DNA of 63,558 nt, filler included, from Folioceros fuciformis (taxonomy: Eukaryota): assembly GCA_049999805.1 (NCBI GenBank). It is 18 parts of 18 records of this genome, joined end to end, with 100 filler letters (N's around TTAATTAATTAA, not from the genome) between each part and the next. Parts side by side here need not be neighbours in the genome. Positions count along the whole stretch, not along the records: positions 39,621 to 47,063 come from JBNGIO010006752.1; 17 more parts are not named here. One strand, 5' to 3'. The translations under genes were made by a program, and so were the position numbers. Positions 1 through 63,558 of the stretch are shown here, piece after piece; within the stretch, counting starts at the first letter, position 1, and each line of letters begins with the position of its first letter. Under the pieces are notes generated by a model. It searched no databases, was not told the DNA's origin, and worked only from the letters and a program-made list of their open reading frames with translations.

Positions 1-1161
1 AGGAAGCACTTGTCATGAAATTCCCAAATCGCCTGTGAGGGATGATGACAGCCCGCCCGGGGTCTCGGATACCGAGAGCACCATCACCACGGAGCGGGCG
101 GAGAGGACTCCTAAAGCGGCATCGGCTCCCTCGGCGCCGGGGAAGGCTGGCCTTACGCCCGCCAGCAGCGTGCACGAGCTCCTGGAGTGCCCTGTGTGCA
201 CCAATTCCATGTACCCGCCCATACATCAGGTCGGTGGTGAGGGTTTAGATGTGAATGTGGATGTGGATTTGCATGTGGATGGATGCTCATGTGCCGATAC
301 CGGATGTGAGACTCATGTGTGTTTTGTGTGCAGTGTCCCAATGGCCACACCCTGTGCTCGAGCTGCAAGTCGAGGGTGCACAACCGGTGCCCCACCTGCA
401 GATATGAGCTGGGGAACATTAGATGCCTGGCGTTGGAGAAGGTGGCAGAGTCTCTGGAGCTGCCTTGCAGGTATCAGAGTCTGGGATGCCCGGATATTTT
501 CCCCTACTACAGCAAGCTGAAGCATGAGGCACAGTGCACGTTCCGCCCGTATAATTGTCCCTACGCTGGATCCGAATGTTCCGTGACGGGGGACATTGCG
601 TCCCTGGTTGCGCATTTGAGGGATGAGCACAAGGTGGATATGCACAACGGCTGCACTTTCAATCATCGCTATGTCAAGTCCAATCCACAGGAGGTGGAAA
701 ATGCCACCTGGATGCTGACTGTGAGTAGCAAGCGAGCTGGGCATTGCCTTTGTCCCCTCTTGTGAAGTCCGTCTTGTCAGCTGTTGGTTTCCCTGCGGTT
801 GTCTGATGGTGGTGTGTCCCATCTCCCCTTTCGCACGCAGGTGTTCAACTGCTTCGGCCAGCATTTCTGTCTGCACTTTGAAGCCTTCCAGCTCGGCATG
901 GCTCCGGTCTACATGGCATTTTTACGGTTTATGGGCGATGACAATGAGGCAAAGAACTTCAGCTACAGCCTGGAGGTCGGAGCCAATGGCAGGAAGCTCA
1001 GTTGGCAGGGCGTGCCCAGGAGCATTCGAGACAGTCACAGGAAAGTCCGGGACAGCCATGACGGGCTCATTATTCAGAGAAACATGGCTCTCTTCTTCTC
1101 AGGTGGGGATCGGAAGGAGCTGAAGCTAAGGGTGACCGGACGCATATGGAAAGAGCAATAG
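1..1161 (+). CDS. SINAT: SINA/SINAT RING E3 ubiquitin ligase, 5'-truncated; exons <1-229, 334-720, 841-1161
   Basis: RING motif LLECPVCTNSMYPPIHQ|CPNGHTLCSSCKSRVHNRCPTC, SIAH zinc fingers and TRAF-like end ELKLRVTGRIWKEQ*; two phase-0 GT-AG introns at 230-333 and 721-840. Confidence 0.96.
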
Positions 1162-2270
1162 TAGGGCGGTGGCATGGACGCAAGAGCACAAGCCAGAAAG
1201 CAGCAGGTGCGACCATATCCGTACCAAGGCTCGCCAACCCACCCTTCATCTCATTTCTCGTCAGTTAGTGACGGAACCAGTGACTTGTTCTGCATGCAGC
1301 AATTGAGGTGAGGAGCGCGCATGCAATTGCTCTGTCTGTACACCGCGTTGTCGTCATTTCACCTTCCTTCCCTTCTCCTGGGCTGGGAGTCGAATGTGTA
1401 TACATATTTGTTAGGAAAGCTGCAGGTGGGGGGAGGGACGGAAGAGTTTCCACAGAAGTTGTTACTTGAATGTGTATCTTGCAGCGTACTTGTCGGGTCG
1501 ATAGGGGCATCTTCAGATTCACACACCCAAGAACACAATACAACAAAACAGGTGAAGCTTGCCCGCTTTACCACATGTCAGCAGTGGAATGGAATCGGAT
1601 GATCACAGGGCCAGAGCTGTGATTGAACCGGGGTAATAAACTTACCACGCTTTTTCTTCCCGCCTGTTTTGTGGTGGGAGAAGGAGCAGTCCTATTATTG
1701 TGCCGATCCTGGCGTTGCCTGCTATGCAGAGATGATAAAAAAGACTGACAAGGCGGGGGTCCACTCCTCTGCCGCTTCCAGAAACCGTCCACAAGCGATG
1801 CGGAAAGGGCAAAGGGTTGCGCTGGAAGGTGGCTGGATCTTGTCTGGTTCACGTGACCGGCGCTCCGCAAGAGCTGTGAGGTAGCTGGTGCCTACAGGGT
1901 ACGCAGGCCTGCGAATTCTATCTCGCGGAGAACGACTCCTCCTCTGTTTGTCCAATCTCTCCCATTGGCTCTCTATGGCTAGTGCCCAGTGCATACCATG
2001 CTGTTGTACCTGCATACAGCGTGTACAGACCACCTTGTTGACTCTCGTCTCCCGACCCCACCGTCCGTATTGAAATCTGGTCAAACGATTGTGTTTGCAT
2101 TTGTTCTGTTCTCTGTATCCTGATTGCTTTACAGTGCAAGAATCTGCAGAGGATGTATGTGACCCCCATTCGTTCTGTTATCTCAACACGGCCAATTTGG
2201 GTTTCGCGTCCTACACCTCACATTCTGGGCATGACCCATGTATATGTATAGAGTGATATGCCGGAAGATC

Positions 2271-3740
2271 CTACCGAAAAAGACGCAGTGGAATGGTCTC
2301 TGTCGCCACCTGCAGGAACAACAGATACGGAATCGGACTCAGCCAGTTGTTGTCCGTGCACTGGAGAAAGACACCCAAGTTGCTCTGAGGTGAGATGCCA
2401 GATGAACAGTGATCGTACCCATTGTCTGGTTAGCTGGACGTCGATCTGGGAAGCGTGTTTCGCAAGGGCAGAGTCGAATGTGACCACGATCGACATCTCG
2501 AACTCCAAGGAAAATGATCTGCAGTCGGTGGGAAGGGAGGGAAGGGGAGGGGAGCAAGGAAATCTTCCATTCAGACAAGTTTAAAATCAGAAACGAGGAC
2601 GAAATAAAACAACCAGTTCCAGGAGCTGGGTCATACCCTGCCGATAGGGTCGGACAAGTGAATAGTCGGGGCAGCACTATGTGGATCGGCATCACTAGGC
2701 CTCGACAGACATCCCCATCTGCAATCTGAGGCATGGACAACAATTTACAGGGGATGAGAGATGGATGCATGCATGCCACACTTGTGTAGCAGTGAAGTGT
2801 AGGCATGGGGAGAGCCTCACTTACTTGTGTGGTTTGAATCTCTGAGCTCTCTGTAGCCATCCGCTCACCGGCTGCAACAGACTCGATGCGGATAAGTTGG
2901 ATGTCGATAGATAGGATCGGCACCGCTGAATGTTCAATTCTTAGCTCTCCCGAAACAGGTTCTGTGAGCAGACACTGGGTGGCGATGCTGCCACTGATCC
3001 GAAACCCTCCTGTTCACATCAATTGATGCAGCATTCAGAATGCTTGCAACCTAGATTTCATGCTCGGGTCGAGTCCGTTACGAGGATGGAGCATGGTTGC
3101 CCACCTGCACGAATGGCTGGTAGGAGAGAGTGATGCTGAGTGTCCTGAGTGATGAAGAACGTCACAGGCTCTGATGGCATCGAGCGAGGCACCTTTTCTG
3201 CAGCCGAGGCAAAGGGCAGTGGAGCCATTAGGCAGGGAATATAGATAGATGTGAGACAAATGGCAGGGAAAAGATGAGTCCGATTATCCAACCTTTTCGC
3301 CCTTCGACAATAAACTCTGCACTTGCAGAAAGAGACTTCTGAAGATACCCCCTCAGCACGTCCGCTGTGATCGTATACTGGAAGATGAACAACCAAGGAT
3401 ATTGGCAGTTGGGACCAACTTGCAGGAATCTACGCACTACGTGCTCCTCGACAGCGAATGCACCATCACAAGCTGGCCTGCTGAGTTTCGAAATAGACCT
3501 GAATGTTCACGTAGGCACCGTGATATGTCTCATACAGGGTCTCAGCAATGGCACCCTTGGGCGGCTCCAACGAGATGTGAAAAGGGAGCTACGTTTCCAT
3601 CAAAATAGTCTCTCAGTAATCAAGGAACCACCTAACATGCGTGCTTACAGAACATCAGTGAGAAAGACTTCAAAGGATTTGGAACCTCCACTCTTCCGAC
3701 TGGTAACTTCCCGGCTGGAGTGATGTCAATAGTCTTGTTG
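2271..3740 (-). CDS. VPS26C: VPS26C/DSCR3 (retriever subunit, Vps26 family); multi-exon, 5' part lost in gap
   Basis: Spliced peptides LYETYHGAYVNIQ|YTITADVLRGYLQKSLS, ESSEIQTTQ|IADGDVCRGLVMPIHIVLPRLFTCPTL, and last exon 2309-2271 VATETIPLRLFR* match DSCR3 motifs. Confidence 0.9.
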
Positions 3741-3864
3741 CTGCAAACCCCAAAACAGTTTCCCAGAGGTTTCAGCGAAAGACATCTTTGTTCCACCAAT
3801 TTAATTTCACATGGACGAAGCATTTGCACTCACATGAGCTGAATAGGCTTCACGGAATTGTACA

Positions 3865-3964
3865 NNNNNNNNNNNNNNNNNNNNNNNNNNNNNNNNNNNN
3901 NNNNNNNNTTAATTAATTAANNNNNNNNNNNNNNNNNNNNNNNNNNNNNNNNNNNNNNNNNNNN
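3865..3964. other. Artificial scaffold spacer N44-TTAATTAATTAA-N44 (first of 17)
   Basis: Identical 100-nt spacers also start at 6102, 8674, 10032, 11164, 16595, 20965, 22167, 25946, 32202, 33527, 34855, 39521, 47064, 56851, 59378 and 62258; the core gives stop codons in all six frames. Confidence 0.98.
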
Positions 3965-4224
3965 ATTAAGAAAGGGGAAAGGATTAAGGTATAAGTATGC
4001 AATAAATGTCTAGGTTCTTGAAGCTTTTACTTTACATTTCACTTTGCTCTAAATTATGTGGAAGATTTGTATGATACATATCAACAAATAATCAATTTGG
4101 TTTTTCTTACTTTACACAAGCAAATTTTGACTGCAAGTTGAGCTCACAAAATACCTATTATTTTTACTTTATAAGTGATTTTGTGATTTCGATCCAGCAG
4201 AGGAGTATTGCTAACAACATCACG

Positions 4225-5181
4225 ATGACAAGAGTGAAAAGGCCTTCGCGTTTTGAGTTTCGAAGTGAGGAGTATGTGAATGCACCTTCATCTTTTGAGA
4301 TGCAAAGTGAGGAGTATGTGGAAGCAGCTTCTTGTTTTGAGATGCAAAGTGAGGAGTCTGTGGGAGCATCTTCATGTTTTGAGATTCGAAGTGAAGAGAA
4401 TGTGGAATCAGCTTCATGTTTCGAGGTTCAAGGCGAGGAAGATGTGAAAGCTCATTCGTTTGTTGAGATTCAATGCAAGAAGGGTTTGAAAGCACCCCAT
4501 CTAGTTAAGAATATGATAAGATTCGAAGAAAATGGAGTTGCTAATGAAGCTTTCGTAGAATACACACGATTATATTCAAGATGTGAGGAAGCCTACGCAA
4601 TGTACCAGACAAAGAAGGCAACAAGCTCAATAGCTTATGCAAAACATCAGCAGTTGCAGGTGACAACTTCTGTGGCCTACAAAGCATACAGAAAGTTGAA
4701 GGAGGTGACTTTGACAACTCGTGCAATGTCCAAAGAGTTGAAGACTTCGGCAACAAAATCACATACTACGCATGCGAGGGAGGAAAATTGCGCGCCATTG
4801 TTTAGATTTGCTATGTCGACATGTAAAGAGGTAAATGTGGCAGCTGGACTAGTTCGTGAAACACAAACAGTGATGAAGAAGACAACCTTGGCAGCTCTCG
4901 TAGCATATAAACATCTAAATAATGCAACTAAAGGAGCGAGTGAGAGATATAAAAGGGCGAAGGCGATGGACGAGGAGGCTTATGCTGAATACAAAAAGTT
5001 GGTTGCTGCTACCAAAGCTAGACTTGTAGTATTGAAAAGAGCCGCATGTCAGAGAGTTTGGGATGAAATCAATCGTGAAGAGGCACTGTTTGATGAGAAA
5101 AAAACTCACAAATTATGCAAAAAAATGGTGAGGGTAGTGCGAGCAGCTTTGTCTTCCACTAAGGCATGTTTTCAACCATAG
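4225..5181 (+). CDS. Hypothetical intronless protein with 14-aa tandem repeats and an Ala/Lys-rich helical region
   Basis: 318-codon ORF from ATG 4225 in AT-rich surroundings; six 42-nt repeats kept in frame; no recognisable domain. Confidence 0.55.
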   Translation: MTRVKRPSRFEFRSEEYVNAPSSFEMQSEEYVEAASCFEMQSEESVGASSCFEIRSEENVESASCFEVQGEEDVKAHSFVEIQCKKGLKAPHLVKNMIRFEENGVANEAFVEYTRLYSRCEEAYAMYQTKKATSSIAYAKHQQLQVTTSVAYKAYRKLKEVTLTTRAMSKELKTSATKSHTTHAREENCAPLFRFAMSTCKEVNVAAGLVRETQTVMKKTTLAALVAYKHLNNATKGASERYKRAKAMDEEAYAEYKKLVAATKARLVVLKRAACQRVWDEINREEALFDEKKTHKLCKKMVRVVRAALSSTKACFQP

Positions 5182-8100
5182 GAAACTAAAAGCTTTGCAG
5201 CAAATTCATTCCCATGGATGATACATCTATGTGAGTAAGACTAGCTTTCAAGACACTATACTTAGCACATGTTGCCGAAAGAATGTAAGAGGGGGCGCTC
5301 ATAAGCATGAACAAGTTCTCAATATTCCTTTTCTAGTACACATGTTGTTGTCCCTTATTGTAAGAGGTTGACCTAAATTTTATCCTTGAGAATAGGTTCA
5401 TAACGCATGTAGTGTTGAAATGTTAGTTCTACTTGATTATTGATTTAATAATTTTTAATTCAACACCATTTATGTAGATATGTATGTCCTAACTGAAAGT
5501 GAAGAATACATACGGCACATCATAAATGCAGTAACAGACGCAGACAAAACGGCATTGAAGAGGAGAGACGGAACTCCCAGTCCGGGCGTGACGGAATGTG
5601 ATGATGGTAGGAACGCCGGAACGGGGTTGTGGTGCTGCGTTTGCCACATAAGACGGTCTGTTAGGGTCGGGGGAAGCCCACATGATTGCTCCGCTTGTGT
5701 GGAACAACATCCTAAAAGCCAGAGACCCAGAGAGAGAGTCTGGAGAGAGGATACCTACTTTAACGTCGAGCATCCAGCGTTCCGGCGTCCCTGCGTCCCA
5801 GCGTCCGGCAGGAGTACGTACTGTACATATAGCCTGCTTGCAGAGTCCCGGGCATAGGTCGGGTTTGGACCCGGGAAAGCCTGGAGCGCGCACAGTTTGG
5901 GAGTTCGAATCGCGAATCAGAAATCGCGCGTGGGAGTCGCGAATCGCGAGACGCAACGCAGCAGCGGATGGGGGAGGCAGGGAACAAACAGATCCATACT
6001 CACACGATTCAATGGGAAAGAATTCGAGCGGAAAAGGACTGAGGTGGGAGTTCGACGACATGAGAGGAGGGAAAGGGAGCCCGCGACGTGACGCCGAAGA
6101 GNNNNNNNNNNNNNNNNNNNNNNNNNNNNNNNNNNNNNNNNNNNNTTAATTAATTAANNNNNNNNNNNNNNNNNNNNNNNNNNNNNNNNNNNNNNNNNNN
6201 NGGCTGGGGGCTGGGGCCTGGAGCCGTTCCGTGCCAGGAGCCTGGATCCTGGAGGTGTTCCTGGCAGTGCAGCCTCGAGTCAGGTCCCTAAACCGGGAAA
6301 CCCTAAAGACGTTGGTGCCTGCTCTGCGGTTTCACTTCCCCTGCGTGAAAAACCATGGACGAGAGCGAGCAAGACCTGCTCTGTTGTGTGTTGCGTTGTG
6401 GACCGAAAACAAGACGACAGGAAGCCAGGCTGGGCAAGGCAACATTCTCCCATCTTGTCTGTGCTGGTGGATGCAGGTACGATCTGGAGGCCCTGGCTCG
6501 TTAGCTCACGCACATGCGCGCAGGGGATCAGAGTCCCGGCTTCGTCTTGTAGCCTACATTAGTAGTGCATCTTCGGGTCCAGGCGTCCGTCTTCTCATGG
6601 TCCCCTGCCCGACCTTGTGCAGATTGTGCATGTATGTACAACAGGGCAGACCGTCCCAGCCAGTGCACCACGCAACGGCACTGCTGAACGGACATCCATC
6701 GCTTCCTTTCATTTCACACTCATGAAGCCTATACCATGGACATTCGAATCAAGAGCCGGTGCCAGCCAGCCAGGGCTAGGAGCGTGCGTGCAAAGATCGC
6801 GGCAGGCTGCAGGATGCTTCGAGGCAGTCGCGGTGCGGGCTGGAAGTGGCTTGGCGCGTGCGCAGACCTCAACACTGATGTGGTGCATTATGAATGAGGA
6901 GGTTGTCATGTGGCCCCATGATTGTGCTCTGACCATTCCCAGCTCCCGGACCCTCGTGGCTGGCCAGGGACCTTCCTTCTCCCAGCAGTGATGCGATGTG
7001 TGATGAGAGTCTGGGAGGTCGCGCCGTCGCCCACTGCAGCACTGCTGCAAGGAGGCAGCACGCAGCACCCGAGACCGCATCCTCTACTCTGTAATACTTT
7101 GACGACTTTGACGTGCACACAACGTCTCCAGGAAGCCTACGCTGCCACAGCGCTCGTCTACTCCCTCTGAGATTTCTACCTTTCCGTTCGTACATACCGT
7201 GGGATATATGTATCCATCTCTCCGCATTGCCGAGCATGGACCCACCCCGTACACACCTTACATGGGTCCTTGCTGTGGACGAAGGGGAAGCAACTGTGAC
7301 ACCGCTTACGTACTTTGTTGCGTTGAATCACTTCTTCTTCGAACTGACCTGTCCTCCATGCCCCACACCGAATGCAATGCACCGTGCGACGCGACGCTCG
7401 CGGGATGGGTTGGATGTGGCCCGTGGGTGTGGGGACGGGGACGGGGACGCCGGAACGAGCCAACACACATCCATAGTCCGTGACACAAAATCCCATCCCA
7501 ATCCATTGCCTGGAAGAACATATATCCGGCTCGGTTGTCGGTGTACAGCTTACAAGCACAGAAATGGGCATCGTTTTATATACACACAAGGCGTAGGCCA
7601 CGGAGTCGTTAATAGGAAACGGCGGTGAGCAGGTGGCCAGCTAGCCGTGCTAAGCTTTTTGGCGACAGAGAACTAAAAGGCCGGGCCTGTCTGCGGTAAT
7701 CACAGCCAGCATGATTCCGCATTCAATGCTGCTGCTTCCCCCTGCTAGCCTGCTGCCGTTGTTCTCGTGGAGCATTCCAATTCTCTCCAAGTGGATCCAG
7801 TTGCCAGCTCCAGGCCCCACACGAGCACTATGAGCACCCGTTTGGACGACCCCCGGGCCCCGGCCCACGCGTCCTGTCAGCATCTCTCAAACCTACGCCA
7901 CACGCAAACCACAAGCCAGCGCAAGCCCGCTAATCGAGTCGTCTCTTCTTCCCCAGACAAGCCCAGGTTGTGGGCGAAGATCCTCCACCCACTGCTCAAC
8001 TTGCGAGCCCTTGTTGTGCTACAACTTGTCTCAAGCAGGCCCTTTCTGAGGGCACCACGCACAACCATACAAACATATGTATGTACATTAACAAGAGAAG

Positions 8101-8859
8101 TATCTCGTCGTCCCTCCTGTTGTTGTTGTTGTTGTTGATGTTGATGTTGTTGTGTGCGTGAGCTTCACACCACATTTACTGAATTGAACGGAATTATTGG
8201 AAGGGTGGAAGCCAGTGGGCCATGAATGTGCACCAAGTTAGAGCGGTCTGTGCAAACTGGCGGCGGGCATGTGCCGCTCCCAGTTTGGAAGGCGCGGGTT
8301 TCGCCGGGGCTGCCCAGTTTCGCCGCACGAAACTTGGGTGAGTATGTATTACGGGACGAAATCCACACAAAGGCGGAGGCACAAGTTGAAGGCGAGACGT
8401 CGTAATCCGCCAGCCAGCAGCATCGACAGCGGCAGCTGCCGCTGCAGTGCAGGTGCAGCGGCAGGCTGTGCAGGGCCCATGTTATCCGCTTTACCCGATT
8501 TGGCGACGGGGTGGGAAGCAGCACGGGCCGGCTGCAGGCTGCCAACGCCCACGCATTTGCATTTTCTTCTCGCCTCCCGCCGGCAGATGCCAGTCTTCCA
8601 AATTAAAACACCAGCCCGACCCAGGCCGCTGCGAGTGAGGGAGGCGCGCCGACGCTATGGACGAGTTCTGCCGNNNNNNNNNNNNNNNNNNNNNNNNNNN
8701 NNNNNNNNNNNNNNNNNTTAATTAATTAANNNNNNNNNNNNNNNNNNNNNNNNNNNNNNNNNNNNNNNNNNNNAAACCTATCATTTCCCAGGGGTCTGTT
8801 CAGCATGTGGAGTCCACATACTCCCCTTCTCATTTGTTGGCGTCCTCGCCAACTACTGA

Positions 8860-10031
8860 TAATACTTCTTCACACGCCAGCCATTAACCCTGGTTGGTTA
8901 GTTGGGGCCGTTGAGGTGCTGCAATTGAACGGACCCGTTCTCATACACCTCTAGCACCTTGTAAGGTCCCATCCATCTCAAGTGTAGCTTACCTGGAAAG
9001 TGCATGTACCTATTGTCGTATAACAAGGCTAAATCTCCAAGCACAACATACTCCTGTTTACGCAACTTACGGTCATGCCACTTCTTCCTCCTCTCCTGAA
9101 CATCAAGGAAAACCGCCAAGGCCCGTTCCCTATCCTCATCATGCTGCACAAAACTGGTTAGCCTCTCCAGTTGGCTCTCCTCCACGGTCAATCGGTTGCT
9201 CTCCTGCATCCTCAAGGTAGGTACCTCAAATTCGATGGGCATGATCGGTGAGTGTCCATAGGTGAGGTAATAAGGGGTCTGCTGGGTAGTAACCTTCTCA
9301 GCAGTCCTGTATGCCCACAAGGCTGAGTGGAGTTTCCCATCCCAGTCATGAGCATAGGTGACGGTGAGTTTGCTGAGGATCTTGCACAACAGCCCATTAG
9401 CCTTCTCCGTGAGCCCATTGGCCTTAGGGTTGTAGGGAGTGGTCTTCCTATGACTGATATTGAAATATTCAGTCATGTGCTTGACTACTTCATTGATGAA
9501 GTGAGTCCCCCTATCACTGACCAGCTCCAACGGGCACCCATACCTCGTGATGATCTGCTCAAACAAAAATCTGGCCACCACATTTGCTGTGTCCACGGGC
9601 AAAGCTTGAGCCTCCACCATGCGTGTGCAGTAGTCGGTTGCCACCAGGATGTATTGGTTCTGCCTTCCCTTGGACTTGGGCTGAATTGGTCCTACAAAAT
9701 CAATCCCCCACTTCTCAAATGGCACTAGGGCTAGGATGGGGACCAATGGCCATTGTGTGGTCCTGGTAGGCTTCCCCACCCTTTGGCATGCATCACACCT
9801 CTTGATGAATTCTCCACCCTCAGCATACATTGCCAGCCACCAATACCCTGCTGCCAGAATTTTCTTGCAGGTCACATGGGCTGCATAATGACCCCCAGCC
9901 TCTCCGCCGTGTAAGGAGCTGATAACTTGCTCCACTTGGCCAGGTTTGACCCACAACCTCTCCGCGCCATCAGCCCCTGTGCGATACAGCCTGCCCTTGT
10001 ACTTAACCACTAGCCTTGTGAAGTACAAGAA
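8860..10031 (-). mobile_element. Ty3/gypsy (Athila/Tat-like) integrase fragment
   Basis: HHCC zinc motif (LHGGEAGGHY...RCDAC), DDE core (WGIDFVGP, SDRGTHF, NGLTEKAN), GPY motif (WMGPYKV); terminal VNGWRVKKYY lies just past a TAA at 8900-8898. Confidence 0.95.
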
Positions 10032-10131
10032 NNNNNNNNNNNNNNNNNNNNNNNNNNNNNNNNNNNNNNNNNNNNTTAATTAATTAANNNNNNNNNNNNN
10101 NNNNNNNNNNNNNNNNNNNNNNNNNNNNNNN

Positions 10132-11163
10132 CTCCCCATACAAGGGGTACGGCTGCTTGGTGGACATTGCAACAGCTGGTGTCGCCATGGTGCTTGCTCT
10201 CCCTCCTACAGTTGCAGCTCCAACCCTTGGAATTTGGCTGATGTTGCTGACTCCTTCAACCCCTGCACTCCTAAGCCCATGCACAAGCTCAGGTTGAGGA
10301 CCCAAGGGCAGACTCAAGTTAGGTTGGCCTAAATTAGGTCCCTCCCCCACAGCAAAAAGTTGGGGGTCTTGCTCCAACGTGACTGAATCCCCCATGGCCT
10401 GCTGATTGCTTGCCCCTCTCCCCTTCTTTGCTGGTGTATACCTTGGTCGTGCCCACCTCAGCTCCCTCTCTATTGCTCTTTGCCTACGCTCCAGTGCTTG
10501 CTGCTGCTCCCTTGCTTGAACTTGAGCTCCCCCTTCACAGCTGGAGCTGAACTCTTCAACTCCTATGCGGGGCATCCATCAGCCTTGCCACTCTCCCTGG
10601 TTCAGTCCACTATCCCGGTCAGTCTTGTCCAAACCTTGGCAGCACTATCACTCCCCGGCAACGGCGCCAAAATGTGGAGTGATTTCTTGCACCCAAGAAC
10701 CACCCAAGGGGCCACACATTCCCCTATTGTCGTTGTAGTCCTATGGTTCGCTCCCAAGGGAGTGAACTAGTGCCAAGGAACGCTACCTATCGCACTTCTA
10801 CCTATCAGCCGGTCTATAGGTCTGTCCATACACTCAAACAAAAGGGCTAGAAGCCTAGCCTACCCCCTAAGTCAGCTCACCCAACTCACACTCTTGTTCT
10901 TCAGCCCTCCAGCCCTTCTTGTTCCCCACTTCAGCCACTTTCTCCTTGACCTCAGCGCTTCAAGATTCCCACTTCAGTCCCTTCCTCTTCACTTCAGTCC
11001 CCACCCTCCACTTCAACACACACTCCTACTCTTCAGCAGCTCACTCTTCACTTCTATGCATCCCACTCCAACTCTTCCTCTCTTTTCTTCAGCTTTCCTC
11101 CCTGGAAATTAGGCACAATGGCTTCACTCCTTGCAGCCTTCAAGCATAGTGTGGATCTAGGAC
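10132..11163 (-). mobile_element. Athila-like retrotransposon 5' end: LTR (10673 to >11163), tRNA-Asp-type PBS (10669-10652), gag start (ATG 10575)
   Basis: Minus strand reads ...CCACA-TTT-TGGCGCCGTTGCCGGGGA, the Athila-type PBS directly after an LTR CA end, then an ORF open to the gap; same orientation as the neighbouring integrase contig. Confidence 0.85.
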
Positions 11164-11263
11164 NNNNNNNNNNNNNNNNNNNNNNNNNNNNNNNNNNNNN
11201 NNNNNNNTTAATTAATTAANNNNNNNNNNNNNNNNNNNNNNNNNNNNNNNNNNNNNNNNNNNN

Positions 11264-13647
11264 GAGGTGTGCTGCACAGTCACCTGCACAGACACCAGTG
11301 GGGTAAGAGACGTCTGCTGGAATTTGTTTGACTTTGGAACCATGCAATAACATTTAAAAAAAAAGAATTTTGGTTTCTGACCGGCAATGTATCTGACAGG
11401 GACATGCCCACCCGGGCTGTGGCGTCTGCTGCCTGTGAGTCCAGACAACAAGCCGACGTCAGGCGTACAGATCAAACAAAACTTGGAGAAAAACTGGTTG
11501 TGGGCAGGGCGGGGCCGGCGAAACAGACCTGCTTATTCCAATCGGTGAAGATGGTGATGAGAAGCAAGGAAATGGTCTGCGTGGCAATCCCGCCGAGCAT
11601 CCCCATCCACAGCCCCTGCATCAACACGATAAGGCCACATGAAGCAAACCACGAATAGAGTCGTGGCGCTGGCGCAGGCACAGGAATTGATGGCCCATGG
11701 AAGTGGGATTGAAAGTGTGGTGGTGGACACTTGGCTTACCCTTCCGTTTAGATGATACACAAACGCCAAGGTGATGGCAACAGGCAGGCCCACGATGTAG
11801 TAGGCCCCCAGATTCGCAAACGCTCCGAATGCCTGCCAGCCGCATCCCCTAGCCACACCTGCAGCCCCAGGGCACACCATGAGGTCCAGTCCAGTCCAGT
11901 CCAGTCCGACTCCTGGATCAGCACCAGAGGGAAGGGAAAGCACAGAATTGCGGAAGGGCGGCCAGCACCTGAACACACAGCCTGGATGCCATCCATGAGG
12001 GTCAAGACTGACAGAAACGGCATCATTGAGCCTACATAGGCTGCCACCTCCTCCTCGTTGCTGAAAGCCCAGCCCCACGCATTGCGAATCGAGAAGAGAG
12101 TGGTGGAAATTGTGATTGCACTTGCGCCAGCCAGCATCAGGGATATGACTACTGCAAACTTGGCTGCAATTGGACGTCCCGCTCCCAATTCGTTAGAGAT
12201 TCGCGTGCTGCACAAGGAGAGAGAGAGAGAGGGAGTGGGGACGGGGAGCCAGAATTTCCAAGCAACAGTCTGCACAGCCCGCAGCAACTCGTCTCGTCGC
12301 GTCTCACCTGGCGGCTGTGCTGAGGCCATACGGAATCATATATGCCAGAGAAATAGTGTTCAAGCTGCCAGAGAGACAAACGAGGAATTAGTCTAGTCAC
12401 AGTATCATCACGATGCTGTCAAAAGGCGAGGCGAGGCGAGGCGATGCTGTGCAAAGGAGCAACCATATGGACAGCGCAGACAGCTCCAGCTGGGGATTTG
12501 GCAAAAGTCCTGATAGAATCACCAAAAGCTCAAAAGACCACCATTCCAGGCTGCAACATCCATGTGGAACAACACTTGTTAGAGCAAGGAAATTTTTGAA
12601 CTGCAAGCAAGGTGCGTGACGGAGAGGACTGCATCCGTAAATGTACAATGCCACTGACAGCACATAACTACCCACCAGACCATTACGGCCGAAGGTACAG
12701 CCAGCTTGAAGAATCCGGTGAAGTCATGCAACGCATCTCTGGAAAGTCCAGTCCACGTCTTCTTGCATGCTGGTGCAAATTTGATGTAGGCGGCGATGAG
12801 GAGAGCATTGAGCCAGGCGGAAATGCAGGAGGCCAAAGCTGCCCCGCGGAAGCCCACACCCAGCTTGAAAATCAAAAGCCAGCAGAGGGGGACGTGTACG
12901 ACCATGGTGATCACCACGGTGAACAGCATGGGAACGATTTCGCTCTGAGTCTGGAGGAACTTCTGCATGGGCTGAAGCACCGCCCAGGCGTACAAAATGG
13001 GTATGAGCCATCGGGCGTACTCCGCCGCCTTGTCAGAGATCTGCGCATCCTGCCCCGCCAATCTGAGCAGCGAGCCCATGTTCCACCAAAGCAGCGTAAC
13101 AACCAGCGCCGTGGCCAAGAGAACCACTATCCCCCTCTGCATAAACACTCCCAGCATCCGGTACTGCTTGGCCCCGTACGCCTGCCCGCACAGAGTCTCT
13201 AACCCGCTCCCCAGCCCAATCTGCAATTCGAGCAAGCATAAATCACACACCTTCCACCTCCCCTCTCCCCGGACCCGAGCTGCGCAAGAAGAAGCTGGTG
13301 AGTGGCATTGCATTCTGGTGGTGCACCAGTCGTACCATGATGCTGAATCCTGAGACGTTGCCGAAGGACGTAGCAATGGAGGCGCTGGCAAGCGACAGCT
13401 CATCCAGGTGACCCACAAACATGACGGACACGGTAGTCAGAGAAAACTGGAACACGTTCACTCCGATCATCGGAGCCGCCATGGCCAGCTGCTTCTTCAC
13501 CTCCAGCCACACAGACGATCGGCAGGAGGAGGGGGCCTCAGGGGAAGGGGAAGGCCAACCCGAATCCGAAGCCGAAGGCGTAACCACCACTTCTCTTCCC
13601 TCCCTCTCCTCCAGGAGCAGCAGCGGCTCCGTCACCGAATCCGCCAT
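11264..13647 (-). CDS. MATE/DTX family efflux transporter, multi-exon; extreme 3' end probably in gap
   Basis: ATG 13647; motifs [82 protein letters not shown] introns join the exons in frame. Confidence 0.95.
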
Positions 13648-14517
13648 CTCGCGATTCAGACACAAAATCAGCAACAAATTTGTTGGGGTGTGGCCTCATC
13701 CAGGGCTGGGCTGGCTCTGGCCTGAGGGAAGCTGCAGCTGCAGCAACAGCAGAGACGCTAGAGGCTTGGGACAAACATGAACAGTGGGCTCCGAGCTCCG
13801 CACGTTCTCCGCTCCGAGATGCGGGAGGGGAGCTTAGAGCGGGAGGCGGGAGGCGGAGGCGGGACGCAAAAAGACAATTCCCCACTTGCGTATCTGGAAA
13901 TTCTAGGCTGTACTTACTGCGTTGGAGGACCTGCACTTGCCGAGATGGACACCAAACTGAGATATGTACATACACAATTTAATTTTGAGACATTATTATA
14001 AAGCACACGTCGACTCCCATCTGCATGTACGCCCTTCAACAAACCAACCAATCATACTACACAGCAATTGAGATATGTACACTTCTACATACAGATACAT
14101 ACAATTAATTTAATTGTACCTCCACCGGAATTTAATTGCTTCAGGTAAAGGTAAGATAATCGTAAGCCCTGTATCCAGGAAGCGAAGGGCCTGCTCCTGC
14201 TGCCGGATCTCGGGTTTCTCGCATTCTGGCACCAAGCCGGGATACCAGGAAATGACTCACTTTTTATCAGCCACAGAGCTCCGCCTCTGTTGCCACGTGT
14301 CGTGGTGTTTTGCTGCTTAACGTGGCTCTCGCCAGGTGGCCCCCTGCCACTGCCAAATCGCCGCAGTTGTGAGCTACCCTGCCAGGTGCTGTCTTCTGCT
14401 GCTAGGGCAGCGGGCTACTTGCCCTTCATCCCAAGGCGGGCGAGCGGGCGGGCGAGCGGGCGGGCGAGCGGGCGAGCGGGCGAGCGGGCGGGCGCGGGAC
14501 GAAGACGGGCAATAGAC

Positions 14518-15910
14518 ATGGATTACTCCGTAGCTGGGATGAACTTTACTTGCCTGGTCGAGTCGGCCCTGGATGCGCGTATTCCTCACAAGGACTGTGC
14601 GCTGCCTCTCATTTCCAAGCTCCTAGGCTACGCCATTATAGTGGCGTCCACCATTGTGAAGCTGCCACAGGTGTGTTGTTAGCCGTTTGTTGCGTCTGGA
14701 TTCTCGGTTTCGATACTTCGTCTCTCACGGCACCCGTGCATTGCAGATTCTGATTATCTTGAGGAATAAAAGCATCAAGGGATTGAGCGTCTCGTCCTTT
14801 GAGTTGGAAGTCGTTGGTTTCACTATTGCATTGGCCTACTGTATTTTCAAGCAGCTGCCTTTCTCGGTGTATGGGGAATTGTTCTTTCTTCTCCTTCAGG
14901 GTACACGCTGCTTCTATCGTGTTATCGCCTTCCTTCTGCCCAGGCTGTATTGTCTTGTCTCCTTCTCACAGTCCACCCTTGTTTTTCTTGCAGCAATTGT
15001 TCTCATGTCCCTCATTTACTACTTTTCTCCATCGCTTGGAGTTTTGGTGTGGATCAAGTCAGCTATGTATCCTATGTTTGTCAGCTGCAATTCCTCTCTA
15101 ACTGGGTTCATGTGTCTTCCCCATAGCAGTTACATGTCTGATTCTTAACGATTTACTAGATACTGTGCCTTGGCACCATCTCTTTTGGCTGGTAGATTCG
15201 ATCCTGTCGTTTATGAGACGCTTTATGTCAGTGCTTTCCTACTTTTGTACCTCCTTTTTTGTTTGACTTCTGTGCTACCCTTAGCTCATCACAGCGCCCG
15301 TGGATGAAATCATAATGCTTCCTGCCGTCCCACTGTGAACAGGCCTCCCAACATGCAATCTTTTTCTTCTCCAGGCTGCCTCAAATTTATTCCAACTTCC
15401 AGGTATCCAGCTCTCCTCTCTTCCAACCTACGCGGATTCCGCAGCGTCTTACAACACTCTGCTTCTTCTGTCTGTCAGAGCAAAAGCACAGGGCAGCTAA
15501 GCTTCTCAACCAATTTCATGAGCTTCGCTGGTTGTGTCGGTAAGCATTTCTGCTATTACGACCTCATTCCTCGTGTAAAAGCTCCCTTTTCTATCTCTCT
15601 GTACTCACTTGGCTAAGCAAAACTGACTGCCGCCTTTCTATGCAGTTCGGCTCTTCACGAGTGTACAGGAGGGTGCTCCTTCCAGCAGTATCCTGGACGG
15701 CACTCGCTTATTTATGTTTTGTTTTTGTTTTGCTTTTTAACCAATTACAGCTTGTTGAGGCATTTCTGATGAGATTAAATTGCAGGCTTTCCTTGATACA
15801 CGGCAGTGATATTGGGAAGCCTCTTGGGCTTCGTCACCAACGGCACCGTTGTACTTCAAATTGTGGCATACGGAAATAGGGTGAAGGATTCTAAAGAGAA
15901 ACGAGCATAA
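14518..15910 (+). CDS. MPDU1: Mannose-P-dolichol utilization defect 1 homolog (PQ-loop protein), 8 exons
   Basis: Two PQ motifs (IVKLPQ|IL, SRLPQIY), plus STGQLSF and RLFTSVQE; ends KDSKEKRA* at 15910; introns 15067-15159 and 15688-15806 carry U12-type signals. Confidence 0.93.
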
Positions 15911-16041
15911 TTCAGCAACAGGTAGGTTCATAGGTACTGTACTGTAGTAGGCAGGGGTAGTGGGTATAGCAGAATCAGTAATTTGAGATTCACATCGTCA
16001 AATCCGGCGCCGCTGATATGTTGTGCCCTGTAATTTTTTTA

Positions 16042-16534
16042 TCAAGTCTCGAACTTTGCGTGTGCAAAGTCCCCAAAGTCATCCGAATACACGTCATCAG
16101 GAGACTTATGCAGGGGTTTTACGCTGGGCCTCTGGCCAGCACTGAATCGCGGGGGCTGTACGCTTGCCGGCTGAGAAGGAGAAGGCAGGGAATTGGTACT
16201 GGGTGGTCCAGACAGGGAGAAGAGATCTGGCATTGGGAGAGCACGCTTCCCACCTGTGTCGGGTGCTGGGCTGGATGGTGCACTATCATATTGGCCTAAG
16301 CTAACAACACTGCTTCTTCTGGAAACGGACTCGACCAGCCTATCTCCTACGTTCTTCTCACCGTTACCTGTCAAGAGATCCTGGAAATCCACAGCTCTGT
16401 CTCTGCCAGAACTAGATCCGGCACCGGCGTTGAGCGACGCTCGAATTCCCGGCAGGAGCATCTCCATATTCTGAGATTGGAGGGACGGCCTCTTCACTGA
16501 CAGCCTCGGCCGCCTTGGCATGTACTCTGGAGCC
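16042..16534 (-). CDS. Last exon of an unidentified gene (disordered C-terminus ending DDFGDFAHAKFET*)
   Basis: Acceptor TTCTTGTAG followed by an open frame to the stop at 16042; the rest of the gene is beyond the gap. Confidence 0.55.
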
Positions 16535-17090
16535 TACAAGAAATTTGCACGACTCCACAGTAAGTGTTTGCGGAGCGTTCGCCTAGTCTACCCCNNNNNN
16601 NNNNNNNNNNNNNNNNNNNNNNNNNNNNNNNNNNNNNNTTAATTAATTAANNNNNNNNNNNNNNNNNNNNNNNNNNNNNNNNNNNNNNNNNNNNGCCCTC
16701 TTCTGTGAGGCACTTGTGTGATTTGTTTCACAAATGTCCGATCACGACGCTCGGCTCGCATGCGGTGACGGTCGCATTTTTGCGATCGTCTACCGCTGCC
16801 TCTGCCTCTTCTTCTAACTAAGTCACAGGCCAACGGATTCCGCAATTTCTGCTACGCTTTTCAACCACGCTCCACATCATCCATCCAGGTTGGTTTCCCG
16901 AGCTCTGTAGCCTCTGCAAAGTAACTGCATTTCGCGCCTCCCGTTAATGCGCGTGTTTGAAAGCCGTAGATTGAGGGAAGTTCCTTCCTTGACTGCAGGC
17001 AGAAGAAGCAAGAGGAAGTGCAGCTTCTTTCCAAATTTGTCATCACCGATCCAGTGAAGTGAACAGAGAAAAAAGAATCAGGCAACCAAC

Positions 17091-17408
17091 ATGGGCGAGG
17101 TTGACAAATTGAGTCTGCTATCGGGATCGAGAAACGCCAAGTCTCATGAGCAAGGCGCTGATGTCTTCAACGAGAAGCAAACCCGCGATGTTGTGACTAA
17201 AGGCTCTGCAACGGCGAGGAGGAGCTCGGTAACCAAGGCTGCCAGCCCAGCGATGCTGGGACGCCGCTTTGTGATGCCAGCAGGCAAGAGAGGGCAGGTT
17301 AAGGCGGCTGTGTATAGGTCGGTTTTCAAGGGAGCGCAATTGCTTCTCACCGGCACGGTGGAAGGACTACGCACCCTCTTCGATCCTCAGGCTGGACGCA
17401 GTACATGA
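17091..17408 (+). CDS. Small hypothetical plant protein with a KRGQVK motif
   Basis: ATG in good context (CAACATGG), 105 aa; MPAGKRGQVKAAVYRSVF resembles the PPxRGQIKxKIF motif of small uncharacterised plant proteins (recalled, not searched). Confidence 0.45.
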   Translation: MGEVDKLSLLSGSRNAKSHEQGADVFNEKQTRDVVTKGSATARRSSVTKAASPAMLGRRFVMPAGKRGQVKAAVYRSVFKGAQLLLTGTVEGLRTLFDPQAGRST

Positions 17409-19094
17409 GCTGCCCGTGGCTCTGAGTCGTGATCCTTTGAGCGATTTTCTCACTTTGTTGTCTGCAGCAGTTGCGGCAGTCGGATTCCCTGTTCGTTCGT
17501 CAAAGGGAGGGAAAGTTGACGAGTACACTTGACTTTCCTGCTGTGAGGCTTGGACAGGAACATGAAGACTCTCACTTTTGGTGACATCAGCAAGGAAGGG
17601 AAGGACGATCACCTAGGTGATGGGCCATCTAAAATACTCACTCACTTGGGTGCTTCAAATTTCCAACGACCTTGTGCGTGTAGCAGGCAAAGTTAATTCC
17701 TAAATGATCCGATGGCTCGATAGGAGAGAGTGAACCTGCTTATGTTGCTGTAACTTTATTTCAATAAGTTTTTATATTGTAAGTTAAATGCTTTTTGTTA
17801 CTTGGCTACTGCCATGTTTGGTTACGGAGCGGACGGCGGGGTGAAATGCGAAGGGAAAAGGGAGTGGCATGGTCTCCGCGCCTTCGACTTAGGGTTCAGG
17901 GTTGAAAACCTGTAAGAATGTCCTCTAGTTCGCCCGGGGATGAACGAAAGTGTAGATTAAAGCTTGGTGTCAATGTGGTTAAGGGCTATCTTATTTGTGT
18001 TGGGTTTTCTCCTGAACGGTTTAATCAGTTTGCCTGCAATCGGATGGTGATTTGCAATCTCCTTCTTGCTTTCGCAGTTGGCTTTTGTTTGCTCAAAGAT
18101 AGTACAGCGGGCGTTCAAACCAGTAAAATGCACATACACATGATATCTGAATAACACGCGACAGAGTCATCAGCGGGACGTTGGGAGGCCGACCAGCCAT
18201 GAACTTCACATTTCAATCGTGATTCCCATCAAACATGTGTGTGAATTTGGTGGACCCTTTGCGTGTGCCATAACGTGTGCCATTGAGCGCCCCGAGACGA
18301 GGTCTCCTCACGATTCCATTGTCCTCATCTGTTGACTGGGGTCCCGGTCATGCAGAGAGCGGAGCACTTGGCTATGGACGGGCTGTGAATAGAAACTTGC
18401 TTTGTCACCTGCCTGCTACACTATGCTCCGTGGTCCCACATTACCATATATACTGGGCCAGGATGATGACACTATACAAGCAATATCACGAGACATAATG
18501 CCCATATCTGAGCCACGACGACGATATAGCTATTCCCCTAACCGACGTTGCACATACTCCGCCTCTGATTCGCTAGACCTCAGCCTGGCAGTCGCAGCAG
18601 CCGCGGGTAAGGTCGTTCGAACATTGCCCTCTACTTCCATTTCATCGTGACACGGATGTCCGAGCAACAAACCCTTAAAAAGTTTGAACGCACAAAGATT
18701 ACTATATTCTTCAGCAGAATGAGGGTGCCCCAAACGACGGTCCGACCGGGATTTGCCCAGCAAGACGTCGCCTCTGCAACCAAACAGCCGTTGATTCACC
18801 ATCCATCATCAACTCTCGTTCGCTCTAGTTCAGGCAGAAAGGCAGCAGCAAGACATAATCGTGTGCACCCAGCCTAAGCTGGACAAATTATAGACAATAG
18901 GACGCACTGAACCATCATGTCCTTGTGGCACGGAACAAGGCTGCAGCAGTGGAAAAGGATGTCAATGCCAACACGACCTAAGCAGTTTGAAAGGCAGAGG
19001 GAACTTACAGCCACAACTGTGTGACGTATAGGGTGCCCAAGTTTCCGGTAAACAGCTCCAGTTTAACCCCCCTTACTTCACACTTCGATCAAGA

Positions 19095-20964
19095 CTAGCT
19101 TCCCACCACAGGGAGAGAGACCTGTGCTGGACTATGTTTTTGCCTGCTTACACATTCACAAGAGAACTGTTACGCTAGAACACATATGACTGACTGAACG
19201 ATGAATTAGAGGTACGACTCGCACAAAAGATACCCACCTTGGCTAACTTTCACAAGGAGAAAGGGAGGGGCAATACTGTACCAGAACGAGTCTTTCTTCT
19301 CCTGAGCCAATAATTCCTCGAACGAGATATCATTGTTGTCTGGCTTTTGCTTCTCCACCAGCCTGCCCGTACTGTGCATTTCAAAATGCGTACGCCCATA
19401 TTCCAACATCTAGCCATCCGAACACACGTATCAGTATCACTGAAAGGAACATTCTTCAACAGCTTCACGCTTGAAGAAATATGCACAGACCACACCTTCT
19501 GATATGCAGGTGACAACTTCAGTTGCTCCTGCAACCGATTATACACGATGGTATCCTCCTCCAGTTTTTTCTGTTCGATTTCTAGTCCATAAATCTGCAC
19601 AAAGCGTATGTCGTGTTAGCCAAGAGATGATGCAAGGCGCCTAGAATGCACTAGTATCCACATACGAGGAACTACCCAAGAGAAAAAACTGGTGAAAGAC
19701 CTCAGAGATTACCTGCCCACATAGCCGATCAAAAGATGACTTGTCAGCTTTGGCCAGCAAAGACTTCGCTATGGTGAACCGCCGTTGGATTGTCTCTGAC
19801 CTGCAATTGCCATTGCCATCGCAAAGCCTCTACGGAGCTCAGGAGACAAGCCCACAGATAAAACCGTAGCACACTACTCAAGAAATTACAGAAACACCAT
19901 ACTTTTGTTGGAGGGCCGTTTTTGCTTCAACTAAGCATGTCGTGAACCGCCCGACCTACGTGACAGTTGTGAAAGCCTCTGTCAACATTCACGTCCACAA
20001 GTAGCAAGCCTATAGAAAAATCGATGAACACAAATTTGGCAGGGGGGGGGCCTCAGACCACACACTTCTACAACCAATCCAGTCAGCCTATCTGTACACT
20101 CGGACTTTTTAACAACACCACAGGGAAGGATCCCAGTCACCTGTGCAAGAGTCAAGGTTCGTCCAGCATTCGACCGAACAAGTTCATCATATTGCTCTTT
20201 AATTTTCCGTTGCACCATACTGCCAGAGGAGGTAAAAGGATAGGGACAACTAATGGTATGTGCACCCCCTTTGACTGTTCTGCAGCTGCATCCAACCTCT
20301 ATTTCCGCTAGCGCTCGCACATGCTCTGCTGTAAGCTTCTCGATCACTTTCCTCTCAATCTCTGCTGCAGCCGCTGCCAATGCATTTGCTGACTTGGCCT
20401 TCTGCCTTCGTCCCCTATTCTTCTTCTTCTTCCTTTCCCTTCTTTTTGCATCCAAATCATCATCCTCCTCTCCTCCTTTATCCAGCAACGCGATGTGATC
20501 ATCCGATTCTTCATTTCCACGTTCTGAACCACTTCCCTCCTCAGAGGCATTCAATACGAGTTTCACAGCATTATTACCTGCAGGGATCGTAGCTGACGCA
20601 ACATCGTGACCAGAAATCACAGAAGTTTGTTCTGCAGTTATCTTGCTCACATTCCCTTGTATGGAATCCAAATTAAGCGCAGCTAGAGCAGCTGCAAAGT
20701 CTGCAGAATCAGGCTTGGGAGGATCCTTCCCTGGCTTCACATCGGCAACTGAGACCGGAGGCAGTATTCTGAGAGATCCCAACCCGTCAGAAGCCACATC
20801 AAATGACGAAAGTTGCTCATCCCCCGATGTAGGCGTCGAAGTCCCTTCTCCAAGCCCCGGCAACATAAGCGCTGTCTCCTGGGGACCCATCCCGACTGTC
20901 ACTACAGGCAGCCAACCAGAGCCCTGAGCTCCTTCAGCCGACACAGTCTGGCAGGCATCGGCAC
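19095..20964 (-). CDS. Conserved uncharacterised plant coiled-coil protein; possible start MAEGGEQY at 21088 across the gap
   Basis: Exon chain YPFTSSGSMVQRKIKEQYDELV...|SETIQRRFTIAKSLL...SFDRL|IYGLEIEQKKLEED...LKLSPAYQK|...DISFEELLAQEKKDSFW|QKHS...* joined by GT-AG introns. Confidence 0.8.
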
Positions 20965-22266
20965 NNNNNNNNNNNNNNNNNNNNNNNNNNNNNNNNNNNN
21001 NNNNNNNNTTAATTAATTAANNNNNNNNNNNNNNNNNNNNNNNNNNNNNNNNNNNNNNNNNNNNGTACTGCTCCCCTCCTTCCGCCATAGCCAACCTCCC
21101 TTCCTCCCCACTCTCCCTGTCCTCACACAAGTCTTGTCGACAGATTACCGGCACACCAAAATGCCGCAACAGAGCTAAACCACGTCAGTGTCCTCCAGAT
21201 CCGCTACAAGGAAGCCATCCCGCTCCACCAGCATCGCCATCGCCGCCCTCCTCGCTCTTCTCTCCTTGGCCTCCTGTTTCATCATCTCAAGCCGAAGCCG
21301 CCGCAAGAACGCGATGCTCTAGACTGCACTACACTAAACAACCATACCCCGAGCTCACTTCCCTTCCCCTGCCTACCCCTCTCACGGCCGATCGCCAAAA
21401 AGGGCAAGCATCCACAGCAGAGCGAGCCCACCCAAGCGCACACACACACAAACCAGCGGGATTGCCCGAACGCAAGGCCGCTCGCTGTTAGGTGACGACT
21501 CGGGCACGAAAGTTGCCTTTTCTGTGACAAGCGGGGACGCACCGGGCTAGGCCGGGCCGGGCGCGGCGGGGAAGAGACGGAAGGCTCGCAAGTGCGGGCC
21601 CGCCCGCCGCGCAGCCGGGTCCACCTGGCCATCTTTTCATCGTCACGTTTCACTACCCACTCCCCCCTGGCGTACATGACTCCAATTGTCGCCTTCCACA
21701 CGTTACACATGTATTTTCCTGAACCATCCTGTGGGCTCCCGGTGCGATGGGAACTCGCGCCTCCACATCTCCGTTACGTTAGGTGGAGAACGAGAGCGCA
21801 TCCCATCCAATCCACGATCCCATTCCCATCCCATGGTATTATCCCCAGTCCTGTCCTGTCCCGTCCCGTCTCGTCTCGTCTCGTCGCGTCGCGTCGCGTC
21901 TCGTCGCCTCGCCGCGCCGTTGCAGGTGGAGTGAAGTTGGTCCGTACCGGCGAGCGTCTTCTCCTCCGTCCCGGTCGGTGCAACGTGGAGATGTTCAACA
22001 ATTGCTGGCTGGCTGCCGACTGTGCGGGCCGTGGCCCACGTGCCAGCAGCCCCAGACCGTGAACCGCAATTCAGTTCAGTTTAGTTTAGTTTAGTCTACT
22101 TTTACTTAACCCACCCAGGCCGTACGGTACTGCAAGGGTAGGTGACTGCGGACCGCGAGGCAGGCGNNNNNNNNNNNNNNNNNNNNNNNNNNNNNNNNNN
22201 NNNNNNNNNNTTAATTAATTAANNNNNNNNNNNNNNNNNNNNNNNNNNNNNNNNNNNNNNNNNNNN

Positions 22267-22525
22267 AAAAGGAAATGAAACATAGGAAATTGGATTCACT
22301 AGAACATAGAAAATTGGACTCGTGAACACTAAAAACCCTAAAAGAAAATGAAACAAAGAAAATTTGATTCACGAACCCAGAACTCTAAAAGAAAATGCAA
22401 TACAGAAAATTCGATTCACGAATCCAGAACCCTACAAGAAAAGAAAATGGAACACAGAAAATTCGATTCAAGAACCTAGAACTCTAAAAGAAAATGGAAC
22501 ACATAAAATTCGATTCGTGAACCCA
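22267..22525. repeat. Degenerate ~46-bp tandem repeat (AAAAGAAAATGGAACACAGAAAATTCGATTCACGAACCCAGAACTCT-like)
   Basis: About five to six copies visible. Confidence 0.8.
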
Positions 22526-22674
22526 ATTGCTCCTTTCTTTGGTGGTACCCTTCTTTGGACAACTTGTCTTCATTGCCCTAGCTTGGGCCAACATAGTTTA
22601 TACCATAGCAACAAGCATGGGTGTAAAGGCTTCATCGACATTAGTGGCAAGTAGGGCCTTCGTCATTTCATAGC

Positions 22675-23100
22675 AGCAAGTGCGGGTCTTAAGACTCTCT
22701 AAGTGACAAGTTCGGGTCTCAAGGCTCTATGGGCCAGAAGTGTAGGTCTCAAGACTCTATGACGATAAGTATGGGTCTCAAGGCTCTACCAACACTAGCA
22801 AATAGGCCCTTATTCATTTCACATGATGACATTGTGGGAGTAGTAGAAGTGGTTTGTAGTTATGGTAGTGGAATTCTTGGGTACTAGTCCCCTTTTGGCA
22901 TTCAATTGGCACTAGCAAGTAGGCCCTTCTTCGAAAACATTGTGGGAGTGGTAGGTAGTTATGCTAGTGGAATTTGAGGGTACTAGTCCCTTGTTGTTCA
23001 TCAACCATCTTATGGTTTGGAGGAGTCCTCATAGCTTTGAGGTTGTTTTGGGTCATCAACCATCTTATGGTTGTTTGGAGGAGTCCTCATAGCTTTGAGT
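22675..23100. repeat. Cluster of short local duplications (~30-bp x4; ~45-65-bp x2), probably a decayed transposon
   Basis: GGTCT(C/T)AAG(A/G)CTCT repeated four times at 22680-22790; CATCAACCATCTTATGGTT...CATAGCTTTGAG twice at 22998-23100. Confidence 0.65.
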
Positions 23101-24193
23101 TGTTTTGAGTCCTCATTAGTAGATGCGATCTTCAATCCCTTTTTTGTAAAATATATATCCTTGCAAAGATTGATGAGTATGATGATCTTTTTTCATGGCA
23201 TTTCTTTGGATAGTAGAAATTTAGGTTCACTTTGCCTACCATTCCTTCTTGTACCAAATGTCTAACTATATAGTCAATGTCATAAGGTGTACCTTTTGTC
23301 CCTAGTATCTTAAGACTAGGTGAGGCCTACTATAGGAAAATAGTATTTAAAAGCTTACTCCTTACCTTTGCTGGTTACAGTAAGAGACCCACAATTTGTC
23401 CATATTGTCCATACAAGACAAGCTGCAGCTACTAACTCTCCTCTATCAACTTATCCTTCGTAATGACCTTTTCTAAAAATCCTTCTAAGTGGATGGCCTG
23501 GAACCAACAAAACAAATTTTAACACATTAGTTTTCATCTACTAGATATTGGAAAAGTAAGCTCCACAATGACATTAAAGATGGGAGGTGTATCACCAACA
23601 GAGAGCTCCCTAATTAAGATTAGTTCCTAGTTAAGGCCATGGCTTGCTCTGCTCTCAAAGGGAGCTCCCTAATTAAGATTAGTTCCTAGTTAAGGCCATG
23701 GCTTGCTCTGCTCTCCCTTTGAGAGCTCCATGAACGATCGAAAGGATACGAGAACGTCCGAGGCCCACTGCTATCAGGAATAAGGTCGAGATACTCCGAC
23801 ATTTCTTTGACGAAACAGTATAGGAAGCATAGGAAATGCATGTCTCTCAACAGGTAGCCAGGGGCAGCCTGGACTGAGAAACCAACCACTCCTCCTGTTT
23901 GTCAAGCTACGAAGCGACAGGCACGGTGTTTCTTATCCGTCAACCCCATAAGTTGGGACAATTTGCAACGTCCAGTCCATGGTTTCCAACAGGAAATTCC
24001 TATGCCCTCCCCCACACACAGTGCAAACGAGCAATTATCTACCTTCCCATAGACAAACTTTATGGGTCCAAACCTAAGTGAAAGCTTACATCTACAGAAG
24101 TTAGCGTACAGTAAGTCACAGGCTATCCTACGCAACAAGAGAAGTCCTAGCTGCAAAATTTGGCGATCACAACATCCTGATATTCCGCTCCGT

Positions 24194-25909
24194 CTAGGAT
24201 CCTTGCCCATCCTGTTCCCCGTCACCTTTCTCTTTCTTTGACTTTTTCTTGCTCACACTCTCCGGTGTGGCAGCATCTTTTTTGCGCTTACGTTCTACTC
24301 CGGTAGCTTCCTCTATTTCGTTCTTCACTTGCTGCAACTCGGCTTCACCTTTTTTCTTTTTCTTTGTCTTTGTCTTGGGTGTCTCCCCGTTCGCAGCTCC
24401 CTCCCCAACAACCCCTTCCTGCTTATCCTTCTTCTTTTTCTTGCCCTCCTCCTCTGCCCTTTCTTTCCCCGTCTCCTTGTCTCCGTGACCACCTGGGGTG
24501 GCATCACCTTGAGGTGGTTGAGCTTCAATCTGCTCACTATCAACCTTCTCCTTTCCCTTTTTCTCCTTCTTTTTCTTTTTCTTCCCTTCCTCCTCAACCT
24601 GGGGTTTCTCCTCAGCTGCAGGAGCATCTCCTATGGCTGCAAGCCTTGCAATCTCTGCATCGTCCAATGGAACATTCCTGAGCCACTGCTCAGGTGTCTT
24701 GTCATTGGGCTTGCCATATTTGTCTAAGAGTCCTAGACCTATCATTTTCTTCTTCATGGAAGCCCTAGGACCCAAACCCCACTTCCTGGGGTAAGTGTCC
24801 CGTTCCATGACCACCCTTTTGATCTTAGCAACCACTCCGTGGTCGCAGGTTGCCATCACTGCTGTAGTCATCTGGGCAACACCGATAGCGATTGCCTCCC
24901 CTTTGGTGGACATAAGGACCACCTCCTCCCCGACCTCGATGGCATTCTCGAACCTCAAAAGCCCGGGAACCATCAACCTCGCCCCATAACATATAGCATT
25001 GACAGTACTGTCCTTCACCACGAGCCTCTTGTAGCTCGTGAGCAACACCTCCAACGGCATGATAACGCGCCTGAGGTAGGACTCATCTTGGTGATTGTCA
25101 AACTGCCACTGAGCGTCCAGCACATCATGCATTGTCACAAGATTATCCTTCTCCCCTAAAATCCCTGATCTGACACGCCGCAGCTCCTGCATGTGAGCTC
25201 CGACACCCAGCAGAAGTCCCAGGTGCACACATAGAGTCCGAATATACGTCCCCGCCTCACAAGAAACCCAGAATACCACAAAATGCCGCTCACTGTCGTA
25301 CTCCAGCAGCTTGCTCTCGTAGATGGTCCTTATCCTCAGCTGCCTCTTCACCGCCGAAATCAGCGGAGGCCGCTGGAATAGGGCTCCAGTGAGGGTCTCA
25401 ATAGCCCTCCCTACTTTGGTGACATCATCTACTGCGGCGTGCAACCGCGCCACACACACATACTCCTTCCCTGCGCCCTGCTGCGCTTTCACAAGCCTTG
25501 TAGCCCGGTCCACACACACAATGAGGGATCCCGTGACCTTGGGATCCAGGGTCCCGCTGTGCCCTGTCTTGTCAACCCTCAATATCCTGCGGATCCATGC
25601 AACAACTTCGTGCGAACTGGGATTCGCAGGCTTGTCCAAATTGATCACTCCGTACCTGATGTAATCAAACAGAGGTCGCTTGAGGGGAGAGTATCCAGTA
25701 GGAATGGGGGTGTAATGCCCTGTCCTCACGTTCAGCTTGTCGTAGTGCTTGAGCAGTAGCGGCCATTTGGAGGTCTCCAGAGGCGGAGTGCTGGACTCTG
25801 GCTTGATCAAGTAATCCGTGCGGGTCTGCTGATCGCCCCCTTCATCCCCCACCACCACATCGGTTGCTACCTTGTCTCTTTTCTTCTTCTTCTTCTCGGC
25901 CGACGCCAT
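24194..25909 (-). CDS. CBF5: H/ACA snoRNP pseudouridine synthase (dyskerin/NAP57), intronless
   Basis: TruB motifs [14 protein letters not shown] and [17 protein letters not shown] domain, [12 protein letters not shown], and a KKE-rich tail; 571-aa ORF. Confidence 0.98.
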
Positions 25910-26328
25910 CGTCGTCGCTAGCTCAGCTCAACGCAGCTCAGGTCCNNNNNNNNNNNNNNNNNNNNNNNNNNNNNNNNNNNNNNNNNNNNTTAATTAATTA
26001 ANNNNNNNNNNNNNNNNNNNNNNNNNNNNNNNNNNNNNNNNNNNNGTATAAATTATCTACAGGAATAAAACAAATGGCTTTAAGCCCCCAAGTGAAAATT
26101 ATTGCCGAGGTTTGCCTAACAAAGCTGATGCAGTTTGGTAACAAGGGTGCGCAGACTAGGGTTTAGTAAGGATGACAAAGTGACAAGTGGAGGGGTGGTG
26201 AAGTGTCGTTCATAAATGCACAGTGTGAAATGCGTGTATGTCACGGCGCAATTACTCAAATCCTGTTCCTGTTTGCGTCCAGGCTTGGACAGACTGCGGC
26301 TGAATGACGAGAGTGACATGAAGGGGTC

Positions 26329-28507
26329 ATGGAGGTGTACGAGGAGCAGGAGCGAGAGCTGGACGGCCCGGCTTTTACCGGTGCCATGTCTCGGACTGGA
26401 GTTGCAGGCTCCAAGTACAGCGCACGCCTGGCCTCGGAGGTGCAGCGCAAGCTGCAGAAGGTAAGAGTGGGCTCGGGGCACCTCACCAGGGATGGATGGA
26501 ATTGGTCCCAGCGTGTGACTAACGGAAGCGGGATGCTGTCTTTGGCAGGCTCTAGACTCGCCGTCTTACCGGGGAGAATTGCTGCGGCAGCTGTTCACGG
26601 ATGTAGCGCTGGAGGTGGATGCTCGTGCTTTGGGTACAGCCTGTGACTCTGCTGCTTTGTTCTTTTGATTTGAGTGGTAGCTGGTGAGGTGAATATGACG
26701 CTCCGGATTCGTTTGTGGGCTTGCAGCTCTTCTGTACGACGCTGAGAAGACTAGGGGAACGTTGGATGTGGTGAGCGATGGGAGAACGACTTCTTTGTGT
26801 TTTTACGAGGTGCTCGCCGAGCACTACGCCCAAGTGCCGGAGACGGCAAATGCAGCTCTTGCCATTTTTCTGCAGCTGTGGAGCCAGTCTTACGCTTCTC
26901 AAATATTTGCTCTTCTATTCTATCAGTGGGTGAGTGCTGGCGGCGGTTGCCTTCGTTCCGGGTGCGAAGATGTCGAACATCGGAATTTAGTTGAACAAGT
27001 GTTTTTCTTCTCACGGATGGTTTGCCACTGCGGGCTGCAGTTATTTGAGGTTCCTACAGCACATTCCGACACATTTGTGCGATATTCTCGTGCTTTCATC
27101 GAGGGTGCAAACTACATCTTCTGGTACGTGGGCGTGGAATTCGGATGGCTTTGTGAACTGCTCCCTCTCTTCCTGTAGTTTTAGCTTACATGGTGCCTAC
27201 TCTAGGTGGGTCTGGTGTATAGGTTTTAAGGGAATCTTTCTATCCGGTTTGCGTCTTACGAGATTCAACTCCTTGGGTGCGTAGGATTGACTTGCAGAGC
27301 AATGTCAGGCGATTCTTTTCAGTATATAACGTAAGGTGACTCCATCTCACAAGCTAACAGCATCATCCAGTTTTTCATCAGAGTGTTTTTCTTCCCCGGT
27401 GCTTCGGATGGTGGACCCGCATGAGCAGACCTTATGTTGGTGTCGCTGTTTGCATGTAGTGCAGTATATATTCGAGGAAGTTGCTATGGTGGCGTCACAG
27501 CTGAACAAGGTGCCTGTGAAGGTGGGCTCTCTACGGGAAGCTTTGCAAGGAGGACCGTTGTTCCTGTGGATAGAAGGTTTTGTGATCTAGGAATCCCAGG
27601 TTTGCATTGTGCGCCTAGTGGCTGATCTAAGACTTGGCAAACATGTCACAGCTTCAGCAAGATGTATTCGTGTTGCTCTCCAAGTTTTTCTTCTTTTATG
27701 AACCAGGTACTGCTTTTACCGATCGCTCTACTGTTCTTTTCAGATGCGATGCTGTGCACCTTTTCTCCCTAACCTCTGTGCCCCGCTCGTAGCTGACAGG
27801 TTACAAACTTTCTTAAATAGCTTTCCTAGTTTCTCAAGAGCCGTCGATATATTCGTGATTGAGCTGACCGTTCAGGTGCAACAACAGTACATGTTCTGTT
27901 TTGCGTCTTTCTGGTGTTAGACGTGTGTCTCGGTACGCTAATAGAGTTATGGTGGTGCTTACTCATTGTTTCAGTTACAGAAAGTGAAAGTTGAACCCGT
28001 GCTGCTGCACTATTTGCGGAGCACCAAGAGTCTGAAAGGTAATTTTGCTTCCTAGTGCTCATGACTGATGCCCGTTGGCGAGTTTTAAAATTCGAATTCG
28101 TTCTCCCATGTTTCCTACAGGCATTGAGCTACGTGCGACTACGAGCACTCGGTTGAAATCTGCACTGTACAGCTTCACTTCGCCAGGAGGTCCGATGTAC
28201 CCAACAAGGCCTGTGCGGCATGATGCTTGGGAGACCCTTGACTGCCTTTTTCCGGTACTTTGTTTGAAAGAATGGTTCTCTGTAGTGGTGAATGGTCACG
28301 GGCTCTGGTGCACACTGAAACACACCCATCTTTTTCTTGTCTCAGGTCGGTAGACACTCACGGCATCTTATAAGTCTGTTCTTCCGATTGCTACATCCTT
28401 ACTATTGGCCCCTCTCGTTCTGGAATTTTGTGGTGACCGTTATCATGACTATTTTGGAGCGCATCTTTGATATTTGGGAAGAGCTCTGGCAAAGAGTTTT
28501 CGGTTAG
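26329..28507 (+). CDS. Conserved uncharacterised plant protein, about 11 exons
   Basis: Exon chain ...QLFTDVALEVD..., LCFYEVLAEHY...LWSQSYASQIFALLFYQW|LFEVP..., LQKVKVEPVLLHYL, LYSFTSPGGPMYPTRPVRHDAW, RLLHPYYWP; stop TAG 28505-28507. Confidence 0.85.
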
Positions 28508-28567
28508 TGTTAAAGTGAGAAAGCCTGGCTAGCTTGACTTGCTGGTTACCATGTTGGTGCTTAACTC

Positions 28568-29062
28568 TCATTTGCCCCCGATGGCTATATGCGTGGCATC
28601 GTTTTTCAACACATGCAAAAGGGCCTGCGAGCTTTCTAAGATCTGCGTCAAGGGGAATACGATTTCTCAAGTCATGATGCCAAGTATGTAGGCCATGTGT
28701 TGAGCAAAGTGGTCAACAACTTACTTTGCAGTAAGCAGATTCCACCTCTTGTATGGTCTTCTCATATTCATTCACGTAGGCGTATCGCCTTGAGAGATTG
28801 TCGTCAATTTCTGCCAGTCTCTTTGTGAGAACCAAAAGGTCCTTCTGAATCGCAGCTTTCTCTTCTTCCTCCACTTGCAAGATCTTCCTGAGATGGTCTC
28901 TCTTCTCTCGCAGCTCTCCGATATCTGCTGACCGTAGCTTTCCTGTTAATCCTTCTACCAGAAAACAAGGCGTAACAGCGCATTGCAGGAATTGATTTGG
29001 ATTTAACTCTGCACAAGCTCCATGTTGTAATCTTGAAGCGTTTGGCCTCCGTTAGCCGCCAT
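28568..29062 (-). CDS. SSNA1: DIP13/SSNA1 (NA14) microtubule/basal-body coiled-coil protein, 109 aa; exons 29062-29008, 28924-28725, 28642-28568
   Basis: Manual splice gives MAANGGQTLQDYNMELVQNIGELREKRDHL...EEEEKAAIQKDL...NEYEKTIQEVESAYCK|ILESSQALLHVLKND...*, matching the SSNA1 hallmarks LQNYNNELV and AYxKILESSQTLL; the exons sum to 330 nt. Confidence 0.93.
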
Positions 29063-30815
29063 AAATATGCCTCCCGAACTTTCCTATCCCAAGTGCACGA
29101 TGCACTCGCCGTGGGATGGGAGGAACAAAAACCGTTAGCGAAGGCAGCGGTTATAGCATGCAGCTGCCACTAACCACAGGTTAACTACTATGTGTAGCTT
29201 CCCATGTCTTGTTCTTGTGCTGGAATGCATTTCAGGTGGACGAGGCAAGAAAGTTCACCGAGTGATTTTTATCCTGTTCGAGCTGATCGCTGATCGGAGG
29301 GCCAATATTTGCCCTACCTCTGCTTTCTGGGCAGTATCAGCGACATCAAAGGCAGTCTGATCTAAATGGCAACCGAAGTTCAACGAGTTTGTGACCGGAA
29401 TAATGGTTGAGCACAGGGAGATTGTTCAGGACTCAAACCTAGGTCCTAGGTGTAGTGGATGTTCTGCTCAAGCTCCAAGGACATGATGGGTTGGAACACG
29501 TAGCTGGCAACATCCTGACTGGTGCATGACTCCGCTGGATTTTTGTTGCAGGAACGGGGGAGAGTCAGCGACTCTTCCGTTCTGTGCACGTGGGACATGA
29601 TGTGTCCAGGCACGGATACTTCGTCCAATGCCAAGCTTGAAATGGGCAATGGCGGGGTGTTCTGGCATCCCGGCATACGCTGACAAGCTACAAACCGAGC
29701 TGGAGACCGTGCTTGGAAGTAGAGGCTGGTCACAAGGGCTGACATCCCCCACCTGTCTTATCTCCAACTCATGCTCAACTCAACTCAGATTTCACCGTTC
29801 TGGAATTTTACTTTTGTCTCTCCTGTCCACCCAACATACAGGTCCATGGGCTGTGACGTCCCCGCTGCTGTTGTCAGTAATCGGGGAGTCCGTCGTGAGA
29901 GTCTCGGAGAGGCCGGTGCTAACGTTACACTTGGTTTCTGGTCCATAAACCTCCACAACATGATCCGACTGAGAGCGAACGAGCTGCGAGTGCAGGCCGA
30001 GGATTTATGTCAAAGAACAGCCTGCAAGCTGCTGCATTTTGAGGTAGGACTTAGTGGCTAGTCTGGCTCTCACCAGTATGCCCTCTGGCTAGACCAGATG
30101 AAATTTTTAGGGTGGCCTCGTCCGTTAAGCAGTGCAACCAGAGGATGTAGCCATTGGTTTGGAAGATGAGTTTGTATATAGTTAAACAGCATAATTTAAT
30201 TAAAACATTATTACTATTTAAAAATAATGATGAATAGTATATAATATATATATCTTATCAGTCTTTTCTCTATATAAAAGATATAGGTACTTATATTCTT
30301 AACATAAAGTATGTTTAGGGTAATAAAATTTTTAATATCATCATTTTGACTTAAGCTTTAAAAAGAGATGATCATATGGATAGGGAAGGAAAAAGAGGAA
30401 AGAATTTATGTATGAGGAAGGAGTTAAGTAGAAGTATTTAAATATGATCTCGCTATCTTTGTTTGTAAGTGATAAACCTTTTGCCTTCACAAAAACATTC
30501 AATTTTTTTTTTTTCTTTGGAGAAACTAGAGAGTAATTATTTTGATTGTGAATGTATAACCATCCACAACAAAACAAACACAAGTTCACAACCTATTGTA
30601 CATAATTTTATATTCATAATATGATGGGCAAATTGATGAGCAAGATATCTTTTTAATTATACTCTTGGTGAATTCAAAAATAAATGATATCAAACTTGTA
30701 GATTAGAAGCTCATGAACATGGATAAGGCAAAGTGCAACTTGCAAAAAACTTTGATTTCAAAGGCCATGTTATGCAATGTATGCAGTCAATCTATAGAGA
30801 CACTACTCCTTGAAG

Positions 30816-32183
30816 ATGACAAGTGTATTAACAAGTATTCCAGAGTTTGGAGACCGGACCACGGCTGATGTAATTCTAAAACTTATACCATTACAAAATA
30901 ATGGACTCCCAATTGAGCCCTTGTTCTTGCACTCCAAGGTGCTTCGACGTTGTGAATTTTTTGAAGCCCGTCTTTCTTTGCGCTGGAGTGTGGAGGGTGT
31001 TTCATGTTCACAACCTTTGGAGCTAACACTTGATAAATGTAAGAACCCTCATGTGTATGTGCGATGTATTCATTTGTTGTATCTTCCAAATAAAATCAAA
31101 TCTAATTTTTTCAGTGATGCACAAGATGTGCTTGATATACTAGAAGTGGCAGCCGAGCTTTTGTTTCATGAATGCATTGATGCATGTATGAAATACCTGG
31201 ATTCAATACCGTGGAATGCAGAAAATGAAACAAATATTCGAACTTTATTCAAGTCCCTTCACATCAAGCCTACATCAGATCTTGCTGCAAGGCTTAGTAT
31301 GTTTGAAGATGTTTCCAACTTCAAACCTGTTGATATTATGAAAAACATTCTTGGAGAGTTGCTCACGTTGGTCACAAATGGTGCTCCCACAAAGACTCGA
31401 AATATTACACGAAAGGTTTTACTCGGCAACAACGTAATGTCATTAGGTTCCTCGTCACTTGCGGCTGTGAATGAAATTATCTTGTTGAAAGAGCTCCATA
31501 AGAATGTTGAGCAGTTGAAAGTTCAGTTGCGAAAGTTTGCAAACTTTTGCACTTGGAACAGCCATCAAGTTAACTTATCTTGTTCCACAATCCAATGGCT
31601 TTTGGAGGAAATGTTCACCCTACAATTTGCAGATGCAGCAGTGCAAATGTTGGTGGATGAACAAGAATTGGCTCAGCTCATGGTGTGTAGATGTTATCAA
31701 AACCCTGTTACTGAGACATTGTTTTTCATATTCTTGCGGGTGCTCCAAGGATTGCAGAATGGAAATGTTAGTGTATCTAAAGCTATCCGACTATCTCTTC
31801 TTACTACTTGGCTACCCGTGATAGCTAAACTTGGGAATGATGGTGATGACAATTTTAAGAAGAAACATGAATTGCAACAAGATCTGGAAAAAGGATTAAA
31901 TGCATTAGTCCACACATTACCCATCATCGATCAAGAAGGTATTTTCAAGATATGGATAACTTCTTGCCTTTGTAGTAGAAGAGCATGGCCAGACTTGAGT
32001 CAAGTTTTTGATGTGTGGTGTGATAAGCTACGTGAAGCACAGCGAACGAAAGACAACACAAATTTCTTGTTAGACAACACAAATATGGAGCTTACCTGTG
32101 TTGAAACAAACATTGAAAAGGATGTGCAGATTGCATGTTTTCAGACAAAGAGTGAAAAGGAAATAGAGAGTCATTCTCTCTAA
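30816..32183 (+). CDS. Plant BTB/POZ-domain protein, intronless ORF
   Basis: FGDRTTADVILKL...LFLHSKVL...FFEARLSLRW, AAELLFHECIDACMKYLDSIPW, RLSLLTTWLP, WPDLSQVFDVWC are typical of a plant BTB family. Confidence 0.85.
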   Translation: MTSVLTSIPEFGDRTTADVILKLIPLQNNGLPIEPLFLHSKVLRRCEFFEARLSLRWSVEGVSCSQPLELTLDKCKNPHVYVRCIHLLYLPNKIKSNFFSDAQDVLDILEVAAELLFHECIDACMKYLDSIPWNAENETNIRTLFKSLHIKPTSDLAARLSMFEDVSNFKPVDIMKNILGELLTLVTNGAPTKTRNITRKVLLGNNVMSLGSSSLAAVNEIILLKELHKNVEQLKVQLRKFANFCTWNSHQVNLSCSTIQWLLEEMFTLQFADAAVQMLVDEQELAQLMVCRCYQNPVTETLFFIFLRVLQGLQNGNVSVSKAIRLSLLTTWLPVIAKLGNDGDDNFKKKHELQQDLEKGLNALVHTLPIIDQEGIFKIWITSCLCSRRAWPDLSQVFDVWCDKLREAQRTKDNTNFLLDNTNMELTCVETNIEKDVQIACFQTKSEKEIESHSL

Positions 32184-32301
32184 CATAATAGATGTATGAG
32201 ANNNNNNNNNNNNNNNNNNNNNNNNNNNNNNNNNNNNNNNNNNNNTTAATTAATTAANNNNNNNNNNNNNNNNNNNNNNNNNNNNNNNNNNNNNNNNNNN
32301 N

Positions 32302-32708
32302 CCTCGAGCTTTCGGCTCCCTCGCTCTCGGAGCTCAGTTCTCCTCCCAGATGTCCTTTGTCACAGATCTTTGTCTGTGACATCTTCAGACATGACCATCT
32401 CGCTCCACCACTTGAGTTCCACAACCAGGCTCTGATACCACTTGAAAGGAACGCTCTAAGAGCTACATGGAGAAGGAGAGGAGGAGGCAAGGAGAAGAGG
32501 AGAAAGAAAGGTCAAACTCTCACAATAGAGTCACACATACAAGGGAGCTCAAGGGGTATTTATACCCTCTAGAAGAGCTCCATAGGAAGCTTCACAAGAA
32601 GCCCATAGGAAGCTGCACAAGAAGCTTCCTAGAGATTAACTTAAGCTAATCTAAACTAATGATACTTAACTAGACACGAATCTTAGACTAAACACATTAG
32701 TCTATGCA
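32302..32708 (-). mobile_element. LTR retrotransposon 5' end: ~266-bp LTR (32708-32443), tRNA-iMet PBS (32440-32428), gag start
   Basis: Minus strand ...TTTCA-AG-TGGTATCAGAGCC; TATAAATA inside the LTR; ORF MSQTKICDK... runs into the gap. The outer LTR boundary is approximate. Confidence 0.8.
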
Positions 32709-33526
32709 CATTGGGCTTTAATAACCCTACACACATGGATTAGAAATGGGGAAATCATAGAAGGTTCAAGGGTGGGTCGGATCAGGTTCTGCCTCTCCTC
32801 ATCCATCCGAGCGTATAAAATCCTCCCCAAGTCGATCCTGGTGCCCTTCACTATTTCATGCACAAACAGGAGCATCTGGTCGGACAGATAATCCTGTTTG
32901 CGTACCTGGAAGAAGCTCAGGAACCACCTGGCCAATCCCAACAGCTGAGGACTTGCTATGTCGCGCACCAGCCACCCGTTCGCTTCTTTTCTCGTACCTG
33001 CCTTAAGCAGTGTTTCCGCGGCCCCCGTTCCGCCACGCTTCTTCAGGGACTCCAACACCAGTCCCCCTTCCTCCTGTTGGTCGCGCCCGTAGACCCTCCT
33101 GATCAACTCTAGGTTCCATTCCTGGGGTCCGCCTCTGATCCCCTCCTCACGTACAGGCTCTATAAGTCTCAGGGCGCACTCCCTGACCAGCTGGGGTGCT
33201 GCATGGTACCACTTCTGGGTCATAAAGTTCAGACCCAGCTCTGCCACTAACTTTCCTGCCCTGACCCTCCAGTGCTCCATATTGGGCCACAGGAGTAGGT
33301 CGATTCGGGGGACAGGAGGTCCCCCCTCCTGTCTAGAGGCTGCTGCTCCAGGGATCAGTTCAGGCCGTGACCTCATCCTACTTGTCCTTCTCCCCTCACG
33401 CTCGGGCTCGGAACTCTTCTGTCCTGGTCGCGCTCTAGCTCTTCCTCTGTTTGCCCAGCTCTCTCCACCGCTCGCGCCTTGGAGGTCTCCCACTCCCCTG
33501 TGCCTGCTCAACCCTCACGCCCTACG
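32709..33526 (-). pseudogene. ORF fragment, probably a transposon accessory ORF, cut by the LTR insertion
   Basis: About 270 open codons ending at the LTR edge; no recognisable host domain. Confidence 0.45.
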
Positions 33527-33626
33527 NNNNNNNNNNNNNNNNNNNNNNNNNNNNNNNNNNNNNNNNNNNNTTAATTAATTAANNNNNNNNNNNNNNNNNN
33601 NNNNNNNNNNNNNNNNNNNNNNNNNN

Positions 33627-34854
33627 CCCCTATTTTTTCCATCATTCTGCCTTGCAGAGGTCATACCCCTATTTTTTCCACCCTTCCGCCCTGCGATGGC
33701 CATGTCCCCTAATTTATCCCATACTCCAACCTACGGCGGCCATGAACTCTTGTTTTTCCAACACTCCGCCCTGCGGCGGCTATGACCCCTACTTTTTTCC
33801 CTCTTCCGCCCTGTGTCGACCATGTCCCCTATTTGTTCCCACTCTACGGCAGCCATAACCCCTTTTTTTCCCGCACTCCGCCTTGCAGCGACCATGACCC
33901 CCTTTTTTTTTAGCACTTCGCCTTGCGGCAACTATGACCCCTTTTTTTTTCCACCACTCCACCTTGCAGGAGTCATGACTCTTTTTTTTTCCAACACTCC
34001 ATTCTGCGGCAGCCATGTCCCCTATTTTTTCCCTGACTCCGGAGGCCTTGCAACGGCCCTGTCCCCTATTTTTTTCCTCGACTCCACCATCCGGCGGCCC
34101 TGTTCCCTATTTTATTCCACACTCCGCCTTGTGGCGGCTAGGAGCCCTATTTTATCCCGCACTCTGCCCTGCGGCGGCCATGACCTCTTTTTTTTCCTGC
34201 ACTCCGCCCTGCGGAAGTCATGACCCCTTGCTTTTCCCGCACTTCGCCCTACGGCAGCCATGTCCCCTATTTTTTTCCCCAACCCTGCCTTACAGCAGCC
34301 CTATCCCCTATTTTTTCCTCCACTCCGCTCTACGGAGGCCCTGTTCTCTATTTTTTCTTGCTCTCCGCTCTGCGGTGGCCCTGTTCCCTATTTTTTCCTG
34401 CTCTCTGCCGTGCGGTGGCCATGTCCCCTATTTTTTCCCCAGCTCCGCCTTGCGGCAGCCCTATCCCTTATTTTTTTCCTCGACTCCGTCCTATGGCGGC
34501 CCTGTTCCCTATTTTATTCCACACTTCGCCCAGCGGCGGCCATGACCCCTTGTTTTTCTAGCACTCCGCCCTACGGCGGCCATGACCCCTACTTTTTCCC
34601 CTCTTCTACCTTGTGGCAACCATGACACCCTTTTTTTCAACACTACGCCCAACGGCGGCCGTGTCCCCTATTTTTTTCCCGACTTCGCCTTGCGGTAGCT
34701 TTGTCCCCTATTTTTTCCTCGACTCCGCCCTATGGCGGCTATGCCCCTATTTTATCCCGCACTCCGCTTTGCAGCGGCCATGACCCCTTTTTTTTCTTGC
34801 ACTCCGCCCTATGGCAGCCATGAGCCCTTGTTTTTCCCGCACTCCTCCCTGCGG
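33627..34854. repeat. Tandem array of ~42-44-bp units (ACTCCGCCCTGCGGCGGCCATGTCCCCTATTTTTTCCCGC-like) filling the whole contig
   Basis: Roughly 28 diverged head-to-tail copies with no unique spacers. Confidence 0.92.
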
Positions 34855-34954
34855 NNNNNNNNNNNNNNNNNNNNNNNNNNNNNNNNNNNNNNNNNNNNTT
34901 AATTAATTAANNNNNNNNNNNNNNNNNNNNNNNNNNNNNNNNNNNNNNNNNNNN

Positions 34955-37200
34955 GGCCAACGCGGCTCTACGTTGGTCGTTTGTCCAGCCGGACGCGGAG
35001 CCGAGACCTGGAAGATCTCTTCAACAAGTATGGCAGGTAACTACGCCCCTCCTACACTTTGCCCCCGACACCTGTTTGTTGCACGCACGGGAAGGGTTTT
35101 GAGGTCGGAGGTGCACGGCAAATGTAAGAACGAAGAGAGTGGCCAGGACCGCGGGCGGCGGGTGGCTGGTTGAGTGAATGAGAGGTTGGGGTGGTGCAAG
35201 TAATGACCTCATGGCTGGGGACTGATACTCTTCACGAGTTGAGATAGGTGGCCCTTGTGGTGGGTTATGCATCTCAGCTAGTGATATATTGCGCCACAGG
35301 CTTTACTTGTGGGTGGCACAGAGCAGGACGGTTTGATTTGTTACGGTAAGCGGATACAGTAGATGAAGTAGGGCTAAGCGTTAACTCGCATGATGTTCTT
35401 GAAGGTTGGTGGGTTCTCGCCCGGCCAGGAGGTCTATGGTGAGAGGGTGGCCTTGGTGGTATGTTGGTGGCCCTTACTCGCGAAGGGCATGGGAGACTTG
35501 GAGCATCTAGGCCATCTGTCTGTAAAGTTGTAACATGCAGACATGGATTGGCGAGGGTGGATAATGGTGTTTGATTCAACTGACGCCCGGTGTAACGTGA
35601 CATGCCTTGACGTGGTGCGCTGGTCTTTTTTGGCACGCCTTTCCCGCAGAGTGCGAGACGTGGATCTGAAGCACGACTTTGCCTTCGTTGTGTGTATCGA
35701 TCTCCTCCCCCTGTTTGTGTTTTGTTGCATTCCCTGTTTACTCACCACGTTTGAATGGTTTCCAGTTCAGTATTGGAATACTTGTCTTCTTCCTAGTGAT
35801 TTCTTATGTCACTTTGCAGGATGTGGCAGAGAGAAAAAAAAGCAGACAGGTGGTAGCAAGTTGCGATTTCATTTCTAGGGTTGCTGATCGTTTCAGAGCG
35901 TGCAGGAATTTGGTGATCCTCGCGATGCAGACGAGGCCAGACATTTCCTTAATGGAAAAGATTTTGAGGGGAGTCGGCTTGTTGTTGAGTTTGCCAGGAG
36001 GGTGAGAATGCATTAAGGAGCCCATGTCATGTGACTTCCTTGAGTAGAGCCGCACTGTGGAATGTTTGGCATTTGACAGTTGAGTCTGCCTATGTTTCTC
36101 ACAAGCAGGGTCCTCGAGGTCCTGGTGGTGTTCGGGAGTACCTTGGGAGAGGGCCACCTCCTGGGACTGGTCGCTGTTACAACTGTGGGAATGATGGGCA
36201 TTGGGCCCGTGATTGCAAGGCTGGTGACTGGAGGGACAAATGCTACCGGTGTGGCCAGCGTGGTCACATTGAAAGGAACTGTCGGAACAGCCCAAGACCT
36301 TACAATAGGTACATGGTCATCCGGGGTGACCCCTGTGGTGCATTGTCAGCTTTGTGCATCCATGGTAACATAAGAGGCGTGTTTGTTAATGCAGTGCATC
36401 CCGATCACCATCCCGTTCACGATCACGTGAACGGGCCCGTAGTCGCAGCCGCAGCCGCAGCAGGAGCTACTCTCGGAGCAGGAGCCGCAGGCATGTGTTT
36501 GGACACTGTCGTGTTGTTTTATGATCAACAGCATTGCTATCGGTTTTTCTTCCTTGTAAAGCCTGTTCTGATTGGAGTGGCGATGTCATGTGGTGTGCGG
36601 AGCAGCCGGTCACCGAAGAGGGAGCGGGCCCCGCGCAGCCCTGTGAAGGAGGAGAAGGGGAAGCGCACTCGTAGTCGCAGCCGAAGTTTCAGCCCCGAGC
36701 ACAGGAAAGGGCGGAGTCCGTCCCCTGTCCCTGTGGATAACAATGGGAAGGGTTTGGGAGACGTGAGCATGAGCCCCGCCAAGGAGATCGAACGAGATGG
36801 GACTCCCACCCGGAGTCCGGTGGCGCGCGAGGCAAGCCCTGTTGTCATTCGGAGTCCCAGCCCTGTGGTGAATCGCAGCCCCGGCTGGGCAAGTCCTGGC
36901 GCGGGCAGAAGCCCAAGGAGTCCGAGGAGCCCCAGGAATCCCAGGAGTCCGAGGAGCCCAAGGAGTCCGAGGAGCCCAAGGAGTCCGAGGAGCCCAAGAA
37001 GTCCGAGGAGCCCCAGAAGTCCCAGCCCAGCGGCCAGCCCAGCAGAGAAGCGAGAGACTTGGGCGCCCAGCAGTCCCAGCCCAGCTACGGGTGGGAGCCC
37101 TAGCCCAGCAGTTGGTGGAGGCAGGAGTCCAGGTGCCCAGGGGCCAAGCCCTGGCCGAAGCAGGAGTCCGTCTCCTTCCCCTTCCCGCGAAGCGGTGTGA
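34955..37200 (+). CDS. RS2Z: RS2Z-subfamily SR splicing factor (RRM, two CCHC knuckles, RS/SP domain), 5'-truncated
   Basis: [74 protein letters not shown], and an RS/SP tail ending in TGA at 37200. Confidence 0.95.
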
Positions 37201-39231
37201 TGGCCTGCTCCATTCGTCGTGCATCACTGTCCCATCTGCTGCTGATCATGTCGCTTCTTGTGTTGTTGGGACACTTGATTATCGTTTCCTTTTTTAAAAT
37301 TCTGCGTCAAATTGGTTGTTTGTGATGTCGTTACTCAGTTGTAGCAGGTTGTGGGCCAGGGAGTCCTTGGCTTAAACCCTGAGCTGTAGTTGCATAGATG
37401 TAAGATGCTTGCTGGCGTGCAGTGCTAGCCAGGTTGCACGCTTCTATTACAGTGGTTCCATGTCTTACTTCGTGGTGGTCGAGTGTTAATTTTAAGGGGC
37501 TGGGCCCTGGAATGGTAGTACGTACTATGCTGGGCTCTGTGGCGCCCTGGTGCTGGTGTAACCTGATCCATCTATACCCCGCTTGCTCAAGTGTGGTGTT
37601 GAACAAAACGGTGCAGGTTGTTGCTCGTCTCTGTTTTGATTGTTTGGGGTGTAGGGTGTGGGCCGGCTGAAGGCGGATGCCCAGAGCAGCTCTGTGGACG
37701 GAGAAGTTGTACTGCGTTGTTGTCATGATGTCTAATATAAATCATGGTGGGTACTGGCAATTGCTTGCTCGCTTGCTTGCCCGGAGAGGCTTGTCGGATG
37801 GATTGTCAGAGTGTGGAGTAGCAGGAGGCTGTAGTGGTAGTCCTGCATGGAGATTCCCAGGTCCGGTAGCCCATGAGGCGAGGCCGGCGCACGGGGCACG
37901 AGCATTTGCTTTATCACTCTAACACGGGCTCCGTGGAATCGTGATTGGGCATGATGGGCGGTCGCCGGGTTGGTGTGGCGGTGCGTGATGGTTCCCCCAT
38001 GGGAACACAGCCTGCGCCCGTGGCGGCCTCCGCTCCGCGACAAGGGCGCTTCGGGAAGGCTTCCGGCCGGGCCCCACGGTGGTGTCAGTTGGCCGCTTTG
38101 CGCCTCGCCGGTTATGTGTCCTGGCGCCAGGACTGGCTCTGATCAGGCCGGTGGCTGGACATCCTGCCTCCATCAGAGGAGGTGCGTGATTGCCTCTCTG
38201 CCCCTGCCTCTGCCTCTGCCTCTGCGGCAGCCGCTGGAGCTGCTGTTGTTTCTGTAGCAGTTGCAGCAACAGAAGGAGCAGCAGGAGCAGCAGAGGCTGT
38301 GATTTGCCAGGCTTTCCAGGCCCAGGCTCAGGCCCAGGCAGCTCTCCATCTTCATCTCCTCTTCCTCCGCCTCCTCCTCTCAGCCTCACCCTTTTCCATA
38401 CGGACTGCAGCCGTTTGAGTGGCCCCAAATCGCTGCCAATGCGGCTTCCCTCCATCTGCACAGTCTCTTTACTCCTTCCCCCTCGCCAGAGCAGGGCAGT
38501 CGGCAGTGGGGAGTAGGGACGGGGCCCTCGGAGTTGGAAGCCCGCCCGTGACCTCCTTTGCAGCAGAGCAGGGCAAAGCAGCCGCCTCTCCTTTCAGGCC
38601 TGGGCTCCTTGGGTTGAGCGACAATCGTCGGGACGTGTGCGGCTGCGGTTCCGGCTCTCAGACAGTGTCGTGTGTTGTCGTTGCTACACCTATCTTGCTC
38701 GTGATCCTATGCTGACATGTGTTGCATCCACGAACGAAGCGAAGCCCGGTTCCGACCCCGGCCCCGGCCCCGGCTCAGAGTCTTGAATTCTGCACAATAA
38801 AAGCCTGCCGCCGCTCTTTCTATCTGTCTTCAGCCTAGACCTCTGCAAAGGCTGCTGCGGCTGCCATCCGTTCTTCCATCATCGCAAGCACCCTTTTTCC
38901 GCAGTCTGCCGGGCCAGCCAGATGACCGCCACTTTGACCATGGTAGATGGTCGTGGTGCATTTGGGAACACGTCTCCACAATGTTGCCGGTGCGATCATG
39001 ATTCGATCTCTTCACATTGATTGAATGCCTGGATTGTAGGTAGCTCGGTAGCTGTTGGTAGCTTCACTTCCTTCCCTCTGCTTCCTCCTCCTCTCCGGAC
39101 TGTTCCTTTCCTTTCTCTCAAACTCTACTGTACTAGTCACTGTAGACTAGCACGGCTTCATTCCTCACACCAGAGCAGAGTCGAGTCGAGCTTAAGACCT
39201 CGTAGATCGGCTTCCATTTTCCGACATCAAG

Positions 39232-39520
39232 ATGGCGCAGTCCTCCGTCTGCTGCTGCAGTGGTCACGGCCGACGCCGCCCGCAGCAGGGATTGGTCATG
39301 CTGCTCTTACCATGCATCCTTAGCTGTTTGCATCTATCCGGTGTCGAGGCTCGCGATCGGGATGTACAATCCTTCGGATCCGATTTCCACAGTCCAGCAT
39401 TCCCAGCAGTGCGACCAGGACTAGTACTGCCTTCCGCGTACGCTATCAGAAGATACAGCTCCATCTCCGCAGTCCCGCTGCCGGGGGAGTCGGCAGCCCA
39501 AGGGGACGGATACAGGGACA
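39232..39520 (+). CDS. Probable N-terminus of a secreted protein, truncated by gap
   Basis: AAGATGG start; basic residues then LVMLLLPCILSCLHLSGVEA resemble a signal peptide; frame open to the gap. Confidence 0.4.
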
Positions 39521-39620
39521 NNNNNNNNNNNNNNNNNNNNNNNNNNNNNNNNNNNNNNNNNNNNTTAATTAATTAANNNNNNNNNNNNNNNNNNNNNNNN
39601 NNNNNNNNNNNNNNNNNNNN

Positions 39621-40420
39621 TCCTTATCCTCACTGATGGGCTGCAAGCGAGCCTGGACATTCATAAGAGTACTTGGAGACAAAGCATCTGTTGTTTGAAA
39701 CTCTTGATCATCTTTCATAGAAACATCACCATCCATTATAACAACACCCCACTCTGCATTCTTACATGATGGACAATCATGTTGTCCAATATTTGCACAA
39801 TTTTGACAAAAATTAGATGCATTTTCATCTTCATGTGTGTCATTCTTCAAACTCACAATGGGCTGACCAAAGTTTCCTTCATCACATGTAGGACATCTTT
39901 TCCCGAATCCTTTCTTGAAACTATATCTCACACACATCAAATGACACACATGGTTACAATCCCAAGGGCAATATCTTTCCACTTCGGAAATGGGTTGTTG
40001 ACAAATCCTACAAGTTGTTGTAATGTCATGCACTAATTCCTCATCACAAAGTTGATAGATATGGCGGTGTGCCAAATGGGCTGGCCTTACTAAAGGAACT
40101 AAGTACTTAATTGGGTCCTCATTAGGATTAGATACTTGTAGAGGTACAATGCAATTTTCAGGAAGGCGCAAAGTTTGCCCTAAAGAAGTTGCTTTAAGAA
40201 GGTGAGTGGGGACCAAGGCAAATGGTACATTCACTACTCCAGTCACTGCACTTTTGATGTTGTTTATTCTCACTTTGATTCCTCTTGAGGTTTCTCCTTG
40301 AATTTTTCCAAACAACCACTTCCTCCTATTGCATCTCACACCCACAGGGTCATCTACACAAAATTCTGAGAAGACTTCTAAATTGTTGTTTGGGGGCTCT
40401 AGAGATGTTGTACTAGACAT
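39621..40420 (-). CDS. Hypothetical RING-H2 protein, 3'-truncated
   Basis: CRIC...CNHVCHLMC...CPTC fits C3H2C3 spacing; a second Cys cluster CQNCANIGQHDCPSC follows. Confidence 0.65.
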
Positions 40421-41984
40421 TTATGAGAACTTGACAAGAAGTCTTATTTCAATGGTTCTACTACATGGGTCAATCTCGATCTTGTTAATCAATGGCACAA
40501 TCCACTGTATAATCTACTAACTATACCATATAATTAGTCAAGGGTAAGAAATTTTAGTTTAACCAAGTGAAATTCTAGATCATAATTTTATTTTTATTTT
40601 AAAATATGAATATAAAATTTGAATTATCTTTCATATAGACATGGAATGTAATCAATGATATCCAAATTTTTGTTAAAAATAAGATATAAAAACTATTAAT
40701 TAAATTAAAAATGAAGACTAATATACACACATGAATTCTAAGTGATATTTTATGTTCTTAGGCCATTTGCCTTTTTTGAAACCACTACTTGGAACCCTAT
40801 TATGAGCAAATAATATGATTAAGAGAAATTTAAAATAAAAATAGTACAAGGGAACTAACTTTCTAAATTATGTGTAGAAGTATATTCAATATGATGTATT
40901 TCTACTACATATTTATACATATTTTTAATCAAAAAATAAAGTAAAATACTTATCATTTTGAGTTAATTTGAGTAAGATTGTTCTTATGGAGAGATAGATA
41001 CTGGCTTCCCTTTAATGTGCTAAGAAGTCAATGAAAAACCGCTTGACATAAGTTTAATTTTATCTTCTAAAAAATTACTATTTAGTAAATTTCAATAAAA
41101 TTCTTCTTTTCATAATTAATATTTTTTTTAAGGATTGATTAATGATATGTTGTTAAGAGCATTTTTGTAATTATTATTAACTATAGTTTTAGTGAGATGC
41201 ATCCAATGTATCATAGCTTTGTAAAGCTTTGCTAAGTGACTTTGTAGAACTTAGCTAAATCCTAATTTTATATCAAGCCCAATTGCATGAAGGCTAATCA
41301 AGCTAACAACTTCTAGACCCTAACTTTGATATTATGTAGTTGAATTTTCTTGGTCAAGCTACTTTTAGGAGGAGCTTGAATGTAGGAAGTCCATGACTTT
41401 ACCAAGAGTTATTATTCCACTTTGTTTTAGTTTTGAATCTATTGAGTTAGTAAGCAACAAGTATGAAGAACATAAACAACATGATTTTGAAAGGGGGTTA
41501 ATGTATAAATCCACTCTACAGAATTCAAACCCTTCTGTAATTTTTTTTCCCACCATTCCAAAATATCATTATTTGCTAAAAATTTGAAAGACATCCATGT
41601 TTTTGGTATATAGAATGTAAGCTTGACTAACATACATGCTTTAGGTATAAAGAATTTAAATTTTTCCTCTTTTCTAGAATATGTGTCAACACAATCAAAG
41701 TGTATTGAGAGATTATTAAACTCTTGGCAAAAATGTCTTTGTATTCATGGTAATGTACTAGAGTATCTCATAAGCTTGGTGACTTTACAAATCAAGAGGG
41801 GTTTCACTTCAAGATGTGCAACAAAGGATCGTAGAATGATGAATTCACTTTAGACTAGAGGCCATTAAGAACAATGCCACAAATGAAACTAGGTGAAAAG
41901 ATAAAAATCAAAAGAGTTGAAAGCTGATCCACTAGCTGCTCTATTGAACATGCATGTGTTGCATGCTTCGTGCTGCATTGTGTG

Positions 41985-43072
41985 GAGATGCATGTGTCAA
42001 ATACTTCACATAGAATTTCTCATGGAGTGATTGCCTTGTTGCTTGTTGAAGATGCATCTATCAAATGCTTCACACAGACCTTCTCATGGAGTGACTACCT
42101 TGCTCAAGATGTATCTGTTAAATGCTTCACTGAGAACTCCTCCAAGAGGGACTAACTTATTAAAGATACATTTGTTAAATGCTTCACATAGAACTCCTCA
42201 AGGAGTGACTACCTTGTTGAAGATGCATGTGTTAAATACCTCATGAATAACTCCTACTAGAGGGGGTTGTGACAAACCCTAATACTTGGAGAGATTAGTT
42301 GTGTAAATGGACCCTTGTATCAACATCTAAGTAGATAAGGTTACTCAGCGAGATATATACGCGATAGGACAAAGGCTTGATGACACTCATTACTTGAATA
42401 GGACATTAGAGACTCAATTGTAAGTTTTGTGTGGAAAGTGCTTTGGAGAGCTTGGATAGCAAGCTTGTCAGAGAATGAAGGGTGGTAGTCAATTGGGGTT
42501 AAGATTGCTAGATTGTGTTGTGTAAGAATTCCTTTTAAATAGTAGTACCTTGAGGGAGTGGTTAGTGTATGGCAGGCTTCTTGGAGCCTAGTGCTATGTC
42601 TGTCAGAGTTGAGTTGAGTCTGTGCATGGTGGGCTTCTTGGAGCCTAGTGCTATGTCTGTGAGAGTTGAGTCTGTGCATGGTGGCCTTCTTAGAGCCTAG
42701 TGCTATGTCTGCCAGAGTTGAAGTCGCTGCAAAGCCAACACTTGTGAGAGTTGAGTGCTTTGGCTGTATGCTGGCCTCTTGAGAAGTGAATTGACAGGTC
42801 CAAAGTTGCAAGGAAGCCTAGAGTTAGGTGCATTGGAAGTTGTGCAATGAATCGAGGAGGTTTCCTTGAAAGGAAAGACCTATGTGAGAGCTTAGTGCAC
42901 AAGGAAAGACCTATGTGAGAGCTTAGTGCCTTGTGCACTCGTCTTTACAAGGTGAATTAACGGTGGTCTCTTAAAGGGAACTGACAAGGGTCAAGATGTT
43001 GCCTTGTGCACTCGTCTTTACAAGGTGAATTGACGGTGGTCTCTTAAAGGGGAACTGATGAGGGTCAAGATG
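41985..43072 (+). mobile_element. Probable decayed LTR-element 3' end: five 57-bp tandem repeats, PPT-like AGAGGGGGT, then a TG-starting LTR-like segment with internal duplications
   Basis: Repeats at 41985-42260; purine tract 42259-42267 followed by TGTGAC at 42268; duplications at 42575-42720, 42870-42930 and 42928-43072. Confidence 0.5.
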
Positions 43073-43704
43073 TGCCCCGAAGAGTGAACGAGATTCCATC
43101 CAAAGCTGCTTGGCAGGGGGAGGGAGCGTTACTTGGTGAGTATGTAATTGGGTCGGACAGTTTTTATTTCACCCTCCAGAATGGTTGGAAATCCATCGCT
43201 ACAACACCTCAAAAATTATGGAAAGACAGCCACAACACCACACACGTCGACCGTTTCTATGACATGGAAAATAACCCCTCTTCGCAAAGAGGACATTTCA
43301 CTTGTACCTAATAAACCAGACTTCCGTCATGTCCTCCTGCACGCCACATGTTGGCAGCAGAATGGCTTACTTGTTGCCCAGAAATCTTAACCATCACCAA
43401 GCACAGGTAAGCATTTACAGGGATCTAGAAGTTGCGACTGCGAGACCTAGAATCTAATGTCAATGTAATCAACTTTCAGCATTGGGCACGATGCCACATA
43501 ATGGACAAGTGCGGTAAAGAAATATCTAGGGGCATTGTACACTCTTGAGGAAGGATAAAATACAAGCTATTAACTTCTGACTCAGCGCGTGAAGACCCGA
43601 CTTCAGGATCCCACCATCAAGCTCACGTAGCGTCAGCCCATCAGGGAGTCCTGCAAGGAAAGGTGTAATCATCCGCCAATTTTCAAATCCAGATCATGGA
43701 TCCG

Positions 43705-46700
43705 CTATCGAAGCTGAAACTGATTGCCAGTTTCAAAAATAGCTGTTGTCAGGTTGTTCGCAAGCTCCTCATAGCTGCCATAGTCGGGCAGAATGAGCTC
43801 ATTGAAGCATGTGTGCGCCTGCATAAAAAAACCCAAGAGTCCAGCTCCACATCAACCTTCAATACTGAACTAAACCCAACTGGAAAATTCACGTAACACT
43901 CAAGAGCAGCTAGACCAACCACATTTACAAGGTTTTCTGAAAACCAAAGCTGTTCAAAGAGACGACATTACCTGAGGTAACCTTGTTGGATCAGAAACAC
44001 GAACAATATGGAAAGGTCTAAGGCCTTCACTCCCACGCAACCCCTGTACAAAGAAGGGCTTTCAGATTTACCATCCAGCACAAGAGCAATGCACGAGTCA
44101 TGCAATATACAAGCGTCTTGTTACCTTGAAGCCATCTGGATAGGGGACCTGAAAATGCCCCAAAACGAAAACGTTAGCAACACAATTAAGGCCCCAGGAT
44201 ATTTCATGAAATATATATATCTAACAAAATCTAAAAACATGCCACTATACACCTTTGATGTCCCAGTGACAAATTGCAATAGCCGTGCTCGCATCTCTTG
44301 ATCCCACGATTCTACCAGCTGGTAAGACAAGAACAAGAAGGGAAGTCAGCCAGGCTCTAATTCCACACAGTCTGCTAAACCGTTTTTGGTCTCGAGCTCG
44401 TTCCAGAAGCTTCCATTCAAAGACGTCACCTGCCAAAACCATCGTATGACATAGCAGTCAACTGTATCCCTATAGCCTGCTTTGTAGACGGTATGTTTCC
44501 TCCTGGTTGGCAGACAGGCACATACATAACAGTCAGCAATACGAACAAAATAAGGAGGGGAAACAATTCTAGATAGTCTGAAACAGCATACCAGTCGGCA
44601 GAGTCAATAATAGGGAGCCCACCAATAAGCCATTCGAGTTCATTTTCGTCAAAATTCTGAAATTAGCACCACATGAACTTAGATGACGGAACACCCAGAA
44701 GCAGCCAATCCAGGGAAGGACAAATCCGAGAAGATGAAAGTAGCTGGTGGCTTAATACAAGCATCAACAAAAACCAGACAAAGGAAACAAAGTGGCGTCA
44801 CACAGAATCCAACCTTCAACAAGGCCGGATCAACCACTCTTGACAATCCACTGCGTAGAGCTTGAAACTGATGCTCTACACTTTCTGCCACAGCCATGGC
44901 AACCAGGTGACCACGTAAGTCCCACAGATAACTACTGGTCAGAGCCAGAGCTGGATCCATTCCAATCTCAAATAGCGCAGGACAGAAATACATACCCCTA
45001 AGCTGATACGCAGCTACAAGGTCTACATATTCACGTTTGTTTTGTTCTGTAACGAGCAATTCTTTCCCCTTGGTTTTCAGCTGCAGCTCCAGAAAGGGAA
45101 TCAAGGTCTAACATGTGCTTGACAGTGAACGGTGACAACTAAGGACCCACTAGTCTTCAACATCAGTGGGGTAACTGCAAACATCATCTTACCTCTATTT
45201 CCTCATACGCTCCGAAGTTCTCTCTATCAACAGAAAATGTCAAGCCCAGATCTAGACCATCCAATTTATTTTCCAATAGCTGCAAGGGGAGATGGCAAAA
45301 ACGTTGTCAATAAAGATTTCATCCTCTCGTGCAGCTTGGTAGAAGTTAAGAGCACTGCACGCACCCAGCATAAGCTCCTGTAGAACTGCACATCAACAGT
45401 TGCCATATCATGATACGTCACTGGCTTGTCAAGAATTCGCTTATAGACCAGCCTGGTAAAATGGGCGTCAAGGAGGCACCCATCCAGAAGGGCTTTGCCA
45501 ACAATAGTCCCAATAAACCGAAAAAAGTCAAGGTGATCGGGGTTCACCCCCGAATTAGGATTGATTTGGTACGTATAGTCGTCTGCTGCACTGCTAGTGA
45601 AAAGCACATATTGAGGATTGAACACCTCCCTGCTGAGCACACTAAACCAGTCCCTTGTAACACCACCATCATCTCGTCCAACCTCTCCAACAAATTGTAC
45701 AGAAAGAGGGTTTCGTAAATCATCGTCGCTTATGGATGCAAACTGCACAGAGTGAGTGAGAAACATGAGGGTGTGAATCAGAAGGAAGAGGCACGGCAAA
45801 GGATCCCCTGGAACACAGTGAGCACCTGCAAATAAGAATCTTGGAACACTTGATCTCGTCTAACAGCAATCTGCAACAGTCTTCGTTCACCACGAGGGGT
45901 AGACGGTTCAGACTTGCCACCATCTCTCCCTTTGGCAAGCTCTCTGGAAAAAAATAGCCGGCACAGTGTCACACATCAGCAGCGCAGCTCAGTCACAGAA
46001 GGTAGCCCCAAACGCTGATAAGGTTGAGGAACTGGTGGACCCGAACAGCAACATGCGTCGCATGCACTCAGCAGCAGTCCAAGAACCAAGTATTTACACG
46101 GTCGAGTCTCACCTTGCGAGCCACTCCCGCTTCATTTTAAACAGGGATCCCATGCTAAGATGATCCTTCAATTCCGATATAGCCTTTATACTTGGGTAAT
46201 CTATCGCTGGAGACACCCTCCCATCCCTGCTGTAAGAATCATGCCTCGCGGGCGGAGCAGGCAGTATCCCCGACGAGGGTATAGACACTCTGTGGTCATT
46301 AATGGACAGCTGTATCGCAGTTTCCAGATCCGCAGCTGCAGCCACCACATGCAAAGACGCAGCAAAAACTAAGGCTCGGTTGGTTCAAAGTCCAGTCACA
46401 ACAACAACCCGACATAGGCCACACCGACACGGACTTCTCCTGTCCCTCTTCCACAATCTTCAGCTGAGTAAGCCACTCGAGCTCCAAAAATTCAAGCACT
46501 AAAACCTCCACATAAATTCACCCCGCACGCACGCACGCAAGCCCTCCCCAGCAGCTCCCGACCGACCCACCGGCGGACTACCCCACACAATGCAGCGCCA
46601 CCAGAGCACTCTCGCGCGGCAAGAATTGCGTGCCGAGGCAAGGGAAACAAAAAGAAGGGCCTCCGGGAGCTCTAAGAAGGCAGGAATTCCAGCAGAATCA

Positions 46701-46956
46701 CAAATTCACAATTCCCCGAACACATTCTCAGAACTGGTCTCCAGCAGATCCAGCATGCACCACTCCCACCTTCCCGCCGTCTCTGCCTCCGTTGCCGGTG
46801 CCCCACGCAGCTGATCGCGGCAGCCCCCAGCACCACCACCAGCAAGATCCCCACTCCCACCAGCCCGAGTGCCTCAAAATCCTTGGCTACCGGGTCTCCT
46901 CTCGGCACCCAGCTCCTCGAGTGAGGCCTCGATTGCACCATCTTTACCGCTACCAT
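43705..46956 (-). CDS. HECT E3 ubiquitin ligase with predicted N-terminal transmembrane helix and UIM; about 14 exons, ~535 aa
   Basis: HECT motifs FVGEVGRDDGGVTRDWF, YQINPNSGVNPDHLDFFRFIG, RLLQFVTGTSK|VP, RLPQ|AHTCFNELILPDY with catalytic Cys; stop at 43707-43705; GT-AG introns keep the frame. Confidence 0.9.
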
Positions 46957-47834
46957 CTACTCATCCCCACACCTCCAAATTCACATCCCCCGGGCCGCCT
47001 TGTCCACGCCGACACCAGGCCCCGGCGCCAGCGAGCCCCGCAGTCCGCCCTGCCCTGCCCTCANNNNNNNNNNNNNNNNNNNNNNNNNNNNNNNNNNNNN
47101 NNNNNNNTTAATTAATTAANNNNNNNNNNNNNNNNNNNNNNNNNNNNNNNNNNNNNNNNNNNNTGTCTGCCTGTGCTGGGTTGTGCTGGGCTAACGTCAG
47201 CTGCTACTGAGCGGATCGGATGAATCTTGTCGGGCGCGAGGAAGTGGGTCGCCGCCTCTAGGATTTAATGCTGCCCTGCTCTCTTCGCTGGACCAAAGAA
47301 AACGTGTCGCTCAAGTTTTAGACATCAGTTAACAGATGTTCTCCTTCGTCACGCACCCTCAGTGAGAAATTCCTTGGCGATCTCATTGGCAGCCAAACTG
47401 AAGGAAGAACGGCGTGAGGATTTTCATCACTTTGACACAAACATGCCAGCCAGTGTCAGTCACGATCTGAGTGTGGAGTCACACTATGACCGGTCAGTGC
47501 TGCGTCACCTCGTTGCTCAGGGTGGTGATCATCCTCACCGCGAACGGGATTCACACGTGATCGGTGATGGCGATTCATGGCCGCCATAGAATTAGGGCGA
47601 GTTTACCTCATGGAATGTCCGTTGCGACCTCTAACTTATCATAAGAAAGGTCTGTAAAACTGTTTTCACGGGATACACCTGGATTGTGTTCAATTCGTGT
47701 TCCACTTTTCTTGCGGGAGGCGCCACTTTGTTGTGCGCTTTAGGGTTGCGGAGTGGAGCTGGTTTCCAAGCTAACATTTACTCACACACTCCCTAGGACT
47801 GCATGGTTATCCATGCTCTTAAGAAGCTGTTCCA

Positions 47835-48215
47835 CTAAACCCTAAGCACAATGCTCTCCGTAAGTTGAAACACGATGCTCTTCGTAAGCTGAAGCACAAT
47901 GCTCTTTGTAAGCTTAAACACGATGTTGATGTTCTTCGTAAGCTTATACATGATGTTGATGCTCTTCATAAGCTTAAACACGATGTTGATGCTCTTTGTA
48001 AGCAGCTCTACAAAACACAAACACAATGCTCTAAGTAAGCTGATGCTGATGCTCTTCATAAGCAGCTCTACTAAACACAAACATAATGCTCTAAGTAAGC
48101 TGGTGCTGATGCTGATGCTCTTCTAAACACAAATGCAATGATCTAAGTAAGCTGGTGCTGATGCTAATGCTCTTCTAAACACAAACACAATGCTCTAAGT
48201 AAGCTGTTCTACCAA
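47835..48215. repeat. Degenerate short tandem repeats (ATGCTCTTCGTAAGC and AAACACAAACACAATGCTCTAAGTAAGCTG units)
   Basis: Multiple 21-60-bp reiterations visible; a separate 33-bp x3 repeat lies at 48425-48520. Confidence 0.8.
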
Positions 48216-49297
48216 ACACCCTATCTCGCATGTAGCTTTAAACCAGCTATGCTGCTTGTAAAATATATTTTAACCTTATTAAAGTTCAGTAGAGGAGGAA
48301 AAAAACAAGTTAAAAAAAAATGTGAAAAGTCTTGCGGACTTTGCTACAAAATGATGTATTTTAGCACTGACCGAGATTAGGCGGAGGAAGAAAGTTTAAT
48401 GTCTGCGATCCCTTCAAAGGACTTCCTGGACTTTTCTGACCCCGTGAATCTGCACTCCCTCGATTTTTCTGACCCGGTGAATTTGCACCGTTTGGATTTT
48501 TCTGACCTGGTGATTCTGCATACATAGAGGAGGAGAATATAATTAGAGATAATTGCTGAGATTACAACCCTCACATAAGCCTTGTTCTTCCTCCTGTTTC
48601 TCTCGTTCTATTCTCTTGTGCATCGGAGACCACCGTGTTTCTTCGTACAACGTAAGCAATGAAGTTAGATTGTAATGAACTTGAAACCGGCGGTTGATAC
48701 TATCTTCGCCCTATCCACCAGACTGAGAAGAGCATCGGATCGCAAACGTTTACTCATCCGTTTTGAGGGTATGTACAAGCCGCCGATGTGTACAACTACA
48801 ACGAAGAATTCTCATCTCCTGCCATTCGTTAGGGCGTGCATAAATTCCACAGCTTGCCCTAGCGATAGTCCTGCCTTCAAACTAGAAACTAAGGACACCT
48901 ACCTAATCCACGAACTGCCTACGTTCCCGCCTATAACCACCCTCCCCTCCTCAACCTATGACACTAAGCGAATACGCTACAATATTGCTTCCAGAAAATT
49001 GACTTCCATCCCAGGGCCCTGACGAGCACAGGACATACTGCTACACTAGGCTATCTAAAAACACAAACGATATGGTCATTGCAATGGCAACGCCCACCAA
49101 ATCAGGACAAGACACGGATCCAAGGCTCTATTCTATGCCGCGGGTAGGACCCTCAGAGACATTCAACCGCATGTACAAAGTTCATCTGAAAACGAGCCTG
49201 TTGCTACGAGTCTCGCATGACGCATTCTAGAAAAGGACGACCAACCCCTCTCCCTCTCGCCTCTCCCCCGTTCCCCCTCCCCTTTCCCAAGCCCCTC

Positions 49298-52200
49298 TCA
49301 GGTCTTGTCAGGCCGAGGAACAGGACCTTCAACTCGGCGACGAGGTATGTACTTAAATGGGGCTTGCATGCGATACACCTTCCTTCCCTGCACACTACCA
49401 CTGACACAACCGCTGCTCCCCCCTCTTGATTGCTCACCTCTTCTATCAAGACCACTGCTTGCACCCCTGCGACTATCACCTTCATTTCCGGTTGAGCCAC
49501 GATTGGTATCAACATTGTCTTGTGAAACCAATTGGCTATCCGGAGTTGGCCTGTCATCATCGCAACTTCCCACCCGGTCTCCAGATGACCATCCCGCTCC
49601 ATGCAAAGCTTGTTCATTGGCATCGTCTGACCCATTTCCACGAGAGCTTGGTTGTCCTCCAGCCCCGGCAAGCGAGCCCTGTATTGCATTCGTCGGAGTA
49701 GATAAAACCTCTGACTCAACCTCAGACTCACCCTCAGAATCTACCAAGTCTGAATCTTGAACCCATCCTCCCTCTCTGATGGCTTCCTCCCACCCTGGCC
49801 ACAGCAAGAAATCCAAAAAACATTAGCAGGCACACAAACGTTATTTTGGCTGAGCACACAAACAAAACACGGAGCAGCTCACAAGAACTCACTCGAGCGA
49901 TTAAACTCTTCCAACATTTTGCAATATGCTAACAGTTCTTTCTCTTTGTCTACTTCCTTCTCGACAGAGCCAGAATCCACCCACTGTCCTTCCGGTGTAG
50001 TTGGTTGAGGCTCCTTGGTAGAGAGCGCCACGGACGTCGCCACTCCGGCAGCATTAGGTCCTGGAGCAAGACAACAAATCAGTTAACATCATGAGTTTCA
50101 AACAAAAAAGACACATAACTCCATTTTTACACTCCACATCAGACAGGGTACGCAGATGTTCCTGATCTGCTCAGCATCAGTAAGACCTCGGTAGCCATGT
50201 GCAGTGCTTAGGAGTCAAATATGACAGCCAGCATACATCAACTCAATACAAGAAAAGGTTTCAACACTGGCACCCTCTTGATCGTCATGAACATCTCTAT
50301 TTGTGGCAAAGATGTCACGGCCAAGCACAGATCCACAATTGGATAGTTTTTGGCGGTCACCAACCACGCCAACAGCACGCCAGACTTTAGCAGTTCCAGA
50401 TCTGTTGGCTCCAGTAGGCCAGCCTTGCTTTGCCAACCTTTCAAACCCAGGTAGAGGCATACCAGTGGGTCTAGCGTCAGTTCGCTCGCCAAGTGTGCTG
50501 CCCTGTGTCCTAGAGGGGACACTGACACTGCCACCCACATGACCCTTCCAGTGTCCTGAAGGCCCCTGGATCCAACCCGCTGTTGGGTTCTCAGAGGATC
50601 TCGTTCCGGTGTTTACGACACTGGCGATTGAGCTCCTCGTTGCATATTCGCGGCCTGGATGCAGGATCCTGGAGATCTCCCACGCTGCCACCTCTCTAGG
50701 ACCAGAATCGTTCACTTTCAACTTAATGGGAACAGATCCCACAAGAAGCTGGCCGTTTGAGACCTCTGGATGTTGTGCATCCACAGCGAGGTGTGCAGTG
50801 CCTTCAGTTCGGTCAGCCTTCCTTCCACGCAGGTGAGCCGATTTGTACAGATCACTCCTGAGAACCCCGCTGCCAGCAGAAGGGCCCCCGCTGCCAGCTT
50901 CATTACCTGTGGACAATGGGTTTTGGACAGTCGACGGAGGGATTGGTGGGAATTCCACATCAAAATCAAAGGAGGCTGACGACGATGATCCACTCGGCAC
51001 AGCAGGTATGGCCTCAACAGGACCAGTCGACAAAATTTCCTTGCTAGTTGAAGCCACAACCTCCCTCCCCTGCGTTGAAGGTGTGCGTGTTGTCCCACTT
51101 GCAACGATTGGCTTCGTACCAGCAAACTGTTCCTTCAATTCATCAGACTCCGGCCTGCTAAATCCTTTCAGCTCTGCATCATCCTTGATGCCAGCTTCGC
51201 TCACCTGCGTCTCCTTAGCATCGGAACCCACACTGTGCACTGACTTCGGTGCCCACACTCCAAGCTGCCCGCTCCCTCCTGGTGAAGGAGGTCTAACCTT
51301 TTGAGACACAGTGCGAAAGTGCTGTGACCTTGGCTCAGGGGACGGGACATGAGCAACTGCCTCCACCTTAGCAGGGTGAGGTACAACAGGATTGGGCTTC
51401 CTCAACGACCTGTATGTACTCGGCGGAGCAACCTCCAAAGATTTACCATCCGCCCCACGGACAGGCCTGTCATCCGAGCACGCGGTCACCTCATGCGTAT
51501 CGGTTTGCGGCTTCCTTACGGGCTTCCTATTTGCAACACTCCGATCTGCTTCAGGTCTTCTGACATCTGAAACAACGGCCTTATCCTGCTCTGACTTTAC
51601 AATCTTAGATCCTCCTTCGGCTCGTTTACCCTGCTTACTGGGACTTGCAAAAGAACTTGCTCCCCGCTCAACACTGCCAGGGAATCCAGATTCCTGAGCA
51701 CGAGACAGAGACGGCACACATGTTGTCACAGACTTCTCCTCCACTGCATCACTTGATAACTGCGTTGGACTCGAACGGCTCAAGGGAATCTCCTGACTGA
51801 GTCCCCATGCCAACCCTGTTGGCTCCAAAGCTGAGGCCTGGGAAGCTCCTTGAACGTCAGAAGTTATAAAGTCCGGAACAACTGGAGGCGGTACACTGAG
51901 AACCACATCCGTACTGCCAAGCTGACCGGCCCGTGCTCCACCTTCAGTAACTGGGCCAACAGAGAAAGAGGGAGATTCTGCCATATCCTCTTGTGCATCT
52001 CCTCCTTCAACGTTGCTTCGAATATCCAGCGAAGCTAATTCACTCGCAGCCACAGCAGACTCGGGTGGAGCACCTCCTCCTTCAACCCTGCTTCCAGAAC
52101 CCAGAGACCGAGATTCTAGTTCACTTAACATCGGACCTGACGAGACAGATCTTGGAGAATCTTCCTGAGCATCTCCATCAACCACAACCTTCTGGGTATC

Positions 52201-54559
52201 TTGCAGGTGAGACTCTGTTTCAGCCGACAAGAGAGCTGAAGAGATTTCCTTCCGCTCTCTTTCTTGCAGCTTCCTTTCCGTCTTCAACCTTCTCCTCTCA
52301 AGATTCTCAGCTTGCCTGCAGGAAGGTTTGTAACATTACCGGCACAGCCAGAGGCATTTCCGACAGGTAACAACACACGAAACTGTGATAGTGGACAAAA
52401 CTCCAAAAAAAGGAACAAGATTAGAAGAATTGCTGCTTACCTTTTTCGGAAAGCTTCCTCTTCTGCCACGAGTTCGTTAGAATACTTCAGGGATTCTGTT
52501 TGTTTGTCCTTGATCCACTCCTTCAGCTGCAGTCGCAGTTACCAACACAGATTTATTGAGCTCTGTTCAAACTAAATCGCAAATGACTATGTGTCTCGCT
52601 GAGATCAAGCAGCAATTGTTTACTTCGTGGTGACTATGCAGAAGTTCATCATGCAAAAGACGCTTGCTCAAGTAGTGACGGTACAAGACGACAAGGGAAC
52701 AACAATCAACTTACCAATGCTCCTTCAAGGATGAAAGCTAGAAAGGACACAAGATTCTTGTCTTCCATCCCTATTTTCTCATCACCCGAAAAGACCTTGT
52801 TGTTGCCCGGATCTGCGCTCCCAACCAGAAAGGTCTTTTCACTGGCAGAATCGAAAGTCCTGAACAGCTTCTCCGCATTCCAGGAAACCTCCTTCCGCTC
52901 GTTCAGTACCATGCCCTGTCATTCAATCGAGTAGGACTTAGCACGAAAGTATCCCTCGCAGCAGACCACAGATGAAGGCTGATGCAAGCCTCATCCAGTT
53001 CATGGAGGAACAAGGTTGCATCACTCACTTACCAGGAGATCCGTTCCACAATTTTGGTAAAACACAGGTAGAGAAATTTGCTGTTTGCTCAAGGCCTCTA
53101 CAACCTTATTGACCGAATAGTCTCCAGATGACGATCCCTGCAAATTTGATCATGCTATCCTTCAGTACTGTGAAAGGTTCCCTAAAACTGGGGGGGGGGG
53201 GGACCCAGCAATGAAGCATAGTCCATTTGAAGGAAACCTGCGCTGACAAGCAACTGGGCCACATATGGGTGTCGCTGTGTCCGACCTTCACAAGTAGGCT
53301 CTCGAACAAGTCAAACCGCTCGCGAGGTGATTTCTGGTTACATGACACAAAATGAACGTCAAGTAGTGACTATCATGTGCCGCCCATCATACACACGTAA
53401 CTATCACAAATGTCACATACCCTTTCCCAAAAGGCGGCAATATCCGGCCGTGACTTGTTCCAATCCTCCTGCAACAGCAAAGTGTCAATATTGGAACACT
53501 TCCCTCGACACATGAGAAAACGTTACACAGTGAGAGACATAATTAAACAATATACCTTGTCAGAATCAAAAATCTTCTTATGCGAACGGTTGTGCCTGCG
53601 GATGTTGATGTCAGATATGAACTCTCGATGACACTGCACCTTCGCGCACTTTTGAAGTTGAGGCTTTGTGCTGTTCGAACTAAGCGACCAGGCAGGTAAT
53701 TGATCTGCAAAAATTCAGAGTGTGAGTAACAATAGTCACTCCGTTCTAAGAGCCGCTTCTACCCTTTTGAAGAAGCCAGAAAAAGGACTCTGCCTCAGAA
53801 ATATTTCCCAAGGACTGTCTCACCAGCCTTCCCTGAAGCTTGAGCAAAAGCCACAAGTGCTTGGAGCACTTTGAAAGGGTTCATCCGATCACCTGATAAA
53901 GGCAGCGACCTTGCCACACCTGCCCCTGCCCTGACAGAGTCACCCGAAGCATCTCTGAGCAATTCGGAGTCAACAGCACCGCCCAGGTTGTCATCAGCTC
54001 CAGGATCTCGAGATTCATTTACTGTCTTGAAAGGAAGGATAGAGCGCCTAGGCAAAGGTCGGTCTGAAGGTCGGCTTGCAAAAGACATGTACGGTTCGCG
54101 ACCCATTGTTTGCCTGATGAAATTATCCAACGACTCTTGGACCTTTCGGTCATTGTCCGCTTGCTCTTTTGCCCTCAATTCATCTGCCGATAAGGCATCC
54201 CCACTCATTCTTCTAACACCAGCCCCTGCCTTGACTGCACCCATACTGGACACCTCTTTTTCCATACAAGCCAACCGTGCTTTAAGTTGTTTGGCACACT
54301 TCTTCTCTGCCTTTTTCACCTCATGCCCATTTTCAACCACGCCATCCTGATGTGATGGTCTGGTCCCTTCAGCTACAATGGCAGATAAGCGTGTGTGTCC
54401 CTCAACAAGACTGCCTCTCCGCCTCCTCAAGCTAGAAAGGTCACCATCTTCTCTATCCACAGGATGTCCATTAGTAGATCTTCCATCTACACGGTAAGAG
54501 ATGTCTTTGTTCAAGCTTGGGTCGTGCTCTGGATAACGAGACGACAATGTTTTAGGAAA
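49298..54559 (-). CDS. Plant C2H2-type zinc-finger protein with coiled coil and long disordered region; 5' exons uncertain
   Basis: DQLPAWSL...QLQKCAKVQCHREFISDINIRRHNRSH, FDSASEKTFL, KNLVSFLAFILE, ELVAEEEAFRK|QAENLERRR, WEEAI and terminal FKYIPR match a conserved plant C2H2-like family. Confidence 0.8.
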
Positions 54560-55065
54560 CTAGTGGCCATCGGAATGGCGATTAAAGATCCAGCGGTCAG
54601 GATGTCTGCAAGAAAATCTTTTGCGAAGATTATCTTACCGTGCGAAGCTCTCTGTTCTCCACTAAGCAGTAAGCTGCCAGGTTTAAAACCGGCTTCTAGG
54701 TCCCGAAAGCCTACATTGGCATCTCCTCTCCTAAGAGGTATGACCGCTTGATCATCAGGTTGCTGAAAGCTCGCATAGGAACTGCACAACATAGTAGTGA
54801 GTTGAGCCCATTAAACACAGCCCACCAGATGGAAACATACAAGACAAAGGTAAGGGACCAAGATACATCGATGCAGACACTAGTGTCCTACATGAATGCC
54901 AACAACAAATCTACAACACGAGCTCCGATCATCCACGCCCAGTAAATGAACAAATATGTGGATTGAGTACGATAGAACATCAACAGAATGATAAGACACA
55001 CCAAAAAGAAACTAACAAGCAGCTCAATACCACCACAGCTGGTCTGTTAGTTTCAAATCCTAAAG

Positions 55066-56019
55066 CTATGGGGAGTGCAATAAACGAGAAACATAAACGG
55101 ACAAATGTGCGACCATCAGAATAGAGACTTCACATAGCAAGTGTAGAACCCAAGGCCTGTGGGCACTTGACACCAACCTGCTTGTTCCATTCGTATGAGC
55201 AACAGTGACCCGTTCCCCTGAGCCTAAATGTGTGGTAAGGAGAGTTTCGCCGCTCTCACATGCATACTCCCCGGTTCCCCTCAACGGAGGACCTGGACAA
55301 TGTGCCGAGGAAACCAAGTCCCCAGAGCAATAGAGGTCCATCTCCTTAGACAGGAAGCGAGAAGGATCCTTGCGTACAGCCAGCGAGAGGAGTTGCTTGT
55401 CAACACTAGCACGTCCCTGAGGGACGTTAAGAGCCTTGAGCGGCGAAGTGGATGGAGAGCATTGGTTTCCCAATGGCCTGCCCCAAGCAGGATTGTCCTC
55501 GGAGTAAAAAAATTCACCATTACCATCCTGTTGTAAATCTAAAGCATAACTCAACTTGTCCGGGGCGACGAGTCCATCCGCACATGGTGCAACTTTAGCC
55601 CCCGCTGACGGACCAGGGTCCTCGGCCACATCGCTACTCTCAAAACTTCCGGTATCGAAACTAGTGACACTGCCACCTATGTCAACAACATGACCCCTAG
55701 AGTGATCGGATTCCTCAGAAAAACCCCAGTCACCTGCATCAGTATCTGTACTACCGGAGGAAGCGATAGACGGGTAGCTGCCCTCATCCGAAACACCATC
55801 ACAATCAGGTTCCCATGTGCCAAGCTTGTGGACTAAGGAGACATGATCTCCAAGACTTATCAAGGGGCCATCACCACGTTGACCATTTGCAGAATCAGCA
55901 ACCAACTCGGGGGATGGGGTGCCTTTCTTGAACGCAGACTGCTCAAGGCATCCAGGAGCCAGCACGGTAGCAGAATTGCAAAAGTTCACCTCCACTCCAT
56001 GCACCCAAGTGTTTGTCAT
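55066..56019 (-). CDS. Ser/Asp/Gly-rich ORF, possibly a 5' exon of the C2H2 gene
   Basis: About 317 open codons from ATG 56019 on the same strand; the splice link to downstream exons could not be resolved. Confidence 0.45.
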   Translation of the reverse strand: MTNTWVHGVEVNFCNSATVLAPGCLEQSAFKKGTPSPELVADSANGQRGDGPLISLGDHVSLVHKLGTWEPDCDGVSDEGSYPSIASSGSTDTDAGDWGFSEESDHSRGHVVDIGGSVTSFDTGSFESSDVAEDPGPSAGAKVAPCADGLVAPDKLSYALDLQQDGNGEFFYSEDNPAWGRPLGNQCSPSTSPLKALNVPQGRASVDKQLLSLAVRKDPSRFLSKEMDLYCSGDLVSSAHCPGPPLRGTGEYACESGETLLTTHLGSGERVTVAHTNGTSRLVSSAHRPWVLHLLCEVSILMVAHLSVYVSRLLHSP

Positions 56020-57312
56020 ACCAGGCCAGGCGTTGAGATGGCTGTGGGGGAAGGCAAGGGCGGTGAATGACGCAGATGGAACTGCAGACGGCGGGGAAAA
56101 AAAAAAACAGTCCGGCAAGGTGCCCGCCAGCAAGCTGCTCCACTAGCAGCAGCCAATGCGCGGCAGAAGCCAGGAGGTGCAGTCTAACTCAGGGAGCAAC
56201 ACCGATCGCACCGACCGGCCAAGCACAGCAGCGCGGGGGGCAACACTGGTGATGGTCAGATCCAGCGGCACGCATTCACGCAAAGGCGTCACGTCCCAAA
56301 CCTAAACACCACGGTCACCGCCTGCACATGATCTTGAATAGCCGCAAAAGCAACAATGCGGCCACCCTCCTCTCCCAGGGTCAGATGGCTCAGGCCGCCC
56401 GCATCGCCGCCATGAGCAAGTCGATGCGCCACTTCCAACACAATCACCTAGTCTGGTCCGGTCCACTCACAGTTGCGTGATACTATCCACCGCCAAGAGC
56501 ACGTATGAGCGACAACCTACTCGCCCACGGCCGCAGTCAGAACCCCGGGACGCGCCACACCACCAATTGCGCTGCAGCTAGATCCGCACCAGAATTGGGC
56601 GCACAAACATGGGAGAGGGAGAGGGAGAAAAGGGGGGAGAAAATGCAGGCGGCAGGTCACGCACACTGGAATGCCAACCCCGTGACGAGGGCTGGCAATC
56701 TTGAAATCTGAGGGCGGAGCAACTACATGCAGGGGCAATCGACGAGGGGGGAGGCGTCCCGGATCAGGGCGGCGGGTGCAAGAATCGCACAGCAAGCCAG
56801 GCAGGCGGCGGCAGAGGCAGGTGCGGCGGGCCGGCAGCAGAGGAACAGGCNNNNNNNNNNNNNNNNNNNNNNNNNNNNNNNNNNNNNNNNNNNNTTAATT
56901 AATTAANNNNNNNNNNNNNNNNNNNNNNNNNNNNNNNNNNNNNNNNNNNNTCCCAGGCCCAATCTCTTTTACATGGGAGGCAAGTGCACATAGTTTGTTG
57001 GACAAGTAGTTGGTCTCCGCGGGGTTTACTTTCATGACAGAACCAAGTGCCCTGGCTTTCTGTATTGCCGTCGTTACAGGTGGTGGGACAAAAATCACCA
57101 CGGGCCCGCAGGTGTGAAATGTACCTGACAAGCCCAGACTCCGACGTCGGTGGTTCTGCAAACTAAGACTAAGAAACACTGGCGGAGCTTGAACTGACCT
57201 TACTACAAACCCATCCCTATGCCGCCCACAACCGTGTAACGAAAGAATCACGCTATCCTATCCTAACAAGCAAACTAAAGACTGCCCTACTTCTGTCGCA
57301 AAACTGCCAGAA

Positions 57313-59377
57313 TCAAATGTCATCCAGCTCATTCCCAAAACTCTTGGTCGTAGCAGGCTTTAAAGCCCCTTCTTCCAAGAGGCCTCCAGTATTTTCCGAC
57401 AGAGCGACATACTTCACATTCTGCAGTGCATCCCTGTCGGTGTCGCACCTGGCCTTGCACACGCAGAAGAACACTGTGTGCACAAGTACGGAGAGGAAGA
57501 TGACGAAAGTCATCACCAAACTCACCACAAGCACATAGAGGAAAGACCACCCAAATCCTGAATTCCCTGTAATAGCCCTCGCGAGGATGCTGGTCAAGTA
57601 GTTGATAAGGAGTCCACCGTAGAAGAGGGAGAGATTGATCCCCAGCGCTAACCAAACCCTTTTTGCTGACGTGAGAAGAGTGAAGCTCCGGATGAGTGCT
57701 TTCACTCCCCACGTAGCTGGTCTCTCCAAGATCACCACGGGAAAAGCAAGACTCCAGACTGTAGTCACATAGATTATCCCCACAGCATAGAGAAACAACA
57801 TGAAGATCTGCAACTCGACGGAAGCTGCAAGGCCACGGTGACAGTTCAGTATGTGCATCTAGGTCGATCCGACAAAACGCGGATCCAGACAAACCCCAGC
57901 CTCGGTACTTACACGCCCGAAAGACCTGCAAAACGGCTGCCAGAGAGCCGAAAAACACTGTCATGGTGATAGCGCCTGTGCCAAATACACGAAGTGCAGT
58001 TTCTGGCATGGACCTGAGGGGAGCAACAAGCAGGATTCCATCAGGCCACACATTCGTGCCTTAGACTTCCTCTGGCATGTACGTACAAAATGCTTCAAGG
58101 AAAGAAAGGGGTGCTTAAAGTTTCTTAAGCTCACCTGAGAATGTCTCCAAAGAAGAAGTCCATGGGTTGCCAGATGTGTCCAACCCCAAACTTCGTCCCG
58201 TAGATGCCAGCCACTGCTTCGGTCAGTGATATGACTGACACAAGGGTCAGGACGATGAGCAGTGAGAAGGCGCACACGTACAGGAACACAATCAATGCAA
58301 AGTGACTGCTGCCAGAGTCGCCGGAAGGCATAGACTCCTGATTGTCCTCGGCGGATGGCACATTATCTGGGTTTGAGTTTGCATCTCCCCCCGGATTGTT
58401 GTCAGATGCATCTGGTTGTTGGTCACCAGCTACCCCACCCTCATCGGAGCCAGTTCCATTAGCATCCGCTGGTGGAGCACCGTTCCCAAACGGATCCTGC
58501 GGAGGATCCTCAACGTTGCTGTCGTCGTAGTCTTCAGTTGAAGGAGGGGCTCCGAAATCACTAGAACCTTCTGTAGAGGGACCCTGATCAGACTGCTCCA
58601 CATCGAGTGGCGGAGGAATGAGGTCCGAATCCTCTGAAGGAGGGACCTCATTCGTGTCCTCCACTGGTGGAGGCAACTGATTGGGGTCTTCTACTGGTGG
58701 AGGGAACTGATTGGGGTCTGCCACTGGTGGCGGGAGCTGATTGGGGTCTTCCACTGGTGGAGGGAACTGAAACGGGTCATCAACTGGTGGAGGGAACTGA
58801 TTCGGGTCTTCAACTGGTGGAGAGGACTGGTTCGGGTCTTCCACTGGTGGAGAGGTCTGATTCGGGTCCTCCGCATCTGGGTCAAACTGATTAGGATCTT
58901 CCTGCGGAGGAGACTGGTTGGGATCCTCCACGTCCGGCGGTGGAGGTTGAGCGAACTCATTCGGGTCCTGCACGTCTGCACTCCCATCTGAAGAGTAGTC
59001 CCCAGTGGCGTCGTAATCCGACAGACCTCTGCCCACGACAAGCAAGTGCCCTACTTCTGCATCTTCCTTGTCCTCAGTCTCCCCAAAAATCGGCCTGAGG
59101 AAATACCTGGGCCACGAAGAAAAGGGGCCTCCGAAATAGTAGAAGGCGATCTCGGACGCCGACTCTGCCACAGGCACCTTAGACGAATTCCTTCCAAGAT
59201 GTAAGGTTCTCCAGTACGCATCCTCCGCAGCTAGAGTTCCTTTCAGAGCGTGATTCACTGCAGTGGAGACGAACACCAGGGGGAGGACGAAGACGAGAGT
59301 CAGCAGCAGGAGTTTCTTTGGGTGCGCCCGAATAAGCCCCAGGGACTCCTGGTAGATTCCCACGAAACCCAGGTGCG
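57313..59377 (-). CDS. Multi-pass membrane protein of an uncharacterised plant family with a large acidic Pro-rich repeat insert; 5'-truncated, 3 exons
   Basis: GFVGIYQESLGLI...LLLLTLVFVLPL N-terminus and YVTTVWSLAFPVVILE...GVKALIRSFTLL C-terminal motif; about six to seven hydrophobic helices. Confidence 0.8.
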
Positions 59378-59477
59378 NNNNNNNNNNNNNNNNNNNNNNN
59401 NNNNNNNNNNNNNNNNNNNNNTTAATTAATTAANNNNNNNNNNNNNNNNNNNNNNNNNNNNNNNNNNNNNNNNNNNN

Positions 59478-61296
59478 AACACCACATGAGTTTAGCTCAT
59501 ATAGAGCTCGATAACTCAACAAGGGAGCTTATAGGAGTGACCATAATCATAGGGACCATTCCCTACCTCCTAGATTACGTGGTATTCCACACAAGGCACC
59601 AAGGTATGACATTTTGCCAGGCATAACTTGGTTGTATGGTTCAAGGTGCAAGTTGTCATGGGGGAGGAAGGAGGTAGTCTTCAAGTCACTAGAATGGGAC
59701 CCCAAGACAAAGGAGGGCAGGATTTGCTCGAGTTGGAGCCGGGATACTTATTTTGGTGAGACACCCACAAAGACGGAGGGGTATACATCTGCGGAGGACA
59801 CATTTGATTGGGAGGAGAAAGAAAAGGAAGACAAGTTTCCCTTTGCACACATATCATGGTCAGATGAGGAGGGGGACTACCGGAGGGACATTCCTTATTC
59901 CCTTAACTGAGTGGAATGTTTTGGACTCACCCTAGACTGCACCACGGTGGGGATAGAAGGAGCAACCGTGGATGAACCGTGGAGGAGCAACCCGCTTTGG
60001 TCGGTTGGTGTGCCTCGCCATCGCACTCGGTACCCGATTCCATCTTCATGGTCATCCTTTGCACAGGTGTCGCTGACAATTTGCCTCTGTGCTTGCTGAG
60101 TTGAGAGGTAATCACTCATGATAGTCTTCTTCCCACAGATTCCCGTCAACACGGACTGGGGTTGTTGGATCTATAGGCTCTCATACCAAAGATGCAAAAA
60201 CCCAAATGTGCAAATATTGCTTAGTGAGACTCTTCATAGCCTAGTTTGGCCCTCCCATTGATGTCCGTTCCTTATAAGGCCTTGGCTAGGTTCAATCCAA
60301 AAGGTCAGAGATGGTTGTTGGGAGGTCGTTACAATTATGTTCTTGCTGAACATAACTAACCGTCCTAATTGTACCCTTAACGCCTAATTACCCACAGTTT
60401 GTTTACCATGTGCCCTAGTTTACCTAGTGTGTTTAGTCACGGTGTCTATTTGGCACTTATCCTCTCCGCAATGTTTAGGATGGTGAGTGGAGGAGGTAGG
60501 GGTACCCCTACTTAAAGTTGGTTGGTTCAGAATGAGACTTCATTCGAGTTGCAAGGTCGGCTGGGCAACGATTGTGGCAAACAACCCGACCCTTGGGTAA
60601 TTTTGGCTCCACAATTGTACATCTCATGTCGGGCTAGTGTGTCCATGACACTATCTAATAAAGGCAAACGATGATGGTCCTTTCATATTGCCTCATTCAA
60701 CTAACAAAAATTGTGTCTTCCCTTTTTGCTTTTTGGGCACCATGATGTGGGTGCCACCCACTTGCTAGTTATGACCGGGTTAATGACTCTAGTCTCCAAG
60801 CGTTGATGCAATTGCTCATTCACCACCATGGAGTACTTTGAATAAAGCTGGTATCGCTTAATGTGCATGGGTTGCTTCCTTCTTTGTGGTCAATGCGATG
60901 GATGCCCAACAACTCTGGAATGCTTGTCATGTTCGTGACTTTGAAGGTGAAGGCATCAATATACTCTTAGAGGAGGGTATGGAAGGCTTCTTTCTCCTCA
61001 TAAGAAAGGTACTTGAAGATCTTGACCACCTTGCTTGGCTCTAGTTCCATGTCCTACATAGCCTCTAGGTCAACATAAGTCCCCTTAGAACTATTCCAAG
61101 GGCTTGTACTTGTGCCATCCTTTGAAAAATTGCAATTCTTTCCTTCTCTCCAAAAGGATTCCACTAGACTTTTTCGGACCTCCTCCTTGACTTGGAAACA
61201 ACTTCGAACCTCAGAAGGTCTAATGGTTGGTCCAATCCCCTAATCTTGGTAGGCTTGGTCGTATTGGGTGGTGTCAAAGTTTTTTGGAGGTGGAAG
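59478..61296. mobile_element. Decayed Ty3/gypsy remnants: protease-like piece on + (~59520-59700) and RT N-terminus on - (~61030-60700)
   Basis: + strand YDILPGITWLY; - strand LL*EYIDAF...IHRID...SKWVAP/IMVPKK with a stop and frameshifts. Confidence 0.7.
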
Positions 61297-62257
61297 TGTG
61301 GAGCGATTCTTGCAACCAAGAACCACCAAAAGGCCACATTGTACCTTATTGTCGTTGTGGTCCTAAGATCCGCTCTCAAGGGAGTAAACTAGTGTCAAGG
61401 CAGTCTACTAGTCTTCTCTAATGCACTAACCTGCAAACTAACCTCTGCAGCTGAAAAGAGACTCCAGTACCCACCCGGCCTCCAACTCTCAGCCCCAAGT
61501 CCCAGCCACCTCAGTAGCTGAAGGAGAACCTCAACTTCAACTCCAGCTCCTCACATCAACTTCAGCACTCCAGCTCCTCACTTCAACACTTCAGTCCCTC
61601 CAACTTCAACTCCCAAAATCTGCAGCTCAACCCTTCACTCCTGGAATTTGGGACATAGCAGCCTCCCCTCTCATAGCCTTGAAGGCGGAGGTGTGAGGAC
61701 CAGGGCTGGATGGCCGCCTTGGCTCACAACCCTGCAACCTCACCTCAGCCAGCATGCAAAAAGGTCAGCCACTGCGGATCCGGCCACACGGATATCGGTA
61801 GTCTAAGGATCCACCACGTCCCCCTAGTGGTAAGGGGATCAAGCCCTTGGTTCAATCTCACATAGGGTCAGCACTCTAATCCGATAGCCTGCACACAAGA
61901 TGAAGGGGAATCACACCATAAGACTACCCCCTCCTCAATGAGAGGCATGGCCTCTTATACTACCTTGGCCCAGGATCCCCCATCTATTACTAATAGGGTT
62001 AGCCTCAGTCAACCGCCAGCAGTCTCTGTCCCCAACTTAAAATCTAACCCTAATTCTGACCTAAGCCACCCCGAAGTCTGACCTAAACCCAACCCTAACT
62101 CTGACCTAAGCTGAGCCTAACTCTAACCTAATCCTAACCCTAAGTCCAACCTAAAGGGATTGACTGCTACCCCTTGGACACTGCTGGTTGCCCCTACCCC
62201 TACCAACAATCAATGCCTCTCAAAATTGCCCTCAACTCCCTTAGACCTCCCCTTTTG
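61297..62257 (-). mobile_element. LTR related to the one at 10673, with no adjacent PBS (3' or solo LTR)
   Basis: 61297-61400 aligns by eye with 10673-10778 (TGTGGAG...CAAGAACCACC...TATTGTCGTTGT...CAAGGGAGT.AACTAGTG.CAAGG). Confidence 0.8.
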
Positions 62258-63462
62258 NNNNNNNNNNNNNNNNNNNNNNNNNNNNNNNNNNNNNNNNNNN
62301 NTTAATTAATTAANNNNNNNNNNNNNNNNNNNNNNNNNNNNNNNNNNNNNNNNNNNNCCACTCCACAAACAAAAGGCCCCAATCCAGCCCGTCTCCGCCG
62401 CGTCCACACAAGGCGCAGTCACCAGCACGTCCTCCTCAACCCTCATCGTCCACCCAGCCGCTTTTCTCGAGGTGAATTGTGCGAGCGAGACGTGCAGCCG
62501 CGGCGGTGCACTGCGACGGAGACAGTTGAGACGAGAGTGTTGGTGTCCCAGGCCGGGCCTCGACGCCCGGTTCGGGCGATCATTACGCCGATAGAAACCC
62601 GTTGGATTCATATACTTCACCGTCGCTTGCCTCCCAGAAAACCATATACAGTACTGTATGTACAGTATGACAAGTGCCCTTCACTACTTGTTCCCCTCTG
62701 TTTTACGGATGGACGGATAAACGGATTTCCATGTCTTTCAGAATGAAGCATCAGTATATACCCAGAATTGTTATGAACTCCAATTGAGAAGAGCTTCACG
62801 TCCCACCTCAGTCAGCTCTCGTTAGTTTGGGCTCGCGAGTTTGGGATGCTGTGAATTAATGGTGTTAGAGTGCTTGAGGTTTTTTTTTGGCGGAGAAAAG
62901 AATTTTGATTAGGATAATTAAGCACGGTTTTCGAGATCACAACCAAGATTGGAACCCAGCCTACGTTACTCCATCTTAAGCAGATTCCTACAAAAGGGGG
63001 AGAGCATTTTTCACTCTCATTACTGTATCTAGCTTAACCAAGGCTATTTTCCACCTCTAAGGTCACTTTTCACCTTCATTATTGTACCTATCTCAATTAG
63101 GGGCACATGTGTCTTGCTGGACTACCTCCCCCGAGTCCACACATTATTTTATTGAACAATTTCTTAGACACAAGAAAGAAAATCAGCTAACCTCCAATTC
63201 TTTTTCTTGAACTTGTGTGGTGCAAGCACTCCTAGCCTTATGTTGCAATCAACACATGCTCCCACAGAGACCTTAGATGACATATGTTCTATCCCTTCAT
63301 GTACTATTACTGTTTAGTTGAGCTAAAGGCAAAACTCCTCAGCAAGGCTCATAATTGATTTTGACAAAAATCTTATCCTAGATTTCAGCTTGTTGGGGAG
63401 GTGGTTTATTTGAAACTTTGTCCAAGTTGAAGAAGGTAGTTTGCTTTGTAATGGGAAAAGAT

Positions 63463-63558
63463 GCCAAACAAAATACAAACAACGAAGAGGTTAAAAGGAT
63501 GAAATTGAGTTGATTTATAGGTTGGAGCCAAACAAAATACAAACAACGAAGAGGTTAA
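63463..63558. repeat. 32-bp direct repeat GCCAAACAAAATACAAACAACGAAGAGGTTAA, period 64
   Basis: Exact copies at 63463-63494 and 63527-63558 (window end). Confidence 0.8.

Follow-up and report, generated by a model that had tools for sequence, protein, structure and literature searches.

At positions 43705-46956 of the window, by which we mean the whole 63,558-nucleotide stretch of Folioceros fuciformis DNA analyzed here, joined from 18 parts, the minus strand carries a HECT ubiquitin ligase gene. Its contig covers 39621-47063, and the interval 47064-47163, initially taken for a sequencing gap inside the locus, is instead one of 17 linkers (two N44 runs, 12 bases apart) joining separate small contigs; in the linker inspected, the 12 bases between the N44 runs are TTAATTAATTAA. 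The gene is real, expressed, and spliced nearly as the initial annotation had proposed. An intron-less contig of 2313 nt from run X1 matches it with 0 mismatches and supports a model of 13 exons, whose 12 introns it bridges without exception, and an intron-less contig from run X2, from a related organism, also bridges all 12, with two joints (near 44655/44814 and 45946/46116) off by 1-3 bases; X1 and X2 are public runs that carry no recorded library type, and weight is placed solely on contig bridging. Exon boundaries are GT..AG throughout, and the features, all on the minus strand, are as follows.

46957..47063, minus strand: 5' leader, transcribed and unspliced to the contig end (X1 contig unbroken on 46770-47063 and for 75 nt beyond)
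46959-46957, minus strand: in-frame TAG in the leader, directly before ATG 46956-46954 (read from the sequence)
46986 and 46964, minus strand: two tiny upstream ORFs in the leader, ATG 46986 with an immediate TGA, and ATG 46964 with four codons, overlapping the main ATG
46770..46956, minus strand: first coding exon, covering residues 1-62 and one further nt; it encodes the variable tail at the N-terminus, then the hydrophobic helix, the Cys, and the Arg cluster
46804..46872, minus strand: predicted transmembrane signal-anchor ALGLVGVGILLVVVLGAAAISCV, residues 29-51 (Kyte-Doolittle)
46809-46807, minus strand: codon of juxtamembrane Cys50 (Cys at helix end invariant in the alignment)
46771..46800, minus strand: juxtamembrane basic cluster HRQRRQRRRE, residues 53-62 (read from the sequence)
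46336..46769, minus strand: intron 1, 434 nt, including 46463-46425, initially annotated as exon 2
46113..46335, minus strand: coding exon 2, with the UIM-like motif, then a linker of low complexity and the first part of helix FKMKREWLARE, which is conserved
46295..46333, minus strand: UIM-like motif ADLETAIQLSIND, residues 64-76, matching the core [LIVM]xxAxxxSxx[DE]
45826..45943, minus strand: coding exon 3, pre-HECT region, ...LLQIAVRRDQVFQDSYLQ
43705..45742, minus strand: coding exons 4-13, the HECT domain, with stop TAG 43707-43705
45742-45365, 45279-45193, 45080-44996, 44884-44814, 44656-44592, minus strand: exons 4-8 (X1/X2 joints)
44502-44430, 44318-44253, 44148-44125, 44043-43972, 43818-43705, minus strand: exons 9-13 (X1/X2 joints)
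44125..44148, minus strand: 24-nt micro-exon encoding VPYPDGFK (joints 44043/44125 and 44148/44253 in X1 and X2)
43807..43809, minus strand: codon of catalytic Cys487 in AHTCFN (equivalent C488 of P0001 invariant in the alignment)
43400..43704, minus strand: 3' UTR, with at least 263 nt further below 43400 (X1 contig on 43400-43817)

Regarding the junctions first drawn for exons 1 to 4, 46335-46113 and 45943-45826 are real exons, but 46463-46425 is skipped: the X1 and X2 contigs both join 46770 directly to 46335, passing over 434 bases bounded by CT..AC, and this rules the exon out of the main transcript. The corrected product has 520 amino acids (aa) from 13 exons, versus 533 aa from 14 with 46463-46425. 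All orthologues minus one predicted isoform read ...RRRE-A-[AGS]-DL... and are insert-free at the corresponding site. An insert does occur at the matching intron position in a predicted Physcomitrium isoform X1 (P0327, 544 aa), and 46463-46425 could be the exon of a rare isoform. ATG 46956 is the protein start because the unspliced leader carries the in-frame TAG, which had been correctly placed immediately before it; since the leader holds this stop, coding exons upstream beyond 47063, a prospect raised initially as long exons hidden by the supposed gap, are excluded. We show purifying selection on the gene; among the 40 differences listed against the X2 contig, beyond which there are 22 more, 18 are coding, with 16 synonymous and 2 non-synonymous, and the rest of the 40 fall in the 3' UTR.

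The HECT domain is intact over 10 small exons, micro-exon included, as first described, with its catalytic Cys487 in place and a Phe at -4 of the C-terminus (...NQFQLR). Exon pieces matched the profile PF00632 above its cut-off of 23.9 bits, scoring 77.6 and 38.6, and in 5 of 5 orthologues scanned the profile matched with E from 1e-87 to 4e-94 over profile positions 2-305 of 306. Compared with solved structures, the domain scores 355 bits with TOM1, 349 with Rsp5, 346 with NEDD4, and 345 with HUWE1, in agreement with its initial description as NEDD4/HUWE1-like; the best score of an ESM Atlas search was 0.88, with generic HECT clusters. Upstream of it, the helix FKMKREWLARE (residues 128-138) runs on into exon 3, and F129, K132, R133, W135, L136, R138, and E139 (P0001 numbering) are invariant in the alignment. 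Pfam scans of five orthologues at E up to 10 returned no domain besides HECT (UIM sub-threshold only): C2, WW, UBA, ARM, IQ, and UBL domains were not found, nor were DUF908, DUF913, DUF4414, and PF14377, and in the window's N-terminal exons C2 and WW were not found at E up to 1. At 520 aa the protein is compact, as had been claimed.

Exon 1 (46956-46770) encodes the hydrophobic segment and the HRQRRQRRRE cluster where they were first read, and this pairing of a hydrophobic segment with a positive-inside Arg cluster is kept in every full-length orthologue fetched. The Kyte-Doolittle 19-residue mean of the segment, 2.78, is the protein's maximum, and 6 K/R lie within 15 residues after it; by Kyte-Doolittle, the sequence has what defines a signal-anchor, ~20 uncharged, hydrophobic residues close to the N-terminus that are flanked by positive charge. 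Among 28 family sequences examined, all 22 that retain the N-terminus have the hydrophobic window, which begins between residues 15 and 34 and has 19-residue means of 1.63-2.78; in each, the helix has a Cys at its end and 5-7 of the following 15 residues are K/R. The 6 others are shorter forms lacking the anchor segment. The helix sequence drifts across orthologues with its hydrophobicity retained, and R53 and R54 of P0001 are invariant in the family alignment. A Kyte-Doolittle threshold alone is unspecific, being exceeded (above 1.6) somewhere in 182 of the 331 fetched HECT proteins of at least 300 aa that made up the comparison set. N-terminal windows, those starting no later than residue 60, with at least 5 K/R behind them, on the other hand, occur in 21/21 family rows versus 0/4 other window-bearing rows. 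An AF2 model of the Sphagnum orthologue predicts that residues 21-73 form a helix, in which residues 31-50 have pLDDT 80-82, although this model, built from 8 sequences, is poor overall (mean pLDDT 58) and of low confidence in the motif region.

The UIM-like motif reported in the initial annotation is indeed encoded in 46335-46113, but it falls below the Pfam cut-off and is missing in several algal and cryptophyte members. Residues 66-76 (LETAIQLSIND) match the core hydrophobic-x-x-Ala-x-x-x-Ser-x-x-acidic, which we take to be that of a UIM. This core is present in 17 of the 28 family sequences examined, all from land plants or Coleochaete. It is missing in 8 of the 22 anchor-bearing sequences, all but one of them algal or cryptophyte, and was not found in the Klebsormidium, Netrium, Spirogloea, and cryptophyte members. 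Its background rate in 303 non-family proteins is 0.18 per 1000 aa, and the chance expectation in a 30-aa window is ~0.0055 matches. With a cut-off of 21 bits, the profile matches stay sub-threshold: P0003 matches UIM_2 with 10.4 bits (E 0.91), and P0005 matches UIM with 7.2 bits (E 7.1). Neither PF02809 nor PF23625 was found in the window's exon by a Pfam scan at E up to 1.

Orthologues of 499-551 aa are found in mosses, liverworts, Coleochaete, Zygnematophyceae, Klebsormidium, and cryptophytes, with the helix, Cys, and Arg cluster common to them, and the spliced model is 87% identical to P0002 over 357-358 columns. Physcomitrium has two family copies; its orthologues bear the RefSeq name 'E3 ubiquitin-protein ligase pub1(-like)', and family genes are already annotated as hypothetical or 'pub1-like' in several genomes. 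A search with the N-terminal region matched 5 proteins in an index that is sparse for plants, a count with no bearing on taxonomic range. In our HECT tree, which is unrooted, has no outgroup, and does not fix sister relationships, the family (10 rows) and NEDD4-like HECTs (14 rows) form separate clades with 100/99 support each. The family also lies outside a 34-row HUWE1/Tom1/UPL1-like clade (support 100/98), in a tree that holds no land-plant UPL1/2/8, in which 1 of 6 'green' rows is named, and whose group was named after the first tree was seen. Land-plant UPL1/2 are ~3700 aa long, above the range of 913-2605 aa spanned by the length-based search for longer relatives, and the 10 large representatives looked up by name are 8 fungi, one Corallochytrium, and one Selenidium. 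In an AU test, union of the family with the group containing the 'UPL1' of the chlorophyte Trebouxia was rejected (p-AU 0.0035). Judged by these sequences, our tree makes the family a putative third clade beside the NEDD4-like and HUWE1/Tom1/UPL1-like HECTs.

The initial annotation supposed a subfamily missing from flowering plants, which fits the named family members, all non-seed streptophytes or cryptophytes, but is not new, since Marín 2013 (PMC3712016) states that one early streptophyte duplicate of plant Subfamily V was lost in spermatophytes. In the plants-only neighbor-joining tree S5 of that paper, as far as the portion available goes, Physcomitrella XM_001764270.1 and XM_001779876.1, Pellia FJ266089.1, Klebsormidium JO257519.1, and Chlorokybus JO195897.1 group together in this clade. 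The HECT sequences of its file S1 agree with P0003, P0004, and P0007 over the passages compared, and two Selaginella sequences beside the clade lack the family signature over the passage compared. The study treats HECT domains only, its plant trees contain no NEDD4-type sequences, and its main text uses neither 'transmembrane' nor 'UIM'. Likewise, Grau-Bové 2013 never mentions a transmembrane segment or UIM, transmembrane helices are just a secondary-structure statistic in a tomato HECT survey (PMC8342558), and HECT combinations in the Zygnema genome paper are limited to Ub-HECT (UPL5). Thus, the HECT clade is not new, and its anchored architecture is not described in the literature searched, where we found no description of a membrane-anchored plant or algal HECT.

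We propose that the gene encodes a 520-aa single-pass membrane HECT ligase with its whole catalytic part in the cytosol, a reading we consider likely. We infer membrane insertion, topology, ubiquitin binding by the UIM-like motif, S-acylation, and the substrates. Residues 29-51 would serve as an uncleaved N-terminal signal-anchor, leaving a short unconserved N-terminal tail on the far side of the membrane, and the Arg cluster (residues 53-62) would keep the C-terminus cytosolic; a candidate site for S-acylation is the invariant Cys where the helix ends. Next, a short helix with the UIM-like core may bind ubiquitin on a neighboring membrane protein or on the ligase itself, followed by the linker, the conserved helix, and a complete NEDD4/HUWE1-type HECT domain, in which Cys487 would accept ubiquitin from an E2 for transfer to lysines of proteins in reach of the tether. 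Such an enzyme would work as a NEDD4/Rsp5-type ligase that is permanently tethered, not recruited via a C2 domain and adaptors. Conceivably, as first suggested, it could ubiquitinate membrane cargo adaptor-free.

The same architecture could also be anchored in the mitochondrial or plastid outer membrane and survey proteins on the organelle surface, a role played by the RING ligases SP1 and MUL1/MARCH5; we regard this as unlikely. Organelle signal-anchored proteins, according to PMC4010795, have a moderately hydrophobic helix with at least 3 basic residues just after it, and a boundary of 0.4 divides ER from organelle signal-anchors. In all family members 5-7 basic residues follow the helix, which in mosses and liverworts is moderately hydrophobic and S/T/M/A/W-rich (Kyte-Doolittle 1.63-2.0), but the window's own helix is strongly hydrophobic (2.78), and a positive flank is the ordinary positive-inside signal of ER-inserted anchors too. 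The target membrane cannot be called because estimated Wimley-White helix means of 0.20-0.73 across orthologues straddle the 0.4 boundary. We judge it very improbable that the stretch is no anchor at all, whether because it forms a helix, buried or amphipathic, in a soluble ligase or because it is cleaved off as a signal or transit peptide. Soluble HECT giants often have Kyte-Doolittle windows above 1.6, but here the uncharged stretch of at least 23 residues begins 15-34 residues from the N-terminus, keeps a constant character with varied sequence, and is always followed by a poly-Arg block and the conserved Cys. The lumen offers no E1, E2, or ubiquitin, and a lumenal HECT domain would be without them.

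We give practically no credence to an origin from a large UPL1/2-type gene as a copy that is truncated or decaying, nested in a UPL clade as the initial annotation had contemplated, or to a mis-joined gene model, even though Marín 2013 (PMC3712016) places the clade in Subfamily V with UPL1/2. Transcript-like contigs define the whole open frame with its upstream stop, coding differences listed are 16 synonymous versus 2 non-synonymous, and the 499-551-aa layout recurs from cryptophytes to mosses. In the tree, sampled as it is without land-plant UPL1/2/8, the family stands outside the HUWE1/Tom1/UPL1-like clade, and the AU test rejects its union with the chlorophyte 'UPL1' clade.

HECT ligases are normally soluble and reach membranes via C2 domains, adaptors, or partners, and a conserved HECT enzyme with its own predicted membrane anchor is unusual. 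Because its substrates must sit within reach of the tether, the family would offer a testable handle on membrane-protein ubiquitination in bryophytes and streptophyte algae, with Physcomitrium and Klebsormidium as tractable models. The family is absent from seed plants (Marín 2013) and therefore bears on the evolution of ubiquitin-dependent membrane traffic or organelle surveillance, and its presence in cryptophytes poses the question whether it is older or was transferred. More boldly, and as a tentative idea about which we are rather doubtful, the NEDD4/HUWE1 supergroup may have a third, ancient lineage in this family, defined by its own transmembrane anchor, shared by streptophytes and cryptophytes, and serving in the green lineage as the counterpart of the NEDD4/Rsp5 membrane-cargo ligases that plants reportedly lack. 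Algae and bryophytes would have retained it, a ubiquitin-binding motif would have been added around the time land plants arose, and seed plants would have lost it. If true, its disappearance would signal that the tagging of membrane proteins for sorting had changed.

In relation to known systems, the family is the same clade as Marín's Subfamily V duplicate, whereas in the present tree it is not inside the HUWE1/Tom1/UPL1-like clade. The giant solenoid ligases HUWE1/Tom1/UPL1-UPL2 (with UBA/UIM/UBM) include its best-scoring solved relatives and share a ubiquitin-binding-type motif upstream of HECT, but they have 3000-4400 aa with DUF908, DUF913, UBA, and PF14377-type modules, compared with 520 aa without them. 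ATL-type plant RING ligases have an N-terminal helix, a basic region, and a RING-H2 domain; the logic is shared, in that the ligase domain lies in the cytosol behind an N-terminal anchor and a basic juxtamembrane stretch, yet the catalytic domain is unrelated and RING works without a thioester intermediate. AREL1/KIAA0317, with a predicted N-terminal helix, is likewise a small HECT ligase outside the big families, but its HECT domain is far more distant (174 bits). It has Filamin repeats and is limited to animals and choanoflagellates (Grau-Bové 2013). With the C2-WW-HECT ligases NEDD4/Rsp5/Pub1, HECT similarity is nearly equal to that with Tom1/HUWE1, and both would work at membranes; the family differs in having no C2 or WW domain, in forming a separate clade, and in carrying a predicted transmembrane helix in place of peripheral recruitment.

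The minus-strand HECT ligase gene at 43705-46956 belongs to a family of orthologues that combine an N-terminal hydrophobic helix, a Cys, an Arg cluster and a HECT domain. Translated as initially annotated, with the remainder completed, the gene had 14 exons with GT..AG boundaries and an open frame of 533 aa. We dropped this model, since contigs from two public sequencing runs, X1 and X2 (the latter from a related organism), both skip the proposed exon 2 (46463-46425); the corrected product has 520 aa. The library type is unrecorded for either run, and the evidence used is the exon joints that their contigs bridge. A single 2313-nt X1 contig, with 0 mismatches to the window, bridges 12/12 introns of the 13-exon model:

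39621-47063: contig carrying the gene, which lies on its minus strand
43818/43972, 44043/44125, 44148/44253, 44318/44430, 44502/44592, 44656/44814 (minus strand): exon joints in the X1 contig
44884/44996, 45080/45193, 45279/45365, 45742/45826, 45943/46113, 46335/46770 (minus strand): further exon joints in the same contig

All pieces skipped by this contig run CT..AC on the plus strand and hence GT..AG on the gene's strand. The X2 contig has the same joints, two of them displaced by 1-3 bases (near 44655/44814 and 45946/46116). An intron-less copy at perfect identity, as in X1, is what cDNA gives; a processed DNA copy is a formal possibility, but it would need to be present in two organisms. 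Because the X1 contig is unbroken over 46770-47063 and extends 75 nt further, the in-frame TAG (46959-46957) noted ahead of the proposed start codon, ATG 46956, does lie in an unspliced leader, with no upstream coding exon spliceable. Stretches of 44 N occur 34 times in the window, two per linker, with 12 bases between partners (e.g., 47064-47107 and 47120-47163), and these bases were TTAATTAATTAA in the one linker read. The window is thus a series of small contigs connected through 17 linkers and not one continuous locus, and adjacency across any gap is non-biological. Since the start codon is 107 bases from the end of its contig, sequence past the gap is no guide to the genomic upstream.

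The transcribed leader has two tiny upstream open reading frames (46957-46990, minus strand), one with ATG 46986 and a TGA immediately after, the other with ATG 46964 and four codons, overlapping the main ATG. The second in-frame Met, codon 6 (ATG 46941), has the better -3 A/+4 G context. P0327, a predicted isoform X1 of Physcomitrium patens (544 aa), has extra residues after the Arg cluster and before the UIM-like motif, at the same intron position as the unsupported exon 2, and alternative splicing may occur at this intron in mosses. On the gene's contig, an open frame spanning 266 aa or more (39623-40420, minus strand) lies in an AT-rich stretch (GC 0.31 at 40001-42000) and runs into the linker at 39620; its Cys/His-rich part has sub-threshold RING matches only (zf-RING_16, E 0.004; zf-RING_2, E 0.01).

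Comparing the X2 contig with the window, we found 40 listed differences and 22 more beyond those. The listed ones comprise 22 in the 3' UTR and 18 in coding sequence, 16 of them synonymous and 2 nonsynonymous, which indicates that the reading frame is under purifying selection.

The C-terminal 360 residues form a complete HECT domain, as first described: PF00632 matches four exon pieces (two above cut-off) and 5/5 full-length orthologues (E 1e-87 to 4e-94), and the protein has both the catalytic Cys487 (AHTCFN) and the Phe at -4. Among solved HECT proteins, the Sphagnum orthologue scores 355 bits with TOM1, 349 with Rsp5, 346 with NEDD4 and 345 with HUWE1, but only 196 with E6AP and 174 with AREL1. 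Some 20 residues ahead of where the HECT region becomes alignable, a helix F-x-x-K-R-x-W-L-x-R-E (residues 129-139 of the family orthologue P0001) is invariant in 8/8 sequences of the family alignment A1 and recognisable in a cryptophyte protein; the alignment of solved HACE1 to P0001 starts at residue 126.

A search with the largest exon returned a tight family of 468-551 aa, with 66-90% identity over that exon and next matches at 60% or less. Its members come from Sphagnum magellanicum, the liverwort Calypogeia fissa, Ceratodon purpureus and Physcomitrium patens (two genes, which RefSeq calls 'pub1' or 'pub1-like'), the algae Coleochaete scutata, Netrium digitus, Spirogloea muscicola and Klebsormidium nitens and, more distantly, the cryptophytes Guillardia theta and Hanusia phi. 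An exhaustive phmmer search covering 1.84 billion representatives brought up few from this family. Below 534 bits the scores dropped to at most 383 bits, reached by generic Tom1/HUWE1/NEDD4 proteins; the match between these values, at 473 bits, is an arachnid WWP1 whose HECT domain is duplicated. The cryptophyte proteins (P0166, P0300-P0302; 499-501 aa) have the same layout of anchor, Cys, poly-Arg and HECT and cluster with the streptophyte family (support 100/99), suggesting either an older origin or gene transfer. P0009, a second, divergent liverwort paralogue (Calypogeia fissa, 468 aa), is annotated with a short hydrophobic stub and basic cluster, without the UIM-like core; either a truncated gene model or genuine loss could account for this.

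The N-terminus was examined in 28 family sequences, with many near-duplicates among them. All 22 that keep it have a hydrophobic window (start at residues 15-34, Kyte-Doolittle 19-mean 1.63-2.78), a Cys at its end and 5-7 Lys/Arg within the following 15 residues, while the remaining six, predicted forms that are shorter, lack the window. Taken alone, this hydrophobicity score is weak evidence, exceeding 1.6 somewhere in 182 of 331 fetched HECT proteins. However, a window near the N-terminus with at least 5 basic residues after it occurs in 21/21 family rows versus 0/4 other rows with an N-terminal window, and this combination is specific. Across A1 the helix drifts in sequence and keeps its hydrophobic character, the pattern expected of a membrane anchor and not of a packed helix. 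For the Sphagnum protein, AF2 had an alignment of just 8 sequences and its model is poor overall (mean pLDDT 58), but it places residues 21-73 in a helix, with pLDDT 80-82 for residues 31-50.

UIMs share the core hydrophobic-x-x-Ala-x-x-x-Ser-x-x-acidic, and ADLETAIQLSIND matches this consensus. The core occurs in 17 of the 28 family sequences, all land plant or Coleochaete; among the 28, those from Klebsormidium, Netrium, Spirogloea and cryptophytes (four sequences) lack it, as does one unnamed sequence. Its background is 0.18 per 1000 residues in 303 non-family proteins, or ~0.0055 per 30-residue window. In a Pfam scan of five orthologues at E up to 10, no domain besides HECT was found, and the UIM profiles reached only E 0.91 and 7.1. 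In place of the UIM proposed initially, we therefore speak of a UIM-like motif: its core is conserved and improbable as a chance match, which falls short of identifying a UIM.

We consider the protein probably a signal-anchored, single-pass ligase: the helix would serve as signal-anchor, leaving the N-terminus outside and the C-terminal HECT domain facing the cytosol. The UIM-like motif may bind ubiquitin, the conserved Cys is a candidate S-acylation site, and the ligase could act on membrane cargo without adaptors. Organelle outer-membrane anchors are described as a moderately hydrophobic helix followed by at least three basic residues (PMC4010795), and the family helix with its basic flank would fit such an anchor as well as an ordinary ER-inserted one; rough Wimley-White values for the family helices fall on both sides of the published boundary.

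A tree of 58 HECT domains (360 columns; IQ-TREE, LG+C20+F+G4, ultrafast bootstrap and SH-aLRT) resolved three clades: the anchored family including the cryptophyte (100/99), NEDD4-like proteins (100/99) and HUWE1/Tom1/UPL1-like proteins, including a Trebouxia protein named UPL1 (100/98). A FastTree with 124 rows is in agreement. Forcing the family with the group around Trebouxia 'UPL1' (six rows, only one with a name, the group itself having been designated once a first tree was in view) was 36 log-likelihood units worse (p-AU 0.0035). This tree, which is without land-plant UPL1/2/8 rows, argues against a recent truncated UPL1/2 copy and is compatible with an old, separate lineage; being unrooted, it cannot tell whether the family is nearer NEDD4 or HUWE1.

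In a search of titles and abstracts and the portions covered of PMC3712016 and PMC3673628, we did not find in print the anchor-Cys-Arg-(UIM-like)-HECT layout, which surveys' figures or supplements could show, nor the family's reach into cryptophytes, nor its position outside the NEDD4 and HUWE1 clades. The main text of Marín 2013 (PMC3712016) and those portions of Grau-Bové 2013 (PMC3673628) make no mention of a transmembrane segment or UIM. Several genomes already carry an annotation of the gene, and its HECT clade was catalogued in 2013: Marín's alignment (supplement S1) holds the clade's HECT domains, with the family signature present in the Physcomitrella, Pellia, Klebsormidium and Chlorokybus sequences. 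These sequences group together in the Subfamily V tree (supplement S5), and Subfamily V is described as having had an early duplicate in streptophytes, which spermatophytes later lost (PMC3712016).
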